The position numbers and the translations under genes were made by a program. The notes under the pieces were generated by a model that saw only the letters and a program-made list of their open reading frames with translations, had not been told where the DNA came from and did not search any database. This document shows positions 1-39,099 of a stretch of 39,099 nt of DNA, one piece after another; the first letter of the stretch is position 1, and each line of letters begins with the position of its first letter. This stretch comes from an uncultured Actinomycetes bacterium. GTDB lineage: Bacteria; Actinomycetota; Thermoleophilia; UBA2241. The DNA lies in contig CAVWIH010000005.1 in assembly GCA_963755025.1 (NCBI GenBank), positions 1 through 39,099 on the forward strand, read 5' to 3'.

Positions 1-508
1 ACGCCGACCTGACCAACCTCGGCAAGCTGATGGGTACCTCGGCGCAGGCGACCAAGGTCGCCGACACCATGAAGCAGCGCGCGACGGCGATCGAGCAGAA
101 GGTCGCCGGCCTGCCCAAGCAGAACGTCTTCGTCGAGATCTACAGCAAGCCGCTCATGACGGCCGGCACCGGCACCTACATCGACAACATGGTCGCCCTC
201 GCCGGCGGCACCAACATCGGCGACGCCGCCGGCAGCGGCTATCCGACCTTCAGCGAAGAGGTCCTGTTCAAGGACAACCCGCCGGTCTACATCGCCACCA
301 CCGGCAGCATGCAGAGCCCGGTCAGATCGCCAAGCGCAGCGGCTATAGCGCCCTGCAGGCCGTCAAGGACGGGCGCGTCTACGTCATCGACCAGAACTTC
401 CTCGATCGCCCCGGTCCGCGCCTGATCGACGGGCTTCAGGAGCTCGCCCAGGCCATCCACCCCGAGGCGTTCGGCTCGCCGTCGCCTTCGGCATCGGCGA
501 CGCCGTGA
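1..508 (+). CDS. Cobalamin/iron-siderophore ABC substrate-binding protein (BtuF-like), 5'-truncated, frameshift near 320
   Basis: ORF 30..425 has VFVEIYSKPLMTAGTGTYIDNMVALAGGTN. The shifted frame continues as ALQAVKDGRVYVIDQNFLDRPGPRLIDGLQELAQAIHPE to TGA 506-508, a typical BtuF/FepB C-terminus. Confidence 0.85.
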   Translation, partial: RRPDQPRQADGYLGAGDQGRRHHEAARDGDRAEGRRPAQAERLRRDLQQAAHDGRHRHLHRQHGRPRRRHQHRRRRRQRLSDLQRRGPVQGQPAGLHRHHRQHAEPGQIAKRSGYSALQAVKDGRVYVIDQNFLDRPGPRLIDGLQELAQAIHPEAFGSPSPSASATP

Positions 509-645
509 CCCATCCGACCGAGAGCCGGCGCGGCCACGACACGCGAGGGCGACGCCACGGCAACCCAGGTCGCTAGAGACGACAAGGCCAGAGGCCGACG
601 CGAGCGCGCCGGGCCGCCCGTGAGGGCTGGCCCGGCATCGCGCTG

Positions 646-1599
646 GTGGTCGGCCTCTCGCTGGCCTGCGTCGTCATCTCGCTGTCGTTCGGGCCGGCCT
701 CGCTGTCGCCCGCGCAGCTGTGGCACGAGCTGCTGGCGGGGCCGGGCGTGCGGACCCCCGACGGCATTATCTTCTGGCAGATTCGCATGCCCCGCGTGGT
801 GCTGTCGTTCCTGGTGGGCGGCGCGCTGGCCGTGGCCGGGGTGATCCTGCAGGACCTGTTCCTCAACCCGCTGACCGACCCCTACGTCACCGGCGTGTCG
901 TCAGGCGCCGCGCTGGGGGCGACCGTGGCGATCGTCCTCGGCCTCGCCGGAGGGCTGTGGCTCACCGGCATGGCGCTGATCGGCGGTCTCGCCACGCTGC
1001 TGCTGGTCTGGGCGGCGGCCCGCCGCCGCGGCCGCATCGACGTCTACGTCATGCTCCTTGCCGGAGTCACGGCGTCGTACCTGTTGAGCGCCATCATCAC
1101 CGTGGTCATGATCCGCGCCAACGATGACCTGGGGGCGATCCTCTACTGGCTGCTGGGCAGCTTCTCGGGGCGCACCTGGACCGACGTCGAAACGGCGCTC
1201 GTCGCGGTGCCCTTCATGATCGTGCCGCTGTTCTTCACCAAGGAGATGAACATCCTCCTGCAGGGCGAGAAGCGCGCCCTCGAGCTGGGCGTCGACGTGG
1301 AGCGTACCAAGGTGGTCTTAGTGGTGACGGCCGCCGTTCTCACGGCGGTCGCCGTCTCGGTGTCGGGCATCATCGCCTTCGTGGGGCTTATCATCCCGCA
1401 TCTCGTGCGCCTGCTGGTCGGACCCAGTCACCGCCGCCTGCTGCTGCTCTCGATGCTGATGGGGGCCGCCTTGCTGAGCCTGGCCGACCTCCTGGCGCGC
1501 ACCCTGGTGGCGCCCACCGAGCTGCCGGTCGGGGTGGTCACCACGTTCATCGGCGCGCCGGTGTTCGTCTATCTGCTGCGGCGGGGCAGGCGCGCATGA
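646..1599 (+). CDS. FecCD/BtuC-family ABC permease (true start probably upstream)
   Basis: Motifs IRMPRVVL, NPLTDPYVTGVSSGAALG, GIIAFVGLIIPH and ELPVGVVTTFIGAP; highly hydrophobic. Confidence 0.92.
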   Translation: MVGLSLACVVISLSFGPASLSPAQLWHELLAGPGVRTPDGIIFWQIRMPRVVLSFLVGGALAVAGVILQDLFLNPLTDPYVTGVSSGAALGATVAIVLGLAGGLWLTGMALIGGLATLLLVWAAARRRGRIDVYVMLLAGVTASYLLSAIITVVMIRANDDLGAILYWLLGSFSGRTWTDVETALVAVPFMIVPLFFTKEMNILLQGEKRALELGVDVERTKVVLVVTAAVLTAVAVSVSGIIAFVGLIIPHLVRLLVGPSHRRLLLLSMLMGAALLSLADLLARTLVAPTELPVGVVTTFIGAPVFVYLLRRGRRA

Positions 1600-2991
1600 G
1601 CGGGCTCGACACCACGGACGTCGCGGGCGGCGGCGCGGCGGGCGGCCCGGACGCCTCGCGTGCGGCAGCGGCCGGCAGCCCGGACGCCTGCCGTGCGGCC
1701 GTAGCCGCCAGCCCGGACGCCTCGCATGCGGCCGCCGAACGCCCCTCTCCGATCGTCGCGGTGCGCGAGGCGTCGTTTGCCTACGATCCCGACCACCCCG
1801 TGCTCAAGAGCCTGTCGTTCGACGTGGAACCCGGCGACTTCGTGGGGGTGGTCGGACCCAACGGCAGCGGCAAGAGCACGCTGCTCGACCTGATCGACGG
1901 CTTGCTCGCGCCGGGTTCCGGCGCGGTCCTCGTCAACGGCCGCGCGACCCGCCAGTACAAGCGCCGCGACATGGCTCGCGAGGTCGCCCTGGTGCCGCAG
2001 CACTTCGCGCTCGAGTTCGACCTTACCGTGCGCGAGGTGGTCGAGATGGGCGCCTACTGCCGCGGCGCCGAGTGCTCGCCGGCCAGCGTGGCCGCGGCGG
2101 CGCTCGGCAAGCTCGGCATAGCCGAGCTTGCCGAGCGCCGCTTCCCCCAGCTCTCGGGCGGCGAGAAGCAGATGGTCGTGCTGGCCCAGGCGCTCGTGCA
2201 GAACGCCGGCGTCCTGCTCCTCGACGAACCGGCATCGAGCCTCGATGTGTCTCATCAGCTGCGCCTGTTCGAGCTGCTCAAAGAGCTGAACGCCGACGGC
2301 CTCACCGTGATCTGCGTCCTGCACGACCTGAACCTGGCGCTCACCTATTTCAACCGGCTGCTGGTCCTGTCGCAGGGCGGCGTGGCTGCCTGGGGCCCGG
2401 CCGAAGAGGCGCTCTCGCCCGAGGTCCTCGAGGCCGTCTACGGCGTGCGCGCCCACGTGCACCACCACGCCGGCCGCACCTATCTCACGTTCTCGCCGCG
2501 AGCTCCCCGCCAGGCCGGCGGCCGAGGTCACGTGCACCTCGTCTGCGGCGGCGGCACCGGCTCGAGTCTCATGCGCGAGCTCACCGACCGCGGCTACGAG
2601 GTCAGCGCCGGGGTGCTGAACGCGCTCGACTCCGACGAGGTCACGGGCCGCGAGCTGGGCCTCTCGATGGCCGTCGAGGCGCCCTTCAGCCCCATCGGCG
2701 ACGACGCCCACGCCGAGAACCTGCGGCTCATGACCGCCGCCGACGTCGTCGTGCTCGCCGACGTGCCCCTCGGCCACGGCAACGCCCGCAACCTCGACGC
2801 CGTGCAGGTCGCCGCGCTGGCCGGCACGCCGGTCTGGGTCGCGGCGGCGCTCGGCGACAACGACCCCGGCGGCCTCGCCGACCGCCCTGAGCGGCGCGTC
2901 GCTGCGCCGCTACGACGACGAGCGCGAGGTCCTGCAGGGGCTTGCCGATCGGCAGGCCGGCGACGAGCGGAGCGGCTCGAGCCCGGAGTAG
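1596..2991 (+). CDS. BtuD/FecE-type ABC ATPase with an extra C-terminal domain, frameshift near 2885
   Basis: Walker A GPNGSGKST, signature LSGGEKQ, LLLDEP and LHDLN, then an extension VHLVCGGGTG...SAGVLNALDSD. The shifted frame ends at TAG 2989-2991, just before a terminator. The ORF-track extension to 3842 is an artefact. Confidence 0.88.
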
Positions 2992-3028
2992 GCTCTTGCC
3001 CCGGCCGGAGCGCCCGCCCCCGCATAGA

Positions 3029-3068
3029 CGAAGGGCGGGGTGACGATGACTCGTCACCCCGCCCTTCG
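3029..3068. terminator. Bidirectional intrinsic terminator hairpin
   Basis: Perfect 18-bp stem CGAAGGGCGGGGTGACGA-tgac-TCGTCACCCCGCCCTTCG between convergent genes. Confidence 0.8.
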
Positions 3069-3098
3069 GGACCCGCTTGCGCTTGTTGCGTCAGTCGA

Positions 3099-4634
3099 TC
3101 AGGTGCGCTCGACGGTGCCGTCCCAGGTGCTGACCTTCGTCTGGGCCTTGTCGGCGGTCGAGAACCAGCGGCTGGTGACGGCCTTGGTCTCGGTGAAGAA
3201 CCTGACGCCGTCGGCGCCCAGGCAGTGCGACTCGCCGAAGAACGAGTCCTTGTGGCCCGAGAACGGGAAGAAGGCGACCGGCACCGGGATGCCGACGTTG
3301 ATGCCGACCATGCCGCCGTGGCTGCGCTTGGCGAACTCACGGGCGTAGTAGCCGCTCTCGGTGTAGATGCACGAGCCGTTGGCGAAGCGGCTCTGGTTGG
3401 CCAGCTGCAGGCCCTCTTCGAAGTCCTTGATGCGCTTGATGAACGTGACCGGGCCGAAGACCTCTTCCCAGCCGCAGCTCATCTCGGGGGTGACGTGGTC
3501 GAAGATCGTCGGGCCCACGAAGAAGCCGTTCTTGTTGGCTTCGGGAAGCTGCGGCTTGCGGCCGTCGACGATGAGCTCGGCGCCCTCGGCGATCGACTTC
3601 TCGATCCACTCCAGCACGAACTCGCGGTGGCCGGCGCTGACGACCGGCCCGAGGTCGGTGTTGGGATCGTAGGCAGCACCGATGACGAGTGCCTTGGCGG
3701 CCTTCACGAGGTAGCCGACGAACTCGTCGGCGACGGACTCCTGCACGCAGATCGACGGCAGGGCCATGCAGCGCATGCCGGCGCAGCCGAACGTCGAGTT
3801 GATGATGCCGGCGGCCGAGCGCTCGAGCGCCGCGTCTTCTAAGACGATGCCGTGGTTCTTGGCCTCGGTCTGCGCCTGGACGCGCTTGCCGTGGGCGGCC
3901 GCGATCTCGTAGACGTGCAGGCCCACCGAGGTGGAGCCCACGAACGAGACGCCGCGGATGAGCGGGTGCGTGAGCAGGAGCTCGGCCTCGTTGCGGCCGC
4001 AGGTGAGCAGGTTGACGACGCCCTTCGGCATGCCGGCTTCCTGGAGCAGCTCGACCAGTCGGATGGCGGTGGTCGGCACCATGCTGGCGGCCTTCAGCAC
4101 CATCGTGTTACCAGTGACGATGCAGAGCGGCACCATCCAGCCGAAGGGGATCATGGCCGGGAAGTTGAAGGGTGCGATGCCGGCGAAGACGCCGAGCGGC
4201 TCGCGGTAGGTGACCGTGTCGTGCCCGGCCGACACGTTCATGAGCGACTCGCCCTTCATGAGCATGGGGGCGGCCATGGCGGTCTCGCAGGCCTCGAGCA
4301 CCTTGACGACCTCGCCGCGCGACTCGTCTAAGTTCTTGCCGAGCTCGGTGGCGGTGAGCAGGGCGATCTCCTCCATGTGGTCTTCGAGGAGGCCCTTCCA
4401 CTTGTAGATGACCTGGCAGCGCTTGGCGACGGTGAACTCGGACCACGTGAGGAATGCCTTGTGGGCCGACTGGATGGCCTCTTCGACCTCGCTGGCGGTC
4501 GCCTGGGGCGCCTGGGCGATGACGAGACCCGTGCTCGAGTCGGTGACCTCCATGTACTTCTCGGCGGCCGATTCGCGCCACTCGTTGTCGATGCAGATCT
4601 TGAGCGTCTTCACGTCGTTTACGACCTGTGCCAT
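3099..4634 (-). CDS. mmsA: CoA-acylating methylmalonate/malonate-semialdehyde dehydrogenase
   Basis: ALDH motifs PFNFPAMIP, SFVGST, RVQAQTEAKNH, GCAGMRCMA (catalytic Cys), EEVFGP and GMVGINVGIPVP, matching the MmsA/IolA subfamily. Confidence 0.9.
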   Translation of the reverse strand: MAQVVNDVKTLKICIDNEWRESAAEKYMEVTDSSTGLVIAQAPQATASEVEEAIQSAHKAFLTWSEFTVAKRCQVIYKWKGLLEDHMEEIALLTATELGKNLDESRGEVVKVLEACETAMAAPMLMKGESLMNVSAGHDTVTYREPLGVFAGIAPFNFPAMIPFGWMVPLCIVTGNTMVLKAASMVPTTAIRLVELLQEAGMPKGVVNLLTCGRNEAELLLTHPLIRGVSFVGSTSVGLHVYEIAAAHGKRVQAQTEAKNHGIVLEDAALERSAAGIINSTFGCAGMRCMALPSICVQESVADEFVGYLVKAAKALVIGAAYDPNTDLGPVVSAGHREFVLEWIEKSIAEGAELIVDGRKPQLPEANKNGFFVGPTIFDHVTPEMSCGWEEVFGPVTFIKRIKDFEEGLQLANQSRFANGSCIYTESGYYAREFAKRSHGGMVGINVGIPVPVAFFPFSGHKDSFFGESHCLGADGVRFFTETKAVTSRWFSTADKAQTKVSTWDGTVERT

Positions 4635-4689
4635 TTCGTTCCTCTCGTATCCGGGTTACCTGCGAATGGGGATACCTGCAGTAATTTAA

Positions 4690-5376
4690 TCACTTAATTA
4701 ATGCCGCTGCACCCAGGTCGGCGCCGAGCAGATCGGACAGGCCGTTGCGCAGGATGCTCTCGAGGGCGGCGTACGGCCGCGCGAGGTCGAAGTCGTCGTC
4801 GACCGCCTTTTGAATGGCGAGCCCGTCGACGACGGCCAGCATGAGCTCGGCGAACCCCAGGAGGGCGTCGAGTGGCAGCGGCGTCTCGCGTTCGTCGACC
4901 TTGAGCCAGTCGAGCTTGATCTGCCGGTACCAGTCGATGACCTCGGCGAGGCGCTTCTTGAAGCGCTCGTCGCGCACGGCGTAGGGCAGGATCTCGAAGA
5001 AGGCGCGAAACGACTCGGAGGCGCTGATGGTGCGCAGTCCCTCGACGAACTTGGGCAGCAGGTCGTCGCCGGTGACCGTGCTCATGATCTCGGCGACGGC
5101 TTGCTGGTCGTCGCGAAACGCGGAGTCGATCATGGCTTCGACCAGGCCGGCTTTGTTGCCGAAGTAGTACTGCACCATCGCCGAGTTCTCGCCCGACTCG
5201 GCGGCGATCGCCTTGAGGGTCAGCCCCGCGAAGCCCCTGGTCACGAGCACGTGCTGGGCTGCCGCCAGTATGCGCGCCGCGGTGGGCGGCAGCGCCGGCC
5301 GGGGGTCTTCGACGCCCGGAGACTTGCGGCGGTCGGGCGCCGGCATCTCGCTCAGTCGATCGGATACGGAAGGCAT
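4690..5376 (-). CDS. TetR/AcrR-family transcriptional regulator
   Basis: N-terminal HTH RILAAAQHVLVTRGFAGLTLKAIAAESGENSAMVQYYFGNKAGL. Confidence 0.92.
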   Translation of the reverse strand: MPSVSDRLSEMPAPDRRKSPGVEDPRPALPPTAARILAAAQHVLVTRGFAGLTLKAIAAESGENSAMVQYYFGNKAGLVEAMIDSAFRDDQQAVAEIMSTVTGDDLLPKFVEGLRTISASESFRAFFEILPYAVRDERFKKRLAEVIDWYRQIKLDWLKVDERETPLPLDALLGFAELMLAVVDGLAIQKAVDDDFDLARPYAALESILRNGLSDLLGADLGAAALIK

Positions 5377-5382
5377 GTGGCC

Positions 5383-5405
5383 AGTCTACTCAATCGATTG
5401 ATTAG
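5383..5405 (-). promoter_or_regulatory. tetR leaderless -10 overlapped by a palindromic operator
   Basis: TAGACT (5388-5383) lies 6 nt before the ATG. Near-perfect 20-bp palindrome CTAcTCAATCGATTGAtTAG at 5386-5405. Confidence 0.7.
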
Positions 5406-5430
5406 TTGTGAAGGGGGTCACGACAGAAAG

Positions 5431-5466
5431 GAGCCGCGGAGCTCGCTTTGGCGAGCTCCGCGGCTT
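5431..5466 (-). terminator. Terminator hairpin downstream of the opp/dpp operon
   Basis: AGCCGCGGAGCTCGC-tttg-GCGAGCTCCGCGGCT stem, followed by CCTTTC on the minus strand. Confidence 0.75.
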
Positions 5467-5572
5467 TCGGGCCCACTTGGTGGCTCGAGCCGGGTGGCTC
5501 GGGCCGCTCAGCGACCTGGCCGCCTGGTGAGCCAGGCACCTGATGGCTTGGCCACTCGCTGGCCTCGTCCGC

Positions 5573-6505
5573 TCAGCTGTATTTCACCCGCGGGTCGAGC
5601 CAGGTGTAGGCGATGTCGGTGAGCAGGTTGGCGAGCACCACGAGCAGGGCCGCGAACTCGACCGTGCCCATGATCATCGGGTGGTCGAGGTTCTCGATCG
5701 CCTGCCAGGCCTGCCAGCCGATGCCCGGTATGCCGAACACGATCTCGACGATCAGCACCCCGCCCAGGAACCAGCCGATGTCCATGCCCAGCAGCGTGAT
5801 GATCGGCGACCAGGCGTTGCGCATGATGTGGCGCCAGATGACGGTGCGCTCGGGCAGCCCCTTGGCGCGCGCCGCCTTGACGTAGTCTGCGTTCAGGATG
5901 TCGAGCATCTTCGAACGCACCATGCGCGAGTACCAGGCGGCGCCGGTAAGACCCAGCGTAAGCCCCGGCAGGATAAAGTAGAGGGGGTGCAGCGCCCCCG
6001 GGTACGACTGGATGTTGGGGAAGATCGGCAGGCGAAAGGCGAAGAAGTACAGCAGGAGGATGCCCAGGAAGAAGGTCGGCATAGACACGGCCACCAGGCT
6101 GAAGATGGTGCCCGCGCGGTCGCGCACGCTGTACTGGTGCAGAGCAGAGATCATGCCGATCGGGATGCCGATGAGCAGCTCGAAGATGAGCCCGAAGACG
6201 GCGATCATGACCGTCGCCGGGAAACGCTGCAGGATGGATTGGGTCACGGGCAGCTGGTTGGTGTACGAGTAACCCAGGTTGCCGTGCGCGAGGTGCCACA
6301 TGTACAGGCCGTACTGGTAGTAGAGCGGCCTGTCGAGGCTCAGGCTGTGGCGGATCTGGGCGAGCACCGCCGGCGTGGCGTGGGGCCCGGCGATCTGCTT
6401 GGCCGGGTCGGCCGGAATGGCGAAGGCCAGCAGGAACGTGATCAGGCTCACGCAGAAGACCACCACCACGGCCCACAACAGCCGCCGCACTATGTATCTG
6501 CCCAT
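5573..6505 (-). CDS. Peptide ABC permease (OppB/DppB family)
   Basis: MGRYIVRRLL..., YVKAARAKGLPERTVIWRHIMRNA (EAA loop), IVEIVFGIPGIG. Confidence 0.93.
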   Translation of the reverse strand: MGRYIVRRLLWAVVVVFCVSLITFLLAFAIPADPAKQIAGPHATPAVLAQIRHSLSLDRPLYYQYGLYMWHLAHGNLGYSYTNQLPVTQSILQRFPATVMIAVFGLIFELLIGIPIGMISALHQYSVRDRAGTIFSLVAVSMPTFFLGILLLYFFAFRLPIFPNIQSYPGALHPLYFILPGLTLGLTGAAWYSRMVRSKMLDILNADYVKAARAKGLPERTVIWRHIMRNAWSPIITLLGMDIGWFLGGVLIVEIVFGIPGIGWQAWQAIENLDHPMIMGTVEFAALLVVLANLLTDIAYTWLDPRVKYS

Positions 6506-6550
6506 TGCCTCAGGCCTCCGCTCGGTGGGCCGCGTGTGTCACCGCGGCCG

Positions 6551-8245
6551 TCACTTCTTCCAGTAGCTCGGAAAGTCGAACGTCCAGGCGGGGCTCGTGT
6601 AGAAGCCGCCGGTGGCCGTGGACGACATGGTCGTGAGGATCGGCTGGTACAGCGGCACGATGGGCGCCTGCGCCATGATGGTCTGCTGCATCTGCTCGTA
6701 GAGCTTGGTGCGCGCCGCGCCCGGCGCCATGGGCTGCGACTGGCTGTAGAGCGACTCGACCTGCGGGCTCCACCACCAGCTCACGTTGGCGCTGCCGTCG
6801 GTGGTGGCCGCCGACTTGCTGAACAGTGGGCCGATCCAGTCGGACGGGTCGGGGTAGTCCATGTACCAGTCGGTCAGGCCGATCGGCACTTTGGCGCTCT
6901 GGCGCTCGATCAGGCCCCAGTAAGGCGCCTCGGCGAGCTGCTTGATACTGGCCTTGATGCCGACCTGGGACAGGTCGTACTGGATGGTCTGGGCGAGCTT
7001 GGGCATGGGGTCGACGTTGTGCGTGTAGAAGGTCACCGAAAAACCGTTGGGGTAGCCGGCCTGCGTGAGAAGTTGCTTGGCCTTGGCCGGGTCGTACGTG
7101 TAGAACTGGGCGCCGGCGACGTGCCCCGGCATGCCCTCAGGGAAGACCTGGTTGAGCGGCTGCGCCTGTCCGTAAAGGAGCTTCTGGATCTTGGCGGTGT
7201 CGATGGCGTAGTTCACGGCCTGGCGCACGAGCGCGTTGTCGAACGGTTTCACCTGCACGTTCATGAACACGTAGTACCAGCCGACCTCGGGAGCGGCCGT
7301 GACCTGCTTCTTCCAGGTGGGGTTCGAGGTGACCTGCACGTACTGGCCCGACGGTATGCCGCTGCCCAGCACGTCGATCTGGCCGCTCTCCAGCTGCAGC
7401 AGCGCGGTCGTCGAGCTGGCGGCGAACTCGAACTTGAGCTCGTCGAGGTAGGGATGGCCGGCCACGAAGTAGTTCGGGTTGCGCTTGAGCACGATCTCCT
7501 GGCCGTTGCTCCAGTGATCGAACATGAAGGGCCCTGTGCCCAGCGGGTGGCGCGCGATGGCCTTGTTCGAATACTTCGCCTCCCACTCCCTGGCGAGCAC
7601 CGCGGTGAACGGCAGGGCCATGACCTCGTCGAAGATGTAGTTGGGCTGCGTCAGGTCGATCTCGAGCGTGTAGGGGTTGACGACCTTGATGCCGGCGGCG
7701 TGCGTCGCCTTGCCGGCCTCGAGCGCCTTGGCGCCCACGATCGAGTCGTACAGGTAGCCTGCCGGCGCGCGCGGCGACATCTTGGGGTTGAGCATGCGCT
7801 CCAGCGACCACTTGAAGTCGGTCGCCGTGACCTCGCGGCTCACCGGCGGCTGGAACATGACGCCGTGGCGCAGGTGGAAGGTGTAGGTCTTGCCGCCGTT
7901 GGTGATGCCGCCGTTGGCCACCGAGGGCACCACGGTGGCGATGTCGGCGGTCACGGTGGCCGGTCCCGGTTGTGCGGCGTAGGTCAGCAACTGGTTGAAG
8001 AGGCAGTGCTCGATCGACCACGACTCGATCTCCCAGGCCACGGCCGGGTCGAGCCCGGTGGGCTCGCCCTGAAACGAGACGTTCAGCGTGCCGCCCGTCT
8101 TGGGCGTTGTGCTCGTCGTGGCACCGCCACCGCTGCCGCTCGTCGAGCTGCCGCAGCCGGCCAGCAGGGCGATGAGCCCGGCCGCGGCCAGAATCAGCAG
8201 GATGAGCATCCATCTCGATCGGTGATTCCTGTGTGATGCTGCCAT
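6551..8245 (-). CDS. Peptide ABC substrate-binding lipoprotein (OppA/DppA family 5)
   Basis: Start MAASHR at 8245 with lipobox LLAGC; GLDPA, GKTYTFHLRHGVMF, GTGPF, PFDNALVRQAVNYAID. Confidence 0.92.
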   Translation of the reverse strand: MAASHRNHRSRWMLILLILAAAGLIALLAGCGSSTSGSGGGATTSTTPKTGGTLNVSFQGEPTGLDPAVAWEIESWSIEHCLFNQLLTYAAQPGPATVTADIATVVPSVANGGITNGGKTYTFHLRHGVMFQPPVSREVTATDFKWSLERMLNPKMSPRAPAGYLYDSIVGAKALEAGKATHAAGIKVVNPYTLEIDLTQPNYIFDEVMALPFTAVLAREWEAKYSNKAIARHPLGTGPFMFDHWSNGQEIVLKRNPNYFVAGHPYLDELKFEFAASSTTALLQLESGQIDVLGSGIPSGQYVQVTSNPTWKKQVTAAPEVGWYYVFMNVQVKPFDNALVRQAVNYAIDTAKIQKLLYGQAQPLNQVFPEGMPGHVAGAQFYTYDPAKAKQLLTQAGYPNGFSVTFYTHNVDPMPKLAQTIQYDLSQVGIKASIKQLAEAPYWGLIERQSAKVPIGLTDWYMDYPDPSDWIGPLFSKSAATTDGSANVSWWWSPQVESLYSQSQPMAPGAARTKLYEQMQQTIMAQAPIVPLYQPILTTMSSTATGGFYTSPAWTFDFPSYWKK

Positions 8246-8283
8246 GGTGACCCCCCCGGCGCGGCGCGCGCGCCTTGCGGCGC

Positions 8284-9341
8284 TCACCGGCGCCGCTGTT
8301 GTGGGTCGAAGGCGTCGCGCAGACCGTCGCCGACCAGGTTGAAGGCAAGCACGGTGATCATGATGCAGAGGCCCGGGAAGAGCGTGAGCCACAGGGCGCT
8401 CGTGTAGTACTGCTGGCCGTCGGCGATCATCTGGCCCCACGAGGGCGTCGGCGGTTGCACGCCGAGACCGATGAACGACAGCCCGGCCTCGAGCAGTACG
8501 GTGGTGGCAATGCCTAAGCTCGTGTAGACGATGATCGGCGCCACCAGGTGGGGCAGGATGTGGTTGGTCAGGATGCGGCGGTCGGTGCAGCCGGTCAGGC
8601 GCGCCGCCATGACGAACTCCTTCTCGCGGATCGACAGCACCTCGCCGTGGATGACGCGCGTCATGGGCGCCCAGTAGACGATGCCGATGACCACGACGAG
8701 CACCCAGATGCCGGGCTTGCTGATCGACGACGACAGGGCGATGGCCAGCAGGAAGATGGGGAAGGCCAGCATCACGTCGGTGGCGCGCATGATGAGCGTC
8801 TCGAGCCAGCCGCGGAAGTAGCCGGCGAGGATGCCGAAGATCACGCCGAGCAGCAAGGCGAAGCCGTTGGCCAGAACGCCGATCACCAGGCTCACGCGGG
8901 CGCCGTACATGAGGCGGCTGAGCATGTCGCGGCCGAGCAGGTCGGTGCCCAGCCAGAAGTGTCGCCCGGGGGCCACCGGCTGGCCTTTGGCCGTGAGCCC
9001 GCTGTCGAACTGCGTAAGCGGACTGTGCGGCGCCAGCCAGGGGGCGAAGACGGCGACGATCACCAGCAGGATGATGACGACGAGGCCGGCGACCGCGAAC
9101 TTGTCCTTGCGAAAACGGCCCCAGACCTGGCTCCAGGTGCCGCGCGTCTCGATGATCTCGGCCTCGGGCAGCCACTCGCCGTAGGCCTCGGCGCCGACCA
9201 GCTCGGACTCGGAAAGGCCTTCGTGGGCAAGCCTGTCCTCGCGTTCGAGTGTCATCTCGAGCTCGGGTTCCCAGGTGCGTCCGGCACCGCGCCGTATCTC
9301 AGAGCGATAGTCCGGGATGGAGTCGTCGGGCGGCAGTGGGC

Positions 9342-9345
<4 letters not shown>
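8284..9345 (-). CDS. Peptide ABC permease (OppC/DppC family)
   Basis: [52 protein letters not shown]. Confidence 0.93.
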
Positions 9346-10457
<1,112 letters not shown>

Positions 10458-11642
10458 GTTCGGCGCCCGGAACGCCGGCGCTCTGCTCGGGGCGCGCCCG
10501 GCACGGGCGCGGCGTAGGGGTCGCCGGCCATCTCAGACGACGCCGTCGCGACGAGCTGGTCGGCGTGGAAGCAGGCCGACAGGCGCCCCGGCGCGGTGGG
10601 CATGAGCGCGGGGCGCTCGACGCGGCACTGCTCGGTGCGCAGCACGCAGCGCTGCCCAAAGGCGCAGCCCGGGGGCAGGTGGGCGAGGTCGGGGGGCAGG
10701 CCCTCGATCGACTGCAGCGTCACCTTGCGCGGCTCGTCTAAGCGCGGCACCGAGCGCAGCAGGCCGACCGTGTAGGGGTGGTGCGGGTGGCCGAAGAGCT
10801 CCTTGGCGGTGGCCGACTCGACGATGCGCCCGGCGTACATCACGAGGATGCGCTCGGTCATGCCGGCGACCACGCCGAGGTCGTGGGTGATCAGCATGAT
10901 GGCGGCGCCGTAGTCGTGCGAGAGCTGCTTCATGAGGTGCAGGATCTGTGCCTGGATGGTGACGTCGAGCGCCGTGGTGGGCTCGTCGGCGAGCAGCAGC
11001 TTGGGGTTGCACGACAGCGCGATGGCGATCATGACGCGCTGGCGCATGCCGCCCGAGAACTGGTGGGGATAGTCGCGCAGGCGCTCGACGGCCTTGGGTA
11101 TGCCGACCGTCTCGAGCAGCTCGACGGAGCGCTTCACGGCGTCGGCGTGGCTCACGCCGAGGTGGTTCTCGATGCCCTCGGTCATCTGCCGTTCGATCGA
11201 CAGCACCGGGTTGAGCGAGGTGACCGGGTCCTGGAAGATCATGGCCATGTCGCGGCCGCGCACGCGGCGCACCTCGCGCTCGGGCAGGGCGAGCAGGTCG
11301 CGCCCCATGAACTCGACGCTGCCGCCGACCGTGGAGTTGCTCATCATGCGCACCAGGCCGAGGATGGCGAGCGCGCTGATGCTCTTGCCGCAGCCCGATT
11401 CGCCGACCAGGCCGACCGTCTCGCCGGGCGCGATGGCAAAGCTCACGCCGTCGACGGCGTGGACATTGCCTTCCTGGCTGTCGAACGTCACAGCGAGGTC
11501 GGTGACCTTGAGCAGACTGTCTCCCTGCGCTGACACAATCTGTATCAAAGGTTTTTATCGGACCTTTGGCAAGCCGCGTAGGGAAAAGTATCATGGCCGC
11601 GCAGCAGCAGAGACCACCGCGACCCGGGGGCCACGAACGACC

Positions 11643-12662
11643 ATGACGACGATCGGTTTTGCCCCGCTCGACTTGGCCACGCGAGCCCCCTTCGGCATAG
11701 CGCGCTGGAGCCACAGCGAGTTCGCCGACTTCGTCGTGACCATGACCGACGGTACCGGGCTGACCGGCTTCGGCGAGGGCGCGCCCAACGCGCGTTACGA
11801 CGAGACGCGCGACGGCGACGCGGCCGCGCTCGAGGCCCTCGCCGGCGCGCTCGAGGCGGTCGAGGGCGTCGCGGCGGTCGAGGCGTTCTGCGCCGCGCAG
11901 CCCGGGTTCCCCGCGCTGCGCGCCGCCCTCTCGGCCGCCGCCTGGGACCTCGCCGGCAAGCAGGCCGGCGAGCCGGTCTGGGCCCTGCTCGGGCTCGACC
12001 AGCCCACGGTGCGCACCTCGCTGACCATCCCCATCGGTGACCCCAAGACCATGCTGGCTCAGGCGCACGCCGCCGCCGGCTTTCGCATACTCAAGGTCAA
12101 GCTCGGTTTCGACGGCGACCTCGACGTGGCCAGGCGCCTGGCCCACGAGCTGCCCGACCGGCGCTTTCGCTACGACGCCAACGAGGGCTGGGACCGCGAG
12201 CGCGCGGCGCGCTCGCTCGAGGTGCTGGCCAAGCTGAACGCCGAGCTCGTCGAGCAGCCGCTGCCGGCCGCCGATCTCGAAGGCCAGGCCTGGCTGCTCG
12301 ACCGCTCGCCGGTGCAGCTCTTCGGCGACGAGGCGCTGCTCGACCTCGAGCACTTGGACGACGTGGTCGAGCTCTACGACGGCTTCGTCGTGAAGCTCGC
12401 CAAGGCGGGCGGCATCGCCGCCGCCGCCGCCCTCATGACCGCCTGCCGCGAGCGCGCCAGCCGGGTGCTGCTGGGCTGCATGATCGAGTCGAGCCTGGGG
12501 ATCGCCGCCGGGCTGCACCTGGCGAGCCTCGCCGACTACGTCGACCTCGACGGTTTTCTGCTGCTCGCCGACGATCCGTTCACCGGCCTGCCGCGTTCGG
12601 GTGACACGCTCACCGCGCCCGACCTGCCCGGGCTGGGCGTCGCGCTCGTGGCGGCGCTCTAG
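11643..12662 (+). CDS. Dipeptide (L-Ala-D/L-Glu) epimerase, enolase superfamily
   Basis: PFGIAR, KVKLG (KxK), YDANEGW, VEQP, GDE, VKLAKAGG, GCMIES and DLDG, the AE-epimerase DxD motif. Confidence 0.85.
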   Translation: MTTIGFAPLDLATRAPFGIARWSHSEFADFVVTMTDGTGLTGFGEGAPNARYDETRDGDAAALEALAGALEAVEGVAAVEAFCAAQPGFPALRAALSAAAWDLAGKQAGEPVWALLGLDQPTVRTSLTIPIGDPKTMLAQAHAAAGFRILKVKLGFDGDLDVARRLAHELPDRRFRYDANEGWDRERAARSLEVLAKLNAELVEQPLPAADLEGQAWLLDRSPVQLFGDEALLDLEHLDDVVELYDGFVVKLAKAGGIAAAAALMTACRERASRVLLGCMIESSLGIAAGLHLASLADYVDLDGFLLLADDPFTGLPRSGDTLTAPDLPGLGVALVAAL

Positions 12663-12711
12663 CAAGCTCGCCGGCGTGTCGTTGGCCGCCGCCGTTGGCC
12701 CGGCGCCGGCC

Positions 12712-12776
12712 CGGCGCCGGCCCGTCACCTCGTCGCTCGGACCGGCGCGGCGCCGGCCCGTCACCTCGTCGCTCGG
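12712..12776. repeat. Two 29-bp direct repeats, 36-bp period
   Basis: CGGCGCCGGCCCGTCACCTCGTCGCTCGG at 12712-12740 and 12748-12776, between convergent genes. Confidence 0.85.
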
Positions 12777-12790
12777 GCGCCGTGCGCCAG

Positions 12791-13522
12791 CTAGGCCGTG
12801 AGCTCCTCGTACAGACGGCGCCCCGCGGCGGCGACCGCGGCGTAGCCGCCCTCGCCGTCGCTCATCACCGCCAGCACCAGCGTCGCGCCCGCCGGCGTGC
12901 GCACCACCCCGCAGTCGTGGCAGAAGCGGCCCCCGGGCAGGTCGTCGCCGGGCTTGCCGGCGTAGGTGGCGCCCCCGGGCAGGCCACGCGGCAGGCCGTC
13001 GCGGTGCTCCTGCAGGGCAAGCGAGGCGAGCACCCGCTCGCAGGCCGTCGCGCCGATCCGCGGATCGCCGGCGACGAGCAGCCCGAGCAGCTCGGCCAGG
13101 TCGGCCGCGCAGGTCAGGTTGTCGCGGCCGGCGGCGGCCGCCTGCCAGTCCATCATCTGCCGTTGCAAGATGGTGTGGCGCAGACCCAGCTCGCCGGCCA
13201 GGGCGTTGACCCGGTCGCAGCCCACGGCGGCGACCACGGCGTTGGTGGCGTCGTTGTCGCTCACCACGAGCGCGAGATGCAGGCAGTCGGCCAGGGCGAG
13301 CCGGGCTGGGTGGCGAAAGCCGCGCAGCACCCCGGCGCCGCCGACCGCCTCGCCGGGCGCAAAGGTGTGGGGCTGCGCCTCGTCGAGCTCGCCGGCCGCG
13401 ACCGCCCGCCAGAAAGCAGCGCCGAGTAGCACCTTGATCGTGCTGAACGAGGGCAGGACCGCCTCGCCGCGCGCGTCGGCGTCGCGGCCGGTGGTCAGGT
13501 TCGTGGCGTGCCAGGCGATCAC
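12791..13522 (-). CDS. Class A beta-lactamase-like serine hydrolase, no signal peptide
   Basis: SxxK (FSTIK), SDN (VSDNDATN) and KPG...HDCG. Probable leaderless GTG at 13522, 7 nt after TATCAT. Confidence 0.85.
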   Translation of the reverse strand: MIAWHATNLTTGRDADARGEAVLPSFSTIKVLLGAAFWRAVAAGELDEAQPHTFAPGEAVGGAGVLRGFRHPARLALADCLHLALVVSDNDATNAVVAAVGCDRVNALAGELGLRHTILQRQMMDWQAAAAGRDNLTCAADLAELLGLLVAGDPRIGATACERVLASLALQEHRDGLPRGLPGGATYAGKPGDDLPGGRFCHDCGVVRTPAGATLVLAVMSDGEGGYAAVAAAGRRLYEELTA

Positions 13523-13679
13523 GAAGGCGATGATACATCGGCTCTTCTCGTCTCGAGCCGCCTCCGGCTGCCGCCGTCGCTGCCGTCGCCGCGCGGCTTC
13601 GCACGGCCCGCACAGCCTCGCTCGCATGAACCGCACTCCATCGTGCGTCGCAGTTGTTACTACTGTCGTCTGGTAAACA

Positions 13680-13720
13680 TTGACATGCTCACCCGCTCTC
13701 GGGTGTTAATGGCTTCACGT
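13680..13720 (+). promoter_or_regulatory. Putative promoter and Rex-like operator of the Rieske/cytochrome b operon
   Basis: TTGACA at 13680-13685. GTGTTAAtggcTTCACGT (13703-13720) matches 10 of 14 positions of TTGTGAA-N4-TTCACAA. Confidence 0.35.
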
Positions 13721-13777
13721 CGCTGCGGTTCGACGCGCCGCGGCTCAAGGTCAAGCGACCCCTGCGGAGGGCGTTCA

Positions 13778-14243
13778 ATGACGAGGGGCGGATTCCTTAA
13801 GTGGCTGATCGGCGCCGATCGGCGCGGTCGCCCTGGGCGGCATCGTCTATCCGGTCGTGCGCTTCCTCAAGCCTCCCGCGACGAGCACGGCGGCCATAGG
13901 CCAGGTCGTCAATCTCGGCTCGTTCGCGGCGTTCCCGCCCGGCAAGCTCACGGTGGCCACGGTCAACGCGCGTCCGGTCATCGTGACCAACGTGGGCGGT
14001 AAGCCGGTCGTCTACTCGGCGATCTGCACCCACCTCGGCTGCGTCGTCTCGCCCAGCGGCAACGAGCTGCACTGCCCCTGTCACGGCAGCGTCTACTCGG
14101 CGGCCGGCAGGGTCGTGCACGGTCCGGCGCCCCTGCCGCTGCCCTTCTACAGCGCCAAGGTCAGCGGTGGTTCGTTGCTGGTCGGTCCCGTGACCTTCAC
14201 GCGGGCGAGCTACCCGACCTGGTACAAGGGGCAGTTCGCGTGA
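13778..14243 (+). CDS. Rieske 2Fe-2S subunit (QcrA/PetC-like), frameshift near 13815
   Basis: GGAGG then ATG 13778 gives [10 protein letters not shown] (Tat-like) plus a TM helix. Rieske boxes CTHLGC and CPCHGSVY, followed by GPAPLPL. Confidence 0.92.
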
Positions 14244-14971
14244 GCGTCGACGACACCACACCGCAAGGAGGCGACGTGAGCCAGACCGACGCCGGCCACG
14301 ACGCGCCGGCCCACGGCCGCCTGCCGGGCCCGCTCGCCTGGATCACCAACCGGCTCGGCATGGAAGAGCTCATGGAGGACCAGTACAACCGCATCGTGCC
14401 GGTCCACGCCACCAACTACATCTACTGCTTCGGCGGCATCGCCTTCATCCTCTTCCTCATCCTCGCCGTCACCGGCATCATGATGGTCGTCTACTACCAG
14501 CCCACGCCCGACGCCGCCTATCAGAGCGTCGTCAACATCTCCACCAACGTCGCCTTCGGCTGGTGGATCCGCTCCATCCACAAGTGGGCCGCCACGGGCA
14601 TGGTGCTGCTCGTGTTCGTGCACATGCTGCGCGTCTTCTTCACCAGCGCCTACAAGCGGCCCCGCGAGCTCAACTGGATCAGCGGCGTCGTGCTCCTCGG
14701 GGTCACCATGGCCTTCGGCTTCACCGGCTACCTGCTGCCCTGGGACCAGAAGGCGTACTGGGCGACGCGCGTGGGCACCGACATCGCCGGCTCCACGCCG
14801 TTCATCGGTCACTTCCTGCTGGTCAGCCTGCGCGGCGGCGAGAACATCACCGGCGCCACGCTGGGGCGCTTCTTCGACCTGCACGTGCTCGTGCTGCCGG
14901 TCATCATCGTCGTCTTTCTGGGCGCGCACTTCTTCATGATCCGCCGCCACGGCATCTCCGGAAAGCTCTAG
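14240..14971 (+). CDS. petB: Cytochrome b6-type N-terminal subunit
   Basis: IYCFGG (heme ci Cys), RSIHKWAA...[18 protein letters not shown] and helix D H-x14-H. Ends [10 protein letters not shown], like split b6. Confidence 0.92.
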
Positions 14972-16324
14972 CAGGCTGCTGAAGATCGCCTCGCCTCAAG
15001 CTCTCCGAGAGCCTTCCGGAGGATGACCCTCGCCGCCTCGCGAACCTGCTAGTGTGCGGCCAGGCAGGCGACGGGGAGGGGCTCAGGATGCGCGGTGACG
15101 AGGAGCGGCAGGCGGGGTTCATCGTCATGACCACGCTCGAGGACGTGGTGCCCGACGATCATCCCCTGCGCGCCATCCGCGCCCTGGTCGACGTCGCCCT
15201 TGGGCAGATGAGTCCCGAGCTCGAGACTCTCTACGCCGAGCGCGGTCGCCCCTCGATCGCCCCCGAGTACCTGCTGCGCGCCCAGCTTGCCCAGATCCTC
15301 TACGCCATCCCCTCCGAGCGCCGCCTGGTCGAACAGCTGCGCTATAACCTCCTGCTGCGCTGGTTCGTGGGCCTGCCCTTCGACGAGCCGGTCTGGCATC
15401 CGACGACCTTCACCAAGAACCGCGACCGCCTGCTCACGAGGGAGGTCGCCGAGGCCTTCTTCTCTGCCGTGCGCTGCCAGGCCGCCTCGCGCAAGCTGCT
15501 CTCCCGCGAGCACTTCTCCGTGGACGGCACGCTCCTTGAGGCGGCCGCCTCCTTGAAGAGCCTGCGGCCCCGCGAGGAGGGTGAAGATGGGGAGCCGCCG
15601 GCCGGCGGCGGCGGGCGCAACCGCAGCGTCGACTTCCACGGCGAGAAGCGCGGCAACGAGACGCACCGCTCGACGACCGACCCCGACTCACGCCTGGCCA
15701 AGAAGGGACGCGGCAAGGAGGCGCGTCTCTGCTACGCCGGCCACAGCCTCACCGAGAACCGCCACGGCCTGATCGTCGACTGCGAGCTGACTGCGGCCAC
15801 CGGCAGCTGCGAGCGTGAGGCCGGCCTGCGGCTGCTCGCCCGTCAGCGGCGCCGCTCCGGCCGCGCTCGCCTGAGCGTAGGCGCCGACCGCGGCTACGAC
15901 ACGGCCGGCTTCGTCGCCCGGGCTCGCGAGCTGCACATCACCCCGCACGTGGCCGCCAAGGACCGCTTCAGCGCCGTCGACGGCCGCACCACCCGCCACG
16001 CCGGCTACGCCACAAGCCAGCGTCGACGCAAGCTCGTCGAGGAGCCCTTCGGCTGGATGAAGACGGTCGGCGGCCTGCGCAAGCTGCGCCACCGCGGCGC
16101 GGCCAGGGTCTCGGCCATCTTCACCTTCGCCTGCGCGGCCTACAACCTGGTGCGCTTGCGGCGGTTGCTGGCGGAGCCGGCTCTGAGGTAGGGCCAGAGG
16201 CCCGGAAGGGCTCCCAAAGGGGCTGCCTTGCGGGGCTCGACAGCTCCAGAAACCACCTCATCCGTCTCGCCACGGCTCCTGGCTGCACGACACTCTCCGG
16301 AGGGCGCGCTTGTTCAGCAGCCTG
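14972..16324 (+). mobile_element. IS5-family insertion sequence (1353 bp) with CTAG target duplication
   Basis: Terminal inverted repeats CAGGCTGCTGAA (14972-14983) and TTCAGCAGCCTG (16313-16324). CTAG flanks at 14968-14971 and 16325-16328. Encloses one transposase. Confidence 0.93.
15088..16191 (+). CDS. IS5-family DDE transposase
   Basis: MRG...DHPLRAIR, GRPSIAPE, SERRLVEQLRYNLLLRWFVG, FSVDGTL, GADRGYD, RKLVEEPFGWMK, AAYNLVR; frame intact. Confidence 0.95.
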   Translation: MRGDEERQAGFIVMTTLEDVVPDDHPLRAIRALVDVALGQMSPELETLYAERGRPSIAPEYLLRAQLAQILYAIPSERRLVEQLRYNLLLRWFVGLPFDEPVWHPTTFTKNRDRLLTREVAEAFFSAVRCQAASRKLLSREHFSVDGTLLEAAASLKSLRPREEGEDGEPPAGGGGRNRSVDFHGEKRGNETHRSTTDPDSRLAKKGRGKEARLCYAGHSLTENRHGLIVDCELTAATGSCEREAGLRLLARQRRRSGRARLSVGADRGYDTAGFVARARELHITPHVAAKDRFSAVDGRTTRHAGYATSQRRRKLVEEPFGWMKTVGGLRKLRHRGAARVSAIFTFACAAYNLVRLRRLLAEPALR

Positions 16325-16347
16325 CTAGAGGAAGGGAGGAGAGGCTC

Positions 16348-16791
16348 ATGGCCGATATCGTCGACAGACCCCGTCAGGAGCACACCTCCCGGTACTACTG
16401 GGAGCGCGAGCACTCGCCCGGCGAGAAGTTCATACCGTACTTCTGGCAGGAAGCCGTCTCGCAGGTCATGATCCTGGCGCTCTTTCTGGCGGTCATCGGC
16501 GGTCTGGCGCTGCTCTGGCCGGCCTCGCTCGGACAGCGCGCCAACGCGCTCGTCACGCCGGCCAACACCAAGCCCGAGTGGTACTACCTGAGCCTCTTCC
16601 AGCTCCTTAAGATCGTGCCCGAGAAGATCGGTCTGATCGCGCCCGCCGTGCTCGTCGTGCTGCTGATCATCTTGCCGTTCATCGACCGTAGTCCCGTCCG
16701 CAACCCGTTGAAGAAACCGGTGACCACGACCATCGCCATCGTCGTGATCGTCGCCACCGTCGTGCTCACCATCTGGGGGGCCGTGTCGTGA
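16348..16791 (+). CDS. petD: Cytochrome b6 subunit IV-like protein
   Basis: SD GGAGG then ATG 16348; TPANTKPEWYY (Qo-site PEWY), LPFIDRSP, three TM helices. Confidence 0.9.
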   Translation: MADIVDRPRQEHTSRYYWEREHSPGEKFIPYFWQEAVSQVMILALFLAVIGGLALLWPASLGQRANALVTPANTKPEWYYLSLFQLLKIVPEKIGLIAPAVLVVLLIILPFIDRSPVRNPLKKPVTTTIAIVVIVATVVLTIWGAVS

Positions 16792-16811
16792 CGAGTCCAG
16801 AAGGGAGGCGC

Positions 16812-17696
16812 ATGAAACGCATCATCGTGGCTCTGGCCGCCCCGGCGCTCGTTGCTGCCTTCGTGGTGGCCGCCGGCTGCGCCAGCTTGGCGACGCCCGA
16901 AGCGCCGTCGAGCGGTTCGCCGGCAGCCGGCGGCGCGAGCGCGGCCGTCACGGTCAGCCAGCAGGTCAAAGACGGCGCCTCGCTGTACGTGGCCTTCGCC
17001 TGCGTGCGCTGCCACGCACCCAACGGCGTGGGCGGCGTGCCCAACCGCCTGAACGTGGGCGGCGACGACACGATCCCGGCCCTGAACAACGCCTACCGCG
17101 ACACCTCGGAGCAGTTCCACAACGCGGCCCAGATCACGACCGTCATGATGCAGGGCAGCATCTTGAGCCACAAGCCCGGCGTCATCAACATGCCGTCGTG
17201 GAAGGGCGTCGTGAACGATGCTCAGGCGAGCGCCATCGCCGCCTACATCCTGGCGGGCTTCCCCCAGGTCGCCGGCGTCGCCTACGACGCCAACCCGGCC
17301 TCGGCCTCCGACATCTACACGGCCTTCGCCTGCATCACCTGTCACGGCCAGGTCGGCGGCGCGAGCGCCTCGCCGGCGCCGGCGCCCAACCCGCTCAGTC
17401 CCGACAAGGCCGTACCGCTCCTGCGCAACCCGGCCGACAACGTCACGATCGCCGACATGACCGCGACGATCCTCGAGGGTTCCATCCCGCCGCCGGGCAA
17501 GGTCGGCGAGGTCCTCATGCCGGCCTGGGGCCAGATCCTCTCGACCCAGCAGCTCGCCAAGATCCTGCTGTACATACCGGATGGGCCCAAGGCCAAGGCG
17601 CTGCCCGCCCCGCCCGCTGCCCCGACGCTGCCGCTGGCGAGCGGCTCGGCGTCGGCGTCGACCAGCGCGTCGCCGGCCGCCTCGTCGAGCCCATGA
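16812..17696 (+). CDS. Diheme c-type cytochrome lipoprotein
   Basis: SD GGGAGG then ATG 16812; lipobox-like VVAAGC; two homologous domains CVRCH...MPSW and CITCH...MPAW. Confidence 0.9.
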   Translation: MKRIIVALAAPALVAAFVVAAGCASLATPEAPSSGSPAAGGASAAVTVSQQVKDGASLYVAFACVRCHAPNGVGGVPNRLNVGGDDTIPALNNAYRDTSEQFHNAAQITTVMMQGSILSHKPGVINMPSWKGVVNDAQASAIAAYILAGFPQVAGVAYDANPASASDIYTAFACITCHGQVGGASASPAPAPNPLSPDKAVPLLRNPADNVTIADMTATILEGSIPPPGKVGEVLMPAWGQILSTQQLAKILLYIPDGPKAKALPAPPAAPTLPLASGSASASTSASPAASSSP

Positions 17697-17709
17697 CAGG
17701 GCGGCCCGC

Positions 17710-18022
17710 ATGAGCCTCACCGCGCTGCTCGGCCAGATCTCGCTCTCGCCGCCGCTCAACGTGCGCCTGATCGCCCTGGTGGTGATCGAGGTCGTGCTGC
17801 TGGCCCTCGTCGTGGCGCTGTGGTTCAAGTACGAGCAGTTCAAGAAGATCTCGGTCGACGAGTGGTGGGAGCGGCGGCGGCGCGCCGGCGTGTCGCCGCG
17901 TGTCGAGCGCATGATGCGCGAGTCGCACGACGCAGTATCTGGCCGAACGCGCCGAGGCCGCCGAAAGCGGCCAGCTCGACGGCGAATCGCGCCCCGCACG
18001 CGGCGATCCGCCCCGCGCCTAG
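17710..18022 (+). CDS. Small single-TM hypothetical protein closing the operon (probable frameshift near 17930)
   Basis: ATG 13 nt after the cytochrome c stop; TM LIALVVIEVVLLALVVALWF, then KYEQFKKISVDEWWERRR. The shifted frame ends at TAG 18020-18022. Confidence 0.6.
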
Positions 18023-18121
18023 CGACTGGGCGCCACCACCGTGGCGGCGTTACCGCCGCTCGCGCGCAAACGGCGTCGTGCGCCCGCGCCCGGGTGAAGG
18101 CGCCGGACCGGCGCCCGGGGC

Positions 18122-18892
18122 TTACGTGACGGCGTGGGCTCCCGCGTCGACGTGTACGATCTCGCCGGTGATCGCCCGCGACAGGTCTGAGAGCAAAAAG
18201 ACGGTCGCGTCGGCCACCTCTTCGGCGGTCACGTTGCGGCGCAGCGGCGTGTGGGTCTGCAGCAGTTCCAGCATGCCGGCGAAGTCTTTGATGCTGCGCG
18301 CGGCGACCGTGTGGATAGGCCCCGGCGAGACGGCGTTCACGCGGATCTCAGCGGGCCCCAGGTCGGCCGCCAGGTAGCGCACGGTCGCCTCGAGCGAGGC
18401 CTTGGCGGGGCCCATGACGTTGTAGTTGGGGATCACCCGGTGAGAGCCCGCGTAGGTCATGGTGACGATTGCGCCGCCCTGCGCCATGAGGGGGCGGGCT
18501 TCGCGCGCCGCCGCGATGAGGCTGTACGAGCTGATGTCGTTGGCCACGGCGAAACCGGCGCGCGTGGTCTCGACAAAGCTGCCCTGCAGGTCGTCGGCGG
18601 GCGCGTAGGCGATGCTGTGCACGAGGCCGTGCAGCACCGGCAGCTGTTCGGCGAGCTGCCCCATGGCGTTGCGCACGCCGTCGTCGCTGGCCACGTCGCA
18701 CTCGACGAGCGTCGCTTCGGCGCCGGCGTCGGCCATGAGACGGTCGAGGCGCGGCTTGATGCGCTGCGACTGGTAGGTGACGGCCAGCCGGCCCCCCTGC
18801 GCGATCACCGCACGGGCTACGGCCCACGCGATGCTGCGTTCGTTGGCGACGCCCATGACGAGCACGTTCTTGCCTGCGAGGAGTCCCGGCAT
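18122..18892 (-). CDS. fabI: Enoyl-ACP reductase
   Basis: GVANERSIAW, LVHSIAYAP, DISSYSL, YNVMGPAKASLE (Y-x6-K), VNAVSPGPIHT. Confidence 0.93.
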   Translation of the reverse strand: MPGLLAGKNVLVMGVANERSIAWAVARAVIAQGGRLAVTYQSQRIKPRLDRLMADAGAEATLVECDVASDDGVRNAMGQLAEQLPVLHGLVHSIAYAPADDLQGSFVETTRAGFAVANDISSYSLIAAAREARPLMAQGGAIVTMTYAGSHRVIPNYNVMGPAKASLEATVRYLAADLGPAEIRVNAVSPGPIHTVAARSIKDFAGMLELLQTHTPLRRNVTAEEVADATVFLLSDLSRAITGEIVHVDAGAHAVT

Positions 18893-18969
18893 GGGCGACT
18901 TATACACTGACGAGGGCGCGGCGCGCCAGCGAGCGGCGTTGCGATGAAGTGCCCGGCGCGGCCGCCACG

Positions 18970-19054
18970 CGGCAAGCGCACCGCCGTTCGCGCACCGCCC
19001 CAACGGCAAGTGCACGGCCGTTCGCGCACCGCGCCTACGGCAAGTGCACCGCCG
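18970..19054. repeat. 34-bp tandem repeat x2.5 overlapping the anti-sigma 3' end
   Basis: Units CGGCAAGyGCACsGCCGTTCGCGCACCGC... start at 18970, 19004 and 19038. Confidence 0.85.
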
Positions 19055-19838
19055 AGGCCGACACCCCGCCCGGCAGAGCGACCACGAGGGCCGGCTGCGA
19101 GCCGAGCGAGTACGTCTCGCTGGCAGCTCCGCCGGCGGCAGGAGCCGCCGTGGTCAGCGGCCGCAAGTAGGCCACCGCCAGCGAGCCGGCCTGTGCCGCG
19201 TTGCTGATCGCCTGCAGGCCGAGCGAGAACGACGCCGGCGGGGTGCCCTTGAGGGTCCGCACGACGGTGAAGCCCTGGCTGGCTCCGCGCAGCGGCCCGA
19301 CGCGCACCACGGCGACGTCGCGATAGGCGGCAGCGTGCGCGGCGGTGACGCCCGCGGCGCCCGCCGCCGGCACGGCAGCGCCTCCGGCCAGCGATGACGC
19401 CGGCGCCCTGACCGCGTTCTTACTGGCGCCGTTCGCCGCGACGCCGGAGGTTGCGTTCGAGCCGGGGTTCCGGGTGAGGATCGTGGCCAGTCCGATCACC
19501 AGCGCCAAGGCGAGGGCGGCGGCGACCAGGACGGCCGTCAGGCGGCGGCCGCGCAGCGGCCGCCGCCTGACGGCCTCGGGCTCGCCCAGCGAGTGCCGCA
19601 GCCGCGACCACCGCGAGGAGCCCAGGTTGGTGTAGCTCTCGTCGATCGGCGGAAAGCCGCGGCGCAACTCGGTCTCGATCGCGGCGAGATCGGACTTGAG
19701 GTCGGCCAGCCGTTCGCGCAGCCGGGCCGACTGCGACAGCGCGGCGGCGAGCTCGGGATCGTCGTCGAGCCCGAGGGCGTAGTCGAGCAGTCGATCATCG
19801 TCGAAGGCTGCTCGCTGGCTGTCGCTACGATCGCTCAT
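19035..19838 (-). CDS. Putative membrane-anchored anti-sigma factor
   Basis: Overlaps the ECF stop (ATGA). N-terminal LLDYALG...LRERLADL resembles an anti-sigma domain, followed by one TM helix and an Ala-rich external region. Confidence 0.75.
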   Translation of the reverse strand: MSDRSDSQRAAFDDDRLLDYALGLDDDPELAAALSQSARLRERLADLKSDLAAIETELRRGFPPIDESYTNLGSSRWSRLRHSLGEPEAVRRRPLRGRRLTAVLVAAALALALVIGLATILTRNPGSNATSGVAANGASKNAVRAPASSLAGGAAVPAAGAAGVTAAHAAAYRDVAVVRVGPLRGASQGFTVVRTLKGTPPASFSLGLQAISNAAQAGSLAVAYLRPLTTAAPAAGGAASETYSLGSQPALVVALPGGVSASAVHLP

Positions 19839-20440
19839 TGGTCGGGAACCTCAGAAGCCATATGCCCCGATTCGCCGAGGCTACTCCCATCGATTTCAGC
19901 GCCGCCGCCGGTAGCGCCGGCCGGTCGTGTCAGCGCACCTCGCAGGCGGCCGAGCGCGGTGTACAGGCGCGACTTGACGGTGCCCGTCGGCACGCCCTGG
20001 CAGTGGGCGATCTCGTCCAGCGAGAGGTCGGCGAAGAAACGCAGGGCGACGACCTCGCGAAACTCGGGGGCGAGCGCCTGCAGGGCGTCGCGCAGCGGGC
20101 GGTCGCCGCTCGGGAGCTCGGGGGCGGGCGCCACGTCGGGCGGCGTCACGTCGGTGAGGCGGCGCACGAGCTGCAGGCGCCGTTTGCGCCGCCGGCCGAG
20201 GTCGCGCCCGGTGTTCAGGATGACCTGGTAGAACCAGCCGAGAAAGGTCTCCTCGCGCGGCAGCGTCGCCCGGAACACCTTGACGAACACCTCCTGGACG
20301 CCGTCGTCGACGTCGTCACACATGCCTTGCAAGAAGAGGATCTCGCGGGCGCGCGGGGCGTACAGGCGAAAGAACTCGGCGCGCGCCTCGGGCGTGCCGC
20401 GGCGCAAACGCTCCAGCAGTCCCGGGGGCAGACCTTCGAT
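19835..20440 (-). CDS. ECF sigma-70 factor (probable ATC start at 20440)
   Basis: Region 2 DDGVQEVFVKV...FLGWFYQVILNTGRD; region 4 LSLDEIAHCQGVPTGTVKSRL. Confidence 0.9.
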   Translation of the reverse strand: MEGLPPGLLERLRRGTPEARAEFFRLYAPRAREILFLQGMCDDVDDGVQEVFVKVFRATLPREETFLGWFYQVILNTGRDLGRRRKRRLQLVRRLTDVTPPDVAPAPELPSGDRPLRDALQALAPEFREVVALRFFADLSLDEIAHCQGVPTGTVKSRLYTALGRLRGALTRPAGATGGGAEIDGSSLGESGHMASEVPDQ

Positions 20441-20530
20441 CCTCGTCCTCCTTGCAGGGGAGACGCAGCGGCCGCGTGAGAGGTTCGCCGACGCTCGGAC
20501 GGGGCCAGTATAGCGCGCCCGCGGGGAGCG

Positions 20531-21445
20531 TCAGTCGAAGCCGAGCAGCACGACCTCTTCTTCGAGGCGCACGCCGCAGTGCTCGAACACGCGGCGGCGC
20601 ACCTCGGCGGCGACACGGCGGATGTCGTCGGCCCCCGCGCCGGGGTGGGCGACGATGAAGTTGGCGTGCTCGCGGCTGACCTCGGCGAGACCCACGCGCA
20701 TGCCCTTGAGGCCGGCCTCGTCGATGAGCCGGGCGGCGGGCACGTCGCGCGAGGGGTTCTTGAAGTAGCTGCCGCAGGAGGCGTAGTCGAGGGGGTGCTT
20801 GCCGCGCCGCAGGTCGGCGTCGCGGGCGATCTCGGCCAGCAGGGCGGCGGCCTGTCCGGAGTGCAGCGCGAAGGTCGCTTCGAGGACCACGGCCTGGTGG
20901 TCGCCCTTGAGGCCGCTCGTGCGGTAGCCCAGGGCCAGGTCGACAGGCGTCGCTACGTGCTCGCGGCCGCCGGCCAGCACGCGGGCGCGCACAAGGGCGT
21001 CGCCCACGGCCCTTCCGTAAGCGCCGGCGTTGCCGACCACGGCGCCGCCGATCGAACCAGGGATGTTGCCGGCGAACTCGAGGCCGGCCAGGCCGCGTCG
21101 CGCGACGTCGCCGACCACCTCGGGCAGGAGCGCTCCGGCGCCCGCCGTGAGCAACTCGCCGTCGAGGCGCACGTCGGCGTTGCGGGCGAGCACGACGAGG
21201 CCGCGGATGCCGCGGTCGCTGACGAGCACGTTGGTCGCCTGGCCGAGGACCGTGACCTCGAGGCCGAGCTCGCCGCCGACGACCACGGCGCGCCGCAGGT
21301 CTTCGGTGCGGCCGGCCACGTAGAGGTAGTCGGCCGGCCCGCCGACCTGATAGGCGCAGTGCGGCCCGATCGGCAGCGCGCGCTGCAGGCCGGGCAGCTC
21401 GCGCTCGAGGATGTCGCCCGCGTTGGGGTTGAGGCTGTCGTCCAT
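20531..21445 (-). CDS. murB: UDP-N-acetylenolpyruvoylglucosamine reductase
   Basis: YQVGGPAD, LGQATNVLVSDRG, GLEFAGNIPGSIGGAVVGNAGAYG, SCGSYFKNP, HANFIV, LEEEV. Confidence 0.93.
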   Translation of the reverse strand: MDDSLNPNAGDILERELPGLQRALPIGPHCAYQVGGPADYLYVAGRTEDLRRAVVVGGELGLEVTVLGQATNVLVSDRGIRGLVVLARNADVRLDGELLTAGAGALLPEVVGDVARRGLAGLEFAGNIPGSIGGAVVGNAGAYGRAVGDALVRARVLAGGREHVATPVDLALGYRTSGLKGDHQAVVLEATFALHSGQAAALLAEIARDADLRRGKHPLDYASCGSYFKNPSRDVPAARLIDEAGLKGMRVGLAEVSREHANFIVAHPGAGADDIRRVAAEVRRRVFEHCGVRLEEEVVLLGFD

Positions 21446-21499
21446 GGTCCCCTTCTGAGACTCCCGCTGTGGCCTGATTATGACATCACCACCGAGCGG

Positions 21500-21559
21500 T
21501 TGACGGGCCACTGTTCGGCACGATAAAGTGCGTAACTCCTGTAGGAAAGAGGGAGAATA
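21500..21559 (+). promoter_or_regulatory. Sigma70-like promoter and candidate Rrf2 operator
   Basis: TTGACG-18 nt-TAAAGT (21500-21529), followed by an imperfect inverted repeat CTCC-N12-GGAG over the RBS. Confidence 0.4.
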
Positions 21560-21563
21560 CGCC

Positions 21564-21977
21564 GTGCACATCTCCACCCGATGTCGGTACGCGATCAAGG
21601 CGCTTGTGCGCCTGGCGCTTTCGTACGGCGGCGCGCCGGTGCAATCGCGCGACATCGCGACGTTCGGTGGCATTCCCGTCAAGTACCTGGAACAGGTCAT
21701 GCACGATCTGCGTCAGGGCGGTCTGGTGACCAGCACGCGCGGCAAGAACGGCGGCTACGTACTCGCGCGCTCGCCCGGGGCCGTCACCTTCGCCCAGGTG
21801 CGCGAGATCATCGACGGGCCCTTCGAGGACCAGCGAATGCCGGGCGCCGGTCAGGCCGACGCCTTCGTCGAACCCGTGTGGCACGACGTGCGGCAGGCGG
21901 TCAACGAAGTCCTGGCCGGCGCCACGATCGGAGCGGCCGCGGAACGTGCGCGGTCGACCACCATGTACGCCATCTGA
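21564..21977 (+). CDS. Rrf2-family regulator, CymR-like (no Fe-S cysteine triad)
   Basis: ISTRCRYAIKAL, KYLEQV, STRGKNGGYVLAR; C-terminal MYAI as in CymR/IscR; directly upstream of met genes. Confidence 0.88.
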   Translation: MHISTRCRYAIKALVRLALSYGGAPVQSRDIATFGGIPVKYLEQVMHDLRQGGLVTSTRGKNGGYVLARSPGAVTFAQVREIIDGPFEDQRMPGAGQADAFVEPVWHDVRQAVNEVLAGATIGAAAERARSTTMYAI

Positions 21978-23309
<1,332 letters not shown>

Positions 23310-23329
23310 GCGACCGCGCACTGCGCGCA

Positions 23330-23376
23330 GGAGCGCGGGGGGCGCTTGGCGTCCCCCCGCTCCAAACGCGTAGAAT
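23330..23376 (+). promoter_or_regulatory. Hairpin after metY plus leaderless -10 of metX
   Basis: GGAGCG..GGGGGGCGC-ttg-GCGTCCCCCCGCTCC hairpin, then TAGAAT (23371-23376) 7 nt before ATG 23384. Confidence 0.55.
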
Positions 23377-23383
23377 CGCGCTG

Positions 23384-24643
23384 ATGGACAAAACGCGCAG
23401 CGACAACCCCGGCCCGGCCACGACCAACGCGTCGCAGATAGGCGACGTGCCGATCGTCGCCGACCCCCAGGCGGGCTCCGCCGGCCTGGTCGCCACCCAG
23501 TTCGCCACCGTGGCCACGCCGCCGCACCTTCTGGCGCTCGAGGGCGGCCAGGCGCTCGGCCCCATCACGGTGGCCTACGAGACCTACGGCACGCTGAACG
23601 AGCGCCGCGACAACGCCGTGCTGGTCTCGCATGCGCTCTCCGGCGACGCCCACGTGGCCGGCCGTCACAAGCCCGACGACAAACGCCTGGGCTGGTGGGA
23701 CATGCTGGTCGGGCCGGGCAAGGCGCTCGACACCGACCGCTATTTCGTGATCTGCACGAACGTCTTGGGCGGCTGCAACGGCAGCACGGGCCCGGGGAGC
23801 ATCAACCCCGCCACCGGCGAGCCCTTCGGCACCGACTTTCCCATCATCACCATCGCCGACATGGTCGACGTGCAGGCGCTGCTGCTCGACGAGCTCGGCA
23901 TCCCCAAGCTGCTGGCCACGATCGGCGGCTCGATGGGCGGCATGCAGGCGCTGCAGCTGGCCGTCGCCTACCCCGAGCGCACGCACAGCGTGATCGCCGT
24001 CGCCACAGCCGCCCAGCAGTCGCCCCAGGCGATCGCCTTCAACGAGGTCGGCCGCCAGGCGATCATGGCCGACCCCAACTGGCGCGGCGGCCATTACTAC
24101 GGCCACAAGCTGCCGCGGCGCGGCCTCTCGGTGGCGCGCATGATCGGCCACATCACCTACCTGTCCGACATCGCCATGCGCGAGAAGTTCGGCCGTCGGC
24201 TGCAGGAGCTGCCCGACTACTCGTTCACCTTCTCGGCCGACTTCGAGGTCGAAAGCTACCTGCACTACCAGGGCATGGCCTTCACCGACCGCTTCGACGC
24301 CAACAGCTACCTGTACATCACGCGGGCGATCGACTACTTCGACCTCACACGTGGCAGGGCGAGCCTGGCCGACGCCCTGCGCCACACCCAGGCGCGCTAC
24401 CTCGTCATGTCGTTCTCGAGCGACGGGCTGCACCCGCCCTACCAGCTCAAGCAGATCGTGAGCGCCCTGCGCGCCACCCACAAGCACGTGAGCTACTACG
24501 AGGCGCAGTCCGACTTCGGCCACGACTCGTTCCTGCTGGAGCGCTTCAAGATGGAGGGCGTCATCTCGAACTTCCTGGCAAGCAGCGCGGCCACCTTCAC
24601 GCCGGCCGCCGCGCCGCCGGTCGCGCCGGCGCGACCGGCCTGA
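23384..24643 (+). CDS. metX: Homoserine O-acetyltransferase
   Basis: HALSGDAH, GWWD, NVLGGC, IGGSMGGMQAL (nucleophile Ser), RFDANSY, GHDSFL. Confidence 0.95.
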   Translation: MDKTRSDNPGPATTNASQIGDVPIVADPQAGSAGLVATQFATVATPPHLLALEGGQALGPITVAYETYGTLNERRDNAVLVSHALSGDAHVAGRHKPDDKRLGWWDMLVGPGKALDTDRYFVICTNVLGGCNGSTGPGSINPATGEPFGTDFPIITIADMVDVQALLLDELGIPKLLATIGGSMGGMQALQLAVAYPERTHSVIAVATAAQQSPQAIAFNEVGRQAIMADPNWRGGHYYGHKLPRRGLSVARMIGHITYLSDIAMREKFGRRLQELPDYSFTFSADFEVESYLHYQGMAFTDRFDANSYLYITRAIDYFDLTRGRASLADALRHTQARYLVMSFSSDGLHPPYQLKQIVSALRATHKHVSYYEAQSDFGHDSFLLERFKMEGVISNFLASSAATFTPAAAPPVAPARPA

Positions 24644-24667
24644 CGGCGCGAGCGGGGGTCGGGGTCA

Positions 24668-25279
24668 ATGGATCGTTTTGATTACAAGCTGATCGAGGAG
24701 ATGGTCCCCGAGGGGGCTACCGTGCTCGACCTGGGCTGCGGCGACGGTGAGCTGCTGGCCGCGCTGGTGCGCGACAAGCACGTGCGCGGCAGCGGCGTCG
24801 ACGTCGACCCGGCGGCCGTCGAGGCCTGCGTGGGCAAGGGCCTGTCGGTCTTTCACGGCGACCTGGACGAGGGTCTGGCCGACTACCTCGACGGCTCCAT
24901 CGACGTCGTCATCCTGAGCTTCAGCCTGCAGCAGCTGCGCCGGCCGCGCATGCTCGTGCGCGAGATGGCGCGCGTCGGCCGCCTGGCCATCGTCAGCTTC
25001 CCCAACTTCGCGCACTGGTCGGTGCGCGGCCAGCTGCTGTTGCAGGGGCGCATGCCGGTCTCGGGCGAGCTGCCTTTTCAGTGGTACGAGACGCCCAACA
25101 TCCACCTCTGCACGGTGGCCGACTTTCGCGACCTGTGCCGCCGCGAGGGCCTGCGCGTCGAGCGCGAGGCCTACCTCAACCGCTTCGACCGGCCCGCCCG
25201 CAGCCTGCGTCGTCCCAACCTGACGGCGCGCGTGGCGGTGCTCGCCGTGTCGCGTCCGGGGCCGGCGCCGGCCGGTTGA
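24668..25279 (+). CDS. metW: Methionine biosynthesis protein MetW
   Basis: VLDLGCGDGELL, IVSFPNFAHW, GRMPV, WYETPNIHLCTV; follows metX. Confidence 0.93.
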   Translation: MDRFDYKLIEEMVPEGATVLDLGCGDGELLAALVRDKHVRGSGVDVDPAAVEACVGKGLSVFHGDLDEGLADYLDGSIDVVILSFSLQQLRRPRMLVREMARVGRLAIVSFPNFAHWSVRGQLLLQGRMPVSGELPFQWYETPNIHLCTVADFRDLCRREGLRVEREAYLNRFDRPARSLRRPNLTARVAVLAVSRPGPAPAG

Positions 25280-25556
25280 GAGCGGCGCGGCGGCCAAAGG
25301 GCACGGCGCTCGTCGTGTCCGGGGGCGCCGCGATGCCGTCGCGCGGCAGGCTTTCTGTCGCCCTTGAACGGGCGCGTACGTCAACGGGACAGCCGGGTTT
25401 CAATCGGCGGAGTCTCTGCGTACACTAACGAATGGCGCACTTCAGCGTTAGACAAGAATGGCCGGACGCACAGCAGCGCCGCAACTCCGGCCGAGCGCAA
25501 CCGTAGCCCACGCACATGTCGGCATGCGGGCACGCTCCAGAACTGAGGAGGAACAG

Positions 25557-25769
25557 GTGCCTCAAGGTACAGTCAAGTGGTTTTCGACACAGAAGGGCTA
25601 CGGGTTCATCACGCAAGACGAAGGCGGCGACATCTTCGTGCACGTGACCGGTCTCGCGCCGGGCACGACCGCTCTCGACGAGAACCAGCGCGTCGAGTTC
25701 GAGCTGAGCGAAGGCCGCAAGGGTCCGCAGGCTACCGACGTCAAGCCTGCGCCGGCCGCCGAGGCCTGA
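25557..25769 (+). CDS. Cold-shock protein (CspA family)
   Basis: SD GAGGAGG then GTG; GTVKWF, KGYGFI (RNP1), DIFVHV (RNP2), KGPQA. Confidence 0.95.
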   Translation: MPQGTVKWFSTQKGYGFITQDEGGDIFVHVTGLAPGTTALDENQRVEFELSEGRKGPQATDVKPAPAAEA

Positions 25770-25804
25770 CGCTTCGCTAGCAGCATAGCCTCACCAGCAC
25801 GCCC

Positions 25805-25854
25805 GTGCGGGCGGGGGCGGTCGCGTGCGGCCGCCCCCGCCCGCACTCGTTTTT
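25805..25854 (+). terminator. Intrinsic terminator after csp
   Basis: GTGCGGGCGGGGGCGG...CCGCCCCCGCCCGCAC followed by TCGTTTTT. Confidence 0.8.
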
Positions 25855-25937
25855 CGGGGCGCTCCCGCGGGGCACACTGAAACGACATACAGCGACGACG
25901 TCTTCGTCGTCGTCCCACCGACCAAAAGGGGGAGCGC

Positions 25938-26570
25938 ATGGTCGACAACGTCACCTGGCTCGGGCACGACTCGTTTCGCATCAGCGGCTCGCAGACCATC
26001 TACATCGACCCGTGGCACATCGCCGCCGGGGCGCCACCGGCCGACATCATCCTCGTCACCCACGAGCACTCCGACCACTTCGACAAAGACGACATCGCGC
26101 GTATCTCGCAGCCGGCCACCGTGGTCGTCGGGCCCGCCGAGGTCACCGGGCAGGTCGACGGCGACACGCGCACGGTGGCCCCGGGCGACACGGTCGTCAT
26201 AGGCAGCGCGACCGTACGTGCGGTACCGGCGTACAACACCGACAAGTTCCGCGAGCCGGGAGTCGTGTTCCACCCCCGCGCCGACGCGAAGGTCGGGTAC
26301 GTGGTCGAGATCGACGGCACGACCTACTACCACGCCGGCGACACCGACGTGATCGACGAGATGTCCGAGATCGACGTCGACGTCGCCATGATCCCGGTGA
26401 GCGGCACCTACGTGATGACCGCCGACGAAGCCGCGCGCGCCTGCGGCAAGCTCCACGCCGGCGTCGTCATACCTATGCACTACGACACCATCGTGGGCTC
26501 GGTGGCCGACGCCCGGCACTTCGCCGAGCTGTGCCCGCTGCCAGTCGAGATCCTGTCGAAGGGCGCCTGA
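25938..26570 (+). CDS. Metallo-beta-lactamase-fold hydrolase
   Basis: WLGHDSF, IYIDP, THEHSDH, YHAGDT, IPMHY. Confidence 0.9.
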   Translation: MVDNVTWLGHDSFRISGSQTIYIDPWHIAAGAPPADIILVTHEHSDHFDKDDIARISQPATVVVGPAEVTGQVDGDTRTVAPGDTVVIGSATVRAVPAYNTDKFREPGVVFHPRADAKVGYVVEIDGTTYYHAGDTDVIDEMSEIDVDVAMIPVSGTYVMTADEAARACGKLHAGVVIPMHYDTIVGSVADARHFAELCPLPVEILSKGA

Positions 26571-26581
26571 GCCGCGCGCCG

Positions 26582-26785
26582 CTAGTCTTCGTCGATGAGG
26601 ATGGCCTCTTCGGGGCAGGCCTCTTCGGCGCGTCGCACGCACTCCCAGAGGGTGGGGTGCGGCTCGGGCTCGAGCACGTCGGCGAGACCGTCGGACTCGC
26701 GGATGACGAAGACCTCGGGGCACACCGCCTCGCAGGCGGCGACGCCTGTGCACTTGTCGTAGTCGATCCTCACGCGCATGCCCAT
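26582..26785 (-). CDS. Single-cluster ferredoxin, probably [3Fe-4S]
   Basis: CTGVAACEAVCPEVF...AEEACPEEAI; leaderless TAGACT 7 nt before the ATG. Confidence 0.88.
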   Translation of the reverse strand: MGMRVRIDYDKCTGVAACEAVCPEVFVIRESDGLADVLEPEPHPTLWECVRRAEEACPEEAILIDED

Positions 26786-26947
26786 GGCCGAAAGTCTACG
26801 TCATGGCAAACGCTCGCCAAAACGCCGCTGCGTCGTGCTCCGGCTCGCGGCGCCGCCTGACGGGTTGGCAATCGACCAGCGGGGTACGAAGGGCATGAGA
26901 GGCGGGCCGCGGCGGCGGCCACCACACGAGCGACGGAGGGCCGGGCG

Positions 26948-27420
26948 ATGCTGAAAGAGGGCGACAGGGCGCCTGCCGTGACGGGCACGTCCTACGACGG
27001 ACGCACGTTCGACATAGGCACGCCGGGGGTCCGACGGTGCTCTATTTCTACGGGCAGGCCAACACCTCGGGCTGAACTGTCGAAGCCGTTGAGTTCAACG
27101 GCCTCCTCGACCGGTTCGCGCGGCTCGGCGTGCAGGTGATCGGCGCGAGCGTCGACCCGGTGGCCGCCAACCGCAGCTTCGCCGAGCGCTACGAGCTGGC
27201 GTTCCCGTTGCTTTGCGACACCGACTACGCCGTCTCGTCCGCCTTCGGCGTGGCGCGCCCCATGGTCGGTGTGGCCAAGCGCACGACCTTCCTGATCGAC
27301 CCCGACGGCACGCTGCGCAAGGTCTACCCCAAGGTGCAGGCCAAGGGCCACGCGGCCGAGGTGCTGGCCGCGGCCCACGACCTCTGGGGCGCGGCCGCCC
27401 CCGACGCGGCGACCGGCTAG
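26948..27420 (+). CDS. bcp: Selenocysteine-containing BCP/PrxQ peroxiredoxin (one-base deletion near 27028, UGA at 27073)
   Basis: MLKEGDRAP..., then after the G-run frameshift PTVLYFYGQANTSG-UGA-TVEAVEF, in frame with VIGASVD...FPLLCD...KRTTFLIDPDG...GHAAEVL. Confidence 0.85.
27079..27111 (+). promoter_or_regulatory. Bacterial SECIS-like hairpin
   Basis: GTCGA-a-GCCGTTG-agtt-CAACGGC-ctcc-TCGAC begins 4 nt after the UGA. The loop starts 16 nt after the UGA and has GU at positions 2-3. Confidence 0.75.
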
Positions 27421-27532
27421 ACGACAGATGCGGCCGCCGCCCAACGCGGCGGCCGGCCAGACGACACGCGGCCGCCCTCAGCGCGGCGGCCGGCCAGACG
27501 ACACGCGGCCGCCTTCAGCGCGGCGACCGGCC
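27391..27532. repeat. ~37-40-bp tandem repeat x4 starting inside the bcp 3' end
   Basis: Unit GCGGCCGCC...CGCGGCGRCCGGCyAG-ACGACA; each unit contains a GCCGC/GCGGC inverted pair. Confidence 0.85.
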
Positions 27533-27571
27533 GAACGGCGGGGCCGCTGGGCCGCGCAAAGGAGACAGATC

Positions 27572-28984
27572 ATGCGCCTTGAGCACGACTCGCTGGGCGA
27601 CAAGGAGGTGCCGCAGGACGCCCTGTACGGCATTCAGACCCAGCGCGCCATCGAGAACTTCCCCATCTCGGGGCTGCCGCCGCGGCCCGAGCTGGTCGAC
27701 GGCATCGTGCTCGTCAAGAAGGCCGCCGCGCAGGTCAATCGCGAGCTCGGGCTGCTTGGGGCCGACAAGGCCGGGGCCATCGTGCGCGCCGCCGACGAAG
27801 TCCTGGGCGGCGCCCACCGCGACCAGTTCCGGGTCGACCCCTTCCAGGCCGGCGCCGGCACCTCGCACAACATGAACGCCAACGAGGTCCTCGCCAACCG
27901 CGCCAACGAGCTGCTCGGCGGCGGTCCGCGCGGCGTCTACCGGCCCGTCCATCCCAACGACGACGTCAACCGGGGGCAGTCGTCGAACGACGACATCCCC
28001 ACCGCCATACGCCTTGCCCTGCAGCGCCCGGCGGCTGCGCTCGACGCCGCGCTGCTCGACCTGCAGCACGCCCTGCGGGCCAAGGCCGCGGAGTTTGATC
28101 ACGTGCTAAAGAGCGCTCGCACGCACCTGCAGGACGCCGTGCCCATCCGCCTGGGCCAGGAGTTCGCCGCCTACGCCGTGACGGTGGGCAAGGCTCGCAT
28201 CCGCGTGGCGGAGGCGCTCGAACAGACGCGCGCCTTGCACATCGGCGGCACCGCGGCGGGCACCGGCCTGAACACCGACCCGCGCTACGCGGGCCTCATG
28301 GTCGCCCGTCTCTCGGAGCTCGCCGGCGCGCCGCTGCGCGCCGCCGACGACCTGGTGCAGGCCACGCAGAGCCTCGACGATTTCGTCGCCTTCTCGGCAG
28401 CGCTGCGTGGGGCGGCGCTCAGCCTGATCCAGGTGGCCAACGACCTGCGTCTGCTGTCGAGCGGGCCGCGCACCGGCCTGGCCGAGATCACGCTGCCGCC
28501 GGTGCAGCCGGGCTCGTCGATCATGCCCGGCAAGGTCAACCCGGTGATGGCCGAGATGCTCGACATGGTCTGCTTTCACGTGGTCGGCGCCGACGCCGCG
28601 GTGGCGTTGGCCGGCCAGGCGGGGCAGCTCGAGATCAACGTCATGACGCCGCTGGTCGCCTTTGAGCTGCTGTTCGCGCTGCAGGTGCTGGGCGCGGCGG
28701 TGGCCGCCTTCACCGAGCGCTGCGTGCGCGGCATCACCGCCAACGAAGACAACTGCCGGCGCTGGGGCGAGCGCAGCCTGGGCCTGGCGACGGCGCTCAA
28801 CCCGGTGATCGGCTACGAGGCGGCCGCCGAGGTCGCCAAAGAGGCGCACCGCACGGGCAAGTCGGTGCCCGAGGTGGTGCTGGAACGCGGCATTCTGAGC
28901 GCCGACGAGCTCGCGCGGCGGCTCGACCCGGCCTCGCTCACCCAGCCACGCCCGCCGGCGGCCTCGGGCGCCGACGAGAAGTAG
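27572..28984 (+). CDS. aspA: Aspartate ammonia-lyase (fumarase/aspartase superfamily)
   Basis: YGIQTQRAIENF, FQAGAGTSHNMNANEVLANRA (AspA-like, not the FumC WQTGSGT), RTHLQDAVP, GSSIMPGKVNP. Confidence 0.8.
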   Translation: MRLEHDSLGDKEVPQDALYGIQTQRAIENFPISGLPPRPELVDGIVLVKKAAAQVNRELGLLGADKAGAIVRAADEVLGGAHRDQFRVDPFQAGAGTSHNMNANEVLANRANELLGGGPRGVYRPVHPNDDVNRGQSSNDDIPTAIRLALQRPAAALDAALLDLQHALRAKAAEFDHVLKSARTHLQDAVPIRLGQEFAAYAVTVGKARIRVAEALEQTRALHIGGTAAGTGLNTDPRYAGLMVARLSELAGAPLRAADDLVQATQSLDDFVAFSAALRGAALSLIQVANDLRLLSSGPRTGLAEITLPPVQPGSSIMPGKVNPVMAEMLDMVCFHVVGADAAVALAGQAGQLEINVMTPLVAFELLFALQVLGAAVAAFTERCVRGITANEDNCRRWGERSLGLATALNPVIGYEAAAEVAKEAHRTGKSVPEVVLERGILSADELARRLDPASLTQPRPPAASGADEK

Positions 28985-29150
28985 CGGCTGCGGCGCGCCG
29001 GCCTTTCCGATCGCAGGCGTCGCGACGGACTGCCCATGCGACTGTGTGTGGGCGGGCGCGCTACCGGCGCCGCGTGCGCGAGTACGAGAGCCAGAGCCGC
29101 AGGGCCAGCGCGCCGGCGAACACCGCGAGGACGATCCTGACGATCACGGC

Positions 29151-30435
29151 CTAAAAGAGCGCCTCGCCCGTGTGGCGGTCGTCGCTCGACGGGTCGCCGG
29201 CGGGTTCGGCGGTCTTGGTCGGCGGCTCGCCGTTGATGGCGGCCAGGTCGCTGGCCGAGCCGTTGACGGCTGCGGCGAGGGCGGCGATGGCCTCCGCCAT
29301 GTCGACTTCGGCTTCCTCGGCGCTCGCAGCCGCGGGGTCGTCGAGCGGCTGGGCGTCGGGCGCGAGAGTCGGCTCATCGCCGGGCGTGTCGCCGGGCTCA
29401 TCGCCGGGCGTGTCGCCAGGCACGGGCCTCGCGGCCGCGACGCCATCGGGAGCCGCTGCCAGGTACGTGTAGCCGTCGAGCATGTTGCACCAGGCCGACC
29501 AGCGCGCGCCGTCGGCCGTGCGGCCGGCGATCTCGTCGACCGCGGCCAGGCGGGCGGTCATGTCGTCGCAGTAGTGCACGATGACGGCCTCGCGGGTGGC
29601 GGGCACGACCGGGCTGCCCTTCTCGCGCTCGCCGTGGTGCGAGACGATGATGTGGCGCAGCTGGGCGCCGATCTCGTCGGGAAAGTCGGGGATCTCGTCG
29701 ATCAGGCTGCGCACGATGTCGTGGCCGATCACGATCTCGCCGTGCAGGCGGCCGGCGTCGGTGAAGCCCGGCGCCATGGGGTCGGCCGAATACGAGTGCA
29801 CCTTGCCGATGTCGTGCAGCAGGGCGCCGGCGACCGTGAGGTCACGGTTGACGGTGGCGAAGTTCGCGGCGACTGCGCCGGCGACCTCGGCGACGATGAG
29901 GGAATGCTCGAGCAGGCCGTGGCGGTAGGCGTGGTGGTTGCGCACGGCTGCCGGCACGATGGTGTACGTGGCGCCGGGTTCGCGGGTGGGGTCGAGGGCG
30001 CGCACCAGCAGGGCGTGCAGCGCGGGGCTTTGGACCGATGCGACGAGCGCGCGCAGCCGACCGACGAGCTCGTCGAGGGGTACCGGCGAGACGGGCACGA
30101 GCGTGCCGATGTCGTACTCGCCCGGCTGCATGATGCGCAGGGTCCGCACCTGGAACTGCTGGCCGTACTTCTCGTGGACGGAGTAGGTGCCCCGCACCTC
30201 TACGACATCGCCGTTGGTGAGGCGCTCGACGACGCCGCCGTCGGCGTCGAAATGGATGGCCTTGACCTCGCCCGAGGCGTCGCGCAGCTTGAGCCGCAGG
30301 AACGACTTGCCGTTGCGGTCGGTGGCCGGCTCTTTGTCGATCGCGACGAAATAGGTGGTCACGTCGCGGCCTTCGGGCAGCGCGCTGACGAGGATCTTGG
30401 CGCGTGAGGTCGGTCTCGGGGGTGGCGTCGGTCAT
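29151..30435 (-). CDS. OB-fold + HD-domain protein, YhaM/Cbf1-like 3'-5' exoribonuclease (frameshift near 30395)
   Basis: FLRLKLRDASGEVKA (OB fold); PAAVRNHHAYRHGLLEHS, GALLHDIGK, HIIVSHHG; acidic C-terminal tail. Confidence 0.88.
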
Positions 30436-31721
30436 GCTGTCTCCTTGGTCTCCTGTAGCGTAGCAGACGCGCGACGACGGCAGGGCTTCGCGCGCCGCGC
30501 CGCTCGCGCCTGCGGCGGCCCGCCAGTGCGAGGATGAGCAGCATGGCGGTCCCCAGCCCGATCACGACGGCGAAGGGCAGGCCGAAGGAGAGGCGGTAGA
30601 GCGCCGCCGCCGAGGAGCGAGCCGCAGGCGGTCGGCACGCCCATGCTGGCGTCGAAGACGGCGTAGCCCCACACCGGCGGCACTGAGCCGAAGGAGCGGC
30701 TGACGATGCCGGCCGTGACGAAGCGGAACGAGTCGAAGGCGCCGTAGAAGAACACGGCGAGCGCCCAGCCCGGCGGCCCCCAGCCGGCCAGCATGAGGAC
30801 CGCGCCCAGCACGAGGCAGCCGATCGTGAGGCCGATGCCCTGGCGGTGGCCGCGCAGGTCGGTGGCGCGGCCGGCGACGAACGTGATGACGCTGCCGCCC
30901 AGGGCGCCGATGCCGGCCAGGATGCCGAGCGAGGTGTAGCCGAGGTGGTGCACCTGCGCGAAGTAGGGCTGCACGAAGGGCGCCGCCAGGTAGACGGTGA
31001 GAAAGCCGCCGAAGAAGAAGATGAGGTTGCGCCGAAAGACGCGGTTGCCGAGCAGATCGGCGAGCTTCCAGGGGCGTCCGGCGGCGTGGTAGGGCGTGTC
31101 CTTGATGAGGCATGATGACGATCGACGAGGCCACGTAGAAGCCATCGCGATCACGAACACCAGGCGCATGCCGTAATGACCGGCGATCCAGCCGCCGGCC
31201 AGCGGACCGATCGCCATGCCCAGCGGAAAGCTCGCGAACACGTACGAGATGTTGCGCGCCATGCGAGCCGGCTCCGACTTGAGCATGATGTAGACCTTGA
31301 ACGCCGGGTTGTTGGCCATGTAAAGCCCGGTCAGCAGGTACCCGGGGATCAGCCAGGGCCAGCTCGGCGCCAGCGCGAAACACAGCGCGGTCGGCACCGT
31401 GAGCCACCACACCCAGACGATGATGGGCTTGAGGCGGATGTGGTCCGCCGCCCAGGCGCCGGGCAGGTAGCCCAGCGCCGTCATGACGAGCTGGATGGCC
31501 ACGAGCGCGCCGATCATGAAGCGCGGCGCGCCCAGGTTCTTGATCGCGTAGACGTTCAGGAGCTGGTAGTAGAGTCCCAGACCCAGCGAGAACAGCAGGC
31601 TCGACCAGAAGGCGAGCCACAGGTCGCGGCCAAAGCCGGCGGGCGGCGCCTCGGCGCCGGCTGTCGCGCGGCCTTCAGGCATGGAGGGCGCCGCGTACGG
31701 CGCGGGGCGAGTGTTGCTCAC
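30432..31721 (-). CDS. MFS transporter (several compensating frameshifts)
   Basis: About 12 hydrophobic segments; motif A-like GAWAADHIRLK and GRATDLRGHR; ATGA overlap with the YhaM-like gene. Confidence 0.82.
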   Translation of the reverse strand: MSNTRPAPYAAPSMPEGRATAGAEAPPAGFGRDLWLAFWSSLLFSLGLGLYYQLLNVYAIKNLGAPRFMIGALVAIQLVMTALGYLPGAWAADHIRLKPIIVWVWWLTVPTALCFALAPSWPWLIPGYLLTGLYMANNPAFKVYIMLKSEPARMARNISYVFASFPLGMAIGPLAGGWIAGHYGMRLVFVIAMASTWPRRSSSCLIKDTPYHAAGRPWKLADLLGNRVFRRNLIFFFGGFLTVYLAAPFVQPYFAQVHHLGYTSLGILAGIGALGGSVITFVAGRATDLRGHRQGIGLTIGCLVLGAVLMLAGWGPPGWALAVFFYGAFDSFRFVTAGIVSRSFGSVPPVWGYAVFDASMGVPTACGSLLGGGALPPLLRPALRRRDRAGDRHAAHPRTGGPPQARAARRAKPCRRRASATLQETKETA

Positions 31722-31891
31722 GTGGGGACATCGCGGCCCTCAGTCTAGCAGCGCGAGGTCTCCGCGGCCGCGCCGTGGGTGCTAGGCGGCGGGCATCACA
31801 AGACGCCGCACTGAGGGTGGCGCGGCGGTGGACAGTACGACGGCCGCGGCGGGCGGCGGTGCGGCAGGCGGGGCATCGCGGACCTCGAGAC

Positions 31892-31931
31892 AAAGCGAGG
31901 GGCGGGGAGCCGGTTGGCGCCCCGCCCCTCG
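31892..31931 (-). terminator. Terminator hairpin of the small-ORF transcript
   Basis: 12-bp stem CGAGGGGCGGGG/CCCCGCCCCTCG, followed by CTTTG on the minus strand. Confidence 0.7.
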
Positions 31932-31975
31932 GGCGGCTTGACGAAAGACAGCCGCTTTTCAGGTGAGCTTGTTGC

Positions 31976-32020
31976 TCAGAAGACGACTGCCTTCCGTCTT
32001 GCTACCTCGGAATATGCCAT
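31976..32020 (-). CDS. Unannotated 14-aa small ORF MAYSEVARRKAVVF
   Basis: Perfect SD AGGAGGT (32032-32026) 5 nt before the ATG; TATACT -10 at 32101-32096; flanked by a 5' hairpin and 3' hairpins. Confidence 0.6.
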   Translation of the reverse strand: MAYSEVARRKAVVF

Positions 32021-32423
32021 CAGCCACCTCCTGTCGTCGACTACGGGCCACGCCCCGGTCGAGCGTTCAACATCACAAGACCGGAGCGTGCCGGCAGTAT
32101 AAGCCTTTTCGCCGCTGAAAACACCCGATTCGACCGGCGCCCTCGAGACCGTCCCTGCGTCAGATCCGCCCACCGCGCTACAGGAACCCGTGCGCGGCCC
32201 GACAGATCCGTGCGCGGTGTGACGGATCCGTGCGACGCCCGCAGCCGCCGGCCGCCGCGCCCGCAGCCGCCGGCCGCCGCGCCCGCAGCCGTCGCGGCGG
32301 CCCGCTTTGCGGATAGGATGGGAGTTGCGCCGGGAACATCTCCGGCGACGGTCGACGCGCGGGACGCGCCAGGCGCCGGCGGCGGGCCGCAGGCCCGCCG
32401 CAGCTTGAGACGAAAGGATCACA

Positions 32424-33235
32424 GTGGCCGATCTGCGTATCGGGGGCATGGCCCTGAGGGACGGAGTGCTCCTGCAAAGCCAGGACAACTGGGCGGCCGC
32501 CATTCGGCTGCCCGACGGGAACGTCGAGGTGTGCTCGGGCGCGCGGAGCCGCCTGCCGGGCCGCGCCGTGCTCGAACGCGTACCGGTGGTGCGCGGCGTG
32601 GGCCGCCTGATCGAGACGGTGACCGCCCTGCCCGCCATGCGGCGCGGCTTGGGGCGCAGCGTGCTGCCCCAGGAAGAACCGGCCGTGGTCGCGGCCGCGG
32701 TGGCGAGCGCGGTGGCCACCGTGGCGTTGCGCAAGACCATGAAGTCGGCGCCGCTCGCGCGCGAGCTGGCCATCACGGCGCTGTCGATCGCGCCGGCCCT
32801 GCTCGCCGTGCGCATGACCGAGCTGTCGCGGTTCCACGGCGCCGAGCACAAGAGCGTGGCGGCCTTTGAGACCGGCGGCGACCCCAGGACGGCGGCCAAA
32901 GAGCACGACCGCTGCGGCACCAACCTGCTCGGCCCCATCATGCTCACCAACCTGGCGGGCGGCCTTGTGCTGCGCGCCACGGGGCGCGACGACCAGCCGC
33001 TGCCGACCCTGTTCATGGGGCTCGTCTCGCTGGGGTCGGCCTTCGAGATCTTCTCGTGGATGAGCCGCCATCAGGGGACACCCGCTGGCCGATGCGCTGC
33101 GCGCGCCCGGCCTTGCGCTGCAGCGCCTGCTCACCACTCGCGAACCCACGCGGCGAACAGCTCGACGTCGCTCAGGCGGCGCTTGGTGAGTTGCTGCGCC
33201 GCGAGGGTGCGGAGCCGGCTGCGGCGGCAGTCTAG
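32424..33235 (+). CDS. DUF1385-like membrane protein (frameshifts near 33080 and 33150)
   Basis: LRIGGMALRDGVLL, RFHGAEHKSV, HDRCGTN. The shifted frames give PGLALQRLLTTREP...QLDVA, with stop TAG 33233-33235. Confidence 0.8.
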
Positions 33236-33256
33236 CGGATACGTCGCGCGTCTGGG

Positions 33257-33340
33257 CCGCCGATCGACTACGTCGTCGGCGCTCAAGCTGGCGGGGCTTA
33301 CGCTGCGCGCTTAGTCCGCCGATCGACCACGTCGTCGGCG
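33257..33340. repeat. Two 25-bp palindromic repeats, 59-bp period
   Basis: CCGCCGATCGACyACGTCGTCGGCG at 33257 and 33316, between convergent genes. Confidence 0.75.
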
Positions 33341-33820
33341 GCCGCGCTTAGTCGCGGGGCTGGCTCTCGCGTTCGCTCGAGGCGCACGCGACGGCGCTGC
33401 TTCGGCGGCCGCCCAGCGGCGTCGCTCGACCTCGCCTTCGACCACGAGCTCGGGCACCTGCGTGGGCCGGCCGTCGGCGCCCAGGGCGACGTACACGAGG
33501 TACGCGGAGTTGGTGTGCACAGTGATGCCGGTGTTCAGGTCTTCGGCTTCGACGCGCACGCCGATCTCCATCGAGGTGTGTCCGGCCCAGTTGACCGAGG
33601 CCTTGAAGACGACCAGGCTGCCCATCTCGACGGGCACGCGAAACGTGGTGCGGTCGATGGCGGCGGTGACCACGCGGGTGCGCGCGAACCGGTAGGCGCA
33701 GCAGCCGGCGGCTTCGTCGATGAACTTGAGGATGATGCCGCCGTGGATGTTGCCCATGAAGTTGGCGTAGGCCGGCAGCATGAGCGACGAGAGCTCGACG
33801 GCCGTGGCGGAGCCGCGCAC
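33311..33820 (-). CDS. HotDog-fold acyl-CoA thioesterase (YciA-like); ends approximate
   Basis: MLPAYANFMGNIHGGIILKFIDEAA, VVTAAID, ASVNWAGHTSMEIGVRVEAE. Confidence 0.9.
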   Translation of the reverse strand: MRGSATAVELSSLMLPAYANFMGNIHGGIILKFIDEAAGCCAYRFARTRVVTAAIDRTTFRVPVEMGSLVVFKASVNWAGHTSMEIGVRVEAEDLNTGITVHTNSAYLVYVALGADGRPTQVPELVVEGEVERRRWAAAEAAPSRAPRANARASPATKRGRRRRGRSAD

Positions 33821-33857
33821 GGCGCCGTCGATGTGATCGGGCGCGTGGTGGGGCGAC

Positions 33858-34055
33858 TCAGACGTCGAACGACCCCGGGAGACGACGGCGCCGACGATCG
33901 CGGACCTCGCGGCCGCCGCCACCGGAACGGTCGCTGCGGCGGTCGCCTTTGCGACGATCCATGATGACCGTGATGTTGGGATTGTCTTTGTAGCGCTCGA
34001 CCAGGCGGGCGTACACCTCTTCGCCGAGCTCGGGCGGCACGACTGAGTAGATCAC
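33858..34055 (-). CDS. 65-aa hypothetical protein with DRR repeats
   Basis: TAGATT -10, SD GAGGAGG and GTG at 34055: MIYSVVPPELGEEVYARLVERYKDNPNITVIMDRRKGDRRSDRSGGGGREVRDRRRRRLPGSFDV. Confidence 0.75.
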   Translation of the reverse strand: MIYSVVPPELGEEVYARLVERYKDNPNITVIMDRRKGDRRSDRSGGGGREVRDRRRRRLPGSFDV

Positions 34056-34331
34056 CTGAGCCTCCTCACAGCAGGGCCAATCTACCAGAACCACCGGGCT
34101 CCGTCACCGCTAGTGGCGCGGGCCCCGGGAAAGGGTACGGGCCCGGGCTCTGCGCGCCGTCCCGGTAGCGAGGCGGCTTGCGGAACCCGGGCCCGTTTGA
34201 AGGGGGTGTCCGCAGTATCGGCAGGCAGCGCGCACGACTTTAGTGCTGCCTCTATCGTGGCGGCTTGCGCCTGCCGACAACGAATGCGGATGCAACGAGG
34301 GCGATAGCCCTCTGTCGGCAGCGGGAGCGCA

Positions 34332-36095
34332 ATGACCACCGGAGACGATCTGAGCACCGACACAGCGGCGCAGGGCGACGAGCGCTCAGCGGCGCAGGGC
34401 GACGAGCGCTCAGCGGCGCCGGGCGACGACCCCGCCGCACGCGACGGCGACTCGCCCGCGGGGGGCGACGACGCCGCGCCCGTAGAGCGCCGCCACGCCG
34501 CGCCCGACGCCATGACCGACGCCGACGAGGCCCTGGTGGCCGCGCTTGCGTCGCCGGGTGGCCTGACCGCCTTCGTGACCGAGGTCGGACGGGTGCTCGA
34601 CATCTGGCTCGTCGACATCTGGGCGTTCGACCGCGAGCGCGATGCCGTGGTCTACGAAGCCGTCTGGCGGCGCGACGGCGCCAGCGCGACCGAGCTCGCC
34701 GCCGTGGGCACTCGCGTGGCCTTGAGCGAGCGCCCCGACCTGGGACTCGTCCTCGAAAGCCCCGGACTCGTGGCTCGCCACGTCGACGATCCCGACCTCG
34801 CGCCCGAAACCCTCGCCCTCATGAAGCGTCGCGGCTACCGGAGCTGCTACGACGTCCCGCTGTTCGACGGCCGCACGGTGATGGGCGTGCTCGGCCTGGT
34901 CGAGCGCCGGGCCGTGCGCCGCTTGAACGACGCCGAGCTCGCCCTGCTCGAGCGCGTCTGCCGCCTGGCGGCGCTCGGCGCGCGCGCCGCCTGGGAGCGG
35001 CGCGTGAGCGACGAGCGCGCCGACCATCTCATGACCCTGGTCGAATCGGGCCGGGCGCTGGCCGCCACCTTTGGCCAGGGCGAGACCCTGGGCTCGGTCC
35101 GCGCGGAGATCGCCCGGCTGCTGCCCGGGGTGGAGCACGAGATCGAAGTGTGGCTGCGCCGCGAGGACGAGTGGTTCGTGCCCATGGGCTTCGACGCCGA
35201 GGGGTTGCCGCGCGGCGACGTCGGCGGTCCGCCCCCCGCGCTGGCGGTCAAGGCCATGGCGCGGCACCGTCCGGCGCAGTCGCGCCTGAACGGCGAGCCC
35301 ACCAGGCTGATCGTGCCGCTGGTCGTCTCGGGCGAGGGCGTGGGCTACATCGACATCCACGGTCGGCCTTTGCGGCGCTTCTCGACCGAAGAGCTCGCCG
35401 TGTTGCAGGTGCTCGCCGATCACGTGGCCGTCGCGCTCGAGCTCAAACGGCTCGGACGGAGCCTCGACCGGCAGGCGGCGGTCGACACCGTCACCGGCTT
35501 CTTCAACCGCTGGTACTTCTACGAGCGTCTCTACTCCGAGACGGCTCGGGCGAACCGCTACAAGCAGCCGCTGTCGGTCGTGCTGGTGGGCATCGACGGC
35601 TTCGAGAAGTTCATGATCGGCCGCGGCAAGCTGGCCGGCGACGCCGTGCTGCGGGCCATCGCCCGGCTGCTCACGGCGAGCCTGCGCCGCAAGGTCGACG
35701 TGGCCTGCGTGCACGGCGTCGGCGAGTTCGCGCTGCTGCTGCCCAGCACGCCGCCGGCCAAGCCCGGCGCGGCGCTTGTCGCCCTGCGGCTGCGCGCCGC
35801 GATCGCCGGCATGGAGCTGCGCGACGAAGACCACGAGGTGCTCGGCCGTTTTACGCTCAGCGTGGGCGTCGCGGGGTTCCCGCGCCACGCCGAAGACGCC
35901 GACGAGCTCGGCGGCTTCGCCGTCGAGGCGCTCGCCCAGGCCAGGGCGCTCGGCGGCGACCGCGTGCAGGTCTGGGGCGCCCCGTCCGACGCCTTCCTTG
36001 CCGACGACCCCGACGAGGGCGAGGTGGCGCCCGACGAGCCGTCGCGCGACGATTCGATCGACGCGCTCATCCTGCCGCCCGACTGGGACGACTAG
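34332..36095 (+). CDS. GAF-GAF-GGDEF protein with a degenerate active site
   Basis: Two GAF-like regions (SCYDVPL..VMGVLGL; LIVPLVVSGEGVGYI). GGDEF fold DTVTGFFNR, GDAVLR, RKVDVACVHGVGEF, TLSVGVA. N-terminal 24-bp repeats (SAAQGDER). Confidence 0.88.
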   Translation: MTTGDDLSTDTAAQGDERSAAQGDERSAAPGDDPAARDGDSPAGGDDAAPVERRHAAPDAMTDADEALVAALASPGGLTAFVTEVGRVLDIWLVDIWAFDRERDAVVYEAVWRRDGASATELAAVGTRVALSERPDLGLVLESPGLVARHVDDPDLAPETLALMKRRGYRSCYDVPLFDGRTVMGVLGLVERRAVRRLNDAELALLERVCRLAALGARAAWERRVSDERADHLMTLVESGRALAATFGQGETLGSVRAEIARLLPGVEHEIEVWLRREDEWFVPMGFDAEGLPRGDVGGPPPALAVKAMARHRPAQSRLNGEPTRLIVPLVVSGEGVGYIDIHGRPLRRFSTEELAVLQVLADHVAVALELKRLGRSLDRQAAVDTVTGFFNRWYFYERLYSETARANRYKQPLSVVLVGIDGFEKFMIGRGKLAGDAVLRAIARLLTASLRRKVDVACVHGVGEFALLLPSTPPAKPGAALVALRLRAAIAGMELRDEDHEVLGRFTLSVGVAGFPRHAEDADELGGFAVEALAQARALGGDRVQVWGAPSDAFLADDPDEGEVAPDEPSRDDSIDALILPPDWDD

Positions 36096-36151
36096 GCGCG
36101 ACCGACGACGAAGCCGATCGACGGACTGGGCACCCGATGCGCCGCCCACGT

Positions 36152-36168
36152 TTTACACGCCCCTGACA
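36152..36168 (+). promoter_or_regulatory. Candidate OmpR/PhoB-type direct-repeat box
   Basis: TTTACA-cgccc-CTGACA with 11-bp period, upstream of the response regulator. Confidence 0.4.
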
Positions 36169-36364
36169 CAGGCGCCGAGCGCGGCTGACCTGCGCCCGCC
36201 ATCATCGCCTCCGAGCAGTCAGCACGACTCACGAGGAGGGGACCATGGCCACCGTCACGGCGCACCGCCGACGAGGCCGGCTTGATACGATGCCGGCAGA
36301 CGACCCGCTCGCCACGAGCGACACCGCGCGCCACGGGCGGCGTGCACGTCCCGCCGGGAGACTC

Positions 36365-37039
36365 ATGAGCGCGACCGTTCTGATCGTCGAAGACGAGTTC
36401 AACATCGGCAAGCTGGTGCGCACCTACCTCGAGCGCGACGGCTACGCGGTCGTGTGGGTGGAGAGCGGCGAGGACGCCCTCGTCGAGCTGCGGCGACACG
36501 CCATCGACCTCGTCGTGTTAGACGTCGGCCTGCCGGGCATCGACGGCTTCGAAGTCTGCCGCCGCGTGCGCGCTTCGTCGACGGTGCCGGTCATCATGCT
36601 GACCGCCCGCGACGAAGAGACCGACCGCGTCGTGGGCCTCGAACTGGGCGCCGACGACTACGTGCCCAAGCCGTTCAGCCCGCGCGAGCTCGTCGCTCGC
36701 GTCAAGGCGGTGCTGCGCCGCACGCAGCCCGCCGCCCGCGCCGCCGCCGAGCGCCTCGTCTGCGGCACGGTCGAGCTGCGCGCCGACGCCCGCGAGGCTT
36801 CGCGGGCGGGCGTCGCGCTCGACCTGACCATGAAAGAGTTCGATCTGCTGGCCTGCTTTCTGGAGCACGCCGGCCTGGCGCTCACTCGCGAGCAGCTGCT
36901 CGAGCAGGTCTGGGGACTCGAGTTCCCGGGCGGTACGCGCACCGTCGACCAGCACGTCGCGCAGCTGCGCGCCAAGCTCGGCGAGGCGGCCACCATCGAG
37001 ACGCTGCGCGGCGTCGGCTACAAGCTGGTGAAGCCGTGA
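36365..37039 (+). CDS. OmpR/PhoB-family response regulator (alternative start 36245)
   Basis: LIVEDE, LDVGLPGIDG, MLTAR, GADDYVPKPF; winged helix RTVDQHVAQLRAKLG...TLRGVGY. Confidence 0.95.
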   Translation: MSATVLIVEDEFNIGKLVRTYLERDGYAVVWVESGEDALVELRRHAIDLVVLDVGLPGIDGFEVCRRVRASSTVPVIMLTARDEETDRVVGLELGADDYVPKPFSPRELVARVKAVLRRTQPAARAAAERLVCGTVELRADAREASRAGVALDLTMKEFDLLACFLEHAGLALTREQLLEQVWGLEFPGGTRTVDQHVAQLRAKLGEAATIETLRGVGYKLVKP

Positions 37040-39015
37040 GCGGCTTCGACGCTTTGCCGCCGGTCGCCCCGCCGCCGCCGGCCCCCGACGCCGGCGCGCT
37101 TGACCGGCGTGTCCTGCGCACCGCCGCCGCCCTCGTGCTGGTCCCCTGCCTGCTGTTCGCGGCGGTCGTGATGCTGGCGCTGGTCGCGCGCGGGAATGGG
37201 GTCGGGGAGGCCGGCTTCGCGGCCGACGACTCGTTGAAGCCACTCGTTGTCGTGCTCGGTCTGCTCGTGGCGGTCGGCGTGGTGGCCGCGCTCATCGTGG
37301 TCCTGAGAGACCGCCCTGCCGAGGCCCCATCGAACGTCGCCTCGAGCCCGGTCGCACGGTCGCGGGCCACGTCGGTGGGTACGCGCGCGTTCGTGGTCAT
37401 GCTGATCGTGGTGCTGATCCCGTCGGTCTGTCTGGCCTCGTTCGGCGCGTGGGCGTATTTCAGGAGCTGGGATCGCGCGCAGACGCTTTACGAGGAGCAG
37501 GCGAGCTACCGGGCCCTCATGCTGCAGAACGAGATCGTCGGCCTGTCGAAGTCGCCGGCGCGGTTCACGGCCGCGCAGCGCGCGCTGCTGTCGACGGCGA
37601 TCGCTTATCAGAACAGCAGCTACGACCAGCTGGACGGAGCCGTCGCGACGACCCTCGACCAGATCCGCGCCGACAAGTCACTAGCGCCGGTGATCGTGCG
37701 CGCCCTGCTGCGCCAGGGCTATGCGCTGGCCATGGACCGGAAGCTCGTCTCGGCCCCGACGGCGGCCGACATCGTGGCTTGGGTCGGTCCGGGCGGAGGC
37801 GTCTTGGTCTACGCCCCGGGCTGGGACGGGTCGTCGGCCAGCATCGCGCCGTACGCGCCGGCGGGACGGCTCTTGTGGCTCGGACTGACCGGCCTCGCGC
37901 TGACCGCCATGCTTGGGCTCCTCGGCTCGTGGATCCTCTCGCGCACTGTGGTGCGGCCGGTGCGCCGGCTTGCCGAGGCGAGCGGCCGGCTCGCCGAAGG
38001 CGAAGCCGGCGTCACCGTCACCCCGACCGGCCCTCGCGAGCTGCGCGACCTCGCGGTCGCCTTCAACGACATGAACGCCAAGATGACCAAAGCCCAGGAG
38101 GCCGAGCAGTCGTTCCTGCTCTCGGTCAGCCACGAGCTGAAGACGCCGCTCACCTCTATCCGCGGCTACGCCGAGGGCCTTGCCGACGGCGCCCTGCCGG
38201 CGGCCGAGGGCGCCGCCGTGATCGGCGCCGAATCGGCGCGTCTCGAGCGCCTGGTCGGCGACCTGCTCGACTCGGCGCGCATGCGCAAGAGCGCCTTCAC
38301 GGTGCGTCGCGAGACGGTCGATCTGGCGGCCGTCGCCCGGGAGGTGGCGCGCCGCTACGAGACGACGGCGCACGACGACGGCCTCAGCCTGCTGCTCAAG
38401 CTCGCGCCCGAGAGCCTCGCCACGGCCGATCACGGACGCGTCCTGCAGGTGGTCTCCAACCTGGTCGAGAACGCCGTGCGCTGCACGCCGTCGCCGGGCT
38501 CGGTCACCATCAGCACCGCGCCCGGTCTGGTCTCGGTGTCGGACACCGGCCAGGGCCTGACCAACGACGACCTGCCGCGCGCCTTCGAGCGCTTCTACCT
38601 CTACAGCCGCTACGGGCACCAGCGGCCGGTGGGCACCGGCCTGGGCCTCGCCATCGTCAAGGAGCTCAGCGAGGCCATGGACGGCCGGGTGCGGGTCTCG
38701 AGCGCCGTAGGCGTCGGGACCGCGTTCACCGTCGAGCTGCCGCTCGCCGAGGGCCGGCCGCCGGGCGAGGCCCCGACCGAGGCGCCGGACGGGGCGCCGA
38801 CCGAGGTGACGACGACCGACGTCACGATGGCGGCCGGGGCGACTCCTGCGGGCGACGCGCGGCCCGTGACCGAGGCGACGACGACTGACGTCACACCCGC
38901 GACCGAGGCGACCATGGCGACCACGGCAACCGATTGGGCGGAGCTCGCCGCGCCCGCCAGCGACGTTAAGGAACCCTCTGCGGTCGTCGTCGACCCTTCC
39001 GGCGATGGCGAGTGA
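37036..39015 (+). CDS. HAMP-domain sensor histidine kinase
   Basis: TM segments, HAMP, H-box SHELKTPLTSI, N-box NLVENAVR, DTGQG, FERFY, GTGLGL; low-complexity Thr-rich tail. Confidence 0.93.
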   Translation: MSGFDALPPVAPPPPAPDAGALDRRVLRTAAALVLVPCLLFAAVVMLALVARGNGVGEAGFAADDSLKPLVVVLGLLVAVGVVAALIVVLRDRPAEAPSNVASSPVARSRATSVGTRAFVVMLIVVLIPSVCLASFGAWAYFRSWDRAQTLYEEQASYRALMLQNEIVGLSKSPARFTAAQRALLSTAIAYQNSSYDQLDGAVATTLDQIRADKSLAPVIVRALLRQGYALAMDRKLVSAPTAADIVAWVGPGGGVLVYAPGWDGSSASIAPYAPAGRLLWLGLTGLALTAMLGLLGSWILSRTVVRPVRRLAEASGRLAEGEAGVTVTPTGPRELRDLAVAFNDMNAKMTKAQEAEQSFLLSVSHELKTPLTSIRGYAEGLADGALPAAEGAAVIGAESARLERLVGDLLDSARMRKSAFTVRRETVDLAAVAREVARRYETTAHDDGLSLLLKLAPESLATADHGRVLQVVSNLVENAVRCTPSPGSVTISTAPGLVSVSDTGQGLTNDDLPRAFERFYLYSRYGHQRPVGTGLGLAIVKELSEAMDGRVRVSSAVGVGTAFTVELPLAEGRPPGEAPTEAPDGAPTEVTTTDVTMAAGATPAGDARPVTEATTTDVTPATEATMATTATDWAELAAPASDVKEPSAVVVDPSGDGE

Positions 39016-39099
39016 GCGGCCGGTCCGGCGGGTCTACCACGCCCACCGGGTGAGCCGGCGCCGGCGCCGCCGGCGCCGGCGCCTCTTCGCGGTGCTGGT

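What the first reader, a model, noticed from the sequence alone, without database searches (positions are those of the whole stretch)
31890..32101. Stand-alone ~200-nt transcript encoding a 14-aa peptide (MAYSEVARRKAVVF)
Seen on the minus strand, in order: TATACT -10; a 12-bp hairpin (32090-32049) starting at the predicted TSS; a perfect SD AGGAGGT; the 14-codon ORF with atypical A/T-ending codons; a second hairpin (GCGGCT...AGCCGC, ~31955-31933); and a terminator. The island is less GC-rich than its flanks. I do not recognise the peptide or the RNA. Inference: an undescribed microprotein, a dual-function sRNA, or a ribosome-sensing leader. It contains an R-x-K motif of the macrolide-arrest type and lies upstream of the MFS-YhaM operon, although that operon has its own TGcTAGACT -10.
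Basis: partly seen in the sequence, partly recalled or inferred. Interest (0 to 1): 0.72.

Follow-up and report, generated by a model that had tools for sequence, protein, structure and literature searches.

The report
Conserved 14-codon small RNA gene
A strongly folded RNA of about 200 bases, with its own promoter and terminator, carries a conserved 14-codon reading frame in a small group of uncultured soil and peat actinobacteria, and it looks like a new tiny-protein or dual-function RNA gene rather than a switch for the transporter gene next to it.

Summary
These are the TATACT -10, a 12-bp hairpin at the predicted start, AGGAGGT, the 14-codon ORF MAYSEVARRKAVVF, the GCGGCT/AGCCGC hairpin, a GC-rich terminator, a GC dip and rare A/T-ending codons.

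It is not chance. The RNA folds far better than shuffles (z -7.0). The whole unit is conserved in 13 genomes of two sister genera of uncultured Thermoleophilia, in 16 of 16 metagenome hits, and in diverged form in a third genus (MHLGRQARGKAIVC, again 14 codons).

Substitutions in codons 2-8 are mostly synonymous (9 versus 5, P=0.002). The ORF's second half sits in a long helix kept by wobble and compensatory changes. No Rfam family matches.

The downstream gene differs between genomes: MFS in 6, HAD hydrolase in 7, methyltransferase in 1. Each has its own -10-like hexamer. No predicted alternative structure competes with the terminator. It is therefore not a leader of the MFS-YhaM genes.

Best reading: an autonomous, stabilised small mRNA whose 14-residue peptide is made, possibly doubling as a translation-gated RNA. 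Its function is unknown, and direct proof of transcript ends and of translation is missing.

The parts
32096..32101 (-). -10 promoter hexamer TATACT
   Evidence: Invariant in 13 of 13 genome copies while the sequence on both sides varies. Also present in 15 of the 16 metagenome copies; L109's contig ends before it is fully shown. G013 has TAGTCT at the same place. The function is inferred.
32049..32090 (-). P1: 5'-terminal hairpin (12 bp in the window) that starts at or within a base or two of the predicted transcription start
   Evidence: A hairpin at this place is predicted in 13 of 13 relatives although arm sequences and loop lengths differ. G013 also has one.
32026..32032 (-). Shine-Dalgarno AGGAGGT, six bases before the ATG
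   Evidence: ACAGGAGGT is invariant in 13 of 13. GGAGGT is also kept in G013.
31976..32020 (-). 14-codon ORF plus stop: MAYSEVARRKAVVF
   Evidence: It has 14 codons in 12 of 13 genomes, 16 of 16 metagenome hits and G013. Substitutions in codons 2-8 are biased toward synonymous changes.
31984..31998 (-). P2 5' arm: codons 8-13 of the ORF. The helix extends outward to codon 5.
   Evidence: Helix 2 has 21 pairs and 98.5% of cells paired; 10 pairs vary on one side only and 2 show compensatory changes.
31940..31954 (-). P2 3' arm CGGCUGUCUUUCGUC
   Evidence: Compensatory changes: C-G to U-A in L101, and A-U to G-U to G-C in G011 and G010.
31964..31978 (-). P2b: small hairpin UGAGC/GCUCA that contains the stop codon
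   Evidence: G010 has GGGCUGC/GCAGCCC at the same place.
31933..31955 (-). P3: alternative hairpin GCGGCU/AGCCGC, mutually exclusive with P2
   Evidence: It forms in 4 of 13 folds when a ribosome footprint is imposed on codons 4-13. Both arms are nearly invariant (the 5' arm is GCGGCC in G010, a C·A mismatch), so there is no covariation evidence.
31888..31930 (-). Intrinsic terminator: 15-bp GC stem, AACC loop, tail GCUUUGUCU
   Evidence: helix 5 has 99.2% of cells paired and 3 pairs with double changes. The same core, GAGGGGCGGGG...CCCCGCCCCTC, closes other genes in the family.
32424..33314 (+). Divergent neighbour: DUF1385-family gene. Residues 1-220 are conserved. A probable -10 TAGGAT lies at 32314-32319.
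   Evidence: Pfam PF07136, E = 1.4e-7. Adjacent and divergent in all 13 genomes and in G013. The promoter is inferred from sequence.
31742..31747 (-). -10-like hexamer TAGACT (with TGC in front) of the downstream MFS gene. This is context and not part of the unit.
   Evidence: Hexamers TAGACT, TAGGCT or TAAGCT precede the downstream gene in the relatives read.

Best explanation
This is an autonomous small gene.

A housekeeping-type -10 (TATACT) starts an RNA of roughly 200 nt at the foot of a 5'-terminal hairpin (P1). That hairpin probably shields the 5' end from decay. A full-strength Shine-Dalgarno at ideal spacing, followed by A/U-rich and therefore unstructured first codons, loads ribosomes onto a 14-codon ORF. 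A strong intrinsic terminator ends the RNA.

The ORF is translated, and its peptide is under selection. The conserved core is A-R-x-K-A-[V/I/A]-[V/A]. The second half of the ORF is locked in a helix of about 21 bp (P2) with the segment just before the terminator. Each translating ribosome must melt P2. The freed segment then folds on itself (P3) or onto the initiation region.

P2 therefore most likely armours the tiny mRNA and throttles or gates its own translation. It may also let the RNA change shape according to whether it is being translated, which would make it a dual-function RNA.

Shown: the anatomy, the conservation, the covariation, the synonymous bias, the independence from the downstream gene, and presence in RNA libraries.

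Inferred: the transcription start, translation, what the peptide does, and the role of P2.
For: Anatomy and fold:
- (z = -7.0).

Conservation of the whole unit:
- Full-length copies in 13 of the 41 genomes searched (the window's own, all 11 others of its genus, and one of a sister genus) by blastn.
- By covariance model, 13 genomes score 118.9 bits or more, against a next-best score of 44.6 bits among 89 family genomes.
- 16 of 16 metagenome pattern hits are complete copies.
- A diverged copy in a third genus keeps the -10, P1, GGAGGT, exactly 14 codons, an ORF-to-3'-segment helix and a terminator (z = -4.8).

Coding signal:
- The ATG and the 14-codon length are kept in 12 of 13 genomes plus G013 plus 16 of 16 metagenome copies.
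- In codons 2-8, the variable sites are 5 of 7 third positions, 1 of 7 second positions and 3 of 7 first positions.
- I count 9 synonymous and 5 non-synonymous codon variants there, against a neutral expectation of 16/63 synonymous (P = 0.0024). The variants were tallied by hand.
- Arg8 is AGA, AGG or CGA within the genus and CGG in G013.

Not part of a longer ORF:
- The in-frame open stretch upstream varies from 15 to 375 codons.
- The distance from the -10 to the ATG varies by non-multiples of 3.
- 3 genomes have no in-frame upstream start.

Structure:
- 98.0% of pair cells are paired, against 43-56% when partners are slid.
- 6 pairs carry double changes, and 0 of 500 shuffles reach this.

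Independence from downstream genes:
- MFS follows directly in 6 genomes.
- HAD hydrolase follows in 7. Pfam confirms it in 5; in G007 a DLDGT motif and in G021 DLDG were read in the sequence.
- An O-methyltransferase follows in 1.

Terminator not regulated:
- The terminator is kept in 12 of 13 folds with a ribosome footprint imposed.

RNA libraries:
- Contigs of 151-231 nt cover the unit in 4 of 4 metatranscriptome runs laid.
Against: - There is no direct evidence of the 5' and 3' ends, of translation or of the peptide.
- The RNA-library evidence comes from assembled contigs in runs that were chosen with this very stretch. They may contain DNA, and they run 21-46 nt past the terminator. In two of the four runs the flanking genes are covered at similar depth.
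- In codons 9-14 the variable sites are mostly second positions (5 of the 6 codons vary there, against 1 of 6 at third positions). All of them preserve P2 pairing, so RNA structure rather than the peptide may drive conservation there.
- The N-terminal half is not conserved in G013.
- One genome (G021) has a frameshifted ORF. Three neighbouring genes on that contig are also split between frames, which points to assembly error.
- A 14-residue, non-hydrophobic peptide has no obvious partner.
- A conserved long helix over half the ORF is unusual for a plain protein-coding mRNA.
Confidence: 0.5

Rival explanations
1. It is a free-standing ribosome-sensing RNA. The peptide acts in cis as an arrest sequence through the conserved Arg-x-Lys (+X+) motif at residues 8-10. 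A ribosome stalled there, for example by a macrolide-like compound or by shortage of a rare tRNA, keeps P2 open. The freed 3' segment then refolds into P3, which displays the loop GUCUUUCGUCA, or closes the RNA's own initiation region. The output is a change in the RNA's stability or in its trans-acting pairing. It is not control of a downstream gene.
For: - R8 and K/R10 are kept in 12 of 13 genomes, 16 of 16 metagenome copies and G013, while residue 9 varies (R, W, G). That is the pattern expected of a +X+ motif.
- That motif is described as the main ketolide/macrolide stalling context in PMC8298421 and PMC12583479. I saw only the search listings and the start of the abstracts.
- A footprint centred on codon 9 covers exactly the P2 5' arm.
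- With that footprint imposed, the 3' segment forms P3 in 4 of 13 folds and pairs with the SD/AUG region in 8 of 13.
- Very rare codons are present: AGA in the genus, and TTA and AGA in G013.
Against: - No output is identified.
- The P3 loop is not the best-conserved part. It is altered in G005, G007, G021 and L101.
- The one candidate target found, the DUF1385 ribosome-binding site, shows no co-variation.
- The P3 arms and the TIR pairing are essentially invariant, or are broken without compensation (GGCU to GGCC in G010 and G011), so nothing but thermodynamic prediction supports them.
- R-x-K occurs often by chance in short basic peptides.
- Codons 8-10 are also constrained by P2.
Confidence: 0.2
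2. It is a non-coding, trans-acting small RNA. The ORF is incidental, and the apparent coding signal is a by-product of RNA-level constraints.
For: - Very strong, conserved structure.
- Nucleotide-level conservation of the ORF's second half is explained by P2.
- Own promoter and terminator.
- Very narrow taxonomic range, which is typical of sRNAs.
Against: - A perfect SD at optimal spacing and an invariant ATG are hard to explain without translation.
- The 14-codon length is kept even in the diverged G013 copy, whose N-terminal codons are all different.
- Codons 2-8 lie outside P2. Within the genus they vary mainly at third positions and synonymously.
- Arg8 is kept through the codon change AGA to CGG.
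Confidence: 0.15
3. It is a classical ribosome-mediated transcription attenuator (leader peptide) that controls readthrough into the co-oriented downstream gene, which is MFS-YhaM in the window.
For: - The layout is attenuator-like: promoter, short ORF overlapping stem 1, alternative stems P2 and P3, then a terminator.
- A co-oriented gene follows within about 100-280 nt in all 14 genomes.
- RNA-library contigs run 21-46 nt beyond the terminator.
Against: - The next gene belongs to three unrelated families (MFS in 6, HAD in 7, O-methyltransferase in 1).
- In the 10 loci whose sequence reached it, a -10-like hexamer precedes the downstream start. In the HAD cases it lies about 7 nt before the ATG, with no SD, so a readthrough RNA would translate that gene poorly.
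- P3 does not overlap the terminator, and the terminator persists in 12 of 13 footprint-constrained folds.
- The only conceivable antiterminator is 6 bp (CCGCCC/GGGCGG, noted by eye) and has no covariation.
- The MFS matches no specific efflux subfamily.
Confidence: 0.07

Closest known systems
Dual-function small RNAs that encode very small proteins, e.g. Spot 42 with the 15-residue SpfP (PMC8916003; I saw only the search listing and the start of the abstract)
   Same: It is a small independent transcript with its own promoter and terminator, stable secondary structure, and an ORF of about 15 codons.
   Different: There is no sequence or Rfam relationship. No base-pairing target is known here. 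Half of the ORF is buried in a conserved long-range helix. The organism is a Gram-positive-type, high-GC uncultured Thermoleophilia. Neither the peptide nor any RNA activity has been demonstrated.
[quoted passage not shown]
   Same: The ORF is short and has a strong SD. It overlaps the first arm of mutually exclusive helices. A terminator follows. An R-x-K motif is conserved.
   Different: No helix competes with the terminator or with a downstream ribosome-binding site. The downstream gene is not conserved and has its own promoter-like hexamer. There is no resistance or biosynthetic gene attached.
5'-terminal stem-loop mRNA stabilisers (the ompA 5' UTR and the Bacillus 5' stabilisers; recalled from memory, no call)
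   Same: A hairpin begins at or next to the first transcribed base and is followed by a very strong SD.
   Different: Here it is attached to a 14-codon ORF rather than a normal gene. The stabilising effect is inferred, not measured.

Membership tests
Any Rfam 15 RNA family | Score at or above the family's gathering threshold | tested here: not met
   There are 0 matches in the whole window at gathering thresholds. At E up to 10 on 31600-32450 there are only 7 weak matches of 23.4 bits or less, all far below gathering. Those that fall on the element cover only the terminator hairpin, on the opposite strand.
Ribosome-mediated transcription attenuator (trp/erm type) | Short translated ORF overlapping one arm of alternative helices | tested here: met
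   ORF codons 5-13 form the 5' arm of P2. The P2 3' arm can alternatively form P3.
Ribosome-mediated transcription attenuator (trp/erm type) | Antiterminator (or anti-sequestor) mutually exclusive with the terminator (or with the downstream RBS) | tested here: not met
   P3 ends 2 nt before the terminator stem. The terminator is retained in 12 of 13 folds with a ribosome footprint on codons 4-13.
Ribosome-mediated transcription attenuator (trp/erm type) | A conserved regulated gene downstream that depends on readthrough | tested here: not met
   The downstream gene is MFS in 6, HAD hydrolase in 7 and O-methyltransferase in 1 of 14 genomes. A -10-like hexamer precedes it in the 10 loci read that far.
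Macrolide-type (+X+) arrest leader | Arg/Lys-X-Arg/Lys in the nascent peptide | tested here: met
   R8-x-K/R10 is present in 12 of 13 genomes, in G013 and in 16 of 16 metagenome copies. The middle residue x is R, W or G.
Macrolide-type (+X+) arrest leader | Linked resistance gene (rRNA methylase, ABC-F, Mef-type efflux) induced by the stall | tested here: not met
   The MFS matches only the generic MFS_1 model, and no NCBIfam family comes near its cutoff. In 8 of 14 genomes the next gene is not a transporter.
Macrolide-type (+X+) arrest leader | Drug-dependent ribosome stall | not testable with these tools
   This needs toeprinting or ribosome profiling.
Dual-function sRNA / small-protein mRNA | Independent small transcript with its own promoter and terminator | tested here: inconclusive
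   The -10 is invariant and the terminator conserved. RNA-library contigs of 151-231 nt cover it in 4 of 4 runs, but contigs cannot show ends, strand or level.
Dual-function sRNA / small-protein mRNA | The small ORF is translated | tested here: inconclusive
   The evidence is evolutionary only: the SD, ATG and 14-codon length are kept, and synonymous variants outnumber non-synonymous ones 9 to 5 in codons 2-8 (P = 0.0024).
Dual-function sRNA / small-protein mRNA | Base-pairing regulation of target mRNAs | tested here: inconclusive
   One candidate was found: 9 bp between the P2 3' arm and the DUF1385 ribosome-binding site. It shows no co-variation in G005, G007 and G008. No genome-wide target search was done.
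Type I toxin mRNA | Hydrophobic membrane peptide | tested here: not met
   The peptide has 5 charged residues in 14 and no hydrophobic stretch longer than AVVF. No search for an antisense RNA was made.

The most novel reading that the evidence does not exclude
The unit is a stand-alone translation sensor: an arrest-type peptide (conserved R-x-K, rare AGA/TTA codons) on an RNA with no cis-regulated gene. Ribosome stalling would hold open the 21-bp ORF helix and switch the RNA to a second fold. That fold either shuts the RNA's own ribosome-binding site or displays a C/U-rich loop that acts in trans. The cell would then read out translation stress, such as soil macrolides or tRNA shortage, through a free small RNA rather than through an attenuator.
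Probability: 0.12. Interest if true: 0.75.

Novelty: new member of a known kind. Interest (0 to 1): 0.45.

Why it matters
Thermoleophilia are abundant in soils and peat but almost unstudied at the RNA level. No small RNA or microprotein gene has been described for this lineage in the texts I could search.

This unit is a clean candidate that is defined by sequence and covariation. It has a 14-codon ORF that evolves like a coding sequence, while half of it is also an RNA helix. If the peptide is made, it would be among the shortest conserved bacterial gene products. If the helix gates translation or RNA activity, it would be a compact example of translation-coupled RNA switching without an attached gene.

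Its narrow range and the lack of a cultured host limit its immediate impact.

Tried and rejected
1. Known RNA family. Rfam gave nothing at gathering thresholds and only sub-threshold noise at E up to 10.

2. Wider distribution.
- The covariance model R1 was run on all 89 genomes of the family, which is also the whole order. Hits of 44.6 bits or less were inspected in 7 of 7 cases and are plain GC-rich terminator hairpins after other ORFs.
- R1 missed the diverged G013 copy, so its sensitivity is limited.
- Outside the order I have only blastn on 16 same-class genomes (0 of 16) and the two whole-collection exact-pattern scans (11 loci; 16 loci).
-, a pattern search over 401 class genomes, was wasted. 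I wrote 18 instead of 15 free bases after the ATG, so even the window did not match, and its 0 of 401 means nothing. The corrected pattern found 10 of 89 genomes with 0 control hits. It is too strict for G002, G010, G011 and G021.

3. The 346-codon open frame 31976-33016 that ends with the small ORF. It has no Pfam match. The upstream open length varies from 15 to 375 codons, and the spacing changes by non-multiples of 3. Rejected as a GC-rich artefact antisense to DUF1385.

4. Antisense ORF 31914-32102. Antisense frames are often open in relatives, so that test is uninformative. Element lengths of 191-215 nt differ by non-multiples of 3, which argues against a conserved antisense protein.

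5. The P2 3' arm as a seed for the DUF1385 ribosome-binding site (GACGAAAGG, 9 bp). The RBS is unchanged where the arm has changed (G005, G007). It has changed in G008, where the arm is unchanged. The same RBS occurs in genomes that lack the element. Rejected for lack of co-variation.

6. Attenuator of MFS-YhaM. See the rival explanations.

7. MFS as a macrolide or drug pump. No specific family matched.

8. Metatranscriptome contigs.

9. Habitat shares were not used as evidence.

10. Literature. There were 0 papers with a fragment of the peptide. Three papers contain 'Thermoleophilia' plus 'small RNA', and none looks relevant by title or abstract start. Supplements are closed and were not seen. 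A transcriptome supplement could list such an RNA.

Protein-database, family, atlas, fold and complex searches with the peptide were not run: 14 residues is below every tool's minimum.

Full report
**What is there**

On the minus strand the window reads, in order:
- TATACT at 32101-32096.
- A 12-bp hairpin, P1, at 32090-32049. It begins 5 bases after the hexamer, at about the predicted start.
- AGGAGGT at 32032-32026.
- ATG at 32020 and a 14-codon ORF (MAYSEVARRKAVVF) that ends at TGA 31978-31976.
- A small hairpin that contains the stop codon (31978-31964).
- The segment GCGGCUGUCUUUCGUCAAGCCGCC (31955-31932).
- A 15-bp GC stem with an AACC loop and the tail GCUUUGUCU (31930-31888).

The minimum-energy fold of 211 nt is -120.1 kcal/mol, against -84.9 +/- 5.0 for 200 shuffles (z = -7.0). 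In that fold the ORF from about codon 5 to codon 13 pairs with the segment just before the terminator; I call this helix P2.

GC falls to 0.57-0.62 across the unit, from 0.74-0.84 beside it. Six of the 13 sense codons end in A or T, against 9.2% genome-wide (P = 6e-4). GCA, ACA, GTA and AGA each make up 1.3-3.5% of their synonymous families.

**It is conserved as a unit**

Blastn against 41 related genomes found full-length copies in 13: the window's own genome, all 11 other genomes of its genus, and one genome of a sister genus. The other 6 genomes with a match held only pieces of about 35-50 nt that match the terminator.

In the alignment the TATACT, ACAGGAGGT, the ATG and the terminator core are invariant, while the sequence upstream of the -10 and downstream of the terminator is not alignable.

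A covariance model of the SD-to-terminator part scored 118.9-181.7 bits in those 13 genomes and at most 44.6 bits anywhere else in the 89 genomes of the family. The 7 weak hits I read are ordinary terminators that share the GAGGGGCGGGG...CCCCGCCCCTC core.

An exact-pattern scan of about 185,000 species genomes found 11 loci. All are MAGs titled Thermoleophilia, Actinomycetes or Actinomycetota bacterium. A looser, peptide-based pattern scan of the metagenome collection gave 16 loci, and all 16 are complete copies with the same parts.

Inspection of the region next to the DUF1385 gene in 16 genomes of other genera turned up one more copy, strongly diverged, in G013. It has:
- TAGTCT as the -10.
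- A 5' hairpin.
- GGAGGT.
- Again 14 codons (MHLGRQARGKAIVC).
- A long helix between the ORF's distal two-thirds and the pre-terminator segment.
- A terminator.

Its fold has z = -4.8.

**The ORF behaves like a coding sequence, and also like half of a helix**

The peptides are M-[A/T]-[Y/D]-[S/A/P]-E-[V/A]-A-R-[R/W]-[K/R]-A-[V/A]-[V/A]-[F/V/S].

Within codons 2-8, which lie mostly outside the core of P2, the variable sites are 5 of 7 third positions, 1 of 7 second positions and 3 of 7 first positions. Counting distinct codon variants by hand gives 9 synonymous and 5 non-synonymous. A fraction of 16/63 would be synonymous by chance (P = 0.0024). Arg8 is written AGA, AGG or CGA within the genus and CGG in G013.

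In codons 9-14 the picture reverses. The changes sit at second positions (V/A, K/R, R/W), and every one keeps P2 paired: U-G to C-G, A-U to G-U to G-C, and C-G to U-A with the partner changing too.

On 26 distinct sequences:
- 98.0% of pair cells are standard pairs, against 43-56% when the partners are slid by 1-3 columns.
- 6 pairs carry changes on both sides, and 0 of 500 shuffles reach that number.
- P2 itself has 21 pairs: 8 invariant, 10 that vary on one side only, and 2 compensatory.
- That alignment was fitted to the model, which favours the structure somewhat.

The only copy with a disrupted frame is G021. Three neighbouring genes on its contig are also split between frames, so an assembly error is likely.

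The long open frame that runs into the small ORF in the window (346 codons) is not conserved in length or phase and has no family match.

**It is not a leader of the MFS-YhaM genes**

The upstream, divergent neighbour is always the DUF1385-family gene (13 of 13 genomes; G013).

The downstream, co-oriented gene is not constant:
- MFS follows directly in 6 genomes (G000, G002, G004, G008, G010, G011).
- A Cof-type HAD hydrolase follows in 7. Pfam confirms it in G001, G003, G005, G006 and G009. In G007 and G021 a DLDG(T) motif is read in the sequence.
- An O-methyltransferase follows in G013.

In the 10 relatives whose sequence I read that far, a TAGACT, TAGGCT or TAAGCT hexamer sits 7-11 nt before the downstream ATG, with no SD in the HAD cases.

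P3 stops 2 nt short of the terminator stem. When a 30-nt ribosome footprint is imposed around codon 9, the terminator is still predicted in 12 of 13 sequences. The freed segment forms P3 in 4 of 13, or pairs with the SD/AUG region (GGUGGCU with AGCCGCC, GAUGA with UCGUC) in 8 of 13. Nothing competes with the terminator.

The MFS matches only the generic MFS_1 model and no drug-efflux subfamily.

**Expression**

Six RNA-library runs share a few words with the stretch. I laid four of them. Each holds at least one contig of 151-231 nt, at 85-99% identity, that covers most of the unit (for example 31887-32071, 31896-32044 and 31887-32062).

Three of these contigs begin inside the P1 loop and do not continue into the promoter. 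All run 21-46 nt past the terminator stem.

This is compatible with an abundant small RNA, but it is weak evidence:
- The runs were selected with this stretch.
- Contigs show neither ends nor strand.
- DNA carry-over is possible.
- In two of the runs the flanking genes are covered at similar contig depth.

**Mechanism I commit to**

This is an autonomous, stabilised mini-mRNA. The 5'-terminal hairpin and the terminator bracket the RNA. The perfect SD and the A/U-rich first codons give efficient initiation. The ribosome melts P2 as it reads codons 5-14 and terminates inside a small hairpin.

The product is a 14-residue peptide whose A-R-x-K-A-[V/I/A]-[V/A] core is the part shared with the distant copy. 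P2 is functional, since it is maintained by compensation. It most plausibly protects the untranslated RNA and limits or gates ribosome loading, because the freed 3' segment is predicted to close the initiation region.

I put 0.5 on this reading. The rivals are:
- 0.2 on a cis-acting arrest or sensor role of the peptide with an RNA-level output.
- 0.15 on a purely non-coding sRNA.
- 0.07 on a classical attenuator.
- The rest on something I have not thought of.

**Comparison with what is known**

It works most like the dual-function small RNAs that carry very small ORFs, such as Spot 42 with the 15-residue SpfP (PMC8916003; listing and start of abstract only). In layout it resembles leader-peptide attenuators. 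It is a member of neither by test:
- It has no Rfam relative.
- It has no antiterminator.
- It has no conserved regulated gene.
- It has no demonstrated target.

The conserved R-x-K matches the +X+ stalling context of macrolides and ketolides (PMC8298421, PMC12583479; listings and starts of abstracts only). The linked resistance gene that defines those leaders is missing.

I found nothing in print on this peptide or on small RNAs of Thermoleophilia.

**Verdict**

This is a real, conserved, previously undescribed small transcription unit with a probably translated 14-codon ORF. It is restricted, as far as searched, to three genera of one family of uncultured Thermoleophilia. It is a new member of a known kind (small-ORF RNAs and microprotein genes), with an unusual overlap of coding sequence and helix. 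I score interest at 0.45. It is a good, well-defined candidate, but it is narrow in range and has no function assigned.

Noticed in passing
window 32236-32296 (+ strand): A GC-rich unit of about 22 nt (cgcccgcagccgccggccgc...) is repeated about 2.5 times in tandem. It lies between the element's promoter and the DUF1385 promoter.
   Followed up: no
window 32379-32423 (+ strand): The DUF1385 5' leader has a GC hairpin (GGCGGGCC-GCAG-GCCCGCC) directly before the SD GACGAAAGGA and the GTG at 32424. The hairpin plus SD recur in most of the 12 genus copies; G008 differs.
   Followed up: partly
window 31675-31731 (- strand): TGCTAGACT is followed 10 nt later by ATG 31731, which opens only a 19-codon frame. 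The MFS frame starts at GTG 31721 in another phase, and a relative (L063) has no start codon in that phase at the same place. This could be a leaderless mini-ORF, a mis-set MFS start, or an assembly frameshift.
   Followed up: no
L043-L049; also G000:C28:129260-129300 and G000:C37:24644-24717: The terminator core GAGGGGCGGGG-(loop)-CCCCGCCCCTC recurs after many unrelated genes across the family. It is a shared, almost repeat-like terminator sequence.
   Followed up: partly
L012, L042 and L070 (G021 contig C2): The DUF1385, thioesterase and MFS genes are each split between frames on this contig, and the small ORF there carries a 1-nt insertion. This probably reflects indel errors in that assembly.
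   Followed up: partly
L003, L069 and L111 (G004-type copies), just after the terminator: The 3' half of the terminator plus its U-tract (CTCCCCGCCTCTCGTTTTGTCTC) is duplicated about 25 nt downstream. One RNA-library contig (X20) ends at that second U-tract.
   Followed up: no
L083 (G012) and L089 (G019), divergent from DUF1385: In these two genera, which lack the element, the divergent neighbour of DUF1385 appears to be a radical-SAM-type gene. The CxxxCxxC-like motif CNLSCAHCY / CNLGCRHCY is read in the translated sequence. No Pfam search was run on it.
   Followed up: no
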